Shown: piece after piece, positions 1 to 64,000 of the stretch
Layout: each line of letters starts with the position of its first letter
How positions within the stretch are numbered: the stretch's first letter is position 1
Source of the DNA: Proteobacteria bacterium UBA2136
Lineage (GTDB): Bacteria > Pseudomonadota > Alphaproteobacteria > UBA2136
Direction: 5' to 3'
Length of the DNA: 64,000 nt
Assembly: GCA_002328405.1 (NCBI GenBank)
Contig: DCXM01000001.1
Location: 77,735 to 141,734, forward strand
Notes under the pieces: generated by a model
Seen by the model: the letters and a program-made list of their open reading frames with translations, nothing else
What the model was told of the DNA's origin: nothing
The model's database searches: none
Program-made: the position numbers and the translations under genes

Positions 1-372
1 AAACGGCGCACGATATTTCACCTTTTCCAAAACATCGTCTTTGCGGCGTTTGGATAAAGGAATAAGTGTGGACAGCTTTTCCATCACACCCTTTGGGTCT
101 GGACACTGTTCCGGGATAATCACCAATCGTGGTGAAGGTTTATCTCTTGCGAGAACCTGTGATTGACGGTCAAACAACACCCCTCTTTCAGGGCGGATTG
201 GGCGAATTTGAACACGGTTTTGTTCAGCCATTTTTTTATAGCGTGTACCAAGAACTTCCTGTAAATAATACATCCGCGCCACAAACGCAGGGAAAGGAAT
301 CGCCATAATCGCACCCACCAAAATGGTGCGACGGGAAATAATTCTGGTACGATTGCTGGAGCTTAAGTTCAT
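1..372 (-). CDS. mrdA: Penicillin-binding protein 2 (peptidoglycan D,D-transpeptidase MrdA), N-terminal part; gene continues beyond window start
   Basis: Minus-strand translation from ATG at 372 gives MNLSSSNRTRIISRRTILVGAIMAIPF...YYLQ, a typical PBP2 N-terminal TM anchor. It sits directly downstream of mreD in the classic mreBCD-mrdA order. The track ORF 120..314 is in a different frame. Confidence 0.7.
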   Translation of the reverse strand, partial: MNLSSSNRTRIISRRTILVGAIMAIPFPAFVARMYYLQEVLGTRYKKMAEQNRVQIRPIRPERGVLFDRQSQVLARDKPSPRLVIIPEQCPDPKGVMEKLSTLIPLSKRRKDDVLEKVKYRAPF

Positions 373-376
373 CAGG

Positions 377-883
377 CTAGTCCTTCATCAACTTATGCCG
401 CACCATTTCAAACCATTTTGCCAATAAAATAAAGGCAACCACAACAAACAGCCAGCTTACAATCACCCACAAATTAACGGGCAATTCAAGCAGCCACATC
501 ACCCCGCTCATCGCAGCCATCACCACAGCCATGTTAATGGCAAAACCAGTTACAATCATGGCAAAAGGGCTGTAAATAAGGGACTGCCTTTGAGAAAGCG
601 CCATATAATGCACCCCTAAAATAGCCAAGCCATGCAAGCCAAACGGCGTGCCAGCCAAGCCGTCTTCTAAAAGTGCAAGGGTTAAAGCCAGAATAATTGG
701 CGTGGCTGTTGGAATAAACAAGGCCCAGTAAAAAACACCCACTGGTAACAACCACATTTTAAAAACCAAGCCATCAAAAAACTCGCCCAAAATGTAACCC
801 AAAACAACCAATAAAAATAAAAATAGCGGAATTAAAAGGTTTAGCACTGGCTTATAATCCCTATTGGCTTGATTCATCGCCAT
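377..883 (-). CDS. mreD: Rod shape-determining protein MreD
   Basis: 168-aa polytopic membrane protein immediately downstream of mreC. Confidence 0.7.
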   Translation of the reverse strand: MAMNQANRDYKPVLNLLIPLFLFLLVVLGYILGEFFDGLVFKMWLLPVGVFYWALFIPTATPIILALTLALLEDGLAGTPFGLHGLAILGVHYMALSQRQSLIYSPFAMIVTGFAINMAVVMAAMSGVMWLLELPVNLWVIVSWLFVVVAFILLAKWFEMVRHKLMKD

Positions 884-884
884 G

Positions 885-1697
885 TTACAACACCCCTTCC
901 ATTGGTTGGCGCTGAATGGTCACAAAGTCAAGCTCGGAAAAATCCACATCCGGCTTAATATAAATCAACTTACCAACACTTTGAATAACACCCACAGGCA
1001 AGCCTTGTGGGAACAATCCATCAATGCCAGTTGTCACCACAAGCATACCTTCTTTTAAGGTCACATCCTCGTCTTCTGTAAACACCAGTTCTAAATTGTA
1101 ACTGTTGGTACCACGCACAATGCCACGTACGTTGCCTTCTAAAATTTTAACGGGAATGCGTGATGTAAAATCTGTGATTAGTAAAATTCGCGCCGTTTTG
1201 TCAAAAACTTCTAAAACGCGGCCAATCAAACCCTTTTCATTGATCACCACTTGTCCCTTTTCAACATCATCCACATCGCCAATATGGGCAATTAAAGTGT
1301 GGCTGAAAGCGCTTTTCTTATCGGATATCACGCGGCTGGTCAGCGGCTTTCCTTCAGCTTTTTTAACAGCGTTGAGCAACTGGCGTAAATTCCGGTTTTC
1401 ATTTTCTAAAATGGATAAGTCACGTACCAGCCTTTGCTTGTGTGAAAGTTCGTCTTTTAGAATTTTATTTTCTTCATAAACAGACACATGACCCGTGACA
1501 GATTCCTCAAACGAATCCACCCACTCACTTGGTTTTTTAACTGCTTGTAAAAAGGGTGCGCTTGCTTCAACCACAAAAGCCTGAAACGAGGCATTTAAAC
1601 CCGGAAACTGGATAGACAATACCATAAACAGCACACAAAAAAAGGCATAAAACCCAAATTGAATATTATACCTTTTTGAAATGCGTTGGTGTTGCAC
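885..1697 (-). CDS. mreC: Rod shape-determining protein MreC
   Basis: 270 aa with N-terminal TM helix, a coiled-coil segment (ENENRNLRQLL) and a beta-rich C-terminus, located between mreB and mreD. Confidence 0.85.
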   Translation of the reverse strand: MQHQRISKRYNIQFGFYAFFCVLFMVLSIQFPGLNASFQAFVVEASAPFLQAVKKPSEWVDSFEESVTGHVSVYEENKILKDELSHKQRLVRDLSILENENRNLRQLLNAVKKAEGKPLTSRVISDKKSAFSHTLIAHIGDVDDVEKGQVVINEKGLIGRVLEVFDKTARILLITDFTSRIPVKILEGNVRGIVRGTNSYNLELVFTEDEDVTLKEGMLVVTTGIDGLFPQGLPVGVIQSVGKLIYIKPDVDFSELDFVTIQRQPMEGVL

Positions 1698-1709
1698 GGT
1701 CTAACTTCC

Positions 1710-2768
<1,059 letters not shown>

Positions 2769-2855
2769 TTATATTATTTTTGTAAACTTCAACAACTATA
2801 TGTCAAAGTCAGTTAAATTGCTAGCGAATGTTATAGCCCTAAAGGGGGATATTTG

Positions 2856-3872
2856 TTAGCTTTTATTCACAAAGTTGCAAATTTGACCCAATTGACTTTG
2901 CGCATCGGCAACACTTTCAAAAATAAGATCTGCATTATACTGACCTTTCAACCATGTAAACTGCCTTTTAGCGTAATTACGCGTACTTTGCAGGATAGAT
3001 TCTTTTGCTTGCGCTTCAGTTATTTCACCTTTTTGATAAGCCAACAGATCTTTTGCGCCACAACTTTGCAAAGCATGGGCACAGGCATCAACATCATTAT
3101 TTATCAATGATTTAATCTCATCCATCAAACCCATCTCAACCATAACGTCATACCTTTTATGTATGCGATTGTAGAGCCATTCCCGATCAGGGTTTAAAGC
3201 CAGCTTTAAAATTTGTGCATCAAGGCCACCTTGTTTGGGCATTTTCTGCCATTCGCTCATTGTTTTTTTCGTTTGTTGATAAACCCCCAAAGCACGCACC
3301 ACACGTTGGGTATCATTTTCTTTAAGTTTAGTGGCCATCGCAGGGTCCACTGTTGCAAGCTGCTGATGTAGGTATGGCGTCCCCATCTCCAAAGATTGCT
3401 TGTTCAAGGTATTCAAAATATGATCATTTAAAGCGGGTAGTGGTGCAATACCCTCTTCCAAAACTTTCATGTAAAAGCCGGTGCCGCCACACAAAATGGG
3501 CAATTGACCTTGCGACCAAATATCCAACATTTCAGCCTTTACAAGGTTGACATATTTTTCAACGGTTATCTTTTCGTTTAAATTTAAAAAGTCGAACAAT
3601 CTGTGATCTGCTGCCGCAAATTCATCTGCTGTGGGCATGGCGGTAATGATTGGCATGTCTTTATAGACTTGTCGACTGTCCGCATTGATGATGACACCGT
3701 TTAACTTTTGCGCCAAAAAAATGGCCAACGACGTTTTACCCGACGCCGTTGGACCAAATAGAAAGATAGCCTTTCGATTACTCAGCTTCTTGCTCCTTTT
3801 TGAAAGCAACAAACAGTTTATCGCCACCACGCACCAAAAGCATAAGCAGTGACCTGCCTTCTTTTTCTTCAA
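2856..3872 (-). CDS. miaA: tRNA dimethylallyltransferase MiaA
   Basis: IFLFGPTASGKTSLA P-loop and overall MiaA similarity. The annotated ATG start overlaps the degP 3' end by about 95 nt, and a TTG start near 3809-3812 is possible. Confidence 0.85.
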   Translation of the reverse strand: MKKKKAGHCLCFWCVVAINCLLLSKRSKKLSNRKAIFLFGPTASGKTSLAIFLAQKLNGVIINADSRQVYKDMPIITAMPTADEFAAADHRLFDFLNLNEKITVEKYVNLVKAEMLDIWSQGQLPILCGGTGFYMKVLEEGIAPLPALNDHILNTLNKQSLEMGTPYLHQQLATVDPAMATKLKENDTQRVVRALGVYQQTKKTMSEWQKMPKQGGLDAQILKLALNPDREWLYNRIHKRYDVMVEMGLMDEIKSLINNDVDACAHALQSCGAKDLLAYQKGEITEAQAKESILQSTRNYAKRQFTWLKGQYNADLIFESVADAQSQLGQICNFVNKS

Positions 3873-5220
3873 TAGCCTTTTTTACGGCCGCAACAGTTTG
3901 AACAGGCTTTTTGTCCAGTTCAATAATCACATCTCCAGCACGAACACGGCTCATGTCTGCACGGGACCCACGTTCAACCGATGTAATCACAACACCTTCC
4001 ACATCGTCGCTTAAACCTAAAGCTTCACGCTCGTCATTGGTCAAAGGTGTTAAGGTCATCCCCGCCACTCCTGTTTCGGCATCTTCATCGTTCAGGTCAT
4101 TCATCGCAAGCGCGTCTTCATCTTCTTTAAGCTCTGCAATTTTAACTTGAAGGGTTCTAACTTTACCAGCACGCAACACAGTTACTTTCACTGTTTTATT
4201 CACCGCTGTTTCAGCAACCAGTTTTGGCAGCTCTGCCATGGCTTTAACTTTTTTACCATCGTAAGAAAGGATCAAGTCCCCTTCTTTAACACCCGCCTTT
4301 TCAGCAGGGCTGTCTTCCACAACAGCTGAAACCAAAGCACCTTCCGCTTCGTCTAAGTCCATTGCTTCTGCCAGTTCAGTCGTTACAGTTTGAATGCGCA
4401 CACCCAACCAACCACGAATGGGTCGGCCATGCTCCTTAATTTGCTCCACAATCAACTCAACAGTGTTAGAAGGCACGGCAAAACCAATGCCCTGACTGCC
4501 GCCTGTGCGGGAAAGGATGGCGGTGTTAATGCCAATAATTTCACCTTCTTTATTAAACAAAGGCCCGCCAGAGTTACCTGGGTTGATGGCCGCATCGGTT
4601 TGAATAAAATTGTCATAAGGACCTTGGTGAATGTTACGACCACGCGCACTGATGATGCCCGCAGTTACAGTACCACCCAAACCAAAAGGGTTGCCAATGG
4701 CAATGGCCCAGTCGCCCACTCGAATTTTTTCACTGTCACCCAATTTGGCAAATGGCAAATCTTCTGTGGAAGAAACTTTTAAAAGTGCAAGGTCGTTTTT
4801 AGGGTCCTTGCCCACCACTTCGGCTTTCAGTTCAGTGTCATCTTGCAGTTTAACCACCACGTCGTCAGCACGTGCAATAACATGGTTATTGGTTACAATG
4901 TAACCGTCTTTGCTAATAATCACACCAGAGCCGAGAGAATTTTGTGGTCTCGCTGGCATTTGTGGCCCACCAGGAATGCCACCAAAAAAGTCTTCAAAAA
5001 ACTTATCAAAGAAAGGGTCACCCGTAAAAGGTGAAGGTTGCTGGTTTTTACGCTTTACTTTTTTAGGCTTCACTGAAGTGGAAATGTTCACCACCGCTTG
5101 GGACTGTTTTTCAACCAAGTCGGCAAAGCTTTCTGGTACGAAAGAAATTGCAGAACTGGTGGCAACAACACCGCTTACCAAAAAAATAAAAGTTAAAACA
5201 AAAGCAAAAACACGTTTCAT
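3778..5220 (-). CDS. htrA: Periplasmic serine endoprotease DegP/HtrA family (trypsin domain plus two PDZ domains)
   Basis: Signal peptide, a GNSGGPL catalytic serine motif and PDZ repeats; the hflK-hflC-htrA synteny is typical of alphaproteobacteria. Confidence 0.9.
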   Translation of the reverse strand: MKRVFAFVLTFIFLVSGVVATSSAISFVPESFADLVEKQSQAVVNISTSVKPKKVKRKNQQPSPFTGDPFFDKFFEDFFGGIPGGPQMPARPQNSLGSGVIISKDGYIVTNNHVIARADDVVVKLQDDTELKAEVVGKDPKNDLALLKVSSTEDLPFAKLGDSEKIRVGDWAIAIGNPFGLGGTVTAGIISARGRNIHQGPYDNFIQTDAAINPGNSGGPLFNKEGEIIGINTAILSRTGGSQGIGFAVPSNTVELIVEQIKEHGRPIRGWLGVRIQTVTTELAEAMDLDEAEGALVSAVVEDSPAEKAGVKEGDLILSYDGKKVKAMAELPKLVAETAVNKTVKVTVLRAGKVRTLQVKIAELKEDEDALAMNDLNDEDAETGVAGMTLTPLTNDEREALGLSDDVEGVVITSVERGSRADMSRVRAGDVIIELDKKPVQTVAAVKKAIEEKEGRSLLMLLVRGGDKLFVAFKKEQEAE

Positions 5221-5248
5221 TGGTTAACCCCTTTTTCTTTTAATAAAT

Positions 5249-6112
5249 TTATTTTTCTAACTTGTTAAAGTGCCTGAAGTAATCAACCGATGGATCCAGA
5301 ACCATAAAAGTATCTTCGCCCTTCAAGCTGGAACGGTAGGCTTCAAGCGAACGTATAAAGCTGTAAAATTCAGCATCTTTGCTAAAGGCTTCTGCCGTAA
5401 TACGAATTGATTCCGCATCGCCTTCACCACGCAATTTTTGAGCGTCACGCTGGGCGTTTGCCAAAATAATGGTACGCTCTTTTTCAGCCGTCGCTTTAAT
5501 TTCTTGTGCCTTTTCAGCACCTTGCGCACGAATTTCCTTCGCTTCTTTGTTACGCTCTGCGTTCATACGTTGGTAAACAGCTTGGGAAATTTTTGCTGGC
5601 CAGTCCGCACGTTTAATGCGCACATCCACAATTTCCACACCCAAAGGCAATGCCTGCTGGCGAGAAGAAACCAAGATGTCCTGCATAATGCGGTCACGGT
5701 CGCCAGATACAATCTCCTTAGATGTGTACAAAGCCAACTTTTGACGCAAGTTCGAGTTCACAATAATGTCCAAACGCTTACGCGCGTCAGACTCTGTGCG
5801 CACCGCTTTATAGAACTGCCTTGCATCCACAATGCGCCAGCGGGTAAAGCTGTCCACCACCATGGGTTCTTTTAAAGATGACTGAATCTCTTCTGGTTTA
5901 GAGTCCGTTTCCATAATACGTTTATCAAGGAAAATAACATTTTGCACAAATGGCAGTTTATAGTTCAACCCCGGCTCGGAGATAACTTTACGCACCTCAC
6001 CCAATTGAATAACAATCGCTTGCTCTGTTTCGTGAACAGTGAACAAACTGTTTGCACCCACAATGGCGCCAATACCAAAAACGATGAAGAAAAGTGTTTG
6101 TTTAACGCTCAT
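5249..6112 (-). CDS. hflC: Protease modulator HflC (SPFH/band-7)
   Basis: 287 aa with an N-terminal TM helix and SPFH domain, adjacent to hflK. Confidence 0.85.
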   Translation of the reverse strand: MSVKQTLFFIVFGIGAIVGANSLFTVHETEQAIVIQLGEVRKVISEPGLNYKLPFVQNVIFLDKRIMETDSKPEEIQSSLKEPMVVDSFTRWRIVDARQFYKAVRTESDARKRLDIIVNSNLRQKLALYTSKEIVSGDRDRIMQDILVSSRQQALPLGVEIVDVRIKRADWPAKISQAVYQRMNAERNKEAKEIRAQGAEKAQEIKATAEKERTIILANAQRDAQKLRGEGDAESIRITAEAFSKDAEFYSFIRSLEAYRSSLKGEDTFMVLDPSVDYFRHFNKLEK

Positions 6113-6114
6113 GA

Positions 6115-7320
6115 TTATTTAGCTCCCTTTTGAGTGTTGATTGGCAGGTAAGGCAAAATACCGCCAGAGTTTTTATCGGTCATAATAACCTTGCGTGAAC
6201 CTTTCAGCACTTCTTCCATGTTTTCAAGGTACAAGCGTTTACGGGTAATGGCAGGCGCTTTAATATACTCAGCCAACTGAGATTCAAAACGCGCCGCGTT
6301 ACCTGTTGCTTCCGCAATTTTGGACTGTTTATAAGCTTCAGCCTCTTGCATCACTTGCGCCGCTTGACCACGTGCACGTGGTACAACATCATTGGCGTAA
6401 CCTGTGGCAAGGTCTTGCTCTTTTTCAGCGTCCGCTTTAGCGGCTTGAACATCACGGAAGGCATCCAAAACTTGTTTTGGTGGTTGCACCTGCTGAAGCT
6501 CTACGTTGTTAATGCGCATACCCAAGCCATATTCATCGGCAATTTTTTGGGTAAGCTGCAACGCTTCTTGCTCAATTTTAAGCTTGTTAGATGTAATCGC
6601 ATCGTCAATTGGGTAGCGACCAATCACTTCACGCACAGCACTTTCGGCTACGTTTTTAAGCGCTTCTACAGGGTCGTCCACTTTAAAGAGGTAATCCCTT
6701 GGGTTGGAAATAACCCAACGCACTGTAAAGTCAAGGTCAACAATGTTTTCATCACCCGTTAGCATTAAGGATTCTTGTGCAATGTCCACCACATTGTTGT
6801 TTGATAAGTCCTGATATGAACGGCGACCCGAACCAAAACCAGATGTTGGGAATGAACTTCTAAAGCCCACTTCCAAAATGTTTTCTCTGGTTACTTTTGG
6901 TTTAACCACCTGCTCAATTGGCCAAAGGTGGAAGTGTAAACCTTCGTTATTCGTTTCAATGTATTGACCAAAACGTGTGACAACGCCCTGCTCTTCTGGC
7001 TGAACAATATAAAAACATTGGTAAACCCAAAAACCAGCTGCCAAAATGGCACCGATAGAAAGTAAACCACCCATTGAACCTTCTGGCCCGCCGGAAGGAG
7101 GTCTTGACCCACCACCGTTACGGCCACCGCCCATCATGTCGCGCATACGGTCCTGCGCTTGGCGTAACATATCATCCAAGTCAGGCTCTTGCCCTGTTGG
7201 GTTTGTTTTTTTTGTTTGACGTCCGCTTGGTTTTTTGCCCCAAGGCCCGTCATTTTTGCTCATATAAAGAGGAGAAAATATATTCAAAAGTTTAGATGCC
7301 ATTCTTTGACTCTTTTTCAT
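6115..7320 (-). CDS. hflK: Protease modulator HflK (SPFH/band-7)
   Basis: Gly-rich N-terminus, TM helix and SPFH domain. The start may instead be the internal Met at about 7263. Confidence 0.85.
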   Translation of the reverse strand: MKKSQRMASKLLNIFSPLYMSKNDGPWGKKPSGRQTKKTNPTGQEPDLDDMLRQAQDRMRDMMGGGRNGGGSRPPSGGPEGSMGGLLSIGAILAAGFWVYQCFYIVQPEEQGVVTRFGQYIETNNEGLHFHLWPIEQVVKPKVTRENILEVGFRSSFPTSGFGSGRRSYQDLSNNNVVDIAQESLMLTGDENIVDLDFTVRWVISNPRDYLFKVDDPVEALKNVAESAVREVIGRYPIDDAITSNKLKIEQEALQLTQKIADEYGLGMRINNVELQQVQPPKQVLDAFRDVQAAKADAEKEQDLATGYANDVVPRARGQAAQVMQEAEAYKQSKIAEATGNAARFESQLAEYIKAPAITRKRLYLENMEEVLKGSRKVIMTDKNSGGILPYLPINTQKGAK

Positions 7321-7447
7321 TGTTTTTAATTGCTAGCGTTATCACTTTAATTAACAGTGCCAACCACGTCAAGAATTGATAAAATAAAATTATGCAAAAT
7401 TTCATTTTGTGTTAACGTTATTCAAAAATAAAATCAAGTAAGGTGTT

Positions 7448-8344
7448 TTGATGAAAGGTATTATTCTTGCTGGCGGCTCTGGCACACGCATGCGCCCCAT
7501 GACAAAAGCAACAAACAAGCATTTTTTACCCGTTTATGATAAACCGATGATTTACTACCCACTTGCCACGTTAATGCTGGCTCACATTCGGGACATTTTA
7601 ATTATATGTAACCCTTGCGACCTTGATGATTTTAAACAAATGCTGGGTGATGGTAGCCAGTGGGGAATTAAAATTTCATACACCACACAACAAAAAGCCA
7701 ATGGCATTGCAGAAGCCTTTATTATTGGGGAAGAATTTATCGGCGATGACAAAGTGGCCTTAATTCTAGGCGACAACATCTTCTTTGGCCATGGTTTTAG
7801 CGAAAGCCTAAAAAAAGCAGCACAAAATGATGATGCCACCGTATTTGGATTTTATGTGCGTGACCCTTCTGCCTTCGGTGTTGCCAAACTTGATAAAACA
7901 AACAGCTGCATCCTAGACTTGGTAGAAAAACCAACTGAATACGTCTCTCATTACGCAATCCCCGGCCTTTATTTTTACGGCCCCGAAGTGGTGGAAATTG
8001 CCAAATCTCTAAAACCGTCCCCAAGAGGTGAGCTTGAAATTACCGATTTAAACAAACTTTACCTAAAAGACCGTACCCTCAACTTCATTGAACTGAGGAG
8101 AGGTTTTGCATGGTTTGACGGCGGTAGCCCTGATGCAATGTTAGACGCTTCTAATTATGTTTCCATGGTAGACAAACGCCAAGGCCTGCGCATTGGTTGC
8201 CCAGAGGAAGTTGCCTTCCGTTATGGCTGGATCTCCGATGAAGAATTTTTAAAACTTGCGGACGAACTTTCCACCAGCGGTTACGGTCAATATTTAAAAG
8301 AGGTTGCAGGCATTGTCGCAGAGGAGCGACAGCGTAAAGTTTAA
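7448..8344 (+). CDS. rmlA: Glucose-1-phosphate thymidylyltransferase RmlA
   Basis: GIILAGGSGTR...PMIYYPL motifs and an AAGGTG RBS upstream. Confidence 0.9.
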   Translation: MMKGIILAGGSGTRMRPMTKATNKHFLPVYDKPMIYYPLATLMLAHIRDILIICNPCDLDDFKQMLGDGSQWGIKISYTTQQKANGIAEAFIIGEEFIGDDKVALILGDNIFFGHGFSESLKKAAQNDDATVFGFYVRDPSAFGVAKLDKTNSCILDLVEKPTEYVSHYAIPGLYFYGPEVVEIAKSLKPSPRGELEITDLNKLYLKDRTLNFIELRRGFAWFDGGSPDAMLDASNYVSMVDKRQGLRIGCPEEVAFRYGWISDEEFLKLADELSTSGYGQYLKEVAGIVAEERQRKV

Positions 8345-8397
8345 GGTTAAAGGCTTTGCTTTTGCAATAACCCGCCTCCCACAAACATGCGTTGAAA

Positions 8398-9126
8398 TTA
8401 CTTTTTCTGCGCTACGAGCATAAAACCAAAATGCAGGTCCGTCTCTTTTTTACAGGTCACTGCTTTAAACTTTAGGTAAGGTGCTGCAAAGACAAAAATT
8501 GTTAAATAAAGAGCCTTACCAATCAAACCGTCTACATGCTCATATGACCTTTTGTATTCTTGAAATACATGTGTAAACGCATTACCGTTTTTATCCAAGC
8601 GTAAAATATCCATGCCATTTTTTTCACACATATATTTAAAATAATCTTCAGAAAAACCAGAATAAAAAAAGTAAGGCTGCATGTGTGGTAAACAAGCGTA
8701 TGGTGCAGTTAAAATAACTTTACCACCACTTTTCAATAGACGTGAAAATTCAGCCAATGTTTCATTCGGGTATGGAATATGCTCAATAACCTCAGTGCAC
8801 AAAATGGCATCAAATGTCCCATCTTTTTCTGGTATATCCCAAATGTCCGACGTGTAATCAAGCTTAGTGTAATGCCAATCTTCACCATTTTGCATGCCAG
8901 AGCCATTGCCCTTTCCGTCATATGCGCCAAAGTCCTGCGTTTTACATTTTAAATGCTTATAAAACTTTTTATATGGCTGTGGCCCACAACCTGCATCCAA
9001 TAAAAGTTGACCATCCCCCAACAAAGACAATTGTTTTTCAACCCATTGCTCGCGTGCCACTTCTGGGTTGTCGATACAATATAGTGCACTTTTTAGTTCC
9101 TGATAAATCTTTTGAATAAAATTCAT
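8398..9126 (-). CDS. Class I SAM-dependent methyltransferase (O-antigen modification candidate)
   Basis: LLDAGCGPQPY motif I, 242 aa, and an AT-rich codon composition like the rest of the sugar cluster. Confidence 0.6.
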   Translation of the reverse strand: MNFIQKIYQELKSALYCIDNPEVAREQWVEKQLSLLGDGQLLLDAGCGPQPYKKFYKHLKCKTQDFGAYDGKGNGSGMQNGEDWHYTKLDYTSDIWDIPEKDGTFDAILCTEVIEHIPYPNETLAEFSRLLKSGGKVILTAPYACLPHMQPYFFYSGFSEDYFKYMCEKNGMDILRLDKNGNAFTHVFQEYKRSYEHVDGLIGKALYLTIFVFAAPYLKFKAVTCKKETDLHFGFMLVAQKK

Positions 9127-9129
9127 AAA

Positions 9130-9894
9130 CTATTTTTCCATTTTATAAATTACAGTACCACTGCCAAACACTTTACTTAAAAGACGTGCAGATTTAAATG
9201 TAAGCCCCACCACATTGTTTGCATAAAAGAGCCCGCTTGATCTGCTTTCTAAATTTTTCCACCCTGCACGCTTAAAATGACCAAGCCAGAAGCGTGAACT
9301 AAAATAATAAATCTCAGTTAATTTATTGCCACGCTCACCATGGCGTCTTGCCATAAGCGTATCAGAAATTAGACTTAGCGGCGTATGATTGACAACTTTT
9401 GGCGAATGATGACCTGGTATTTTCGCTTGAACTTTACGACTTAAAGGCAAACGTCTTGCAATAAAAGTTGCCACTTGATAAGGCAAGTAAATATAGTGCA
9501 ACAAAATGGTAAAAATACGCCAGCTTGCACTTGGCAATACATGAATTGCCACACCATTTGGCTTTAACACACGCAAAATTTCTTTTTCAATGTCATCAAT
9601 ATTTTGAACGTGTTCTAACACGTTTGATGAAAAAACAACGTCGAAGCTTTCATCTTCATATGGTAAGTTTTTACCATCGTAATATTGAATATTCTCAAGC
9701 TTGTTTGGTGAGCAACTGCCGTCCTCAACATCCACACCCACGGCGCTTTTACATATTTTTTTTAAATACTTTAACTGGAAGCCATCACCTGAACCCAGCT
9801 CTAAAAGATCTTTACCATTAATCAGGTTTTGATACTGCTCTAAAACAACATCAAGTTCATATTTCCGAATTTGCTCTATCCCCAAAAGCTTCAA
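9130..9894 (-). CDS. Class I SAM-dependent methyltransferase
   Basis: LELGSGDGFQ motif I and a DVVFSSNVLEHV motif; 3-nt spacing to the next gene. Confidence 0.6.
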   Translation of the reverse strand: MKLLGIEQIRKYELDVVLEQYQNLINGKDLLELGSGDGFQLKYLKKICKSAVGVDVEDGSCSPNKLENIQYYDGKNLPYEDESFDVVFSSNVLEHVQNIDDIEKEILRVLKPNGVAIHVLPSASWRIFTILLHYIYLPYQVATFIARRLPLSRKVQAKIPGHHSPKVVNHTPLSLISDTLMARRHGERGNKLTEIYYFSSRFWLGHFKRAGWKNLESRSSGLFYANNVVGLTFKSARLLSKVFGSGTVIYKMEK

Positions 9895-9960
9895 AGTTTA
9901 AACACCTTTTAATTTTTTAAACATCATACAACAGAAACTTTAACATGTGTAATGGTAAAA

Positions 9961-11259
9961 CTAGTTAAGTTTTTTAAGCTCTTTTAAAACAAGGTAAAAT
10001 TTCGCTACGTCTGTCAGAATGTAACCCAACATAATGGCAAGCAGCAAGCCTTCCATGCCATATGCAATTGTTAAACCTACCTTAAGTCCTACAGAAATTG
10101 TAAAAGTCACAGCTTCATAAGCCGTTGCCTTATCACCTTCATTTAATGAAAGCAACAGGCATTGCAGCACAAGATTGATAGGTTTTAAGCAAACAAACGA
10201 AAATAAAACATACATGGTCATCCGCAACATCGGCACCATATCTTCAGGCAGTTTATCCCCCATCACCCAAACAAATGTCATCTCACCAATCCAGTAAACA
10301 CCCACAAATGCACACAAACTTATGGTGGATAAAATGGCAATATAGCGATAAAGAATAGGCTTCAACTCATGCACCTTGCCGTCTTTTATAAAATTGGAAA
10401 AAACGGTCATACTGGGCACACCAATAACCGAGTTGATCACGCTGACAAATGCACCGTAAACACGTTGAACAAACCCGATGATAGACACAAAACCAGGCAT
10501 TAAATAAGACGCAATGTATTTTTCCACCACCTCGTCGGTTTTAAAATAGAAAGACCCCATTAAAATGTACTTAACCCGTCGGATGATTTCATAAAACATC
10601 TGCTTATCAAAGGCCATAAACGGTTTAATTTTTTTGCCAAAAATAACCAGCATCCAAATTAAAATAAACAACTTCATCACCAGTTGATTAAAAGCCGCTA
10701 CCACCACACCCAGTGTGTCAATCAAAGCGTAAACAAACAACAGCCCAACCAAACTAGCCCCCGCCATCGCTCCATTGAAGAGAATATATCTATTTTGTTC
10801 CTGCAAATATGCGGTAAACACCACCAACAAACTATCCACCATAAAAGCGGCAACCAGCACAGCCTGCACTGTGTAAATTGTTGTCATGCTGACGGTGTTA
10901 AGGTAGTTGGCAAATACAACCTCCGCCCACAGTGGCAATGTTAAAGCAACAAAGATACCCAGTGGTAAGGTAAGACATGCAACGGTAACAAAAAAACGAC
11001 CTTCTTTATTTTCACCCCGATGCTGAATGAGATAAGGTGCCGCCACCGAAGCCAGTGACCAGTTGATGCTTGAATATAAAAAAGCAAAAACAGCCATGGC
11101 AATGTAATAAACATCCAGTTCAGCTCCGACACCGACTTTACGGATCACCAAAATGCTGACCAGAAAGTTTAAAACCACCTGAATGGCTGACAACTTGGCC
11201 AGCACCAGTTTTGATTTCTGATTTTTAATCAATTCAAACAATTTAACCATGGTCAACAC
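9961..11259 (-). CDS. Polysaccharide (O-antigen) flippase, Wzx/MOP family
   Basis: 432 aa, about 12 predicted TM helices, lying inside the sugar cluster. Confidence 0.55.
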   Translation of the reverse strand: MLTMVKLFELIKNQKSKLVLAKLSAIQVVLNFLVSILVIRKVGVGAELDVYYIAMAVFAFLYSSINWSLASVAAPYLIQHRGENKEGRFFVTVACLTLPLGIFVALTLPLWAEVVFANYLNTVSMTTIYTVQAVLVAAFMVDSLLVVFTAYLQEQNRYILFNGAMAGASLVGLLFVYALIDTLGVVVAAFNQLVMKLFILIWMLVIFGKKIKPFMAFDKQMFYEIIRRVKYILMGSFYFKTDEVVEKYIASYLMPGFVSIIGFVQRVYGAFVSVINSVIGVPSMTVFSNFIKDGKVHELKPILYRYIAILSTISLCAFVGVYWIGEMTFVWVMGDKLPEDMVPMLRMTMYVLFSFVCLKPINLVLQCLLLSLNEGDKATAYEAVTFTISVGLKVGLTIAYGMEGLLLAIMLGYILTDVAKFYLVLKELKKLN

Positions 11260-12337
11260 ACCTTTGATAAACGTTCATCACTTCTTCGGCGCGGTTATAT
11301 ACTTCATGTTTATCATTCCAAACTCTTGTATGTGCAGCGTCCGCAATTTTTTGTCTTAAATCGTCGTCAGTCAGTAATTGTTTTAATTTCAATTGCAGTT
11401 CATCTTCATTTTTAAAATAAAGCGCTTCCACACCTTCTTGATACAAATTGTGCGCCAAATCATCAGAGTATTCAGCCAACATGCAAGTGCCCGCAGCGGG
11501 AATTTCAAAACACCTGCGGGTGTAGGTGTCATTGTTAATTTTTGACAAGAACACTAACGCCACTTTGGCACTGTTTAAAGCCTTGTTATAGTCTTCCCCG
11601 TACAAGCCATAAACTTCATGTCCAAGGGATTTTGTTAACTGATCATAATAGGGTGACTGCTGCCAGTTGGTGCCATACAGCTCCATGTTAAAACCCTTTT
11701 TCAGCAAGTTTAGAACCATTTTATCACGACCATCTTTTTCGAAGTGACCAATAAAAATCACGTCACAATTGTAAGGACTATCCTCCAATGACTTTTGATC
11801 CATCTTAAAGTTCCGGCTTTCAATAAAACTTGCCCGCAACAGGGAAACATTTTTCACGCCTAAACTGTCATAGTCTGCTTTATTTTTAAGGCGGTAATAA
11901 AAAATATGGTCATAAAACGGCACACAAGCCCGAAAGTGGCGCCAGAAATAAGGCCGGTAAACTTGTGAAAACGGGTCATCATTATTGTAGCCAAAAACTT
12001 TTGCGCCCGTGCGTTTTATTTTTTGAATAGTCCGTGGAAAAATGTGTGTGCCACGGTAAACAAACACAAGGTCAAATTTGTTTTGCTGACAAAGTTTAAC
12101 CAAGTCACGGTTTAAGCTGAACATCGCAGGACCCATTTTGGCCTTGTTTTGAAACCTGTAAAAAATGGACTTTAGTATGTTGCCATCCGTTGGGTAATGA
12201 TTAGCGTAAGGGTAATGCTTGAAGTACTCCTTCCAGGTGAAATAATGCACTTCATGCCCCATGCGTTCAAATGCTTTGCCGTAAGCCTTTTCGTGGGTGC
12301 TGCCGCCGTGGCCATCGGCTACCATTAAAATTCGCAT
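11243..12337 (-). CDS. Glycosyltransferase (GT1-like C-terminal domain)
   Basis: 364 aa whose C-terminal region resembles the GT group 1 domain; overlaps the flippase gene by 17 nt. Confidence 0.5.
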   Translation of the reverse strand: MRILMVADGHGGSTHEKAYGKAFERMGHEVHYFTWKEYFKHYPYANHYPTDGNILKSIFYRFQNKAKMGPAMFSLNRDLVKLCQQNKFDLVFVYRGTHIFPRTIQKIKRTGAKVFGYNNDDPFSQVYRPYFWRHFRACVPFYDHIFYYRLKNKADYDSLGVKNVSLLRASFIESRNFKMDQKSLEDSPYNCDVIFIGHFEKDGRDKMVLNLLKKGFNMELYGTNWQQSPYYDQLTKSLGHEVYGLYGEDYNKALNSAKVALVFLSKINNDTYTRRCFEIPAAGTCMLAEYSDDLAHNLYQEGVEALYFKNEDELQLKLKQLLTDDDLRQKIADAAHTRVWNDKHEVYNRAEEVMNVYQRCVDHG

Positions 12338-12339
12338 TG

Positions 12340-14091
12340 TTATGACACCTCAATTTCAAAAACATTTTCCAGCACGTTTTGCTGTATGTTTTTATGGCGT
12401 AGGTCTAAAGCATCTCCCGATTTTGCCTGCCCAAGGGAAAACCCTTGCTTGGCACGGTATAAACATTCATTCGGCAATTTGCCTTCGTAAATCTTTTTCA
12501 GTAGATACTTCAACGTGCGGTTTTTAACCAACAGTTTTTCGTCAATTTGCCAAGCAGCTTCCACAACTTTTTTATCTAAAAATGGGACCCTTGTTTCAAT
12601 GGAGTGCGCCATGGAGCACCTGTCCACCTTGCACAAAATATCATCCGTCATCGTTGTGTGAAAATCAAGGTAAAGGGCACGGCTCAGCGGACTAAGTTTT
12701 GCCATGTCATGCGCCTTAAAGTGCCACAAATCATCATAGTTGTTTGGAATGTTATATTTTTTTCTAAACGTTTTTTTGATCTTATCGTGTTTCAACACAC
12801 CGCCGGACAGCCGCACTTTACGCTCCAGCGGGTTTAAAATGGTAAAAATTTCAGCTTTTTTTGCAAGGCGGGACAAAACACCCAACTGCCTATTTTTAAC
12901 AAACTGGATAACAGGTCGAAGCGGCCACAAAAAGCCCAACCATGGTGTTAATTTTTGATACCAATCAAGGTAATGGTTATAACCGGCAAAAAGCTCGTCG
13001 CCACCGTCTCCAGTCAGCACCACGGTCATGTTTTCAGCCGCTAAGGCACTGACATTAAAGGTTGGAAACGCTGAGGTGTCCGCAAAAGGCTCATCAAACA
13101 ATGTTTTCATCAACCTAAAGTTTTGATTCACAAAGTCATGGTGGGTTACCTGAATTTTATGGTGCGAGCCAATGGCCTTTGCCACAGCATTTGCATAAAC
13201 ACTTTCGTCCACCTTCTCATCTTCAAAGCCGATAGAGCAAGTGTTTAACACATCCACACAGCGTGAAGCCTCATAAGAAACAATGGAAGAATCCACCCCG
13301 CCGGACAAGAAGCTTCCCACAGGCACATCCGCCACCAAATGGCTTTTAACAGCAGTGCGGACAGCGTTTTCGATCAATGCCTTCGCTTCATCTTCATTTT
13401 GAATGTGACGGTTTGACTTCAAAGACCAATACTTTGTTTTGCTCAAATTTTTACTGCGCATGTCATAAGTTAAACTGTGCGCCGCTGGCAACTTGAAGAC
13501 ATTTTTATACAAACTTTTGGGGCTGGGAATATATTTATAAGTTAAAAAATCGTAGACCGCGGAATAGTCATACTGCAAGCCTGCATCTTCATAAAAACGC
13601 TCCAACGCTTTTAATTCACTGCCCCACGCCAAACGCCCATCCACAAAGCTGTAATAAAGCGGCTTTATGCCAGCATGGTCCCGTGCAAGGTGAATTTGCT
13701 GGCTGTTGCTGTCATAAATCGCAAAAGCAAACATACCTTCAATTTTATTCAGCAGTTCTTCCAAACCCCAGTGGATATACCCATGCAACAAAGTTTCACT
13801 GTCACTTGAACTTTTGAATTCAACTTTATGATTTTTAATAAGTTCTTCGTTCAACCCTTTAAAGTTATATATCTCACCGTTGACGGTTAAATAAACACCA
13901 TCAGCCTCCATGGGCTGGCTGCCATTTTCGGATAAATCAAGGATGGACAAACGCCTGTGCCCCATGTAAACACCCTGCTCGTGCACATGGCTCCAACCAT
14001 CTGGGCCACGATGTTCCAATGTGTGCAACGCATCATTAGCGGCAGCCAATTCCGCCGCTGTTATATTGCTAACACCAAAAACCCCACACAT
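12340..14091 (-). CDS. Asparagine synthase (glutamine-hydrolysing) family amidotransferase, WbpS-like
   Basis: N-terminal MCG class II amidotransferase cysteine and an SGGVDSS PP-loop; 583 aa. Confidence 0.85.
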   Translation of the reverse strand: MCGVFGVSNITAAELAAANDALHTLEHRGPDGWSHVHEQGVYMGHRRLSILDLSENGSQPMEADGVYLTVNGEIYNFKGLNEELIKNHKVEFKSSSDSETLLHGYIHWGLEELLNKIEGMFAFAIYDSNSQQIHLARDHAGIKPLYYSFVDGRLAWGSELKALERFYEDAGLQYDYSAVYDFLTYKYIPSPKSLYKNVFKLPAAHSLTYDMRSKNLSKTKYWSLKSNRHIQNEDEAKALIENAVRTAVKSHLVADVPVGSFLSGGVDSSIVSYEASRCVDVLNTCSIGFEDEKVDESVYANAVAKAIGSHHKIQVTHHDFVNQNFRLMKTLFDEPFADTSAFPTFNVSALAAENMTVVLTGDGGDELFAGYNHYLDWYQKLTPWLGFLWPLRPVIQFVKNRQLGVLSRLAKKAEIFTILNPLERKVRLSGGVLKHDKIKKTFRKKYNIPNNYDDLWHFKAHDMAKLSPLSRALYLDFHTTMTDDILCKVDRCSMAHSIETRVPFLDKKVVEAAWQIDEKLLVKNRTLKYLLKKIYEGKLPNECLYRAKQGFSLGQAKSGDALDLRHKNIQQNVLENVFEIEVS

Positions 14092-14096
14092 AAAAC

Positions 14097-15209
14097 TTAA
14101 CCTTTAACAAACATTTTTACATAATGCACAACTTTTTCAACATCTTCATCGCTCAGGTTCGGATGCAATGGAATTGACAAGCAGTCTTCATTCAACATTT
14201 CACTGAACTTTAGTTTTTTATTCATCTGTTTATACAATGGGTTTAAGTGCAATGGGTGATATCGTAAAGTTGTGTATATACCGTTATCAAATAAATATTT
14301 TGCCAAGGCATCACGCTGTCCATTCATTAAACGTATTGAATATGTAAAGTAGGAATGTTTGCATTCTTTTGGTGCGTCTAATGGGTTTGCAAAATCTTTT
14401 AAGTCCTTAAACGCATCTTGGTAGACATCCCAGATATATTTACGACGTGCTTGATTTTCATCTAAATTGTCAAGCTGACCAAGAGCAATACCTCCAGCAA
14501 TGTCTGACGGGTTCATTTTAATAAAAGGCTCACTAATATTATATTCCCACCAACGAGACTTACCCTGCGTGGAAGCTTCAAAACCAGACTTACCAATACC
14601 ACTATACCGCAACAGCTTCGCACGGTGAGCAGACCTTTCATTTTGCATAGTGATGCCACCACCTTCACCCACAGCAATGTTTTTGACAGCATCAAAACTG
14701 TAAATCCCGACATCTGAAATACCACCACAGTAAACGCCTTTATAGTGGCTGTCTACAGCGTGAGCTGCATCTTCAATCACAGGATAACCAAGAGCCATAA
14801 TCTCGTCCATATCAACAGGTAAACCAGCATAATGCACCACCATAACCGCACCTGTTTTATCTGTGATTTGTGCTTTTACATGCTCTGCCGTAACATTCAT
14901 AGTAAAAGGGTCTACATCACAAAAGATTGGCTTGTGACCCGCCATAAGAACAGCCTGTGCACAAGAAACCCATGTGAAGGACGGTAAAATAACTTCACTT
15001 TCTTTAGGCAGGTTTAATAATGTAACAGCCATAAACAGTGCATTTGAGCCGCTATCAACCATTAAAAAGTTTTTCAAGCCCAGTCGTTCTTGATAACGTT
15101 TTTCAAACTCAGAAACCTTAGGCCCCATTCCCAACCACTGCGATTGAAGACTTTCTGTCACATTTGAAATTTCTTTATGGTTTGTTTTAGAACCGAAGAC
15201 GTTAATCAT
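14097..15209 (-). CDS. DegT/DnrJ/EryC1/StrS family PLP-dependent sugar aminotransferase
   Basis: 370 aa with a conserved aminotransferase fold signature (…DAAHAVD…); operonic with rmlB. Confidence 0.85.
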   Translation of the reverse strand: MINVFGSKTNHKEISNVTESLQSQWLGMGPKVSEFEKRYQERLGLKNFLMVDSGSNALFMAVTLLNLPKESEVILPSFTWVSCAQAVLMAGHKPIFCDVDPFTMNVTAEHVKAQITDKTGAVMVVHYAGLPVDMDEIMALGYPVIEDAAHAVDSHYKGVYCGGISDVGIYSFDAVKNIAVGEGGGITMQNERSAHRAKLLRYSGIGKSGFEASTQGKSRWWEYNISEPFIKMNPSDIAGGIALGQLDNLDENQARRKYIWDVYQDAFKDLKDFANPLDAPKECKHSYFTYSIRLMNGQRDALAKYLFDNGIYTTLRYHPLHLNPLYKQMNKKLKFSEMLNEDCLSIPLHPNLSDEDVEKVVHYVKMFVKG

Positions 15210-15723
15210 TTTTCTGTACCTCTAATTCAAAGTCTGGGATTTTATTTTTATTTAACTCATACGTTACATGTTCGTCATTAATTAACACTACTTCAAAGCC
15301 TAATTTCTCATACCAACTTCTAGCCGGATTTTGCTTTAAAACAACGCATGTAATTTTATAATTTAAAACTTTTGCTATGTATGCATTCATCATCATAAAG
15401 GCGGTAGACATTTGATGCTCACTTCCTGTTTTTCGTCCCCGCATAATGTTATAAACGTCCACTACATCATTTTTTAAACGATAACCACAACAGCCAACGC
15501 TCATAAACCCATTTCCTACCTTTTCTTCAACAACAAACATATAGTTTGTTTTATCCGTAAGGTAAACATCCTTGTACCAACTAATTTGCTGAGCCTTTGT
15601 TATGACACTTTGATGAAAAAAATATTCTTTATTCTTATTTTTCCAAACCCTTAAATTTTCAAGGTCTGTCTCATCAATCAATTTCAATCTAAAATCAGGT
15701 TTGTCTTTTTGTGAAATAATCAT
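15202..15723 (-). CDS. Putative GNAT-type sugar N-acetyltransferase (WecD-like)
   Basis: 173 aa with a GNAT-like motif, overlapping the aminotransferase gene by 8 nt; the assignment is weak. Confidence 0.4.
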   Translation of the reverse strand: MIISQKDKPDFRLKLIDETDLENLRVWKNKNKEYFFHQSVITKAQQISWYKDVYLTDKTNYMFVVEEKVGNGFMSVGCCGYRLKNDVVDVYNIMRGRKTGSEHQMSTAFMMMNAYIAKVLNYKITCVVLKQNPARSWYEKLGFEVVLINDEHVTYELNKNKIPDFELEVQKND

Positions 15724-16820
15724 GACAACTCCTTCATCAAAATATCCACACCCTTTTCAGGTGAAAATTTTAACGCCGTTTCACGTGCCTTAACAGACAT
15801 ATCCTTCAGGCTATCTCTCTCATTAAAGCATTTGGCAATGAGTGTGGAGAGTTGCGTTGAACTGTCACATTCAAATAAGTATCCATTTTCACCATCAACA
15901 ATACGGTCATATGCAGCACCGGCATTTACATTACCCAGAACAGGCACAGCAAACATATGCCCAAAGATTGTGGCGCCAAATGCATCAAACCGTGCAGAAT
16001 GAATAAAAACGTGACTATTCGCAATGATGCATGAGAACTCTTCAAAATCCATCCACCCCTCCATAAAGAGGTTTTTTGTTAAATTATTTTTTTGAATTTG
16101 ATCTTTTAAGTTTTTAAGTTCTTCGCCTTTGCCTACAATTACACAACGAACGTGTTTTTGAATGTCGCTCGGCAGGTTTGCAATGGCGTCAATTAAAATG
16201 TCAAAACCCTTTTCATAAACAAGGCGACTGCCGGCAGAGATTAAAAAATCACCCTTTTGAACATTGTAGTTTTTATAAATATCTTTTTGATATTTTTTAT
16301 AGTCTTCTGGGCTTTTAGAAACATCCACAAATATAGGCAGGTTGGTTAAACGGTTTAAGTTAAAACCTTTGTTTTTAAAATATTCCACCGTTATTTTGCC
16401 GACACAAAAAACATGCGCCCGTGACCATTTTAACATTTTGTAATAAACGGCACGCACTTTGTTTTTAAGCCAGCCGCGGTTGTCCTCATCATGTGGGTAA
16501 TCAAACCAAACCGCGTAAGGTCGGCGTAGTATAAAGAATAGAAATATCAATATACGGGTGTTAATGTTTTGCCAACCAACAATTAAAAACTTTTCGTCCG
16601 TTTTGGTTAAGCAATGTCGCAAGAATTGAAGGTCAACACTGTTTTGTTTGTAAAAAAGAGCTGGCTTAACTTTGTTGTTTAAGTCTTCCTTCCAGCCATA
16701 TTTTTCGGCATTTTGAATGCAGTACCAAAGGTTCAAGTCCACCTTGCCACTTTTGTGCAACGCTTCGGCAAAAACGTTGTTGTGCGGGCTTGCAATGTCT
16801 TGAATAAAATTAAGCTTCAT
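15720..16820 (-). CDS. Glycosyltransferase family 4
   Basis: 366 aa with a GT4 C-terminal motif region (FIHSARFDAFG...). Confidence 0.7.
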   Translation of the reverse strand: MKLNFIQDIASPHNNVFAEALHKSGKVDLNLWYCIQNAEKYGWKEDLNNKVKPALFYKQNSVDLQFLRHCLTKTDEKFLIVGWQNINTRILIFLFFILRRPYAVWFDYPHDEDNRGWLKNKVRAVYYKMLKWSRAHVFCVGKITVEYFKNKGFNLNRLTNLPIFVDVSKSPEDYKKYQKDIYKNYNVQKGDFLISAGSRLVYEKGFDILIDAIANLPSDIQKHVRCVIVGKGEELKNLKDQIQKNNLTKNLFMEGWMDFEEFSCIIANSHVFIHSARFDAFGATIFGHMFAVPVLGNVNAGAAYDRIVDGENGYLFECDSSTQLSTLIAKCFNERDSLKDMSVKARETALKFSPEKGVDILMKELS

Positions 16821-17838
16821 ACTTGCTTATGTACCATTTAATTGTGTACTCTAAAGCTTCTTCAAATTTTGCTTCAGGTTTCCAGCCCAGTTCATTTTCA
16901 ATTTTGGTGCTGTCAATGGCGTAGCGCATGTCGTGCCCTGCACGGTCCTTCACATATGAAATTAAATTTTCGTACGGTTCATCTGCCGGTTTAATTTTGT
17001 TTAAAATACGGCAAATTAAATGAACAATGTCATTGTTTGTTTGTTCGTTCCAACAGCCAATATTGTAAGTTTCGCCGCATTTACCGGTGTGGAACACAGT
17101 GTCCAGCGCTTTGGCATGGTCTAATACAAACAACCAGTCCCGAATGTTTTTACCTTCACCATAAATGGGAATATTTTTACCGTTCAAGCAACTGCGAATC
17201 ACCGTTGGGATAAACTTTTCGTCATGTTGGTTTTCACCATAATTGTTAGAGCAATTTGAAATGGTAGCTGGCATGCCAAAGGTGTGGAAATAACTTCTCA
17301 CCACAAAGTCAGCCCCTGCTTTTGAAGCAGCATAAGGTGGGTTAGGCGCGTAAGCTGTTTTTTCACTAAACAAGCCCACTTCGCCCAAGGTGCCGTAAAC
17401 TTCGTCGGTCGAAACATGGTGGAAGCGACAGTCTTCGAAACCATCATTAAAGACAAACGGTTCTTTCATCCATTTGTTTTTAGCGGCGTGAACCACGTTG
17501 TAAGTACCCATGACATTTGTTTCAAAAAACACTTTTGGCCCGGTGATGGAATTATCGACATGGCTTTCCGCCGCAAAGTGGAACACGCCACGAATGTCAT
17601 AATCTTTAAAAATGCTTTGCACCAATGCTTCGTCACAAATATTACCGTGAATAAATTTATAACGCTTTTTTTGGTCTTCGGTTAAGCGCACATTTTCGGC
17701 ATTGCCGGCATAAGTCAAGGCGTCAATATTCACTATAAAATAGTCGGGGTATTTGTTCAGCATGTAAGGGATAAAATTGCTGCCAATAAAACCAGCACCA
17801 CCTGTGACTAAAATATACTTCAACCCCTGATTTGTCAT
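16810..17838 (-). CDS. rmlB: dTDP-glucose 4,6-dehydratase RmlB
   Basis: ILVTGGAGFIGSNF Rossmann motif, a YAASK catalytic motif and 342 aa. Confidence 0.9.
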   Translation of the reverse strand: MTNQGLKYILVTGGAGFIGSNFIPYMLNKYPDYFIVNIDALTYAGNAENVRLTEDQKKRYKFIHGNICDEALVQSIFKDYDIRGVFHFAAESHVDNSITGPKVFFETNVMGTYNVVHAAKNKWMKEPFVFNDGFEDCRFHHVSTDEVYGTLGEVGLFSEKTAYAPNPPYAASKAGADFVVRSYFHTFGMPATISNCSNNYGENQHDEKFIPTVIRSCLNGKNIPIYGEGKNIRDWLFVLDHAKALDTVFHTGKCGETYNIGCWNEQTNNDIVHLICRILNKIKPADEPYENLISYVKDRAGHDMRYAIDSTKIENELGWKPEAKFEEALEYTIKWYISKYEA

Positions 17839-17883
17839 AACCGCCCTTTTTATTTTTTTATTATTTATTTAATCTCGTAAAAT

Positions 17884-18435
17884 TTATTTAAACTTATAAG
17901 CATCCTTGAAGCTTGGCCAGCTTAAGTCCTTATCGCTCACCTTTAATTGCCCCTTTTCAAACGGCCACGGCACCGCAATGTCTGGGTCATCAAAACGAAA
18001 ACCACTTTGAGCTTGCTGTGAGTAGTCATTATCCACCTTGTAATGGAATATCGCAAAGTCGCTCATCGCCACAAAGGCGTGGGCGCAACCACGGGGGATA
18101 AAAACCTGTGCTTTATTTTCAGATGACAATTTGTGCATCACCATTTTACCAAAGGTTGGGGACGATTCACGCATGTCCACCACCACGTCCAAAACCTCAC
18201 CAGCGGTTACCCGTACCAGTTTGGCTTGTGAATGGTCACCCTTTTGAAAAGCAAAACCACGCAACACCCCAAAAGTGGACTGGGATTCATTGTCCTGAAC
18301 AAAATGAACAGGCATCCCAATCGCCTCATTAAAAACTTTTTGATTGTAGGACTCAAAAAAACAGCCACGATCGTCCTCAAAAACCTGTGGTGTGATAAGA
18401 AAAACACCGTCAATGTCTGTTTTTGTCACTTGCAT
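17884..18435 (-). CDS. rmlC: dTDP-4-dehydrorhamnose 3,5-epimerase-like cupin (RmlC family)
   Basis: 183 aa with the DDRGCFFE motif. Confidence 0.75.
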   Translation of the reverse strand: MQVTKTDIDGVFLITPQVFEDDRGCFFESYNQKVFNEAIGMPVHFVQDNESQSTFGVLRGFAFQKGDHSQAKLVRVTAGEVLDVVVDMRESSPTFGKMVMHKLSSENKAQVFIPRGCAHAFVAMSDFAIFHYKVDNDYSQQAQSGFRFDDPDIAVPWPFEKGQLKVSDKDLSWPSFKDAYKFK

Positions 18436-18539
18436 GGCTTAAAACGCTTTATTGTTCTTATAATATTGATTAAATAACATATATTAAATTTTGCGAATTT
18501 GCTATAAATTATTTAAATGCACTGAAAGAGGAAATAAAC

Positions 18540-18758
18540 ATGTTAGAAATGCTTGGCAACCTGTGGGACGTTATCGTCAGCTTAACCATTTGGACCATTG
18601 TTTTTGCATTTTATGTGTTTTTAGGTGCAGGTTTTGGGGCATGGCTTTCACGCAGGTCCAAGCACGACAGTGACAATTTAGGGTGGATTTTACTGGGCAT
18701 GTTGATGTTTGGTGGCGTTTTATTCCCGTTCACCTACTATGTTTTTTACGCAGGTTAA
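18540..18758 (+). CDS. Small two-TM membrane protein, hypothetical
   Basis: 72 aa with two hydrophobic helices and an AGAGGAAATAAACATG RBS. Confidence 0.4.
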   Translation: MLEMLGNLWDVIVSLTIWTIVFAFYVFLGAGFGAWLSRRSKHDSDNLGWILLGMLMFGGVLFPFTYYVFYAG

Positions 18759-18783
18759 ATTTTAAACCTCAAAACAAACCCAC

Positions 18784-19065
18784 TTATGACCATTTTTTGG
18801 CGCAATAACCCAACATCAGGTCTTCCACTTCGTCCATGCAGCCGCAGCACCTGCCCACCAAAGCTTCCCCTGCTAAGTCCTTATGCACCTTAAAAATCAA
18901 TGGGTTTTCAACTTCTGTTGTTGGGGTCATGTTTTCACGAATCACAGCTTTCACATCTTCTTCTGTTTTTTCGGTACAAAAGCAAACAAGTGGCGAATCG
19001 GTCATTTGAGCATCCTTATCATTGGTTAACAGCATATACATACGCATTTTTAAAGCCATTTTCAA
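18784..19065 (-). CDS. bfd: BFD-like [2Fe-2S]-binding domain protein (bacterioferritin-associated ferredoxin-like)
   Basis: CFC...CCGC cysteine pattern in a small protein; the true start is probably an internal Met. Confidence 0.5.
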   Translation of the reverse strand: MKMALKMRMYMLLTNDKDAQMTDSPLVCFCTEKTEEDVKAVIRENMTPTTEVENPLIFKVHKDLAGEALVGRCCGCMDEVEDLMLGYCAKKWS

Positions 19066-19218
19066 GCAAATAGAATTTCATAGAAAATGATTGGCATCAA
19101 CCGCTTGAACATGTATAGTATTAGAAATTTCTGAAACACCTAAATTTTATACCTTCATTTAAAGGTATCTTATTAAACTTCAAACTTTCACTTCCCTTCT
19201 CCTCTGGAGGTAATTATT

Positions 19219-20865
19219 ATGCTTCGCTCTAATCAGCATTATTTAAACGCTTTGCTTGAGTATACGGAAGGTAAAATTCCGCATGCTGAAAAGCCCATTT
19301 GCCCGCATGACAATTGGCATAGGGACATGGAAATTGTTCAAAGCTTTGACGAGCTTTTTACAGCCATGGGCCAGTGCTTCAACTTAGACACCTACCCCAA
19401 TAAATACATTATTTGCGGGGCGGAAAAAATGTTGAATGCCAGTGCGCACATTGGTATGCCGGTTATGTACCGTCATTTTTCCTTTGCGCAAAGCTTCTTA
19501 AGCCAAAAGTACAATTACTCAAAAGGCCTCACAGGTCTGCCGTACGAATTGGTCATTAACAGCAACCCTTGTATTTCAGTCAACATGGTGGGTAACCCCA
19601 CTTACTTGCTGGCGTTGGTTATGTCCCATGCGGGTCAAGGCCACAACAGCTTTTTTAAAGGCAACTATATGTTTAAAAACCATACAGATGCCGACTCAAT
19701 CATTGACTACTTAAAATATGCCCGTGCATACATTGACAAGTGCTACAAACACATTGGTGACGAACCTGTGCGTAAATTTATCACCGCTTGTCATGCACTG
19801 CAAAGCCATGGTGTAGAACGTGGCGGCGTGAACAATGGCACCTCTTCTCGTTTGGAATATGAAACGGACCGTTTGGCTCAATTGACCAAAACCGGCCCAC
19901 AAACAGAAGAGCTGAACTTCAACGACGGTGGCTACCAAAACATCATGTATGTATTGGAAATGATCAGCCCTGCAGCGCAAACCTGCGAACTGGTCAACGG
20001 CAGCCCTTGGATGAAGGAAGTCATTCGCATCATCCGCAACATTGGGCAATACTTTTACCCACAGCGTTATACCAAGGTGATGAATGAAGGCTGGGCCAGT
20101 TTTTGGCACCACGCCATGACCACGCTGGCGCACCATTACGGTTACATAACAGGTGACCAGTACGCCAACATCATTCGTTCACACACACAGGTGTTAACGC
20201 AATTGCCTTACAACCACAAGCAGTACAATGGTTTTAACCCTTACCGTCTTGGTTTTGACATGTTCCGTGACATTATGTTCATGGGCCGTGGTCCCAAAGA
20301 CCTTGAGGAGCAAAAGCTGTATGACGCCTGTAAGTATGAAGAAACTTTCGGCAAAAGCAGCTTCCCTTCAAACGGTAAATCGGTTCCATACCTGAAAGGT
20401 GACTGGTTGGGCTTGATGCATTACGCCATGGAAAATTACGCGGACCACAGCTTTGTGGAAAACTTCCTATCGTTAAACATTACAAGAGAACATAACATGT
20501 TTTCTTTAAATTCTAACGTGGAAGATCAAATGTCCGTTGTAACGGGTACCGCCATGCACTTGAAAGAGGTGCGTCAGGCATTATCAGCAATGTATGATCC
20601 AAGCTACGTCAGCCCGATCATTTCAGCAGTTGGTTTTGACCCTTACGGCGACCGTACACTGTACCTTGAGCATTATTCCACAAAAGGAAAACCGCTGAAC
20701 AGTGAACACATGGACAAGGTGATGAAACACATTCACACCATTTTACGTGGACCGCAGTGTATGCCAACGTCAGAAAAGTTTAAGCACTTTAATGCCGCTT
20801 TAACTTCCTTTGACACCCGCAACATCGCCGACCCTAAAGCCATGCAAAAGTGGCCAAAATCCTAA
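19219..20865 (+). CDS. SpoVR-family protein (YcgB-like)
   Basis: 548 aa. ELVINSNPC and GHNSFFKGNY motifs match the SpoVR/YcgB family, a GGAGG RBS is present, and a rho-independent terminator follows. Confidence 0.8.
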   Translation: MLRSNQHYLNALLEYTEGKIPHAEKPICPHDNWHRDMEIVQSFDELFTAMGQCFNLDTYPNKYIICGAEKMLNASAHIGMPVMYRHFSFAQSFLSQKYNYSKGLTGLPYELVINSNPCISVNMVGNPTYLLALVMSHAGQGHNSFFKGNYMFKNHTDADSIIDYLKYARAYIDKCYKHIGDEPVRKFITACHALQSHGVERGGVNNGTSSRLEYETDRLAQLTKTGPQTEELNFNDGGYQNIMYVLEMISPAAQTCELVNGSPWMKEVIRIIRNIGQYFYPQRYTKVMNEGWASFWHHAMTTLAHHYGYITGDQYANIIRSHTQVLTQLPYNHKQYNGFNPYRLGFDMFRDIMFMGRGPKDLEEQKLYDACKYEETFGKSSFPSNGKSVPYLKGDWLGLMHYAMENYADHSFVENFLSLNITREHNMFSLNSNVEDQMSVVTGTAMHLKEVRQALSAMYDPSYVSPIISAVGFDPYGDRTLYLEHYSTKGKPLNSEHMDKVMKHIHTILRGPQCMPTSEKFKHFNAALTSFDTRNIADPKAMQKWPKS

Positions 20866-20874
20866 CCATCGACT

Positions 20875-20906
20875 AAAAAAGAGGCTTCACAGCCTCTTTT
20901 TTTTAT
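20875..20906 (+). terminator. Rho-independent terminator after the spoVR-like gene
   Basis: A-run, then AGAGGCT tcac AGCCTCT, then T8. Confidence 0.8.
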
Positions 20907-20994
20907 TTTTTAATGAAAAAGCATTGAAAGCAACCATCACAACTCTTAACATTTATACATAAACTTTAACTTTACTCTTTTTACCCCCTTTCCT

Positions 20995-21636
20995 TTGGAG
21001 GAATCCCCCATGAAAACATTTTTTATGGCAGTAATTTTAACCATTTTCGCATCTGTTTTTTGTATAAAAAAACTTCAAATAGAATCACAGCAAACAAGCA
21101 CCATCCCAACACCCCAAATTGAAGCCCCTGAAGTGAAGATGCCCGTAATCGACACTTCCAACATGCCCAAAGTTGTGGTTGTTAAAACCAGCTTCAACAC
21201 AGTGGCGCAAGAAATGGAAAAGATGGTCAGTTTAATTTTGTACACGGTGGATGGTGAAAACATCAACCCCGCAACGGAACTTGAAACAGAGCTTGCCAAC
21301 AAGGCTTCCAACCAGTACAAAAAACTGCAAGAAAACATTGCATGGCATAAAAGGCACCAGTTTGGTGAAATACATCGAGCCGCCTTTGACCCAAGCTTTG
21401 CTGAATTTAAAATGAAAGTGGTCAGCGACAATGCACGCAAAGTTCACACTTCACTTGCGTTGTATAAGTCATTCGTCGCCTCCAATTCCTTTGAAGATGA
21501 CGCTGAAAAACAAGCTGTTCAGAAAATTTTAATGAAGCAATTTTCAACCTTGCAAAGTCAGTATCAGGCCATTTTAAGCATGTCCAAACGTGCGGAAAAA
21601 ATGCGCTCTGAAAATCAAAAATATTTTGCGATATAA
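20995..21636 (+). CDS. Hypothetical secreted/periplasmic protein
   Basis: N-terminal hydrophobic signal-like segment and a GGAGG RBS; likely start at Met 21010. Confidence 0.5.
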   Translation: MEESPMKTFFMAVILTIFASVFCIKKLQIESQQTSTIPTPQIEAPEVKMPVIDTSNMPKVVVVKTSFNTVAQEMEKMVSLILYTVDGENINPATELETELANKASNQYKKLQENIAWHKRHQFGEIHRAAFDPSFAEFKMKVVSDNARKVHTSLALYKSFVASNSFEDDAEKQAVQKILMKQFSTLQSQYQAILSMSKRAEKMRSENQKYFAI

Positions 21637-21639
21637 AAA

Positions 21640-21668
21640 TAAAAGCCCTCCAAATTGGAGGGCTTTTT
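21640..21668. terminator. Bidirectional rho-independent terminator between convergent genes
   Basis: AGCCCTCCA aat TGGAGGGCT flanked by an A-run and a T-run. Confidence 0.75.
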
Positions 21669-21683
21669 GTTCGTTAAACAGGT

Positions 21684-22349
21684 CTATACTTCGTTGATTT
21701 GCCAGCCGGTACTTTCATTTGCGAACAAATATGGCGACGCATTTTTGAAAGGGATTTCCACATTTGAATGGCACAAACAAAGCCTTTTAAAAGTGTTTAA
21801 TGCACCGTAATGCCCCACAATCAAAAGCTCTGCGTTCAGTTTTTGTGCTTCAACATAACTTTCACAAATGGCACGATTAACGCGCGCCGTTAAATCAACC
21901 GAATTTTCAGCTTTTAGGCAAAACTCATGCAAATAATCCCAAATTTGGGTATTTGGCTTCGGCAAGCCTTTTTGTTGCGCCAAGGCCATAAAGTCCTTGT
22001 AGGGCATGCAATCTAATGCGCCGCCAAAACGCTCACGCAGGTCATCGTGCGTTTGATAACCCACCAACCTTGCAGTGTTATTTGGATCGCGCTTCGCCTT
22101 GGCTTCCATCACCCGTTTCATAATGTAACCCGTGCGTGAAGCACGCACATAAGGGCTTACCACCATATAAAAGCGTTTGCCAGCCATGGCCGATAACTTA
22201 GCACCAGCCGTTAATGCTTGCTCTTCGCCTAAATCGGTCAGATCGGAATTTATGCAACCATTGGCATGAAACTGTAACAAACCGTTGCGGTTGTTTGGGG
22301 TTTCACCATGACGCACAAAGTAAAATTGTTTTACAGAGTCAATGTTCAT
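21684..22349 (-). CDS. Histidine phosphatase superfamily protein (phosphoglycerate mutase-like)
   Basis: RHGET motif near the N-terminus; 221 aa. Confidence 0.7.
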   Translation of the reverse strand: MNIDSVKQFYFVRHGETPNNRNGLLQFHANGCINSDLTDLGEEQALTAGAKLSAMAGKRFYMVVSPYVRASRTGYIMKRVMEAKAKRDPNNTARLVGYQTHDDLRERFGGALDCMPYKDFMALAQQKGLPKPNTQIWDYLHEFCLKAENSVDLTARVNRAICESYVEAQKLNAELLIVGHYGALNTFKRLCLCHSNVEIPFKNASPYLFANESTGWQINEV

Positions 22350-22452
22350 AAAAGAACCTCATGAAAAGAAAAGGAAATGAATGTGAATTTCCTGTATACG
22401 ATACACGCATTCAAAAAAATGCGCAAGTTATAGAAAAGAGAAACCTTTAAAT

Positions 22453-23382
22453 TTAAGCGGCTTGTGTTTTAGCTTTGCTTAAAACCAACGGTTTGGGGGT
22501 TAAACTACCACCAAGCTGGAAACTTTGAACATGGCTGGCAAGGCCGTTTTCATCCACTTCGGTATAAACACCGCAGATGCTACCCTCACCGCTGGCAATG
22601 TCCCACTTCCAGGTGCTTTTACGGGTGTCAAATTGCTTGTGGAGCATGCAGTCAAGGTCCAACCCCAAAGAAGAAACATAGTCGCCACACATGCCCGCAT
22701 CGGTTTGGTAGGCCGTGCCTTTGGGCTGAACCCGACAGTCCGACGTTGGAATATGCGTGTGCGTGCCCACCACCAATGACGCTTTGCCGTCCCACAGGTG
22801 GCCCATAATGCATTTTTCGCCGGTTGCTTCGGCATGAAAGTCCACCACCATGGCGTCATAATCGGTGCCGAGACGGTTTTCCTTTTGAAAATCTTTCGAA
22901 AACTGAAACGGGCAGTTGACCTTATCGGGCATAAAAACTTGGCCCAGCAGGTTTAACACCGCAATTTTTTTATCGCCCACGTTAAACACACGGTAACCCT
23001 TGCCGTCGGTTTGCATAATGTAATTGGCTGGCACAATAATTTTGCGGTCCATGCGCAACATGTCGTGAATGTCCTTACGGTCAAAGGTGTGGTTGCCCAT
23101 GGTTAAGCAGTGAATCCCTGTGTCATAAAGCTCCTTGGCAATGGCCGCGGTAATGCCTTTGCCACCAGCGGCATTTTCACCGTTGGCAATCACAAAGTCT
23201 GCTTGGGTTTGTTCAATCAATTGGGGCAAATGTTTTTTAACCGCTTCACGGCCGGGTTTCCCCATCACATCCCCTAAAAAGATAATTTTTAACATGCCAA
23301 ACAAACCTTTACTTTTAAAATACAAATCAAAACATAAGTCATTTAGCAGAAATTTCAAGCTTTGTTTGCCCTTTAGCCACAA
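22453..23382 (-). CDS. YmdB-family metallophosphoesterase (TIGR00282, 2',3'-cyclic nucleotide phosphodiesterase-like)
   Basis: IIFLGDVMGKPGR...NGENAAGGKGIT motif. The true start is probably the internal Met at about 23296. Confidence 0.75.
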   Translation of the reverse strand: MWLKGKQSLKFLLNDLCFDLYFKSKGLFGMLKIIFLGDVMGKPGREAVKKHLPQLIEQTQADFVIANGENAAGGKGITAAIAKELYDTGIHCLTMGNHTFDRKDIHDMLRMDRKIIVPANYIMQTDGKGYRVFNVGDKKIAVLNLLGQVFMPDKVNCPFQFSKDFQKENRLGTDYDAMVVDFHAEATGEKCIMGHLWDGKASLVVGTHTHIPTSDCRVQPKGTAYQTDAGMCGDYVSSLGLDLDCMLHKQFDTRKSTWKWDIASGEGSICGVYTEVDENGLASHVQSFQLGGSLTPKPLVLSKAKTQAA

Positions 23383-23415
23383 AAAAAGCCCTTATACAGA
23401 GCTTTTTTGAATCGA

Positions 23416-23811
23416 TTATGGCTTGTGCACTTTAATAGTACACTGCGGCTTAGGTGCTGGCGGAATGGTTATAACACAGTCCGCTTTTGGCAATGAAGCA
23501 TCTTCCACAACCTCCGTTAAAGTTAAGCTGATAATTTTATGGTAGCCGTACAACTTTTCCGCACTGGGTAAAAAGCATTGCATAAACTTTTTAAAGGACT
23601 TTTTGCGCAAAGCCGCCACATTCAAATGAACCAAGCTTTTAATTTCGCCAACGTACATCCGTTTGTCGCAGTTGCCGTCATCTGTCAGCAAAACGTCGCT
23701 TCTATTTTCTAGGCCGATTGTTAAATCAAAGGACATCTCCTCGTCTTTAATCATCCGACCAAGCGTAACATTGAAAGATTTGACCTCAACAGCCAATTGA
23801 TATTTAGGCAT
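23416..23811 (-). CDS. Hypothetical protein
   Basis: 131-aa ORF without recognisable motifs. Confidence 0.35.
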   Translation of the reverse strand: MPKYQLAVEVKSFNVTLGRMIKDEEMSFDLTIGLENRSDVLLTDDGNCDKRMYVGEIKSLVHLNVAALRKKSFKKFMQCFLPSAEKLYGYHKIISLTLTEVVEDASLPKADCVITIPPAPKPQCTIKVHKP

Positions 23812-23900
23812 AAATAAACCTCAAAAAAGGGAAAGAAAGTGTTTTTTCACAGCCCCTTTTTACATCATAGCCAGATGATTTAAAAGTTAATTTTTCTATT

Positions 23901-24488
23901 TTACTTAAAAGACTGTGTCGATTTTTCGGTCACCATCACGTCCAGTGGCACGTCGTGTTCTTCGCCTGCAAACTTGTCACTTTCTTGAAAGGCGTAACCC
24001 ACACCAATTTTAAGAGGCTCATGCTCTTGGCTGGCATAAACCGAAAATGTCCGGTCGTAATAGCCACTGCCATAACCCAATCGGTAACCTTGCTTGTTAT
24101 AGGCCACAACCGGAATGACCACCACGTCCGGCACCACTTGCTCCCCCATGGCGCAGGGAATACCTTCAGCGTCTTTATCCGCCAGTGGCAACATGTCCCA
24201 CGTGTTAAAAATCATCGGCTCACCTTTGCGCAAAACACGGGGCAAACAAACGGTTAAACCACGCATCGTTAACATTTCTGCCAAAAACTTCATGTCAATT
24301 TCTTTGTTGATTGCGGCGTAAAGCGCCACGTTTTGAATGCGCCTTTTTTGGCCAATAATGTCGTTCACCTCTTCGCTAACTTTCAGCATGGCTTGGTGCG
24401 CCATTTCACCTGTCACTTTATAACGCTGGTGGAGCAATGTTTCCCTCAGGTCCAGTTTTGCCAATTGCTCTTGTGTAAGCTTTGCCAT
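23901..24488 (-). CDS. 5-formyltetrahydrofolate cyclo-ligase
   Basis: GYGSGYYDRT motif; 195 aa. Confidence 0.8.
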   Translation of the reverse strand: MAKLTQEQLAKLDLRETLLHQRYKVTGEMAHQAMLKVSEEVNDIIGQKRRIQNVALYAAINKEIDMKFLAEMLTMRGLTVCLPRVLRKGEPMIFNTWDMLPLADKDAEGIPCAMGEQVVPDVVVIPVVAYNKQGYRLGYGSGYYDRTFSVYASQEHEPLKIGVGYAFQESDKFAGEEHDVPLDVMVTEKSTQSFK

Positions 24489-24491
24489 GGG

Positions 24492-24809
24492 TTAAACGCC
24501 TTTATCTTTTAAAAACTGTTCAATTTTTTCGGCCATGGTGTTGTGGAACGCATCGGTTGATTTTTCATGGGTTTCCTTTTGGGTTTGTGTGGTGTAAAAA
24601 TCATCCGCCATCATCATGCCAGCCAAAACCAGCAAGCGGTCACGCTCCATATTCGGGGCAGACTTAACCAACTGCTCCACATAACCGTTCCAAATTTCTG
24701 CCACATGGGTCACACGGTTTTCTTGCCCGTCTTCCACCTGCATGCGGTAGGGTTTACGGCCAACTTTTACTTCAATTTCACGGGGCATTTTATTTGCTTC
24801 CCTTTTCAA
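24492..24809 (-). CDS. zapA: Cell division protein ZapA
   Basis: 105 aa with the ZapA pattern; zapA-ygfA adjacency as in many proteobacteria. Confidence 0.6.
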   Translation of the reverse strand: MKREANKMPREIEVKVGRKPYRMQVEDGQENRVTHVAEIWNGYVEQLVKSAPNMERDRLLVLAGMMMADDFYTTQTQKETHEKSTDAFHNTMAEKIEQFLKDKGV

Positions 24810-24996
24810 TTTTGGTAATAATTTTATCTAATTTCTTTGAAGCCTCTTTGTGCTTTTCCTTCAAAGCTTTGTTTTCATGCATCAAGGTTTTAAGTTTGTC
24901 ACCTTCTTTGCCGCCAAGGGCCATGACCGCTTCACTGTCCTTTAGGTAATTTTCAAGCTTTTCAAATGCTTGTTCTAAACGTTTGGCACCGTCCAT
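24790..24996 (-). CDS. Small coiled-coil protein, ZauP-like ZapA partner (putative)
   Basis: 68-aa charged coiled-coil protein immediately upstream of zapA, as described for alphaproteobacterial zauP. Confidence 0.4.
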   Translation of the reverse strand: MDGAKRLEQAFEKLENYLKDSEAVMALGGKEGDKLKTLMHENKALKEKHKEASKKLDKIITKIEKGSK

Positions 24997-25149
24997 GATA
25001 TGATCACCCTTTGCACTACATTTTTGTTTAAATATTCTCGCTCGTTAGGTCATCATGTTAGCGTTAAAAATCAACTTTGTCATGAATAAAAACTTCTTTT
25101 AAAGGGTAAAAAAGTGTACCCTATTGACATAATAAAAACATTGTAGGAA

Positions 25150-27168
25150 ATGCAAGATATGCTCAATTATCATGACATGGCGAACGCCGTCCGATTTTTA
25201 TCCATTGATGCGGTTCAAAAAGCCAACAGTGGCCACCCTGGTATGCCCATGGGCATGGCCGAAATTGGCACCGCTTTGTTTAGCGAATTTTTAAACCACA
25301 ACCCGCAGGACCCCAAATGGCCAAACCGCGACCGTTTTGTGCTTTCCAACGGTCATGGTTCCATGTTGCTTTACAGTTTGCTTCACCTCACCGGTTATGA
25401 CATGAGCATGGATGATCTTAAAAACTTCCGCCAATTACACAGCAAAACTGCCGGCCACCCCGAATATGGCTATGCCGACGGCATTGAAACCACTACAGGG
25501 CCATTGGGTCAGGGTGTGGCCAACGCAGTGGGCATGGCGATTGCGCAAAAACTTTCCGCCGCGCGCTATGGTGACGATATTTTCAACCACTACACCTACG
25601 TCAGCGTTGGTGACGGTTGTTTGATGGAAGGCATTTCCCACGAAGCGTTGGAGCTGGCGGGCCACATGCAACTCAACAAGTTGGTGGTGCTGTTTGACGA
25701 TAACAACATTTGCATTGATGGTGAAGTTTCCAACACATCATCCACCGACGTGATTAAGCGTATGCAGTCCTACGGATTTGACACTTTCAGCTGTGATGGC
25801 CACAACATTGAAACGGTGATAAAAACCATCGAAGAAGCGAGAAAAAGCGCCAAACCTGCGTTCATCGCCTTTAAAACACACATTGGTTTTGGCAGTGAAA
25901 AAGTGGTGGATACTTCCGCCGCCCACGGCAGCCCCCTTGGCGACGACGAAATTGCAAAAGTCCGCCAAAAGCTGGGGTGGGACCATGCACCGTTTATGGT
26001 ACCCAACCACGTTTATGACCATTTTGCCCATGGCACAGCCCGCGGCAAAAAAGCCTATAAAGCGTGGCAACAAAAAGTGGAAGCGTTGGACCCTGCCCTG
26101 CAAGCCGAATTGAAGCGCACCCAAGCCGGCACTTTAAACGAAAGTTTAAACCAAGCACTTATTGACTTTAAAAAGCAAACCGCACAAGCGGCTGAAAAAG
26201 TTGCCACAAGGAAAGCCAGCGGCAACACCCTTGAAGTGATTGCCCAGCAAGTGCCAGAGCTGATCAGCGGCAGTGCCGACCTGACAGGCTCGGTCAACAC
26301 CAAAACATCCACTATGAAAGCCATTACCCCAAGCGACTTTAGCGGTCACTACCTTCATTACGGTGTGCGGGAACATGCCATGGCCGCCATTATGAACGGC
26401 TTGGCCTTGTATGGCGGATTCATCCCCACCTCGGGCACATTTATGAGCTTTTTGGACTACTTAAAGCCGTCGCTCCGCCTCAGCGCTTTAATGGGCTTGC
26501 GGGTTATTTATGTCCTCACTCATGACAGCATTGGCCTTGGCGAAGATGGCCCAACCCACCAACCGGTGGAACAACTGGCCACCAGCCGTGCCACACCCAA
26601 CACCCTCACCTTCCGCCCTTGCGACCAAGTGGAAACGGCAGAATGTTGGCAACTGGCTTTAAGCCACAACAAAACCCCATCGGTGATGAGCTTAACCCGC
26701 CAAGGTTTGGCTTGCCTGCGCACCGAACATAGCGACGAGAATTTATCCAGCAAAGGGGCTTACATATTAAAAGGCCATGATGACAACAGCACCGACGCCA
26801 TCATCATCGCCACAGGCAGCGAAGTTGAAATTGCAGTTCAAGCACGTAATATGTTGAAAAAGTCGGGCATCAACGCCCGTGTGGTCAGCATGCCTTGTAT
26901 GGAACTTTTTGACCAACAAAGCAGCGACTATCAAAACAAAGTGCTTCCAGCCGAAGTTTCCATCCGTGTTGCGGTGGAAGCCGCTGCCGAACTGGGCTGG
27001 CATAAATACATTGGCCACCACGGTGCATTTGTAGGCATGAGCCAAAACGGTCAAAGCATTTTTGGTGCTTCCGCCCCAGCGGTTGACCTTTACAACCATT
27101 TTGGCATCACCGCGGACAATATCACCCAAATTGTGTTGGGTAAAATTAAAGCAAAAGCCGAAAAATAA
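25150..27168 (+). CDS. tkt: Transketolase
   Basis: 672 aa with the SGHPGMPMG thiamine-diphosphate motif region. Confidence 0.95.
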   Translation: MQDMLNYHDMANAVRFLSIDAVQKANSGHPGMPMGMAEIGTALFSEFLNHNPQDPKWPNRDRFVLSNGHGSMLLYSLLHLTGYDMSMDDLKNFRQLHSKTAGHPEYGYADGIETTTGPLGQGVANAVGMAIAQKLSAARYGDDIFNHYTYVSVGDGCLMEGISHEALELAGHMQLNKLVVLFDDNNICIDGEVSNTSSTDVIKRMQSYGFDTFSCDGHNIETVIKTIEEARKSAKPAFIAFKTHIGFGSEKVVDTSAAHGSPLGDDEIAKVRQKLGWDHAPFMVPNHVYDHFAHGTARGKKAYKAWQQKVEALDPALQAELKRTQAGTLNESLNQALIDFKKQTAQAAEKVATRKASGNTLEVIAQQVPELISGSADLTGSVNTKTSTMKAITPSDFSGHYLHYGVREHAMAAIMNGLALYGGFIPTSGTFMSFLDYLKPSLRLSALMGLRVIYVLTHDSIGLGEDGPTHQPVEQLATSRATPNTLTFRPCDQVETAECWQLALSHNKTPSVMSLTRQGLACLRTEHSDENLSSKGAYILKGHDDNSTDAIIIATGSEVEIAVQARNMLKKSGINARVVSMPCMELFDQQSSDYQNKVLPAEVSIRVAVEAAAELGWHKYIGHHGAFVGMSQNGQSIFGASAPAVDLYNHFGITADNITQIVLGKIKAKAEK

Positions 27169-27204
27169 ATTTAAAAAGACTGACAAAAGAAAAAGGAAAA
27201 TAAC

Positions 27205-28242
27205 ATGACAATTAAAGTAGCTATCAACGGTTTTGGTCGCATTGGCCGTGCCATCTTCCGCTCTTACTTTGAAGAAGAACGTGGCGATGTGGAAATTGTG
27301 GCGGTGAATGACCTTTCACCGTTTAAAACAAGCTTGCACTTGCTTAAATATGACTCTGTCCATGGTCCATTCAACGCATGGATTGACTGGGAAGAAGACC
27401 ATGACGCTAAAACCGTGAACATTGACGGTCAGGACATTCAATTTTTTGCCGAGCGTGACCCAAAAAACCTGCCATGGCAAGAATTGGGTGTGGACGTTGT
27501 GCTGGAATGCACAGGCGTTTTCCGTGACAAGTCTAAATGCCAAGCCCACATTGACGCAGGTGCTAAAAAAGTGATTATCAGCGCCCCAGGCGGTGAAGAC
27601 GTGGACGCCACCGTTGTTTACGGCGTGAACCACACCACTTTAAAAGCTAGCGACACCGTTATTTCCAACGCATCATGCACCACCAACTGCTTGGCACCCA
27701 TTGCCAAAGTTTTAAACGACGCCATTGGCATTGAAAAAGGTTTGATGACCACCATTCACGCCTATACAGCGGATCAAAACTTGGTGGACGGCCCTCACAG
27801 TGACCTACGCCGTGCCCGTGCAGGTGCCTTGTCGATGATCCCAACCTCCACCGGTGCGGCCAAGGCCGTTGGCTTGGTGTTGCCAGAACTCAAAGGCAAG
27901 CTAGATGGTTACGCCATGCGTGTGCCAACACCAAACGTCAGCGTGGTGGACTTAACCTTCACCGCCAAAAAACCAACCACGGTGGAAGAAGTGAACGCCG
28001 CCATTGAAGCTTACGTTGAAAAACAGGACGAAAACGGCGACCCCGAAGTTTTGGTTTACACCAACCAGCCGCTTGTTTCATCGGACTTTAACCACACGCC
28101 ATTTTCAAGCGCTTTTGACATGAGCGAAACCCGTGTCAGCGAAGATGGCACCTTGGTAAAAGTGCTTTCATGGTATGACAACGAGTGGGGCTTTTCCAAC
28201 CGAATGCTGGATACAGCCGTGTACTTTGGTAACCTTAAATAA
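27205..28242 (+). CDS. gap: Glyceraldehyde-3-phosphate dehydrogenase
   Basis: INGFGRIGR and SCTTNCLAP motifs. Confidence 0.95.
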
Positions 28243-28261
28243 CCAACAATGAAGTGGAGAT

Positions 28262-29428
28262 GTGATGAAAACATTAAAAGATATTCATGCCCTTTATGAT
28301 AAAAAAGTGCTGATGCGTGTGGACTTTAACGTGCCCTTTTACGAAAGTGGCAACATTGCAGATGACAGTCGCATTCGTGCCCACATCCCCACCATTGAAT
28401 ACCTGATCAAAGCGGGGGCGAAGGTGGCGCTGATCAGCCACCTTGGCAACCCCGAACAAAGCCTACAACCCGTGGCGGAAAGGTTATCTGTTTTACTTAA
28501 AGACGCTGTTACCTTTATTGGCGACTGTTTAAGCCACCACACCTTTAAAACCATGGACAACTTGGGCGAAGGTTGCGTGGTTTTGCTGGAAAATACCCGT
28601 GCCTACGAGGAAGAAAAAAACAACGACCCTGACTTTGCGCAAAAACTGGCCAAAGGTTTTGATATTTACATCAACGATGCCTTTGCCACAGCGCACCGCA
28701 AACATGCCTCCACCTACGGCGTGGCACAGTTTATTGAAAAAAAATGCGCTGGCTTGTTGATGCAAACTGAAGTGGAAACCCTTAGTAAAGTGATGCAAAA
28801 GCCCAGCAAACCCTTTGTGGTGATGATTGGCGGTGCCAAAGTTTCCAGCAAGTTGGGCGTGCTTAAAAGTTTGGCGCAAAAGGCCGACACCATGCTGATT
28901 GGCGGTGCCATGGCCAACACCTTTTTAAAAGCAACGGGTGTGGACATTGGCCAATCTTTGTATGAAGAAAATATGCTGCAGGAAGCTTTACAAGTTTTGC
29001 AAATGGCCAACCAACACAACTGTAAAGTGATTTTGCCTTCCGATGCCACCGTGGCCGAAAAATTGGAAGCCGGCGTCCCCACCCAAAACCCCAGCATCAA
29101 TGATGTACCCGAAAACATGATGATTCTGGACATTGGCAAACACACCCAAGCGGTGTGGGCGGAAACCATTAAGGATTCTGCCACCGTGTTGTGGAACGGC
29201 CCTTGCGGCGTTTTTGAAATTGAACCTTTCCACCTTGGCACCAAAGCGGTAGCGCAAGCCGTTGCCAAAGCCCATGCCTTTACCGTTCTTGGCGGGGGCG
29301 ACACCTTGCACGCGGCAGAAATTTTCAATGTTAAAGGCGACATTGACTATGTTTCCACCGGCGGTGGCGCATTGCTGGCGTTTATGGAAGGTCAAACCCT
29401 GCCCGCCATTGAAGCCTTGAGCAGCTAA
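28262..29428 (+). CDS. pgk: Phosphoglycerate kinase
   Basis: 388 aa with PGK signature regions; tkt-gap-pgk synteny. Confidence 0.95.
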   Translation: MMKTLKDIHALYDKKVLMRVDFNVPFYESGNIADDSRIRAHIPTIEYLIKAGAKVALISHLGNPEQSLQPVAERLSVLLKDAVTFIGDCLSHHTFKTMDNLGEGCVVLLENTRAYEEEKNNDPDFAQKLAKGFDIYINDAFATAHRKHASTYGVAQFIEKKCAGLLMQTEVETLSKVMQKPSKPFVVMIGGAKVSSKLGVLKSLAQKADTMLIGGAMANTFLKATGVDIGQSLYEENMLQEALQVLQMANQHNCKVILPSDATVAEKLEAGVPTQNPSINDVPENMMILDIGKHTQAVWAETIKDSATVLWNGPCGVFEIEPFHLGTKAVAQAVAKAHAFTVLGGGDTLHAAEIFNVKGDIDYVSTGGGALLAFMEGQTLPAIEALSS

Positions 29429-29449
29429 AAAACATGGCGCACAACAACC

Positions 29450-29481
29450 AAAAAAAAAGCCCCGTTACAGGGGCTTTTTTA
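29450..29481. terminator. Bidirectional rho-independent terminator between pgk and mnmA
   Basis: A8, then AGCCCC gttaca GGGGCT, then T6. Confidence 0.8.
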
Positions 29482-29501
29482 TGTTTGATATTTCACTTGT
29501 G

Positions 29502-30692
29502 TTAAGCAATTTTTACGCGGACTTTTTGGTTCAGTTTTGAAGCTTCTGGCACTTCAATCCAACCGCCACCAACCATACGGTCATCTACATAAAACACCGC
29601 GGCTTGACCAGGGGAAATTTGATAAGCTGGCGCATGCATGGTCACTTCCAAGCGGCCGTCGCCCAAGTCTTTCAGGGTTGAAGGCGCACCTTGGTGGGCG
29701 TAACGCACTTGGGTGTCCACCTCCAAGTTGTCCATTTCAATGGTGTTGTCAATCCAGTCCACCTCTTTGACTGTAAAGGTTGTTTTGGATAAACTTTCCT
29801 TTGGTCCCAGCACAACTTCACGTGCTTCGGGGCGAATTTCCACCACATACATCGGCTTTGAAAAACCACCGCCAAGGCCTTTGCGCTGACCCACAGTAAA
29901 ACCAAGAATCCCATCATGGCGACCCAGCACTTGGCCGTCTTCGTCCACAAAATTACCACCTTTGACGGCGTGCGGTGCGTGCTTCCGCACGACTTTGCGG
30001 TAGTCCCCACCGGGTACAAAGCAAATGTCCTGACTGTCCTTTTTTGAAGCCACATGCAAGCCAAGCTCCTTGGCAAGGTCGCGTGTTTCTTCCTTGGTGA
30101 GCTGGCCAAGCGGAAAGTCACTAAACTCCAACTGTTCTTGGGTTGTGGTGAACAAAAAGTAGCTTTGGTCTTTTTTAGGGTCCAAACCACGGCGCAAAAT
30201 GGCCTTGCCGTTTTGGTCATAGTCTTTACGAATGTAATGACCGGTTACCAACACATCGGCGCCAAGGCCTTTGGCTTTGTCCATAAAGCTGTCAAACTTA
30301 ATGCGTTGGTTGCAACGCACACAAGGAATCGGTGTTGCGCCGGCAAGGTAAGTTTCAACAAAGTCATCCACCACGGCGGACTTAAATTCACTTTCATAAT
30401 TCAGCACATAATGCGGCACACCAATGGTTTGGCACACACGTCTGGCGTCGTAAACATCGTCCAGCGCACAGCAAGTGCCAAATTTTTTCGCTTCACCTTC
30501 CACCGCTTGCGACGCAGGCGTATAGTCCCAAAGTTGCAGGGTAATGCCAATCACGTTATAGCCCAGTTTGTGCAACAACGCCGTGCAAACAGAGGAATCC
30601 ACCCCACCGCTCATGGCCACAACAACAGTGGTTTCGGCTGGGGTTTTGTTTGCCACCAATGGCTTAATCTGAATTTTATCTAAAATAGTCAT
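29502..30692 (-). CDS. mnmA: tRNA-specific 2-thiouridylase MnmA
   Basis: SGGVDSSV PP-loop; 396 aa. Confidence 0.95.
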   Translation of the reverse strand: MTILDKIQIKPLVANKTPAETTVVVAMSGGVDSSVCTALLHKLGYNVIGITLQLWDYTPASQAVEGEAKKFGTCCALDDVYDARRVCQTIGVPHYVLNYESEFKSAVVDDFVETYLAGATPIPCVRCNQRIKFDSFMDKAKGLGADVLVTGHYIRKDYDQNGKAILRRGLDPKKDQSYFLFTTTQEQLEFSDFPLGQLTKEETRDLAKELGLHVASKKDSQDICFVPGGDYRKVVRKHAPHAVKGGNFVDEDGQVLGRHDGILGFTVGQRKGLGGGFSKPMYVVEIRPEAREVVLGPKESLSKTTFTVKEVDWIDNTIEMDNLEVDTQVRYAHQGAPSTLKDLGDGRLEVTMHAPAYQISPGQAAVFYVDDRMVGGGWIEVPEASKLNQKVRVKIA

Positions 30693-30748
30693 AGCCGTTA
30701 TATAGAACGAATACTTGACAAATTCAAGGGGTTTTTAAGTTAAAACAC

Positions 30749-30772
30749 AAAAAAAGCCCCCAAATTGGAGGC
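30749..30772 (-). terminator. Rho-independent terminator on the minus strand, downstream of the 138-aa gene
   Basis: Minus-strand hairpin GCCTCC aattt GGGGGC followed by U7. Confidence 0.6.
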
Positions 30773-30781
30773 AAATCGCTA

Positions 30782-31198
30782 TCAGCTTTTAGGAATTAAA
30801 AATTCCCACTCGGCAACTTTGCTTAAAATAAACTGGCAAGCTTTGCTTTGCTGGGGGTAAAAAGCCCGCCCCTTAAAGCTGTGGTAAGGCAACGCCATAT
30901 CATGCGGAAATTGAGGCCTAGACGGGTCCACCACGGTGCCACAGCCCAACTGCAACGCCCAGTGGCTTACCATTTCACCGCGGAAGTTGATTTTTTGCTG
31001 AATGGCTTTCACTTCCACATTTGGCGCATGTTTTTGAATAAGGTGATAAACAGCCTCCGCCATGGGGTAACACAAACCAAAGGTTGGATGGTCGCCCACT
31101 TGTTTAAGCTTGGCATATTGAGGGTGAATAATTTGACTGGCGTGATTGCCGGCCGCACGTTCAACAAATTGAACAAGAGTGTTTACAACTGGTGGCAT
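30782..31198 (-). CDS. Hypothetical protein at the end of the isc operon
   Basis: 138-aa ORF with no recognised motifs, followed by a terminator. Confidence 0.5.
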   Translation of the reverse strand: MPPVVNTLVQFVERAAGNHASQIIHPQYAKLKQVGDHPTFGLCYPMAEAVYHLIQKHAPNVEVKAIQQKINFRGEMVSHWALQLGCGTVVDPSRPQFPHDMALPYHSFKGRAFYPQQSKACQFILSKVAEWEFLIPKS

Positions 31199-31310
31199 AA
31201 AAATACCTCACATAAGAAGGTGCAAAATTTGTTAGGAAAAAGTGTAAGTGATCAATCCACTTTAACTTAAAGCATACAACCTTAAAATTCAACCACCAGT
31301 TTTTAAAAAA

Positions 31311-31505
31311 TTATTCCAGCTCTTCTATCCACGCTTGTTGGATGGCTTCTAAAATTTTTTCGCCGCAACGCTCAGGGTCATCGTCAAAGCCGTCCAGCTC
31401 TTCCACCCATTTTTTAAGGTCGGTAAAGCGCACGGTAACGGGGTTCACATCCTCATGTTTTTCGCTTAGTTCAATGGCAATGTCGTAAATGTCTGTCCAC
31501 TTCAT
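31311..31505 (-). CDS. iscX: Fe-S cluster assembly protein IscX
   Basis: MKWTD...VRFTDL...DDDPE matches IscX/YfhJ. The start used is the internal ATG at 31505, and the longer track ORF overlaps fdx. Confidence 0.8.
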
Positions 31506-31852
31506 ACCATTTTCTCCAACTGCATGTTGCGTGTTTCCTTTGGCAGGCGCACGGTAATGCCATCTAGCTCTTTGCTCATAATAATTTGGCAACCCAAGCG
31601 TGACGTGGTGGTGAGACCAAAGGCATAATCCAGCATATCCTCTTCTTCTTCCACTGGTTCTTCTAGCTTGTTATAAAAACTTTTATCAACAATCACATGG
31701 CAGGTGGAGCATGCCAAACTGCCTTCACATGCACCTTCTAGGGCAATTTTATTGCGGTGCGCAAGGCTTAACAAATCGTCGCCTTCGTTTGCTTCCACCG
31801 TTACAGTTTCGCCGTTTGGCAAAATGTAATTCACATGTAATTTATCGCTCAT
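31502..31852 (-). CDS. fdx: [2Fe-2S] ferredoxin, ISC-type
   Basis: [11 protein letters not shown]...C cysteine pattern; 116 aa. Confidence 0.9.
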
Positions 31853-33600
31853 TTGCTTGTTTCACCTTTTTCTTCGCTGTAAATGTTTTGTCCCACAACC
31901 GCTTGTTTTAAAGCATTGTTCACCCGTTGTTCGCTAAAGCTTTGGAAAGCATTTTCTAAAGTTTCCATCGCGTCTTCCACGTCGTCACGGTTGCTGGCTG
32001 TTAAAAAGCTTTTGGCCACCTTTAACGCATTTTCAAGCGTTTTAAAAGTGGTTTCGTCTAACAGCGCCCCGTCTTTTTCAAGTGCTAAAGCACAAGCGTC
32101 TATCACCCTTTCAAGTTCCAGTTGTGCTTCTTTCAGTTGTCTAAAGCCTACGTCTTGCTGGGCATGGGTCATGGAGTCTTTGAGCATCGTCAACATATCG
32201 TCTGGTTTTAAGCCATAAGAAGGCACCACGTCGACCGACTGGCTCACGCCAGAAGTTTCCTCATCCGCTGTCACGGTGAGCATGCCGTCCGCATCCAAGG
32301 CAAAGCGCACCACAATCCGTGCCGCACCTGCTGGCAGTGACGGAATCCCCTTTAAGCGGAACTTGGCAAGGGACCTGCACCCTTCCACCGTTTCACGCTC
32401 CCCTTGAAGCACATGGATATCCATCGCTGTTTGACCATCCTTAAAAGTGGTAAATTTTTGCGCCCTTGTGATGGGGATGGGCGTGTTGCGTTCAATCACC
32501 TTTTCCACAAGACCGCCCATGGTTTCAAGCCCAAGGGAAAGTGGTGTCACGTCCAGCAGCAACATGTCATCACGCTTGTTGCCTGCCAAGGCAGAAGCCT
32601 GCAACGCCGCGCCGTGCGCCACCACTTGGTCGGGGTTAATGCCTGTTTGTGGCTTGTGGCCAAAGGCTTCTTCCACCATGGTTGCCACCAACGGCAAACG
32701 GGTAGAGCCACCCACCAGCACAATGCCGTCCAAGTCGTCCTCGGTCATCTCCGCATCGTTTAAGACATCGTCACAAATTTGTAAAGTTTTGGCAATGATG
32801 GGCTTGGCACAGTCTGCCACCCCTGCGCCGTTTTGTTCTTTCAGTGTTCTTGCTTCTAAGGTGGTTATGCCTTTGGCTTGTGCAAGGGCGTTGTCAATGT
32901 CGTCGCCGCCCAAGTAGGTGTCGCCCCCTGTGGCCACCACACGGAAAACACCGCCTGTTAACTTTAATAAGGACACATCAAAGGTGCCGCCGCCCAAGTC
33001 GTAAACCAAAAATTGGCCTTCGGCTTTTTTATCCAAGCCATAAGCCAAAGCCGCCGCTGTTGGTTCACTAATCAACCGCATCACGTTCAGCCCTGCCAAT
33101 TTGGCCGCATCCTTTGTGGCTTGGCGCTGGGCGTCATTAAAGTAAGCCGGCACGGTGATCACCGCATCGTAAACCGCTTGGCCTAAATGTTGTTCGGTTT
33201 TGTGCTTCATGTGCTTTAACAAATCCGCACTTACTTCCACCGCCGACTTTTCAATGCTTTTAAAGCGGGCTTTGGCAATTTGCGCATCCCCTGCAATTTC
33301 AAAGGGGACGGTTTGGGCAAAGGTTTGAGCATCCTCAACGTTTTTGCCCATCAGCCTTTTCATGGAATAAAACACGTTTTGACCACCGGCCTTTAATAGA
33401 TCCACCGCATGTTGACCGAAGGACATTTCGCCATTTTCGCCGTAAGCCACCATCGAAGGCAGCGCTGTGGCATCGCCGTCTAGCGGTACAAAATGCACCT
33501 GCCCTTCTTTGTCGTACGCCACAAGGGAAAAGGTGGTGCCAAGGTCAATGCCGATGACTTGTCTTTTTTTGTCCTGTCCGGGTTCTGAAATGGTGAGCAT
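31849..33600 (-). CDS. hscA: Fe-S protein assembly chaperone HscA (Hsp70 family)
   Basis: IGIDLGTT and DLGGGTFD motifs; 583 aa. Confidence 0.9.
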
Positions 33601-33609
33601 AACGGGCCT

Positions 33610-34236
33610 TTAATTTGTTTTAAGTTGTCGCATTTTGCGTTTGATATCACGGGTGAACTTGCTTAAAAATTGCAGTTCTAGGGTTTGCTTTTTCGCTTTT
33701 TCAAAATTGGAACTGTCAAAGGATTCTACCAAACCGCTTTCCAAATTTGCGATGTCATCTTGAACCTCTATTAGCAAATCATCAAGCTGTTCACTTTCTT
33801 CCAACTGTTCACGCAGTTCAAACTGTTTCATCATCATGTCTGGTGTGGGTTTTTCCTCCAACACGTCATGAATGCCCTGCTCTGCCAAAAGCAAGCAAGC
33901 ACGTTCCACCGGTTTTTTAAGCTTGTTGTAACTGTCGTTCAAAAAACCACCCCAGGAAAGGGCGTTCATTTGCTCTTGGCTGGTTTTGGTCACAAACTTA
34001 TCGGGATGAAACTGCTTTTGTAAATCAAGATAACGTTCTTCCAGGGTGTTTAAGTTCAGGTTAAACGCAAATGGCAAAGCAAAAAACTTAAAAGGGCTTA
34101 GGGCAAAGGGCCTGCGCAATGTGCCGCAAGTGGGGCAAAAAAAGCCTTCATTTAAAGGCCCTTTGCATGACCAACAAATTTCGTTTGTTTGCATAAAAAT
34201 TGCTGTTTCTTTTTGTTGTTTTTTGCGTTTGTTCAA
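33610..34236 (-). CDS. hscB: Co-chaperone HscB (J-domain) with N-terminal Cys4 zinc-finger
   Basis: CWSC...CPTC tetracysteine, then a J-domain with an HPD motif (QFHPDKF) and a C-terminal helical domain. Confidence 0.8.
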   Translation of the reverse strand: MNKRKKQQKETAIFMQTNEICWSCKGPLNEGFFCPTCGTLRRPFALSPFKFFALPFAFNLNLNTLEERYLDLQKQFHPDKFVTKTSQEQMNALSWGGFLNDSYNKLKKPVERACLLLAEQGIHDVLEEKPTPDMMMKQFELREQLEESEQLDDLLIEVQDDIANLESGLVESFDSSNFEKAKKQTLELQFLSKFTRDIKRKMRQLKTN

Positions 34237-34245
34237 CCTTAAAGC

Positions 34246-34575
34246 CTAAACCGTGAAGGATTCGCCACAGCCACATTCGCCTTTTTTATTCGGGTTGTTA
34301 AAAACAAACCCTTGGCGCAGGTCATCTTCTTCATAGTCCACCTCGGTACCTACCAGATAAATCAGCGACTTGGCGTCAATCAACACTTTCACATGGTCAA
34401 AGGCAATTTCTTCGTCGCCAATGTCCTTATTGTCCGCATATTCAAGCTTGTAGCCAAGGCCACTGCACCCTGCTGTTTTAATACCAAGGCGAATAAAAGC
34501 ATCCGGCGTGCCACGACCGTCCAAAAGGGCCGCCATTTGCTTTTGCGCCAGTGATGAAATTTGTATCAAAGCCAT
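34246..34575 (-). CDS. iscA: Iron-sulfur cluster insertion protein IscA (HesB family)
   Basis: C-terminal GCGCGESF motif. Confidence 0.85.
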   Translation of the reverse strand: MALIQISSLAQKQMAALLDGRGTPDAFIRLGIKTAGCSGLGYKLEYADNKDIGDEEIAFDHVKVLIDAKSLIYLVGTEVDYEEDDLRQGFVFNNPNKKGECGCGESFTV

Positions 34576-34581
34576 GGGTTG

Positions 34582-34965
34582 TTAGGCACCTTGCTTGGAC
34601 TTATAGTCATCAATCGCCGCTTTAATCGCATCTTCCGCAAGGACAGAGCAGTGAATTTTAACCGGTGGTAACGCCAATTCTTCCGCAATGTCAGAATTTT
34701 TAATTTCTGTTGCTTGGTCCAGCGTTTTGCCTTTTAACATTTCCGTCGCAAGGGAGGAAGAAGCAATGGCACTGCCACAGCCGAAAGTTTTAAACTTCGC
34801 GTCTTCAATCACACCTGTATCGCTCACCTGAATTTGCAGTTTCATCACGTCGCCACAAGCGGGTGCACCCACCATGCCTGTGCCCACATGGCTGTCCGCC
34901 TTGTTGAGTGACCCAACGTTGCGTGGGTTGCTGTAATGGTCCATAACTTTATCTGAATAAGCCAT
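34582..34965 (-). CDS. iscU: Fe-S cluster scaffold IscU
   Basis: GAPACGD and LPPVKIHCS motifs. Confidence 0.95.
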   Translation of the reverse strand: MAYSDKVMDHYSNPRNVGSLNKADSHVGTGMVGAPACGDVMKLQIQVSDTGVIEDAKFKTFGCGSAIASSSLATEMLKGKTLDQATEIKNSDIAEELALPPVKIHCSVLAEDAIKAAIDDYKSKQGA

Positions 34966-35028
34966 TTTAATTTCCTTCTCTTATACCTTTATTATAGGTA
35001 TTTTTAGTTCATTTTTAAACTGTTTCGT

Positions 35029-36240
35029 TTAGTGTTCTGCCCATTGTACGGTGGAAAGGTCAACACCTTCTTGCACCATTTCCCAAAGTGGGCTCATTTC
35101 ACGCAATTTTTCAACATTGGCCAAAATGGTTTCAATGGCAAAGTCCACCTCTTCATCGGTGGTGAAGCGACCAATCCCTAAGCGGATGGAAGTGTGCGCC
35201 ATGTCGTCACTTAAGCCTAAAGCACGCAACACATAAGAAGGCTCTAACGATGCGGACGTACAAGCCGAACCAGAAGAAACCGCCAAGTCTTTAATGGCCA
35301 TCATCAAGGACTCCCCTTCAACATAAGCAAAAGATAAGTTGATGTTACCCGCCAAACGCTTGGTAGCATGACCATTTAAAAACACATGTGGAATTTTGTC
35401 TTGAATGGTGTGGATGATCTTATCGCGCATTTGGGTTAAGCGCTTGTCTTCCGCTGCCATTTCCGCCAATGCAAGTTCAGCAGCCTTACCAAAGCCCACC
35501 AAAAGCGGTGTTGGCAATGTGCCACTGCGCATGCCACGTTCTTGCCCACCACCACTGATGATGGGGCGCACACGCATCCGTGGTTTACGGCGCACATAAA
35601 GCGCACCCACACCCATTGGCCCATAAATTTTGTGGGAGGAGATGGACATCACGTCCACGTTCATGTCATTCACGTCAATGGCAATTTTACCAAAGCTTTG
35701 TGCCGCATCAGTGTGGAACTTTACACCCGCTTCACGGCAAATGGCGCCAATGGCTTTAATGTCCTGAATGACGCCAATTTCGTTGTTGGCATGCATCACG
35801 CTGACCATCATGGTGTCATCACGCAAGGCATCTTTTAATTTTTGCAGGTCCAGCAGACCATCTTCTTCCACCCCAAGGTAGGTAATGTCAAAGCCTTGCT
35901 CGCTCAGGTGGCGGCAGCTGTCCAGCACGCATTTGTGTTCAGTCACCACGGTGATGATGTGTTTTTTGTCGGTGCCGTAAAATTCTGCCGCACCTTTAAT
36001 GGCCATGTTGTTGGACTCGGTCGCGCCAGAAGTGAAAATAATTTCCTTCGGGTCTGCGCCAATCACTTTGGCAATGTTGGCACGGGCTGTTTCCACCGCT
36101 TCTTCTGCTTCCCAACCAAAGGCGTGGGTGCGTGAGTGCGGGTTGCCCGGCTTTTCAAACCAGTAAGGCGCCATTGCTTCAACCACACGTGGGTCGGTTG
36201 GTGTTGTGGCTTGATAGTCAAGATATACAGGTGTTTTCAT
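35029..36240 (-). CDS. iscS: Cysteine desulfurase IscS
   Basis: 403 aa with an [11 protein letters not shown]-lysine motif and an SGSACTS active-site region. Confidence 0.95.
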
Positions 36241-36247
36241 AATTGGG

Positions 36248-37393
36248 TTAACTTACCTTTTCTTTTTTAATTTTCATGCGGCTCATGGTTTGGTCATAAG
36301 CTGTTAAAAACTTTTCCACATCTTCGGCGGTGTTGTGCCACGCCATGGAAATGCGCAAACCTGCCAAGGCCATTTCTTCGCTGAAGCCTTGGGCGGTCAA
36401 AACCCGTGAAGGGACAGACCTGCCACTGGAACAGGCCGACCCTTGTGAAATGCAAACCCCTGCCATATCCATGGAAAGGAGCACCATCTCAGCCGATGTA
36501 TTGGGCACCATAACACAGGTGGTCACGTCCATTCTAGGGGCGTTTTGGCCCACAATCACCGCGTCGGGCGTGATGTTTAAAATACCTTGCTCCATTTTTT
36601 CACGCAGGCTGTTCAAACGGGGCATGTCTTCAATGCTTTTTTGCACTTGGGCACAGGCTTCGCCCGATGCAATAATGCCCAGCATATTCTCGGTACCAGA
36701 ACGGCGTTTGCGTTCTTGACCACCGCCCGTAATCAGCGATGTCATTTGTACTTCATTTTTCAAAATAAGGGCAGCGCAACCTTTTGGCCCACCAATTTTG
36801 TGGAAGGAAATGGCAATGCTGTCCGCCCCCATGGTGGGGAAGTCAATCACCTCTTTAGCCAGCAGTTGCACCGCATCAATGTGCAGTTTAACGCCGTGTT
36901 TTTTGCAAATTTCGGCCACTTTTTGAATGGGCTGTTTAACCCCCGTTTCATTGTTGGCTGCCATAATGCTCACCAAGGAAGTCGGTTTGCTTGAAAGCTC
37001 TTTGTCCAATGCTTCAAGGCAGATTACACCGTCTTCATCCACAGGCAGATAAACAACGTCAAAACCTTCATCCTTCAAAACTTCGGCTGTGTTATAAACC
37101 GAGCTATGTTCGGTGGGAGACGTAATCAAGCGTTTGTGTGGGCAAACATTTAAAAAGCCACGCAACGCCATCACATTGCTTTCCGTGCCTGAACCTGTAA
37201 ACACCACTTGTTCACTACGTACGTTCACTGCTTGTGCCACTTGTCTGCGGGCATGGTCTAAAGCCAAGCGTGCTTTTTGCCCTTCAGCATGGGCAGAGGA
37301 TGGGTTGCCAAAAACGTCTAAACTTTGGCGAATAACTTCCTTCACCTCTTCTTTCAAAGGTGTGGTGCCATTGTTATCAAGATATACGGACAT
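36248..37393 (-). CDS. Second class V aminotransferase / NifS-like cysteine desulfurase
   Basis: 381 aa with an [13 protein letters not shown]-lysine region and SQGSACSSG. Confidence 0.85.
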
Positions 37394-37859
37394 TCACCTT
37401 GCCTCCTGCTTGGGCCATTGTGGGCAGGTCAAACGGCAATTTAATGCTGCGCTCGCAAATCATTTTCAGGTTTACATGGCGCATAAAACTTTCAATATGG
37501 TCACTTAAGGCGCTCCACAAGTCATGCGCGTTACAGCGTCCACTTTCCAAGCAACCACTTTCTCCCGTACAGCGAGTTGCTTTGGTGCCTTCATTCACAG
37601 CGGCAATAATGTCAAAAAGTGGGATATTTTCGGCCGACTGAGCCAAGCGGTAACCACCCCCTGGGCCACGGGTACTTTTAACCACCCCAGCACGGCGCAG
37701 TTGCGAGAACAATTGCTCTAAATAAGACAACGAGATTTCTTGGCGTTTGGCAATTTCTTCCAGCTTAACCGCGCGGGACTTCACCCCGTCCCCCCCTTGC
37801 AGGAGCGAAAGGTCAATCAAAGCCATCACAGCGTAACGTCCACGTGTTGACAATTGCAT
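37377..37859 (-). CDS. iscR: Rrf2-family Fe-S regulator IscR
   Basis: MQLSTRGRYAVMAL HTH start and three C-terminal cysteines (CTGESGCLESGRC). The track ORF is extended upstream to 37880. Confidence 0.8.
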   Translation of the reverse strand: MQLSTRGRYAVMALIDLSLLQGGDGVKSRAVKLEEIAKRQEISLSYLEQLFSQLRRAGVVKSTRGPGGGYRLAQSAENIPLFDIIAAVNEGTKATRCTGESGCLESGRCNAHDLWSALSDHIESFMRHVNLKMICERSIKLPFDLPTMAQAGGKVNVRIS

Positions 37860-37942
37860 AAAATGCCTCCATCTCTTCAAAAAATTTATAATCTGCCTTT
37901 ATATATATAATAACCCTATAACCCAGTCAAGTAAGGGGATAT

Positions 37943-37970
37943 AAAAAAAGCCCTACGAGAGGGCTTTTTC
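37943..37970. terminator. Bidirectional rho-independent terminator upstream of iscR, overlapping the 3' end of the 119-aa gene
   Basis: A7, then AGCCCT acgag AGGGCT, then T5. Confidence 0.7.
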
Positions 37971-38312
37971 ATTCGATTTTTGAGCAGGTGTGATCTTTGC
38001 CATGTAAAATGCAAAGGCCACAGTCACAGCTAAAACAGCAAAAGCCCATAGTGTATCGGGCCTGCCAGTTTCCATAGCCGAGCTGTAAGTAAAGTAAACA
38101 GCCACATAAACAATGGGGTTAAACACAACAAACTGAATGTTTGCCGACTTCGCTTCACTTACCCATTTATACAGCAGTGACTCAACCATCAAAAAAGCAA
38201 TGGTCAATAACAAGGTGTATAGCGCAAACCCCGTATCAATTTTAAAAAAAGTTAAACAATACAGGGCAGACAAAAGAGCAAAAAAGAAAATTCTTAAAAA
38301 CATCAGGTTCAT
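37953..38312 (-). CDS. Hypothetical small membrane protein (3-4 TM helices)
   Basis: Hydrophobic 119-aa ORF. Confidence 0.45.
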   Translation of the reverse strand: MNLMFLRIFFFALLSALYCLTFFKIDTGFALYTLLLTIAFLMVESLLYKWVSEAKSANIQFVVFNPIVYVAVYFTYSSAMETGRPDTLWAFAVLAVTVAFAFYMAKITPAQKSNEKALS

Positions 38313-38338
38313 TGTAAAACCTCCAATTATGTGTGAAT

Positions 38339-38572
38339 TTAAGCTTCCGGCATGGCAATTTTTGAACCATCATTGCCTGTTAAAACAGCGTACTCCATCA
38401 CCAATTGGCTGTGTTTGTAAACAAGGTTCATTTTTGCATTTAAAATGCTTTTTTCTGTACCTTCATCTTTCGCAATTCGTTGTGATACATCTTCAATTTG
38501 CGCTTCAACATTTTTGATTTGCTTACGTAATTTACGTGCTTTTTTCGCTTTGCTTTGATTTTCTACCAGCAT
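38339..38572 (-). CDS. Hypothetical small charged coiled-coil protein
   Basis: 77 aa, Lys/Glu-rich. Confidence 0.4.
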   Translation of the reverse strand: MLVENQSKAKKARKLRKQIKNVEAQIEDVSQRIAKDEGTEKSILNAKMNLVYKHSQLVMEYAVLTGNDGSKIAMPEA

Positions 38573-38663
38573 CGTGGTCTCCTAAAAGGGAAGAAAGTAA
38601 ATGATATGATTTGTTATAGTGCAAGTATACAATAATTACAAGGGTGAACCCTTCAAAACGACC

Positions 38664-38708
38664 ATTTGATGCGTATCTGCTTCGCATTTGATGCACAAAG
38701 GCGCATAA
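38664..38708. repeat. Intergenic repeat motif block (ATTTGATGCGTA ... ATGCA...GCGCAT), shared with 62658..62695
   Basis: Direct comparison of the two intergenic regions. Confidence 0.5.
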
Positions 38709-38782
38709 CACCCCTAAAAATTACAACCACAGATAGGTAAAATTGCAGTTTTTGGCCAAAACTAACCGTTTTTGAAAATTTA

Positions 38783-38836
38783 ATGCGTCATTATGCGTCG
38801 TCAATTCGTACGATATGCGCACAAAATTCGCCATTT
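38783..38836. repeat. Intergenic repeat motif block (two ATGCGTC copies, TTGACGACGCATAATG on the reverse strand, TCGTACGA palindrome), shared in inverted orientation with 62560..62597
   Basis: Direct comparison of the two intergenic regions. Confidence 0.5.
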
Positions 38837-38840
38837 ACAA

Positions 38841-40601
38841 CTATTTGGTGTTTAAAGGTTTGTCAAAAAGTTTCACCATCTCACTCAGCAGTGTTTCAGC
38901 AAGGCTTTCAACATTTTCAATGACCACGGCATTTTGATAATAAGCGTCCACATCATGGCCAATGCCAATGGCATGAAGCTCTAACGTTTTGTCCCTTTCC
39001 ACTTGGCTTATCACTTCTTTTAAATGCTGGTCTAGGTAGCCATTTTTGTTGTGCCGATCGGTGGCGTAATCCACAGGTGCACCGTCACTTATCACAAATA
39101 AAATCTTGCGTGTTTGCGGCCTTTTTTTAAGCCGACTCACCGCCCATTTTAAGCCTTCACCGTCGATATTTTCTTTTAACAAATCGTCCGCCAACATGTA
39201 ACCAAAAGCATGTTCACATTTTTTATAAGCCTTGTGTGCTGGCTTGTAAATAATGTGCAAAATTTCGTTTAGACGCCCTGGTTTTTCAGGCCTTCCGTCC
39301 ATCACCCACTTTAAGCGACTTTCGCCACCTTTCCATGATTTTGTGGTGTAGCCCAGCACCTCAACCTTCACGCCACACTTTTCAAAAGTGCGTGTTAAGA
39401 CGTCCGCTGTGAGCGCTGCCATTTCAATGGGTTTACCCCGCATGGAGCCTGAATTATCCACCAATAAAGTGATGGTCGTATCCATCACATTTTTGTGGCG
39501 AGCACTTTTAAAAACGTCCACACTTTGACTGCTGATAATGCTTGGCAATTTGGCCATATCCAGCACGCCTTCTTCTTGATCCAGCAACCAACCTTCCCTT
39601 AAGGATGACATCAATTTCCTTTGCAAAACAACGCTTAACTTCCTTGCTAAACCTTTGTGTTGTTGCGCCAGATTTTTATATTTTGTTTGCAAGGCAGGCT
39701 TTTCATGGTCGGCCACCCAGTTGTTAATTTCAACTTCTTCATCAAATTCTGTGGTGTAAATTTTATAACCTTCCATGTCACTTTTAGGTTGGTAATAAAA
39801 TTTTTGTAGGTACTGGTTTGTGTCCAAAAGTGTGTGGCCAGCATCATTTTGCTGATCATCAAAAGGCTTTGCAATGTCCTCACCTTCCAGCTGTTTTAAT
39901 TGGGTACTTTCGCCCAAAATGTCGCCACCGGATTGCGATGCATCTTCCACCAAGTCGCCTTGCTCAAGCTGTTGTTCCGCTGCTTTATTTTCATAATTTT
40001 GTTGCTGGTTCAACCTTTTGATAATGGACTGTAAATTTTGATAACTGTTGATTTTTTCATCCAGCGTTTTAAAAGAGCTTTTATGAAACCACTCAACAAT
40101 TTCTGCGTCCATAAAAGGTTGCATTTGCTTGCAAAATTTGAGCTGTGTCGGGGTAATACTCTCCCCTTGTCTTTCCCGTAAGAGAAGGGATAATGCAAAG
40201 GTCTGATGCGCCAGCGTGGGTGGATTTTGTAAAAACAAATCCAGCTCGGATTCATGCAAAATCTGCATGGCTTTTTCCGCCCCTTTAAATACACGAACAC
40301 CCTTACTTTCCGCCAATGCCATTTCCAGCACAAACATGGCATTTAAAAAGTTCTGCTCGGCTTTTTCAAAGGCGCTTATCAACTGATTATTTTCACCGTA
40401 GCGATAACTAAAAGCAAGGCGGTTTGCCTTGGCTTCTACCAAAGGCCAGTGTTTTGGGTTTTCCAGTTCCACATCGCTGAGGATAATGCCTTGTGGGGTA
40501 ATGGAGGCATGTTTATCAAAGCCAACTTTTAATGTTTCATCACCGCTGATGGCACGTGTGGTTTTAACCAAAGATTCTTTAAATTTTTGACCAGACGACA
40601 T
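38841..40601 (-). CDS. cobT: Cobaltochelatase subunit CobT-like (C-terminal vWA domain)
   Basis: 586 aa with an acidic central region and a vWA MIDAS motif (VDNSGSMRG); paired with cobS. Confidence 0.8.
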   Translation of the reverse strand: MSSGQKFKESLVKTTRAISGDETLKVGFDKHASITPQGIILSDVELENPKHWPLVEAKANRLAFSYRYGENNQLISAFEKAEQNFLNAMFVLEMALAESKGVRVFKGAEKAMQILHESELDLFLQNPPTLAHQTFALSLLLRERQGESITPTQLKFCKQMQPFMDAEIVEWFHKSSFKTLDEKINSYQNLQSIIKRLNQQQNYENKAAEQQLEQGDLVEDASQSGGDILGESTQLKQLEGEDIAKPFDDQQNDAGHTLLDTNQYLQKFYYQPKSDMEGYKIYTTEFDEEVEINNWVADHEKPALQTKYKNLAQQHKGLARKLSVVLQRKLMSSLREGWLLDQEEGVLDMAKLPSIISSQSVDVFKSARHKNVMDTTITLLVDNSGSMRGKPIEMAALTADVLTRTFEKCGVKVEVLGYTTKSWKGGESRLKWVMDGRPEKPGRLNEILHIIYKPAHKAYKKCEHAFGYMLADDLLKENIDGEGLKWAVSRLKKRPQTRKILFVISDGAPVDYATDRHNKNGYLDQHLKEVISQVERDKTLELHAIGIGHDVDAYYQNAVVIENVESLAETLLSEMVKLFDKPLNTK

Positions 40602-40607
40602 GGCAAA

Positions 40608-41528
40608 TTACTCACCAAAAACACGGTTATAAAAAGTGTTTAAGGTTTCAAAATCTGCTGGGTCAACTCGGTTCATAAAACTAAGTTTAAAGGCTTGGTA
40701 CACATCGTCCAAAATTTCATAGTTTTGTGCCCACATCAGCACTGTTCTAGGCGACATAACCGCCGACAAATCACCCGCCATAAATGCGGTACGGGTCAAG
40801 CTTGCAACAGTGATCATCTTCTCAATCAAGTCCTTGCTGTTGTGCAATTGCGGCATCTTGGAGAGGGCGACTTCCTTTTCCCAACTTTCTTCCAGATAGT
40901 TTAAATGAACAACCATGTTCCACCTGTCCAACTGCGCTTGGTTTAGGTGGTGAGTGCCGTGATACAACCCCGTCGAATCGCCTAGGCCAATGGTGTTAGA
41001 GGTGGCAAATAACCGAAACTGTGGGTGCGGATGAATGATTTTATTTTGGTCAGGCAAAGTCAAAGCACCACCTTGTTCCATCAACCGTTGAATCACAAAC
41101 ATCACCTCTGGCCGACCAGCGTCATATTCATCTAAAACAAGTGCCATAGGCTGTTGCATCGCCCAAGGCAAAATGCCCTCTTTAAATTTGGTTACCTGCT
41201 GACCATCTTCAAGGACAATTTGGTCCTTACCAATCAAGTCCAGCCTTGAAATGTGACCGTCTAAATTCAGACGAAAACAAGGCCAGTTTAAACGTGCGGC
41301 CACTTGTTCAATGTGGCTGGATTTACCTGTACCGTGGTAACCTTGAACCAACACTTTTAAATTATTTTCAAATGCTGCCAACAGCACCTTTGTGGTTTCA
41401 GGGTCAAAGTGATAGCCGCTGTCAACCTCTGGTACAAATTCTGACTTTTGGTTAAAACCCTTCACCTTTGCATGACTTTCAAAAGCAAACAAATCCTGCA
41501 CATTTTTTTCCACTAAATCAAACTGCAC
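40608..41528 (-). CDS. cobS: Cobaltochelatase subunit CobS-like AAA+ (MoxR-type) ATPase
   Basis: GYHGTGKSS Walker A; 306 aa. Confidence 0.85.
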   Translation of the reverse strand: MQFDLVEKNVQDLFAFESHAKVKGFNQKSEFVPEVDSGYHFDPETTKVLLAAFENNLKVLVQGYHGTGKSSHIEQVAARLNWPCFRLNLDGHISRLDLIGKDQIVLEDGQQVTKFKEGILPWAMQQPMALVLDEYDAGRPEVMFVIQRLMEQGGALTLPDQNKIIHPHPQFRLFATSNTIGLGDSTGLYHGTHHLNQAQLDRWNMVVHLNYLEESWEKEVALSKMPQLHNSKDLIEKMITVASLTRTAFMAGDLSAVMSPRTVLMWAQNYEILDDVYQAFKLSFMNRVDPADFETLNTFYNRVFGE

Positions 41529-41607
41529 TTATTCGTCTCCTTTTTCTTTTAACAATAAAACAAAAAGTGTCGAAAAAAAAGAATTTAAAGTTGTATACCT
41601 TCACCGC

Positions 41608-42291
41608 TTGATATATAGTGCTGGGCATATATCTACACATCTTTTTTCCCTTTTTAGGAGCCTTATTATGCTTTTTCAAATATCAAAAGAAGCTCAACAG
41701 CTTTTAAACATTCCCCCACTTCAATTTCCACTTATTGACAAAGACACGTTCATAAACCAAATAAACATCAGCAGAGAATTTTTTATGACTGTTTGTGTTT
41801 CGGTTGAACTGGAAGAAAGTGCGTCCTTTTGTGACGAACTTGAAACGCGCATTAAAAATGGTGCATTTACCTTTGATGGTGACAACGATTTTGCAACATT
41901 CACAGCGCAAGATAAATTTGATTTTTACATCAAAATTTTACGCCGCCATGTCAGCACTGAAGTTTATGCAATAAACATTGATGACTGCATTCAAACCTAC
42001 GTCTTAATTGAATATGATCGTATTATAGCAGAACATGAAAGTTTAGGCTCTAAGTGGCCGACGGAATCAAAGGAATATCAAGCGTTAGAAGATGCGGCAT
42101 ATGTTAACCTGAAAATTATTGACAACTTTGAAAGTGACCTTTGTGAGCTTGCCAGAGCCATCAATGGATATATTGATAAGCTACAAAGTGAAACAGACAA
42201 ATACGTTCATTTTTCACGTGCCTTAACATTTCCACTTTCCGTTGAGATGACGCAGTGCAAACCCTTCCGTTACTTTAGAATTGTAAGGTAA
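41608..42291 (+). CDS. Hypothetical acidic protein; probable start at ATG 41668 (AGGAG RBS)
   Basis: No recognisable motifs; only 5 nt separate it from the downstream gmk homolog. Confidence 0.5.
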   Translation: MIYSAGHISTHLFSLFRSLIMLFQISKEAQQLLNIPPLQFPLIDKDTFINQINISREFFMTVCVSVELEESASFCDELETRIKNGAFTFDGDNDFATFTAQDKFDFYIKILRRHVSTEVYAINIDDCIQTYVLIEYDRIIAEHESLGSKWPTESKEYQALEDAAYVNLKIIDNFESDLCELARAINGYIDKLQSETDKYVHFSRALTFPLSVEMTQCKPFRYFRIVR

Positions 42292-42296
42292 ACATT

Positions 42297-42932
42297 ATGA
42301 AAAATTTGTTTTTTGCCATTGTTGGCCCAAGTGGTGCAGGTAAAAACACCATTATGGAAAGGGCCATGGAGCTTTTAAGCCATTACAATGGTTCTGAATT
42401 TCAACTTTGCGCCTTAACCACAGCAACCACACGTGACAAACGCGAGGGAGAAGTGGAAAATGTTCATCATTACTTTATCAGCCGTGAGGCGTTTGAAGAG
42501 CGTATTCAACAAGGTGAACTGCTGGAGTACACCAAAGTGCATGGCAATTATTACGGCGTGCTGAAGGAGACTTTTGAAAACCAGCTCAACCAAACATCAC
42601 TGATAAAGGACATTGACGCTAACGGCGCTTTGAGTATTAAAAAACAGTTTGAAAGCCAAACACGTTGTGTTTTGTTGATGCCGCCTTCGGTTAAAGAGCT
42701 TGAAAAGCGTTTAATTGGCCGTGGTCAATCATCGCAAAGTCGTCTACAAGCTGTTCCTTTAGTAAAGCAAGACTTGCAAATTTTGGATGATGTGGATTGT
42801 GACGCACCGTTTGTTTGCCCCGACCTTGCCGGCTCTAGACCGAACGATTACGACTTGATTCTTTACAACAAAGATATCGAAAAAACGGCAAGAAGCTTGT
42901 ACCAGTTTATACTGGCGCAACTTTCAGCCTGA
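42297..42932 (+). CDS. gmk: Guanylate kinase homolog
   Basis: GPSGAGK P-loop, a TTR...R.GE..G..Y.F segment, GNYYG and an LMPPS..ELEKRL.GRG lid region align with Gmk. Confidence 0.75.
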   Translation: MKNLFFAIVGPSGAGKNTIMERAMELLSHYNGSEFQLCALTTATTRDKREGEVENVHHYFISREAFEERIQQGELLEYTKVHGNYYGVLKETFENQLNQTSLIKDIDANGALSIKKQFESQTRCVLLMPPSVKELEKRLIGRGQSSQSRLQAVPLVKQDLQILDDVDCDAPFVCPDLAGSRPNDYDLILYNKDIEKTARSLYQFILAQLSA

Positions 42933-42938
42933 TAGAAA

Positions 42939-42970
42939 ACAAAAAAGCACCTCGCATGAGGTGCTTTTTT
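42939..42970. terminator. Bidirectional rho-independent terminator after gmk
   Basis: A8, then GCACCTC gcat GAGGTGC, then T6. Confidence 0.85.
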
Positions 42971-42978
42971 ATGCTTCG

Positions 42979-43434
42979 TTATAGAGCGTTAAATTTTGCA
43001 AAAAGCTTGCGTGCACTTTCACCTATGGGTTTCCAAAAGCGGAAGCCTAAGGTTAAAATGGTCAGCAAAGCGGTCATCGCGCGGATGTTCACATCTATAT
43101 CGGTCAATCCCGATAATACATATACAGCAAAGATGCAAATTATCCACAACGCATGCACAACAGGTGCAAGCCAATATGGCGTTGGGTCATCCCCATCATG
43201 GTCTTGCCATAAAGGCTTGCCCAGCTTGTAAGCATAAAAACCAGAAGCCAGCGCCAAAAGCGCCGTTAACCCAGGAGAGATAATAAACGCCCCACCTGCC
43301 AATGCAAGTTGCGCTGGTAAAAACACATACATCGCCATTATTTTATAGGTAAAAACCCACAACCCTAAAATAAGGTTGTTAAAACGGCTTTGGTTGGAAC
43401 TTGAGTTATTTCTATAAGAAGGTTTTTGGGACAT
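42979..43434 (-). CDS. Hypothetical 4-TM membrane protein
   Basis: Hydrophobic 151-aa ORF. Confidence 0.45.
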   Translation of the reverse strand: MSQKPSYRNNSSSNQSRFNNLILGLWVFTYKIMAMYVFLPAQLALAGGAFIISPGLTALLALASGFYAYKLGKPLWQDHDGDDPTPYWLAPVVHALWIICIFAVYVLSGLTDIDVNIRAMTALLTILTLGFRFWKPIGESARKLFAKFNAL

Positions 43435-43734
43435 GGTTATGCCCTCCAGTTGAAAGAAAAGGTGAAAAAGTTATTTAATTTGTAACCATTATAACCGTTG
43501 GTTACAAGTGCTACTTATAATTTTCTGCAATTTTACGCCAAAGGGAGGATAAACAACCGCTGTAAAAGTGCACATAATTTATATAGAGGATGGAACACAA
43601 ACAAAGGCCGTTTGACGATAAGACAAGCGCCAAATGATTGAATGAAACGACGAGACGCCGAAATAAAATTGTGTTAGCCCTCGTGTAAGCTTACCAAGAA
43701 GCCCTGTGGAATGTATCACCACTGGGGCTTCTTG

Positions 43735-44232
43735 CTATTCCACCACCACGTCAGAAATGGCGTAGCTGACTTTCCAGCCTTTGGTGATGTTATACATTTT
43801 TGTAAAACCAGCGTTCACCTCCAGCACCGCATTGGCTTCGGCATCCACCGTTCTAGGCTCTAAACTATGTGGTACGGCATTTTGCACCACACCCACCACA
43901 TTGGTGCCGGATATAAAAATCATATCCAATGGAATGAAGGTATTTTTCATCCAGAAAGACCTTTTTGCTGTATCTTTCCAGACAAAAAGCATCCCCTCAT
44001 TCACCGCCATTTCCCGGCGGTACATCAAACCACGGGAGCGCGCCTCATCATTCACCGCCATTTCCGCTTGTACGTGAACTTTATCGCCATTTGGTGCGGT
44101 CAAAACCACCTCAACCAAATGGTCGTTTTGTGTGCCAAAAAAGCTTAAAATATGGCTGTTAAAAACGGCGTAGCCCAACGCCAATAAAAACAACACCAGC
44201 AATTTTAAATAAGACTTTTGTACTTCTTTCAT
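43735..44232 (-). CDS. DUF192 (COG1430) domain protein with signal peptide
   Basis: GLMYRREM...FWMKNTFIPLDMIFI motif region. Confidence 0.7.
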   Translation of the reverse strand: MKEVQKSYLKLLVLFLLALGYAVFNSHILSFFGTQNDHLVEVVLTAPNGDKVHVQAEMAVNDEARSRGLMYRREMAVNEGMLFVWKDTAKRSFWMKNTFIPLDMIFISGTNVVGVVQNAVPHSLEPRTVDAEANAVLEVNAGFTKMYNITKGWKVSYAISDVVVE

Positions 44233-44253
44233 TTTACCCTCATTTTTTACTTA

Positions 44254-47200
44254 TTATTGTGCGCTTTCTGGTTTGGTAATGTCAGACCGGTTGTACAAAG
44301 TACCAAAAAAGTCTTTTACAATCCCTGGCAATACAAACGAAAGTGGGTTGGCCGAAACCTTTGGATTTTCCACCGACCCTTTAATTTTAAAATCTGCCAC
44401 CAGCAAGCCAGATTGTGACCCTGTTAACAAGTCCCCCAACAGTGGAATTTGCGCAATAAAGGAGTTGATACCCTCGGCTGGAATCAGTTGCCCTTCAAGG
44501 TTTAACTTGTGACTTACCGTGTTGACCTTACCCCTTAAGCGAATGCCAATGGACGGCCCACTTAAAAACGCATGGTCTACAATAATTTCATCCCCCACAT
44601 ACATCAGTGGAATTTCCACTTCTTCAAAGTAAATCCCATCTTTGGATGACAACAATTCTTTGAGTGAAATAAGGGAAAGCAGCTTGGCCATAATCGGCGC
44701 TTCAACCATGTAGGTCTTTTTAATTTTAAGCAGACCTCTGCCTTGCTTTTTACCATCTACCATATAAACATCGGACCTAAAATCGGCATAGCCGCTGCGC
44801 AACGTTTTTAAAATTCCCAGTTCCTTCAGAAGGTCCCCCACCGCTGTTGCTTTTAACCTAAGGGATTGATGCGTGGTGGAAGGTTCCAGCATTTTAAAAT
44901 CAAAATGTTCACCACCGTTTTTGCCCACAACTTCAATGTTTTTTATATTTGCATTTTCCGTTTCAATGTCCGCCACAACTTGTTCAATTTCACCCTCTGG
45001 CAAAACAACCTTTTCAACATTCACATTGATCGCCAAATTTTGACTTTGCGAAACGGACTTAGAACGGTCGGTTTTCAGTAAATCAAACTGGCTTAAATTC
45101 AACTTTCGCCCTACCAAATTAAGCTGATTTTCATGCATAGCCACCTTAAGGTCGTGACCACTTAACTGGAATTTTTTAAGATCCACCTTAGTATTTGGCA
45201 CACCTTGCACCACCCCTTCAATGGACACATCCTGCCCTGTGATGGAAACATCATAAACGCCAAGAGCGTCTTGGTCGCCCAGCACAGCTTCAACCCGTGA
45301 ACTTAACGGCACACCGCTTGGCTTTGTGTATTTTATCGCCGTTTGGGATATTGCATTGGCTGTCAAGTCGCTGTAAATGCTCAAGTCATACAGCCCCAGT
45401 TTTTGAGCCTTTAACTGCACCGACGTTGCCACACTGCCCGACACATCCAACCCCAGCTGTGGCACATAACTGACCGCCACATCCTCTGGCACATCCCCCC
45501 ATACGGAAACAAAAGTTTCCTGCATGGGTTTTTGCATGTTTTCGTACCATTCAAAATTAACATTCATGCCGTTAATCACCGCAGGGGACTGCATTTTAAT
45601 TTCTTGATCAGAAAAATTCACCTGCCCTTTGGGCACCAAAATGTCATAACCTTTTGCAAGGGTTGTGGTGGATATACCCTCCACCTGCGACACAAAATTA
45701 TACTTTACACTTGCGAGAGATAAGTTTTTAAACGGAATGTAGACCGAACCCTTTGAACGGTGCTGACCTGTGATCACAAAAGGCCAAGGCGCAGGGCCTG
45801 TTTCCTTATCTATCACGTTTAAAAGCTTTTCAATCGGGCCAGAAAGTTCACCGCTTAAGGTAATGCCGGGCACCACGTCTTTGGTAAAGTGGCCTGCAAT
45901 AACAGCTTTTAAATCTGCCACCTGCTGCCCTTCTACCATGCCGGATTGTGACTCAATTTGAATGTAGTCATCTTTCATCACAAAACGACCGTTCAAGTTT
46001 TGTGCCGCCTCTGTGTTTTTAAGGAAGGAAAGTGACAAGTCTTCAAAGTCGAAGGAGCCATCAAAGCCACATAATTTATCGCAAAACGGCAACTGACTGG
46101 GCGTACCATAATAAGCCAACTTCAAATTTTTAACTTTTGAGGAATGCACGTTTTTGCGTATCCAGTTTACAGCGCCACGAATGCGCTTGTCCGGCAAATA
46201 ACCTGCCACATGGCTGACCGTTGTTTCCCCAAAGGATTCTAACTTCAAGTCAAAGCGCATGTCCTTTGGTGTTGTCACGTCAAAAATATCGCCAGTAACT
46301 TCCAGCGGCCAGCCCTTACTGTCCGTAAAGGCCAATTTTTCAATGGTGACCTTGTCATTTAAATAGTCATAACGTACCTGCAATTCCCCTTCTGCAATGC
46401 CGAAAGGAAAATTGTACGCTGGCGTGACATGGATAGAACCTTCACGCATGTTCATCCGCACATAAATGTCCTCAAAGCTGTTATCTTCCAAAATGTCTAA
46501 GCTTAAGGTGGCACTACCCTTGGCCTTTACAGGGCTTTTAAAGGGAAAGTAATCATCAAAAAAAGCACTGGTGATGTTTTGTGCTTCAAGGGTTGCGGTT
46601 GCTTTGGGTGCATATTTAGGGTGAATGATGGTCAGCTTAGCTGGTGTCACCCCGATAATGCCAGGTCTTGAAAACTTCCCCTCCACGGCCAAACGCTCCC
46701 CATCGAGGAAGTTTTTTTCAAATAGTATGCGTGCATCCTTAACCGACCAATTTTTCAAATTCACATTGTCATAAATTTGAAGTTGAACATTTTTGGCTTC
46801 CAAACTTTTAAAGTTATTAAAGTAGGGTGAGCGCCCCACCTCATTGTTGAGATACTCAATAAAGCTTAAAGTGACTGATTTACTTTCACCATCGTCCACA
46901 TCGGCTTTGTTTTGGGATTTTTTAAGCGGAAAACCTGCAATGTACGCACCTTCCACTTCGTGTTGAATGTCCACGCTTAAGCCGTCTAACACAATGTGTT
47001 TGGGTGCCCAAATGCCTTTTAAAAAACCACGGTTGGAAAAACTGGCATAAACCTTCGAAATGTTTAAAACAGGCTCGCCTTCGGCATTTAAAATTTCGCC
47101 GTCTTGCCCTTGCATTTTAAAGTGGCCATCAAACCAAACTTTAAGTTTGCGCAATTTAACTTGGCTGTCATCAAACTTTAAAAAGCTTTCAACCCACGGG

Positions 47201-47328
47201 CTACTGGTGTCAATCACAATAGGTTTGTATGAAAGCAAACCCCAAACCGCCACCACAAAAATAACCACCACAAAAAAGGTGGCCATCAACCATCTGTGAA
47301 GTTTACAACATGCGTTCCATATCGCCAT
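44254..47328 (-). CDS. AsmA-family / YhdP-like large envelope protein (DUF3971-type)
   Basis: 1024 aa with an N-terminal TM anchor and a long beta-rich repetitive body. Confidence 0.65.
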   Translation of the reverse strand: MAIWNACCKLHRWLMATFFVVVIFVVAVWGLLSYKPIVIDTSSPWVESFLKFDDSQVKLRKLKVWFDGHFKMQGQDGEILNAEGEPVLNISKVYASFSNRGFLKGIWAPKHIVLDGLSVDIQHEVEGAYIAGFPLKKSQNKADVDDGESKSVTLSFIEYLNNEVGRSPYFNNFKSLEAKNVQLQIYDNVNLKNWSVKDARILFEKNFLDGERLAVEGKFSRPGIIGVTPAKLTIIHPKYAPKATATLEAQNITSAFFDDYFPFKSPVKAKGSATLSLDILEDNSFEDIYVRMNMREGSIHVTPAYNFPFGIAEGELQVRYDYLNDKVTIEKLAFTDSKGWPLEVTGDIFDVTTPKDMRFDLKLESFGETTVSHVAGYLPDKRIRGAVNWIRKNVHSSKVKNLKLAYYGTPSQLPFCDKLCGFDGSFDFEDLSLSFLKNTEAAQNLNGRFVMKDDYIQIESQSGMVEGQQVADLKAVIAGHFTKDVVPGITLSGELSGPIEKLLNVIDKETGPAPWPFVITGQHRSKGSVYIPFKNLSLASVKYNFVSQVEGISTTTLAKGYDILVPKGQVNFSDQEIKMQSPAVINGMNVNFEWYENMQKPMQETFVSVWGDVPEDVAVSYVPQLGLDVSGSVATSVQLKAQKLGLYDLSIYSDLTANAISQTAIKYTKPSGVPLSSRVEAVLGDQDALGVYDVSITGQDVSIEGVVQGVPNTKVDLKKFQLSGHDLKVAMHENQLNLVGRKLNLSQFDLLKTDRSKSVSQSQNLAINVNVEKVVLPEGEIEQVVADIETENANIKNIEVVGKNGGEHFDFKMLEPSTTHQSLRLKATAVGDLLKELGILKTLRSGYADFRSDVYMVDGKKQGRGLLKIKKTYMVEAPIMAKLLSLISLKELLSSKDGIYFEEVEIPLMYVGDEIIVDHAFLSGPSIGIRLRGKVNTVSHKLNLEGQLIPAEGINSFIAQIPLLGDLLTGSQSGLLVADFKIKGSVENPKVSANPLSFVLPGIVKDFFGTLYNRSDITKPESAQ

Positions 47329-47346
47329 ATTTGAATGTTACTTTCG

Positions 47347-48472
47347 CTAGTCGGTCTTTTTAGCACCACGCACGTTGTTCACACGGGCAGCCAAAGCTTC
47401 TGAAATAAAGTTGTCAATGTCACCATCTAAGACAGCAGAAGTGTTACCGGTTTCCGCACCTGTGCGCAAATCCTTCACCATTTGATATGGGTGTAAAACG
47501 TAGGACCTGATTTGATGCCCCCAGCCATTGTCTGTCTTCGTAGCTTCCACTGCGTCACGCTCTTCTTCTTGCTTGCGAATTTCCAGTTCATAAAGGCGGG
47601 CTTGCAACATTTTCATCGCCTCGTCTTTGTTTTTGTGCTGCGAACGTTGGTTTTGACATTGAACCACAATGCCGGTTGGTTCGTGGGTAATACGCACCGC
47701 ACTGTCCGTGGTGTTCACATGTTGCCCACCAGCGCCGCTGGCACGGTAAGTGTCAACCCGCAGGTCACTTGGGTTAATTTCCACTTCAATGGAATCATCC
47801 ACCTCTGGGTATGAAAACACGGAAGCAAAGGACGTGTGGCGCCTGTTTTGCGAATCAAACGGTGACACCCGCACAAGCCTGTGGACACCACTTTCCGTTT
47901 TGGCCAAGCCGTATGCAAATGGGCCGCTAAATTTCATAACTGCGGACTTAATACCCGCTTCATCACCTTTGGTTTCGTCGACAATTTCAACTTTAAAGCC
48001 GTTACGCTCGCCCCATCTTAGGTACATGCGCATCAACATTGAGGCCCAGTCCTGCGACTCTGTTCCCCCTGCGCCGGAATGCACTTCAATAAAGGCATTG
48101 TTACGGTCCGCCTTGCCGCTAAGCAAGCGTTCAGTTTCCAGCCTTTCGGTTTCTTGCAACAGTTTGTGCAGTTCATTTTCGCCGTCAATCACAGCGTCTT
48201 TATCGTCTTCAGCTTCGCCAAGTTCAATAAAGGATACTGCGTCCTCCAACCTTGTGGACATTTTGGACATTTTTTGAATATTGCCCTCAATGTGGGACTT
48301 TTCTTGCATGATGCCACGGGCTTTTTCCGCATCGTTCCAAAGGTCGGGGTTTTCAACTTGTTTGTTTAACTCATCAAGGCGTTTTTGCATGGACTCCAAG
48401 TCAAAAATACCCCCTCAGCAGTTCTAGCGACTGCTCAATTTTAGCAACAAGTTGTTTATGTTCTGCTTGCAT
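47347..48472 (-). CDS. prfB: Peptide chain release factor 2, expressed via programmed +1 ribosomal frameshift
   Basis: Frame-0 leader MQAEHKQLVAKIEQSLELLRGYF ends at a UGA (48403..48401). The +1 frame continues DLESMQKRLDEL... through the SPF and GGQ (SGAGGQHVNTTDSAVR) motifs. An AAGGAA RBS precedes the ATG at 48472. Confidence 0.9.
48401..48416 (-). promoter_or_regulatory. prfB +1 frameshift cassette: AGGGGG uau UUU UGA C
   Basis: SD-like AGGGGG 3 nt upstream of a slippery UUU followed by an in-frame UGA and C, the same layout as the E. coli prfB autoregulatory site. Confidence 0.85.
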
Positions 48473-48485
48473 TGGTCTACTTTCC

Positions 48486-51008
48486 TTAATATATACCTTG
48501 CCAGTTAATGTCCTGCCCGTCGGCCTGTAACACTTTTTTGTTGGACTTTTTGTTTGATGTTGGCTCTGTGCCATGCACAAAGGATTCAAAAATCTTGCGC
48601 TTGGTTTTGCTGTTAGGTAACAAGCCTGTGTCTGCATCAATTTGCACAAAGGTAATGCCGTTTGGCACTTTAAAATGGAGTGGTGATTGGTTGGGCCTGT
48701 TCAAAGCTTCTTTCGCAAAGTCCACCCAAATTGGTGCCGCCGCTTTTGAACCCGTTTCGGACTGACCCATCGGTTGTGGCAAGTCAAACCCAACCCAAGA
48801 GCCCAGCGCCATGTTAGGGGAAATACCCATCAACCAAGCGTCAATAAAGTCATTGGTGGTTCCTGTTTTAGCACCCACAGCTTGACCCACGGCTTTTGCA
48901 CGCCAAGCACTGCCGTTACGGACAATGCCTTGCAAAAGTTCAGTCATCTGAAAAGCCACTGTTTCGGGGATAATCTGCTCACCCAACCCTGGCAATGGTT
49001 GCGGTTTGTAAATAGATTCATTGGCGCTGATTTGGCAACTTTCACAAGCATCATGCTGGCGGTAAACAACATTGCCGACCGCATCTTGAATATAATTCAC
49101 AGCGTAAGGTTTGATCAATCGACCACCATTGGTGAAGACCGAATAAGCCCCTGTCATTTCCATCAAAGTGATGGACGATGACCCCAATGCGGTGGACAAG
49201 TTTCTGTCCATCTGTGCGGTGATGCCAAATTTACGGGCATAGCGAATGATATTGCCAATACCCAGCTGACGTGCCAAGCGGATAGTCATCAAGTTACGGG
49301 ACTTTTCTAGCCCGCGCCTTAGGGTGGATTCTCCATAAACTTTTTCGCTGTAGTTTTGTGGCTTCCACGTTCTATCCAGTTCGTCATTACGCAACACAAC
49401 AGGCGCATCTAAAATAAGGGACGCTGGTGTATAACCCTTTTCAAGTGCCAAAGCATAAACCAAAGGCTTGAGGGACGAACCAACCTGGCGCTTAGCTTGC
49501 ACTGCACGGTTGAAACCTGTGCCGTCGTATAGCCCACCCACCATCGCCAAAATGGCACCGGTTTCCGCTTCCAACGCCACAAAAGCACCTTGGACGTTTG
49601 GAATTTGCTCTAAGCTGTAGTAACCGTCTTCTAGTTTAGCGCCCTTGGCAGGGTCATAGGTGTTCGCCATCGCTTTTACCATCACCACATCGTTGACGTT
49701 TAACACGTCAGAAACCTTTTGTATGCTTGGGCCTAGAGTATTTTCATCTTCATAAGCACGGGCCCATTTGAGCGCCGCCAGCTCAATCAACCCTTCTTGG
49801 TTTTGTGGCAAACCTATTTTGGCAAATCCGGCATTGTCATTCACTTCCAAAACAATGGCGGGTGTGCCAATGTTTTGGAACTCTGTCCAGTTTTTAGCTT
49901 CGGCATCAATGCGTGCCTGCCAGTTCATTAAAATACCGATGCGGGCAATGGGACCACGGTAACCGTGACGACGGTCATAGGCACGCAGGTTTTTATAAAC
50001 CGCTTCTTCTGCGTAGGATTGCAGTTCTTTGTCTAACGTGGTGGCAATGTGGTATCCACCGGTGTACAACGCATCTTCGCCGTACATGTCCAGCACAAAG
50101 CGTCGCACATGTTCACTAAAATGTGGCGCCGCCTCACCTGACATCAGGTAAACCCTTTCCGCACCCAAGTCGGAAGCAACGGCTTGCTGACGTTCTTCTT
50201 CTGTAATAAAACCTTCCGCCGCCATACGGCCCAACACCACATCACGGCGGTAACGTGCCACCTGTGGGTTTGAAAGCGGGCTATAACGTGAAGGCGCTTT
50301 GGGCAACCCTGCCAGCATCGCCGCTTCAGCGTGGGTCAGTTCTTCGAGTTCTTTGTTATAATAGGTAAGCGCTGCAGCCGCCACACCATAAGCACCACTG
50401 CCTAAGTAAATTTCATTAAGGTAAAGCTCTAAAATTTTATCCTTACTGAAGGCTTTTTCAATTCGGTAGGACAAAATCAGCTCTTTAATCTTACGGGTAT
50501 ATGTCCGCTCATTGGTCAGCAAAAAGTTTTTAGCCACCTGCTGAGTGATGGTGCTGGCACCTTGCTTGCTACGCCCTAAAATGTTGTTAATGGCGGCACG
50601 GGCAATACCAATCAGGTCAAAGCCGCTGTGTTGATAAAACTGGTCATCCTCTGCTGCTAGATAGGCATTGATGATATTATCGGGCATTTCATCAATCGGC
50701 ACATAAATACGGCGTTGCTTGGCATATTCTACCAAAACCTCGCCATGACGGTCATAAACCTTAGTGATCAACTTTGGTTTATATTCAGCTAACGTGCGAT
50801 AGTCCGGCACTTGGGTGGCAAAATAAGCCAAAATAGCAATTACCAACAACACACCGCACACAAAACCATAACAACCCAAAGCAAACAATGCTTTGAGCTT
50901 ATAGTAAGAATTTTCTTTATCAGGCCAATATTTCATAAGCCACATACTAAATTCAACACCCCCATTTAGCAAGTTAAAATAAGGGTATTTTCCTACAAAA
51001 ACACCCAT
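48486..51008 (-). CDS. mrcA: Penicillin-binding protein 1A (bifunctional glycosyltransferase/transpeptidase)
   Basis: 840 aa with GT51 motifs (EDDQFYQHSG, RKIKE) and transpeptidase SxxK/SxN/KTG motifs (KTGTT). Confidence 0.9.
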   Translation of the reverse strand: MGVFVGKYPYFNLLNGGVEFSMWLMKYWPDKENSYYKLKALFALGCYGFVCGVLLVIAILAYFATQVPDYRTLAEYKPKLITKVYDRHGEVLVEYAKQRRIYVPIDEMPDNIINAYLAAEDDQFYQHSGFDLIGIARAAINNILGRSKQGASTITQQVAKNFLLTNERTYTRKIKELILSYRIEKAFSKDKILELYLNEIYLGSGAYGVAAAALTYYNKELEELTHAEAAMLAGLPKAPSRYSPLSNPQVARYRRDVVLGRMAAEGFITEEERQQAVASDLGAERVYLMSGEAAPHFSEHVRRFVLDMYGEDALYTGGYHIATTLDKELQSYAEEAVYKNLRAYDRRHGYRGPIARIGILMNWQARIDAEAKNWTEFQNIGTPAIVLEVNDNAGFAKIGLPQNQEGLIELAALKWARAYEDENTLGPSIQKVSDVLNVNDVVMVKAMANTYDPAKGAKLEDGYYSLEQIPNVQGAFVALEAETGAILAMVGGLYDGTGFNRAVQAKRQVGSSLKPLVYALALEKGYTPASLILDAPVVLRNDELDRTWKPQNYSEKVYGESTLRRGLEKSRNLMTIRLARQLGIGNIIRYARKFGITAQMDRNLSTALGSSSITLMEMTGAYSVFTNGGRLIKPYAVNYIQDAVGNVVYRQHDACESCQISANESIYKPQPLPGLGEQIIPETVAFQMTELLQGIVRNGSAWRAKAVGQAVGAKTGTTNDFIDAWLMGISPNMALGSWVGFDLPQPMGQSETGSKAAAPIWVDFAKEALNRPNQSPLHFKVPNGITFVQIDADTGLLPNSKTKRKIFESFVHGTEPTSNKKSNKKVLQADGQDINWQGIY

Positions 51009-51277
51009 TTAAGCAGGTTTAAAAATAATTTAAATTTGTACTTGACAGTCCACTTTTTTATGTTATTGTTGCGCTCCCTAGCAAATAGGCAACACTTTCA
51101 CTTTTTTCAAAATCACACAACCATCAAGGCGAAATGATTATAACTAAAGGCTAATCACCTAGTAACGAACATTGTGGAATGGTTAAATATTCACACAGTT
51201 CAACACCCATTTGTTGTACATCCGTGCAACACTTTTTCACACTTTTTATTTATAAGTTCATTCAAGGAACATAGAAC

Positions 51278-51796
51278 ATGAAAAACCTTTTATCGCTCTC
51301 AATCGCAGCAGGCTTACTTTTTGCAACAACCGCACAAGCAGTCACCACAACACATGTGCAAACTGTGAAAGGTGGGGTCACCCGAACACAGGGAACTTCC
51401 AGCGGAAATTTCCAGCAGACCACGCATAGCAGTAAGTATGTTGAGCTTTTGAACGGACAGGGCGATAGCTTAACAACCTATTTCTCATACGAAGAAGGTA
51501 AAAACAAAGGGGAACACCAGTCACAAACCCGCTTTAGCGGGCAGGAACGCTACACCGTTACTGGCAATGTTGTTACCGGCAACGCAACTGAAAACAGTTA
51601 CACCACCGGTTATAACAGCAACAGCAAAAAAGGCACGTTCCAAAACATTGAAGACGGCGTGGTGAACAGCTACTCCGCCAATGGCGAGGTAAGTGAACAA
51701 CGTAACTTTAGCAACAATGAAGTGGGACGCTTTAGCAACAGCAGCCGCACCAGTTACTATGAGCGCAGTTCATCACGTTCGCACTTTGCGCACTAA
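51278..51796 (+). CDS. Secreted low-complexity (Thr/Ser/Gly/Asn-rich) hypothetical protein
   Basis: Signal peptide MKNLLSLSIAAGLLFATTAQA followed by polar low-complexity sequence. Confidence 0.5.
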   Translation: MKNLLSLSIAAGLLFATTAQAVTTTHVQTVKGGVTRTQGTSSGNFQQTTHSSKYVELLNGQGDSLTTYFSYEEGKNKGEHQSQTRFSGQERYTVTGNVVTGNATENSYTTGYNSNSKKGTFQNIEDGVVNSYSANGEVSEQRNFSNNEVGRFSNSSRTSYYERSSSRSHFAH

Positions 51797-51880
51797 TAAA
51801 CTTAACTTATAACAAGCGTTAATCATTTAAGGGGGCGGTTTCGCCCTCTTCTTTCATTTCACATAAACTTAAACGATAAA

Positions 51881-52570
51881 ATGACCAAACAAAAATTCTT
51901 CCACGCAGCTATCTTCACCTTTTTACTAACCCCTTCACTGGCTTTTGCCAATGACCCAACCACAGATATGGACCAACTGACCACCAACAACAATGTCAGC
52001 AATGAATCATCGCAATATTCACAAGGTGTGGTGAGCAACAACCCCACTTATGTGAACAATGGAGATTTTCATGCTTACGGCCGCATTGGACAAGTCAGCT
52101 GTGCGCAAGCTTCCATGAACATGGGCGTGACCAGCACAGGCGAGCACTTCACCAACAGCGGCGCTGTTTACTTGAATGTCAGCATCCCGCTCACATCTTT
52201 TGGCAGTGGTTCAACTTGTGAAAGCGCCATGGCAGAAGCCAAAGCGCAAATGGCCTATGACACCGCCATGGTTTTAACCGACCACTGTTTGGACCTGATG
52301 GCCAAAGGCATCAGTTATGCAAGCACAAACCAACTGTCACGCAAGTGCCAAGGGTTCGAGCTAACAGATCTCGGCAAGGAAATGATGGAGGCGCAAAAGC
52401 AAAAACTGATCTCAGACAAATTATACGCCAAAGCACGTTCAAACGAAGCTATGGCCAATGAACTGGAACAACAAATCCGCCGGCATGACCTGTGCAAAGC
52501 CGCCAAAGAACGGGACATGGCACGCACCACATTTTGCCAAGGCATTCACATTCACTCTAAAGACGACTAA
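51881..52570 (+). CDS. Secreted hypothetical protein with 6 Cys
   Basis: Signal peptide ...SLAFA; a terminator follows. Confidence 0.5.
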   Translation: MTKQKFFHAAIFTFLLTPSLAFANDPTTDMDQLTTNNNVSNESSQYSQGVVSNNPTYVNNGDFHAYGRIGQVSCAQASMNMGVTSTGEHFTNSGAVYLNVSIPLTSFGSGSTCESAMAEAKAQMAYDTAMVLTDHCLDLMAKGISYASTNQLSRKCQGFELTDLGKEMMEAQKQKLISDKLYAKARSNEAMANELEQQIRRHDLCKAAKERDMARTTFCQGIHIHSKDD

Positions 52571-52587
52571 CCCACACATTCGAAACC

Positions 52588-52620
52588 AAGGCTCAATATT
52601 CAGTTGAGCCTTTTTATTTT
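52588..52620 (+). terminator. Rho-independent terminator
   Basis: GGCTCAA tattcag TTGAGCC followed by T5ATTTT. Confidence 0.8.
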
Positions 52621-52646
52621 GCTGAAAATTTGCTATTACTGGCACT

Positions 52647-53060
52647 ATGAAAAATTTAAAAGACATTCACATTCAAGGCACAGTGGTGCATGGCGCCAAA
52701 CGGGGGCGTGAGCTTGGCTTCCCCACCGCCAACATTGAACTGAGCGAAAAGCAGCTTAAAACCATGCCCCAAATTGGTATATACGCTGGTTATGTGCGCT
52801 GCCCTTCCACCCATGGCGACAAAACCTTAATGGGCGCCATCAGCTGGGGCTTTAACCCAACCTTTGGCCTTAAAAACCCACAGCTCGAAGTGCACATTCT
52901 TGACTTTGATCATGACATTTACGACCAGCAAATTTCCATCAACTTTGTGGAATTTATCCGCGGTGAAGTCAGCTTCACAACCTTAGAAGCGCTGGTGGAA
53001 AAAATGGGCGAAGATTGTTTGATAACAAGGCAAATTTTAAAAGGTGGTAACATTGGCTAA
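52647..53060 (+). CDS. Monofunctional riboflavin kinase (RFK domain only)
   Basis: GTVVHGAKRGRELGFPTAN matches the RibF C-terminal kinase domain. At 137 aa it has no FMN adenylyltransferase domain. Confidence 0.75.
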   Translation: MKNLKDIHIQGTVVHGAKRGRELGFPTANIELSEKQLKTMPQIGIYAGYVRCPSTHGDKTLMGAISWGFNPTFGLKNPQLEVHILDFDHDIYDQQISINFVEFIRGEVSFTTLEALVEKMGEDCLITRQILKGGNIG

Positions 53061-54147
53061 ACAAATTGTGGTCATTGGTGGTGGCATTATTGGCCTTTCC
53101 AGCGCTTGGAAATTGGCCGAGGCTGGCCATAGCGTTACCGTGCTGGAAAAAGGCAAGTGTGGTGATGGCGCAACCACTGCATCACTTGGTGCGCTTGTGC
53201 CTTATAACGCCAGTCGAGAAGACAGCCTGCCCAGCAAACAACGCCACAGCTTGTGGATGTACCCTCAATTCGTAAATGATTTACACAAACTTACAGGCAT
53301 TGACGTCGGCTTTAAGCAAACAGGTCGCATTCAATTGATTCAAAACGAACACCAGCGCAACAAAATGCAACAAGATGCTGACATTGCCAATGAAAAATGG
53401 CCTTTTGAAGGCGCCGAAACGCAAAAACTTTTAAACGATTCAGAACTTAAAAAGCTTGAGCCAGAGGTTGAAGGCACCAACTTTGGCGCTTTACACTGCA
53501 AAGCCACCGCAACGTTTGAACCCAAACGGATGATTGCGGCCTTGCGTTCTGCTTGCATGAAAATGGGTGTGGATATCCGCGAACATTCGCCAGCCGTTCA
53601 GCTTATCACCCAACAAAATCATGTCAGCCAAGTCCACACCGCCACAGGTTTGGTAAGCGCTGATTTTGTGGCGCTTGCCGCCGGCGCTTGGAGCAAAAAC
53701 ATCCTCCCCGCAGACCACCCCTTACAACAAACGGGTTATGTCGCACCGCTAAAAGGTCAAGCGCTGGAGGTGGCAACACCCCATCAACTAATCAACCACA
53801 TGGTGCGTGGCCTTGGCGTTTACTTGATTCAAGTAGACGACAAAAAACTGTTGATTGGCGGCACCAAAGAAAAGGACGCCGGTTTTGACACCTCCACCAC
53901 CCAAAAAGCCGAAGATGACCTGTTGGCAAAGGCCGAAAAATTGGTACCAGCCATTGCCGAGTGCAAGGTGGTGCGCCAATGGGCAGGCCTGCGCCCTTAT
54001 AGTGAGCAAAAAGCCCCTTTTATCGGCTGGGACAGTGCCTTTGCGAATTTATACCACGCAACTGGCCACGCCGGCATTGGCCTGTGCCTAACCCCTTACA
54101 CCTGCCAAAAAGTTTTAGAGGACATTGAACATGCAAGTCACCATTAA
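53044..54147 (+). CDS. FAD-dependent oxidoreductase, ThiO/DadA (glycine/D-amino-acid oxidase) family
   Basis: VVIGGGIIGLSSA dinucleotide-binding motif; 367 aa. Confidence 0.7.
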   Translation: MVTLAKQIVVIGGGIIGLSSAWKLAEAGHSVTVLEKGKCGDGATTASLGALVPYNASREDSLPSKQRHSLWMYPQFVNDLHKLTGIDVGFKQTGRIQLIQNEHQRNKMQQDADIANEKWPFEGAETQKLLNDSELKKLEPEVEGTNFGALHCKATATFEPKRMIAALRSACMKMGVDIREHSPAVQLITQQNHVSQVHTATGLVSADFVALAAGAWSKNILPADHPLQQTGYVAPLKGQALEVATPHQLINHMVRGLGVYLIQVDDKKLLIGGTKEKDAGFDTSTTQKAEDDLLAKAEKLVPAIAECKVVRQWAGLRPYSEQKAPFIGWDSAFANLYHATGHAGIGLCLTPYTCQKVLEDIEHASHH

Positions 54148-55393
54148 AAGTTTAAACCACCAAGGCTTTGGCGAAGCCATTTTAGAAGACGGCCAAAAAG
54201 TAACCGTGCCCTACACCTTAACAGGCGAAACGGTGGACGTGGAAATGGGTCAAAAAAACAAACATGGCTACAAAGCAAACTTAAAGGAGGTTATAAGCCC
54301 CTCGCCCCAGCGAAGCCCTGCCCCTTGCCAACATTTTACACAGTGTGGTGGCTGTGCGTTACAACACCTGAACGCTGAAAGTTACAGCGCATTTAAACGC
54401 ACACAGGTTCAAAACGCCCTTGCACAGCACAACATTGAAACCGAGGTTTTAAGCCCTATTGTTCTGCCTGCTCAAACCAGACGGAGAGCCAAATTTATGG
54501 CTCATAAAAACAAAAACAAGGTTGAAATGGGCTTTCGCGCAGCTCAAAGTCATCAACTGGTGGCCATCCGTGAATGTCATGTCATTCACCCTCAAATAAT
54601 GGATACGTTAAAACCTTTAACCAACATTTTACACCGTTTGATGCGCAACAAGCAAAGCGCCGAAATTTATGCCAGCTACACCAGCGAAACACTGGATATT
54701 TTAATTGACCTTGGTAAAAGCGCCGATTTAAAACTGGGCTATGAAGACCGAGAGACCATTGCAAGCACCGCCAAGCAAGCAGGCATCGCCCGTTTGAGGG
54801 TGAAGGATAAAAACTTTACAGACCTGATGTATATGGCAACTCAACCCGTTGTTACATTTAACAACACCGTGGTTGAAACATCATGCGAAACCTTTTTACA
54901 GGCCAGCGAAGGCGCTGATGTAAAGCTTCAAGAAGTCATGCTAAGCCATTTAAAAGAAACGAAACTAAACAAAGTTTGCGATTTATTTTGTGGTCGTGGC
55001 ACTTTGAGTTTTGCTTTTGATGACGGCATTCAAGTGGACGGTTACGAAGCTGACAAACCAGCCTTAACAGCCTTGAACAGCGCAGCTCAAAAACACAAAA
55101 AATCGGTCAAAGGGATATACCAAAACCTTTACCAAACACCGCTCATCGCCAAACAGCTTAATCAATATGACTGCATTGTGCTTGACCCACCGAGAGACGG
55201 CGCTAAAAAGCAAATTGACGAAATTGCCCAAAGTCAGGTTCAAACCGTTGTGTATGTTTCATGCAACCCCAAAAGCTTTGCTCAAGATGCTAAAGTTCTG
55301 ATGAGCCATGGCTATCAAATAAGTGTAGTGCAACCGATTGACCAATTTTTATGGTCATCCCATGTTGAAGTGGTTGCCTCGTTCCATAAATAA
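54125..55393 (+). CDS. 23S rRNA (uracil-5-)-methyltransferase RlmD/RumA-like (TRAM domain, [4Fe-4S] motif, SAM methyltransferase)
   Basis: CQHFTQCGGC cysteine cluster and a C-terminal methyltransferase with a nucleophile Cys (VYVSCNP). Confidence 0.8.
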   Translation: MNMQVTIKSLNHQGFGEAILEDGQKVTVPYTLTGETVDVEMGQKNKHGYKANLKEVISPSPQRSPAPCQHFTQCGGCALQHLNAESYSAFKRTQVQNALAQHNIETEVLSPIVLPAQTRRRAKFMAHKNKNKVEMGFRAAQSHQLVAIRECHVIHPQIMDTLKPLTNILHRLMRNKQSAEIYASYTSETLDILIDLGKSADLKLGYEDRETIASTAKQAGIARLRVKDKNFTDLMYMATQPVVTFNNTVVETSCETFLQASEGADVKLQEVMLSHLKETKLNKVCDLFCGRGTLSFAFDDGIQVDGYEADKPALTALNSAAQKHKKSVKGIYQNLYQTPLIAKQLNQYDCIVLDPPRDGAKKQIDEIAQSQVQTVVYVSCNPKSFAQDAKVLMSHGYQISVVQPIDQFLWSSHVEVVASFHK

Positions 55394-55430
55394 ATTTAAA
55401 CTTAAAATAAAAAAATAAAAGGATAGACGG

Positions 55431-56189
55431 ATGATTGTGTTGCTCTCCCCCTCAAAAAAATTGGATGAAGATTCTAAAATCCCAACATCAACATTTACCC
55501 AACCTGCATTTTTAGACCATGCAGAAGACTTGGCAAGTGACCTTAAAAAACTAAACCGTGGGGAAATTGGCGACTTGATGAGCCTGAGCACCAACTTAAG
55601 CAACTTAAACTATGATCGTTTTCAAAGCTTTGAAACACCTTTTAACACTAGCAATGCAAGGCAAAGTATTTTCACCTTTAAAGGCGACGTTTATGACAAG
55701 ATGGACATTGAAAATTACAACGAAGATGACCTCACCTTCGCGCAACACCACATCCGCATTCTATCGGGGCTTTACGGCCTTTTAAAGCCGCTTGACCTCA
55801 TGCAGCCTTACCGCCTTGAAATGGGCACAAAGTTTAACAACCAGCGTGGTAAAAACTTATACGATTTTTGGGGCAACTTAATAACAGAGAATATCAACGA
55901 TGAAAAGGGTGATTTGGTCGTTAATCTTGCATCGCAGGAGTACTTCAAGTCCATCAATCCTAAAAAGTTAACAAAGCCGCTTTTAACCGTTCATTTTAAA
56001 CAATACAAAGACGGTAAACTCAAAACCATTGGCCTGATGGCGAAGCGTGCCCGTGGCATGATGGCAGATTACATCATCAAAAACAAAATCACCCAAAAAG
56101 ATGACTTACTTAAATTTAACACCGATGGTTACCAGTTTGAGCCGGATCTTTCCAAGGAAAATGAATGGGTTTTTACAAAAAACATGTAA
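55431..56189 (+). CDS. yaaA: Peroxide stress protein YaaA (DUF328/UPF0246)
   Basis: Near full-length similarity to E. coli YaaA (FKGDVY..., LSGLYGLLKPLDLMQPYRLEM). Confidence 0.9.
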   Translation: MIVLLSPSKKLDEDSKIPTSTFTQPAFLDHAEDLASDLKKLNRGEIGDLMSLSTNLSNLNYDRFQSFETPFNTSNARQSIFTFKGDVYDKMDIENYNEDDLTFAQHHIRILSGLYGLLKPLDLMQPYRLEMGTKFNNQRGKNLYDFWGNLITENINDEKGDLVVNLASQEYFKSINPKKLTKPLLTVHFKQYKDGKLKTIGLMAKRARGMMADYIIKNKITQKDDLLKFNTDGYQFEPDLSKENEWVFTKNM

Positions 56190-56299
56190 AAATTTGCGTG
56201 TACGGCTTGAAATACCATTTTAAACACCTATAAATGTTTAAAGTTTTAACCATGTTGTACCGTTTTCCCTATTCAGCCACTTCTCCCGAAGTCGCTTTT

Positions 56300-56329
56300 G
56301 CCTCAGCACTTATGCTGGGGCTTTTTTTA
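56300..56329 (+). terminator. Rho-independent terminator after yaaA
   Basis: GCCTCAGCA ctta TGCTGGGGC followed by T7. Confidence 0.75.
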
Positions 56330-56344
56330 TGGACGGATTGATGT

Positions 56345-56830
56345 TTATGAAACTTTTTGTTTAAAGCTGTAAATGTGAAAATGGCACAAGGCCACGCCCA
56401 ACGCATCGGAAGTGTCTAGCGTTACAAACCCTGCGGTTGGCAATAAAGTTTTGACCATATGCTGCACTTGCTCTTTTTTAGCACGACCTGTGCCGACAAT
56501 AGCTTTTTTAATTTCTGTTGGGGTATATTCAAAAACTGGGATGTTATGCAAGCTGGGCACCAGTAGGCTGATCCCTCTCGCTTGGCCAAGTTTCAAGCTG
56601 GTTCTGGCATTATCATTCACATAAACTTCTTCCACCGCAACTTGGTCTGGCTGATAGATGGAGATAATTTCCTGCATATCGTTATAGATTGTTTTTAGAC
56701 GGTCGGCATGGCTGTCCTTAGCGTTGGTTTTTACCACACCACCCGCCACAAAAGAAGCAGCGTTGCCATTCACCTTCACAACCCCCCAACCGGTGGTGCT
56801 TAAAGCTGGGTCTATACCTAAAATAATCAT
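56345..56830 (-). CDS. ruvC: Crossover junction endodeoxyribonuclease RuvC
   Basis: ILGIDPALSTTGWGV start and conserved acidic residues. Confidence 0.9.
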   Translation of the reverse strand: MIILGIDPALSTTGWGVVKVNGNAASFVAGGVVKTNAKDSHADRLKTIYNDMQEIISIYQPDQVAVEEVYVNDNARTSLKLGQARGISLLVPSLHNIPVFEYTPTEIKKAIVGTGRAKKEQVQHMVKTLLPTAGFVTLDTSDALGVALCHFHIYSFKQKVS

Positions 56831-56865
56831 AACATCATCTTAACATAGACCCATGACTTGGTGTA

Positions 56866-57144
56866 TTAAAATTCTATAGAGGTCAGCATAAGATAGTCAT
56901 CTGCTGTATCAAAGGGTACCATGCCTACGCCCTCTTCCCCCTCGTCACTTAAATGTGTGACGGTGGTGTTTAATGCAATGCCATCCTCTTCAATAACGTG
57001 AGGCTCTACATTCATCAAAGCAATCAATAAAAAAACAGATGCAAAGGCTGGTGAAAACCACCTTAAGAAACTTTCTAACTGAGACGCTTCTTGCGGAAGG
57101 CTTGTTGCATTCAAGATCATACTCTCATAACGGTTCTCTCTCAT
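56866..57144 (-). CDS. Putative small anti-sigma factor (single TM helix), translationally coupled to the ECF sigma gene
   Basis: 92 aa with a 4-nt overlap with the upstream sigma gene and one central hydrophobic helix. Confidence 0.4.
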   Translation of the reverse strand: MRENRYESMILNATSLPQEASQLESFLRWFSPAFASVFLLIALMNVEPHVIEEDGIALNTTVTHLSDEGEEGVGMVPFDTADDYLMLTSIEF

Positions 57145-57695
57145 AACAAGTTCTCCTTCTCATCTTTTAAAAATTCATTCATAACCTTCTTGGCTCTATA
57201 CAGGTTAACCTCAACGTTCTTAACAGTCATCTGCAAGGAGCTTGCGATATCCGCCTGTTTCATTTCGCCAAAGTAATAAAGCCAAATTACTTGTTTTTGC
57301 TTCGCATTCAATTTAGCCATTGCTTTTAATATGTGACTTCGTTGTGATGATTTTTTTAATTTAAGGACACTGTTATCATCCACAACAATATCAGCTTCTT
57401 CTATGGCTTGATGTATATGAGACCTTTTGAGATAGTCTTTACATTTATTGGCCGCAATCGTAAAAACCCAAGCCTGCAATTTACCTTTGTCCACGTCCCA
57501 CAACGGTGCTTTTTGCCACCATGTGATAAGCGTTTGCTGAACCACGTCTTCCGCAAAGGCTTCATGACCATTCATCATACTTAAGCAAAATGACGTTAAA
57601 GGTTTTTGATACAACAAAGCCAAGTCACGAAAGGCAGTTTTATCACCTTTCGCAACTCGCTTCATCAATGCCTGTTCTTGTGTGCGATCCAACAT
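57141..57695 (-). CDS. ECF (sigma-70 family, group 4) RNA polymerase sigma factor
   Basis: Regions 2 and 4 are recognisable (AFRDLALLYQKPL..., region 4 HTH ...QADIASSLQMTVKNVEVNLYRAK). Confidence 0.8.
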   Translation of the reverse strand: MLDRTQEQALMKRVAKGDKTAFRDLALLYQKPLTSFCLSMMNGHEAFAEDVVQQTLITWWQKAPLWDVDKGKLQAWVFTIAANKCKDYLKRSHIHQAIEEADIVVDDNSVLKLKKSSQRSHILKAMAKLNAKQKQVIWLYYFGEMKQADIASSLQMTVKNVEVNLYRAKKVMNEFLKDEKENLL

Positions 57696-57698
57696 TTA

Positions 57699-58094
57699 TT
57701 ATTCCACTGGTGCACGGTGCACATCAATTGAGGACTGTTCTTGCCCTTCTTTTACCATCTTGCGAAACTTTTCATGCGCTTTTTTGCGTGCATGCTTCAT
57801 CTCTTCTCTTGTAAGGATACCGTCTTTATTCTCATCCAACGTATCAAAGCGTTCTTGTTTCATCTTCAAGTATTCATCTTTAGAAAATTGGCCATCCCCA
57901 TCTGCATCATATTTTTTATAAAGGTCAAATTTATCGCCATGATGCTTTTTGTGATGTTTACTGTAACGATCACCTTTATCATGGTGGCGTTCATATTTCT
58001 TATTGCACTTGCTGTGCTTTGCAATGTCCACCGTAATTAAAATACCAGATGTTAAAAAAGCAGAAAGCAGCGCGGTGAGTAAAATATCTTTCAT
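57699..58094 (-). CDS. Secreted EF-hand calcium-binding protein with a His/Lys-rich segment
   Basis: Signal peptide, HH..HHKKHHGDK stretch, and two EF-hand loops (DADGDGQFSKDE, DENKDGILTREE). Confidence 0.65.
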   Translation of the reverse strand: MKDILLTALLSAFLTSGILITVDIAKHSKCNKKYERHHDKGDRYSKHHKKHHGDKFDLYKKYDADGDGQFSKDEYLKMKQERFDTLDENKDGILTREEMKHARKKAHEKFRKMVKEGQEQSSIDVHRAPVE

Positions 58095-58169
58095 ATCTAC
58101 AATGTCCTTGTTCGTTTATTAATTTATATAAACTATACGACAGGACAACTTAAAACCCTACAAACTAAA

Positions 58170-58985
58170 TCACTTCTCCATCAGCACACCGTTAGAATCA
58201 AAAGTGAGACGAACATTCAGCTCTGGCTTTTTAAAGTAAGGTAAAAACGCATAAGACGCTTCTTCCACTTTAAAGGTTAAAATCTTCTCGCCAGATGGGT
58301 AGGTCACTTTTTTAATCGGCTCACCCAATTTGGCTACCGCATCTTCAATTTTACTTTGACCGTAATAAAGCTCTCCCAGCTTCGGCCCTGGGTATACCGC
58401 ATTTTCAGCATAAATAACTTTAGGCTTGCCCGGTGTCACCGTTCCAAGGCTGACCACTTCAACCGACTTTAACAACAGACCACGTTTGTCCAAACGCTTA
58501 TTATATTCTTCTTCCTTTGCTACACGCTCTAAAAACTCTTCCTTGGTTTCCTTACCGGCAATTAAGCCCATGGTCGCCTTATGCAGGCCTTTGGCAATCA
58601 AACCACGTTTATCATCTGCGTCCGCCACCAACAAGGCAGCCGCTTCCATCTCCTCTGCCTTACGGGCTGCGTATTGCTTCTTCGTCTCACGTCCCATAAT
58701 CACACCAAGGGTTAATGCACCCACGGCCTTTTCAAGAATATTGCGTTCATCATTTTCATCCGCCACATACTTTTGCTTATAAAGCTTTGCCCGCTCTTCA
58801 GCAATTTTTTGGCGCTGCTCACTTGCAAAGCCCAGTGTTAAAACTTCCTTTAAGGGTGGGAATGTCCCCTCACGTGGCAACAAGCTTACCTCTTCTTTTT
58901 CAACAACCTCAAAAGGTGGTGGCACATCTTGCTTGGTGGCACATGCACTCAGCACCAAAAATATCACCATCCATACAAACTTCAT
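58170..58985 (-). CDS. Hypothetical lipoprotein
   Basis: Lipobox LSAC after an N-terminal hydrophobic segment; 271 aa. Confidence 0.5.
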   Translation of the reverse strand: MKFVWMVIFLVLSACATKQDVPPPFEVVEKEEVSLLPREGTFPPLKEVLTLGFASEQRQKIAEERAKLYKQKYVADENDERNILEKAVGALTLGVIMGRETKKQYAARKAEEMEAAALLVADADDKRGLIAKGLHKATMGLIAGKETKEEFLERVAKEEEYNKRLDKRGLLLKSVEVVSLGTVTPGKPKVIYAENAVYPGPKLGELYYGQSKIEDAVAKLGEPIKKVTYPSGEKILTFKVEEASYAFLPYFKKPELNVRLTFDSNGVLMEK

Positions 58986-59083
58986 ATTGCCTAAACCTTT
59001 ACTTGTTATAACGCTATTTTTATAAGCAAAAGCTATGCCATAAAAAAAGCACCCCGTAGGGTGCCTGAATATCTGCCCAATCT

Positions 59084-59542
59084 TTAGAATGGGATGTCAT
59101 CGTCAAATGCATCGTCAGAAGCAGCCGCTGCTGGCTTACTTGCTTTTTTAGGCGCACTTGCAGTTTGATCCATACCAGAGTCGTCAACGCTTGCATTAGA
59201 ACGCGCACCCAACATCTGCATAGAACCACCACGATCCACAACAATTTCAGTTGTGTAGCGTTCGTTACCTTCTTTGTCTTCCCACTTGCGTGTTTGCAGC
59301 TTTCCTTCAAAGTAAGCACTGTCACCTTTTTTAAGATATTTTTCAGCCACTTCAGCCAATGGGCCAAACATCACAACACGGTGCCATTCTGTTTTATCTT
59401 GGCGCTGACCACTTTGGTCTTTCCAGCTTTCAGTTGTGGCAATGGTCAGGTTGGCAATGGCACGGTTGTCCCCTGTATAGCGAATTTCAGGGTCACGACC
59501 TAGGTTACCAATTATTTGAACTTTGTTTAAACTTCCTGCCAT
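59084..59542 (-). CDS. ssb: Single-stranded DNA-binding protein
   Basis: OB-fold N-terminus ([16 protein letters not shown]) and an acidic C-terminal tail DDDIPF. The start chosen is ATG 59542, which has an AGGAGA RBS. Confidence 0.9.
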
Positions 59543-59663
59543 TTTTTCTCCTAACACTTTTAGTGGATTGAAATTTATTTTCATTGAGCTATATTTAAGC
59601 CTAGACGAATTATATGTAAACAGCATACTTTTGCAAGAAATTTAAAGTCGCAAGGAAATTAGA

Positions 59664-62516
59664 TTGGCTAAATTTATATCAGTACAGGGCGCTAACGAAC
59701 ACAACTTAAAGAACGTAAGCATTGATATCCCACGCAATTCTCTCACCGTAATTACTGGGCTATCAGGCTCGGGCAAATCCTCCCTTGCGTTTGACACCAT
59801 CTACGCCGAAGGCCATAGAAGATATGTCGAAAGTCTCAGCGCCTATGCAAGGCAATTTTTAAACATTGGCGGCAAACCAGATGTGGAACGAATTGACGGC
59901 TTATCCCCAGCCATTTCTATTGAGCAAAAAACAACATCCAAAAACCCACGCTCCACTGTGGGAACCATCACCGAAATTTACGACTATTTAAGGTTACTTT
60001 ACGCGCAAACAGGCACACCACATTGCCCAACGCACGGCATTGAAATTGAGGCCCAAACCATCAGCCAAATGGTCGACCAAGTAATGTTATGGCCAGAAGG
60101 CACAAGGTTTCAAATTGTTGCGCCTGTTGTCCGTGGCCGCAAAGGGGAATATAAAAAGGACATTTTAAGCTGGCAAAAACAAGGCTTCAGCCGCATTCGC
60201 ATTGACGGCGAACTTTACGACATTGCCGACGCCCCAACCTTGGAAAAAAACATCAAACACAACATTGAAATTGTGGTCGACCGCTTAGTGGTTAAAGCCG
60301 AAAACCAAACAAGGTTGGCGGACAGTTTGGAAACCGCACTCAAACTGGCCGATGGCATGGTGTTTGTGGAACCCGTTGCAAAAAAAGGGCAAACGGATTT
60401 ACCAGAACCGCACACCTTTAGTGAAAAATACAGCTGCCCTATTTGCGCCCACGCAGTGCCCGACTTAGAACCCCGTTTATTTTCCTTCAACAGCCCACAC
60501 GGCGCTTGCCCCAAATGTGACGGCTTGGGGGAAGTTGTCTACTTCGACCCAGAACTGATTGTCCCAAACCCGGAACTTTCCATTGCCGATGGCGCCGTCA
60601 AACCGTGGAAGGATGGAACCACCAATTATTACGCCAAAGCCTTGGCTAAACATTATAAATTTGACCTTAAAATGAAGTGGAAATCCCTGCCGCAGGACAT
60701 TCGTGAAATTATTCTTTACGGCAGCGGCACAGAAGAAATCCCCTTCACCTTTGAAGGTGGTAAAGCCAACTTTAAAACCACCAAAACCTTTGAAGGTGTG
60801 CTCCCCAACTTGGAGCGCAGATGGTTAGAATCCTCCAACCCGATGAGCCGTGAAGATCTCAACGCTTATCGCAGTGCACACCCTTGCCCTGCTTGCAATG
60901 GGCAACGCCTCAACAAAGACGCATTGGCGGTAACCGTTGGCAAATTAAACATTGCGGAGACTGTCAACCTTTCCATCGCCCACGCTTTAACCCATGCCAA
61001 AAAATTACAAACCATACTCACAGGAAGCCGTGCCCAAATTGCCGAACCTATTTTAAAAGAAGTGGTGGCACGTTTGTCATTCTTACAGCATGTTGGCTTG
61101 GAATACTTAACCCTGTCCCGCACCGCAGGCACCCTAAGCGGTGGCGAATCACAGCGGATTCGCCTTGCCTCACAAATTGGTAGTGGCCTGACTGGTGTGA
61201 TGTATGTCCTCGACGAACCTTCCATCGGACTGCACCAAAGGGACAATGACCGACTTTTAGAAAGTCTGACCCAACTGCGTGACCTTGACAACACCATTTT
61301 AGTGGTGGAACACGACGAAGACGCCATTAAAACAGCCGACTTTATTGTCGATATGGGTCCAGGTGCTGGTGAACACGGCGGTGAAATTGTGGCATCCGGT
61401 TCCTTAAAGGATGTTATGAAATCTAAAAGGTCTGTCACTGCCCAATACTTAAGCGGACAAAAAACAATTTTCACCCCCACAAAAAGACGACCACATAAAA
61501 AATACATCACAGTTGAAAACGCCACAGGCAACAACTTGCACGACGTTACAGCCAAGTTCCCACTTGGGGTTATGACCTGCGTCACCGGTGTCAGCGGTAG
61601 TGGCAAAAGTACGTTAGTGATGCAAACACTGACCAAAGGTGTGGCAAGATCTCTTAACAACAATAAGGACGTACCTGCACCGCACAAAGCCATTAAAGGC
61701 CTTGAAAATATCGATAAAATTGTCAACATTGACCAAAGCGCCATTGGCCGAACACCGCGCAGTAATCCTGCAACATACACCGGAATTATGAGCCCTATTC
61801 GGGATTGGTTTGCCAAATTGCCCGAGTCCGCAACCCGTGGCTACAAGGCGGGTCGCTTCAGTTTCAACGTGAAAGGCGGCCGCTGTGAAGCCTGCCAAGG
61901 TGACGGTTTAGTCCGTGTGGAAATGCACTTTCTGCCGGACGTTTTTGTGCCTTGTGACGTTTGTAAAGGCAAGCGGTTTAACCGCGAAACATTGGAAGTG
62001 AAGTATAAAGATAAATCCATTGCCGACGTGTTGGACATGACCGTGGAAGAAGCCTTAGACTTCTTTAAAAACGTGCCCATTATTCATAAAAGATTACAAA
62101 CTTTAATGGACGTTGGCTTGTCGTACATTCGCCTTGGCCAAAGTGCGACAACCTTAAGTGGCGGTGAAGCTCAGCGCATTAAATTGTCAAAAGAATTGTC
62201 AAAAAGAAGCACCGGAAAAACGTTGTACATTTTGGACGAACCGACCACTGGTCTTCACTTTGCTGACATTGACATGCTGTTAAAAGTGCTGCACCGTTTG
62301 GTGGACGAAGGCAACACAATGGTGATTATTGAGCATAATTTGGACGTGATAAAAACCGCCGATCACTTGATTGATATTGGCCCTGAAGGCGGTGACGGTG
62401 GCGGTTATATTGTGGCGGAAGGTACACCGGAACAGGTGGCAAAAGTAAGCGGAAGCCATACCGGACATTATTTGAAAAACTTTTTAAAAGACAGCTCAAA
62501 ACCTGCCAAAAAGTAA
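59664..62516 (+). CDS. uvrA: Excinuclease ABC subunit A
   Basis: 950 aa with two ABC ATPase modules ([23 protein letters not shown]) and zinc-finger cysteines. It appears to start with TTG at 59664, preceded by AAGGAA. Confidence 0.95.
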
Positions 62517-62559
62517 ACACACTTAAAAGTTGAACCCACTTTAAATCATATACTTACCT

Positions 62560-62597
62560 GTTCGCATATGACGAACGGTTGACGCATAATGGCGAAC
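62560..62597. repeat. Intergenic motif block: palindrome GTTCGCATATGACGAAC plus TTGACGCATAATGGCGAAC, related in inverted orientation to 38783..38836
   Basis: Direct sequence comparison. Confidence 0.5.
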
Positions 62598-62657
62598 CAT
62601 CGCCACTAAAGTGGCATAAAACCCATATATAACCAACCAATTGGTGTGTAAATGGAC

Positions 62658-62695
62658 GATTTGATGCGTAAACTCGGCATAAATGCGCATCAAGC
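62658..62695. repeat. Intergenic motif block GATTTGATGCGTAA ... ATGCGCATCAAGC (contains the ATGCGCAT palindrome), related to 38664..38708
   Basis: Direct sequence comparison. Further TTGATGCG copies occur at 62859..62869 and, on the reverse strand, at 62948..62955. Confidence 0.5.
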
Positions 62696-62975
62696 CTGTT
62701 ATAAATTCATAAATTTGGGTGGTTTTCACACCGTCAAAATTGATGGCACTTTGGAAAGTGAAGAGAAGAAGTAACCGTGAACGCCCATTTATCCATTTTT
62801 CCTAATTTGCATTATTCTTGAAAACAGCAAACGTCAGCCACACCATTGCAAGGTGAATGTTGATGCGCCAGTATAAATACCCACGGATAAATCCATGGTG
62901 TTCTGCCTTCAGCGGTATCAATTTTTTCTCCATCTGTTTAGAAGTACCGCATCAAAAAGCATGGCTTTCACGCCA

Positions 62976-63001
62976 CAAAAAAGGCGTGCCATGGCACGCC
63001 C
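62976..63001 (-). terminator. Rho-independent terminator on the minus strand, downstream of the 135-aa membrane protein gene
   Basis: Minus-strand hairpin GGCGTGCC atg GCACGCC followed by U6. Confidence 0.7.
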
Positions 63002-63016
63002 TTAAAACTTAAACCG

Positions 63017-63424
63017 TTACTTGGACTTTTTAAAAGGACAAGCGCACAAGCATTTGCCCCACTTTAAAAATGCAAAATAAACAGCATAGAAAAAGGCAAA
63101 CCACAAAGTGTGGGAAAGGATAATCCCCTCATCAGAAGGCATAATCCACTCGCCGTTGCTGACCATCAAATCCAGATCAAACAACAAAGCTTGGAATGGC
63201 AAGGTTGGCACAATTAAGGTACCAAAACCAATCACGTTTAAAATGTCCCAATCAAAACCGCTGACATTGTTAAAGTAGCTTAACAAAAAACCAACGCACA
63301 CCAAAATGGCATACACTGCCGCATAGTAAAATGATTGAATATAAATACAGTTCGACTTTTTCATTCCATTTTGCCTTTTTTTTAAATTTACCTTTAAGGT
63401 TTTTGGTTCAAGGGTTTTACGCAA
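63017..63424 (-). CDS. Hypothetical membrane protein (4 TM helices)
   Basis: Hydrophobic 135-aa ORF followed by a terminator. Confidence 0.45.
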   Translation of the reverse strand: MRKTLEPKTLKVNLKKRQNGMKKSNCIYIQSFYYAAVYAILVCVGFLLSYFNNVSGFDWDILNVIGFGTLIVPTLPFQALLFDLDLMVSNGEWIMPSDEGIILSHTLWFAFFYAVYFAFLKWGKCLCACPFKKSK

Positions 63425-63507
63425 GCCCCCTCAAGCAGATATGAACAGCCTGCCCATTACTGTGGCTTAGACATTATTGACCCTAACGCATTATTGCGTC
63501 ATTCCCA

Positions 63508-63978
63508 TTACTGTGGCACGCTGTGGTATTCTGTGCCCAAGTGAATGGCCTTACCGTCAAAGCATAAGAAACGCAATGTTTGGCTACCATCCGCACTTTT
63601 TTGGGTGTTGGTTTGCTGGTGTTTGGTTTCAATGTCTTTACAGTCTTCGGTGTCTTCCCCCCAAGTGAACAATGGAATTTGGTCATACAAGCCTTTTTGG
63701 CCAGCACGAATGTTTGCAATATCCACGTTTTGAATTTTAAGAAGAATGTCGTTCACCACGTCATATTTTTGGGACATCTCCGCCACTTCGCCTTTTAAGC
63801 GTTCGTTTTCACGTTGTAGTTGGCGCACGTCTTTAAGCAGTTGTTCATGGGTGTCAAAAATGCGCATCATTCGTTGTTCCACACGGCGGATCTCCATATC
63901 CACTTCTTTATCCAGCGACATGGCGCTCACAGGTGCCATTGCCGACAAAATCAAACCGCATAGAACCAGATTTTTCAT
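63508..63978 (-). CDS. Secreted coiled-coil hypothetical protein
   Basis: Signal peptide MKNLVLCGLILSAMAPVSA followed by a coiled-coil segment. Confidence 0.45.
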   Translation of the reverse strand: MKNLVLCGLILSAMAPVSAMSLDKEVDMEIRRVEQRMMRIFDTHEQLLKDVRQLQRENERLKGEVAEMSQKYDVVNDILLKIQNVDIANIRAGQKGLYDQIPLFTWGEDTEDCKDIETKHQQTNTQKSADGSQTLRFLCFDGKAIHLGTEYHSVPQ

Positions 63979-64000
63979 TTAAAACCCCAATTATTTTTAA

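Follow-up and report, generated by a model that had tools for sequence, protein, structure and literature searches.

A UUU variant of the prfB +1 frameshift site in a clade of uncultured marine bacteria

In Escherichia coli, prfB, the gene for release factor 2 (RF2), carries the +1 frameshift cassette AGG GGG UAU CUU UGA C (PMC13245932). The CUU codon of this cassette is near-universal: in a survey of 12,751 RefSeq genomes, 8160 of them with a prfB frameshift, CUU was found in 8139 of the 8160 frameshifting genes and TTTTTGA in 21 (Prince, Lin & Feaga, bioRxiv 10.1101/2024.09.24.614795). These 21 cases, described as having ‘a long poly-thymine tract’, came predominantly from Aquificota and Gammaproteobacteria of low GC content (mean 34.6%) (Prince et al., bioRxiv 10.1101/2024.09.24.614795). 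UUU_U has likewise been assigned to prfB in a ‘small minority of species’ (Atkins et al., 2016; PMC5009743). One passage of that review summarises substitution experiments in E. coli in which frameshifting on CUU_U was much above that on UUU_U, the authors suggesting there that a bulky modification of base 37 in tRNA-Phe is perhaps responsible for the low level of shifting on UUU_U.

Here, we describe a prfB gene with UUU at the shift position in a stretch of 64,000 nucleotides of metagenome-derived DNA (hereafter, the window). The prfB frameshift is textbook material and the UUU variant has been reported before; what is new here is that UUU is clade-wide and that lineage and base composition differ from those of the reported cases. 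A preliminary description of the window had drawn attention to the non-canonical codon; the variant is indeed present, but it is less novel than that description implied, since UUU_U is already in the literature and the joined coding sequence is already in NCBI. UUU_U is recognised in published work as a minority form of the site, and we therefore treat the present one as a variant rather than as grounds for exclusion: it departs from the canonical signature in having UUU for CUU, its P-site tRNA is still able to re-pair after a +1 shift, and it agrees with the sequence definition of a +1 site in all else.

The prfB cassette and its joined product

The following features of the locus, all on the minus strand, were identified (coordinates are those of the window).

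48483..48487, minus strand: candidate initiation Shine-Dalgarno (SD) sequence AAGGA, 10 nt 5′ of the ATG, by direct reading
48472-48470, minus strand: start codon ATG of prfB ORF0, by direct reading
48404..48472, minus strand: prfB ORF0 leader of 23 sense codons, MQAEHKQLVAKIEQSLELLRGYF, the RF2 N-terminus, read and translated
48410..48415, minus strand: internal SD-like stimulator AGGGGG, 3 nt 5′ of the shift codon
48407..48409, minus strand: E-site/spacer codon UAU (Tyr), by direct reading
48404..48406, minus strand: P-site shift codon UUU (Phe), in place of the canonical CUU, making UUU_U with U48403
48401..48403, minus strand: RF2-specific in-frame stop UGA, codon 24 of ORF0, with the base that would be skipped as its first U
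48400, minus strand: C after UGA, giving the weak termination context UGA C, by direct reading
47347..48402, minus strand: prfB ORF1 in the +1 frame, 351 codons and a TAG stop (47349-47347), DLESMQKRL...AKKTD
47857-47865, minus strand: SPF motif, residue 203 of the joined protein
47722-47730, minus strand: GGQ motif, residue 248 of the joined protein

The site reads CUG AGG GGG UAU UUU UGA C in context. If U48403 is skipped, GAC UUG GAG UCC AUG... comes into frame and reads DLESMQKRL..., open for 351 codons, so that the joined product has 23 + 351 = 374 amino acids. A mechanical list of open reading frames splits the gene into a TTG-started ORF of 350 amino acids (47347-48399) and a separate ORF of 82 amino acids (48401-48649). 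These readings agree with the preliminary description on every point of anatomy: minus-strand reading and translation bear out its 23-codon frame-0 leader ending at UGA, with exact coordinates (48401-48472), and the same holds for the continuation of the +1 frame through the full RF2, for the split into ORFs of 350 and 82 amino acids, for the distance of exactly 3 nt between AGGGGG and the shift codon, as in E. coli, and for UUU rather than CUU before UGA C. Its estimate of about 374 amino acids turns out to be exact.

Read in the +1 frame, the site is UGA GGG GGU AUU UUU GAC, and that frame is shut by a UGA at 48413-48415 (C-UGA-GG), three codons 5′ of the +1-frame UUU. The same CTGAGG occurs in most of the alphaproteobacterial prfB sites among the background loci listed (see below), where it may stem simply from Leu-Arg coding combined with an SD-like sequence.

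The joined protein is an RF2. It scores 528.1 bits against NCBIfam model TIGR00020 (RF2; cut-off 370) and 280–283 bits against RF1 models, under their cut-offs, while its best PDB matches are E. coli RF2 chains (1gqe, 3.5e-128; RF1, 1e-62). It carries both motifs that define RF2 function, the stop-codon recognition tripeptide SPF and the peptidyl-tRNA hydrolysis motif GGQ. A single HMMER alignment to E. coli RF2 covers query residues 13–362 and passes unbroken through the junction, setting LRGYF/D of the window against LRGYL/D of E. coli (slash at the junction; query stretch ...eqslellrgyfdlesmqkrldelnkq...). As leader residues align within it to E. coli RF2 residues about 15–25, this unbroken alignment identifies the leader as the true RF2 N-terminus. 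The leader also matches the in-frame N-termini of the unshifted relatives P0012, P0014 and P0017 (for example, MQAEHKHQVDQITESIKLLTEHLD). The preliminary description had allowed for two ways of being wrong, namely that the 23 N-terminal residues might not resemble RF2 and that an unshifted gene might have been misread; those 23 residues are RF2-like, and a misreading is ruled out by the fact that the window gene is unreadable as a single ORF.

The same homology bears on whether RF2 could be made here with no frameshift at all, by initiation at TTG 48399 (350 amino acids) or ATG 48390 (347 amino acids), with AGGGGG serving as the SD sequence and the leader unrelated. The ORF caller does report the TTG-started frame, and AGGGGG lies 10 nt 5′ of TTG 48399. 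However, the leader is homologous to the N-termini of E. coli RF2 and of the in-frame relatives, and the internal start is not conserved: two clade members (L089 and L090) have none of ATG, GTG or TTG at that place, and the ORFs called for them open at MQEKSH, about 50 codons deeper into the gene. The arrangement of stop and slip, by contrast, is invariant in the clade. We therefore regard internal initiation in place of the frameshift as very unlikely, though some of it may occur in this one genome.

A 279-kb contig of a metagenome-assembled genome (MAG), NZAD01000001.1 (GCA_002687415.1), contains the window without any difference, and NCBI already lists an identical 374-residue joined protein for it (P0001). 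The prfB gene there spans 1126 nt for 374 amino acids and has no straight-through translation, so the slip has already been annotated by NCBI. Thus, where mechanical ORF calls split prfB, the correct product is this joined RF2.

In the window, prfB sits between genes for PBP1A (840 amino acids) upstream and a YhdP/AsmA-like protein (1024 amino acids) downstream (44254-51008, minus strand), an order conserved across the whole clade. Only 13 nt separate the PBP1A stop from the prfB ATG, and the candidate AAGGA sequence overlaps that TAA (48486-48488); in one relative (L081), the TAA directly abuts the prfB ATG. Such very short intergenic gaps suggest co-transcription and, possibly, translational coupling. 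In L095, discussed below, the upstream neighbour of prfB is instead a gene for a Toluene_X-family outer-membrane protein (L095:2440-3558), the YhdP-like gene still lying downstream. NCBI labels the MAG of NZAD01000001.1 ‘Magnetococcales bacterium’; the window RF2 shares 59–64% identity with alphaproteobacterial RF2s but 55% with that of a Magnetococcales MAG (L028), so this taxonomic label may be imprecise.

The UUU site in relatives and its background frequency

DNA for the relatives was fetched by exact-protein look-up, and identities refer to the joined RF2 proteins compared with that of the window.

L081-L084: protein P0003 (at least 23 contigs, independent marine metagenomes), 90% identity, AGGGGG TAT TTT TGA C
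L088: protein P0004, 88% identity, AGGGGG TAT TTT TGA C
L089: protein P0010, 81% identity, AGGGGG TAT TTT TGA C
L085, L086: protein P0005, 81% identity, AGGGGG TAT TTT TGA C
L090: protein P0015, 77% identity, AGGGGG TAC TTT TGA C
L087: protein P0008, 77% identity, AGGGGG CAT CTT TGA C
L091: protein P0013, 74% identity, AGGGGG CAC CTT TGA C
L095: protein P0014, 69% identity, single ORF with ACA GAG CAT TTA GAT, lacking SD-like sequence and stop

The preliminary description had proposed surveying related genomes for UUU UGA C against CUU UGA C; such a survey finds UUU in six lineages and CUU in their sisters. UUU and AGGGGG are kept in all six, in independent metagenome assemblies and with RF2 identity down to 77%, as is the C after UGA; the spacer codon is UAU in five members of the clade and UAC in L090. 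AGGGGG is also unchanged in the two CUU sister lineages (L087 and L091). A neighbour-joining tree of 13 joined RF2 proteins groups the six UUU lineages as one clade, nested among CUU and no-frameshift lineages, with L087, L091 and L095 all falling outside it. Across the six lineages, only one of the 25 positions of the site GAA CUG CUG AGG GGG UAY UUU UGA C is variable, compared with 15/48 positions in the upstream leader flank (11/16 third positions among them) and 31/48 in the downstream flank. On these comparisons, UUU is a derived state of single origin, fixed and held under purifying selection in a clade of marine MAGs, and L095 is a sister lineage that has lost the frameshift entirely. 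The monophyly of UUU, together with conservation of the site above that of its flanks, indicates that UUU is neither an error nor a one-off mutation. Nor is the cassette a chance occurrence, given its position at the homologous codon of RF2, the continuity of the alignment over the junction and its conservation in relatives.

Two further readings can be judged against this record. One attributes the frame break to an indel introduced in assembly or sequencing, or to decay into a pseudogene, the true gene being a single ORF: the source is a MAG, T-runs are error-prone and some related lineages (L095) do have an unshifted prfB. But the complete +1 cassette recurs in independent assemblies (Logan, ENA/Tara and JGI), the break falls at the codon usual for the programmed site, used in 63 of the 80 representative genomes listed, and the RF2 sequence is intact, with both SPF and GGQ present; the chance that an artefact or decayed gene lies behind the break is accordingly negligible. 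The other takes UUU for a C-to-U change of CUU that is recent, either neutral or slightly harmful, confined to one genome and without persistence in evolution. CUU and UUU are one transition apart, and CUU is the norm, at all 63 of the frameshifting background sites listed and at 8139 of 8160 in the survey of Prince et al.; UUU_U is also the less efficient site in E. coli in the experiments summarised in the passage of PMC5009743 cited above. Against this, UUU is found in six monophyletic lineages with RF2 identity down to 77%, and is kept while the neighbouring Tyr codon turns over between TAT and TAC. The ‘recent’ and ‘one genome’ parts of this account are thereby refuted, and as a whole we consider it highly improbable.

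The background consisted of 80 prfB loci listed from representative genomes of other lineages, of which the best match was 64% identical. CTT TGA occupies the prfB site in 63 of the 80 and the frameshift site is absent from the other 17; TTT TGA was found at none of the 63 frameshifting prfB sites among these 80 loci, and no members of the UUU clade were among the background matches listed. A loose regular expression for an SD sequence plus TTTTGA, run over whole loci, returned chance matches only, all outside prfB. In the window itself, GC content is about 44% and CUU is commonly used as a codon (18 per thousand). One background locus, from a Rickettsiales MAG (L063:3000-3020), reads AAG AGG TGT CTT TGA A; the base following its internal UGA is thus A, where C is near-universal.

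Phenylalanine at the RF2 junction was tried as a protein-level proxy for UUU and rejected. Among the best 120 matches, RRHFD or RRRFD junctions occur in four further RF2 proteins from NCBI. The DNA comparison took in three of them (P0025, P0033 and P0084), leaving aside P0101 from Devosia pacifica, and the corresponding loci (L092-L094:1001-1120) have canonical sites, CAT or CGT CTT TGA C, despite the annotated F. The F in these three proteins arises from a join annotated one base early, such that the +1-frame UUU was translated rather than the 0-frame CUU. Through this artefact, surveys made on proteins would report too many ‘Phe’ sites and give the wrong residue at the junction.

Proposed slippage at UUU

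Because the cassette matches that of E. coli element by element, the classical mechanism is the best supported, and prfB in the window is very probably expressed through a classical programmed +1 ribosomal frameshift. Translation would begin at ATG 48472 and, after 23 codons, leave peptidyl-tRNA-Phe on the P-site UUU with UGA C in the A site and with AGGGGG, 3 nt 5′ of the shift codon, pairing with the anti-SD sequence of 16S rRNA. When RF2 is plentiful, UGA would be read and a 23-residue peptide released; when RF2 is scarce, tRNA-Phe(GAA) on UUU would slip by one base onto a second UUU that overlaps the first, after which GAC would be decoded and the full RF2 of 374 residues made, closing a negative feedback loop. 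For the slippage itself, its efficiency and its RF2-dependent autoregulation, we infer from work in E. coli.

The preliminary description had remarked that UUU allows ‘perfect re-pairing’ after slippage. It is right that tRNA-Phe(GAA) pairs alike before and after the slip, third-position G.U included, whereas for tRNA-Leu(GAG) on CUU the shift brings a G.U pair into the first position. However, with CUU_U much above UUU_U in E. coli, perfect re-pairing does not imply a better site. The efficiency of UUU_U in the window lineage could hinge on lineage-specific features of its tRNAs. A scan of the 64-kb window for tRNAs found no tRNA gene, and an Rfam scan of 48250-48600 matched no family.

The T-run also raises the question of whether the frame might be changed earlier, by RNA polymerase slipping on the run (TATTTTTGA) and deleting one U. 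Productive transcriptional slippage typically needs a run of about 8–9. The C-to-T change does extend the run, yet only to five T’s, well under that length; in L090 (TAC TTT TGA) the run is only four and the architecture unchanged. The SD-like element at 3 nt and UGA C are, moreover, ribosomal stimulators, the conservation of which would be pointless if the polymerase slipped. Even with the ‘long poly-thymine tract’ that Prince et al. (bioRxiv 10.1101/2024.09.24.614795) describe in such variants, we judge polymerase slippage to have almost no likelihood beside slippage on the ribosome.

How the ribosomal slip came to use UUU invites a more speculative proposal, which we hold to be unlikely: that the slipping tRNA of the clade switched from tRNA-Leu(GAG) to tRNA-Phe(GAA) after its translation machinery had changed in some lineage-specific way. 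The clade might have lost tRNA-Leu(GAG), for instance, or the bulky A37 modification of its tRNA-Phe (miaA/miaB pathway) might be missing or altered. Were the proposal true, either change could render UUU_U as shifty as CUU_U is elsewhere, and the clade would provide a natural experiment for asking why CUU is near-universal.

Comparison with known frameshift sites

Our understanding of the prfB frameshift mechanism is unchanged by this finding. What it adds is another UUU_U site in prfB that evolved independently and has been stably kept, outside the phyla reported for the variant; as the genome is also not especially AT-rich, an explanation of such sites purely by low-GC drift is weakened. 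Together, the UUU lineages, their CUU sisters and the frameshift-less sister make a compact set for asking why CUU is nearly invariant.

Compared with the E. coli cassette (PMC13245932), the window has the same RF2 gene and the same +1 direction, and AGGGGG, the 3-nt spacing, the UAU spacer and the C after UGA are identical. ORF0 ends in UGA in both, after 23 sense codons in the window and 25 in E. coli. The P-site codon is UUU (Phe, tRNA-Phe GAA) in the window and CUU (Leu, tRNA-Leu GAG) in E. coli, so that the junction residue is F instead of L, and re-pairing in the window proceeds without the first-position G.U wobble of E. coli. Apart from this exchange of UUU/tRNA-Phe for CUU/tRNA-Leu(GAG), the two cassettes do not differ. 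The unshifted prfB genes of relatives P0012, P0014 and P0017 (about 70% identity) have an MQAEHK... N-terminus in common with the window but, unlike it, lack the internal stop, SD-like sequence and U-run.

The closest likeness is to the minority UUU_U sites already described (bioRxiv 10.1101/2024.09.24.614795; PMC5009743), which have TTTTTGA, the SD-like element, its spacing and TGA in common with the window. Whereas those cases lie mostly in low-GC Aquificota and Gammaproteobacteria, the window comes from an uncultured marine lineage with about 44% GC, and one member of its clade, L090 (TAC TTT TGA), lacks the extended T tract of the reported cases. The prfB gene of the window thus represents a new lineage for a known minority variant, previously unreported there.
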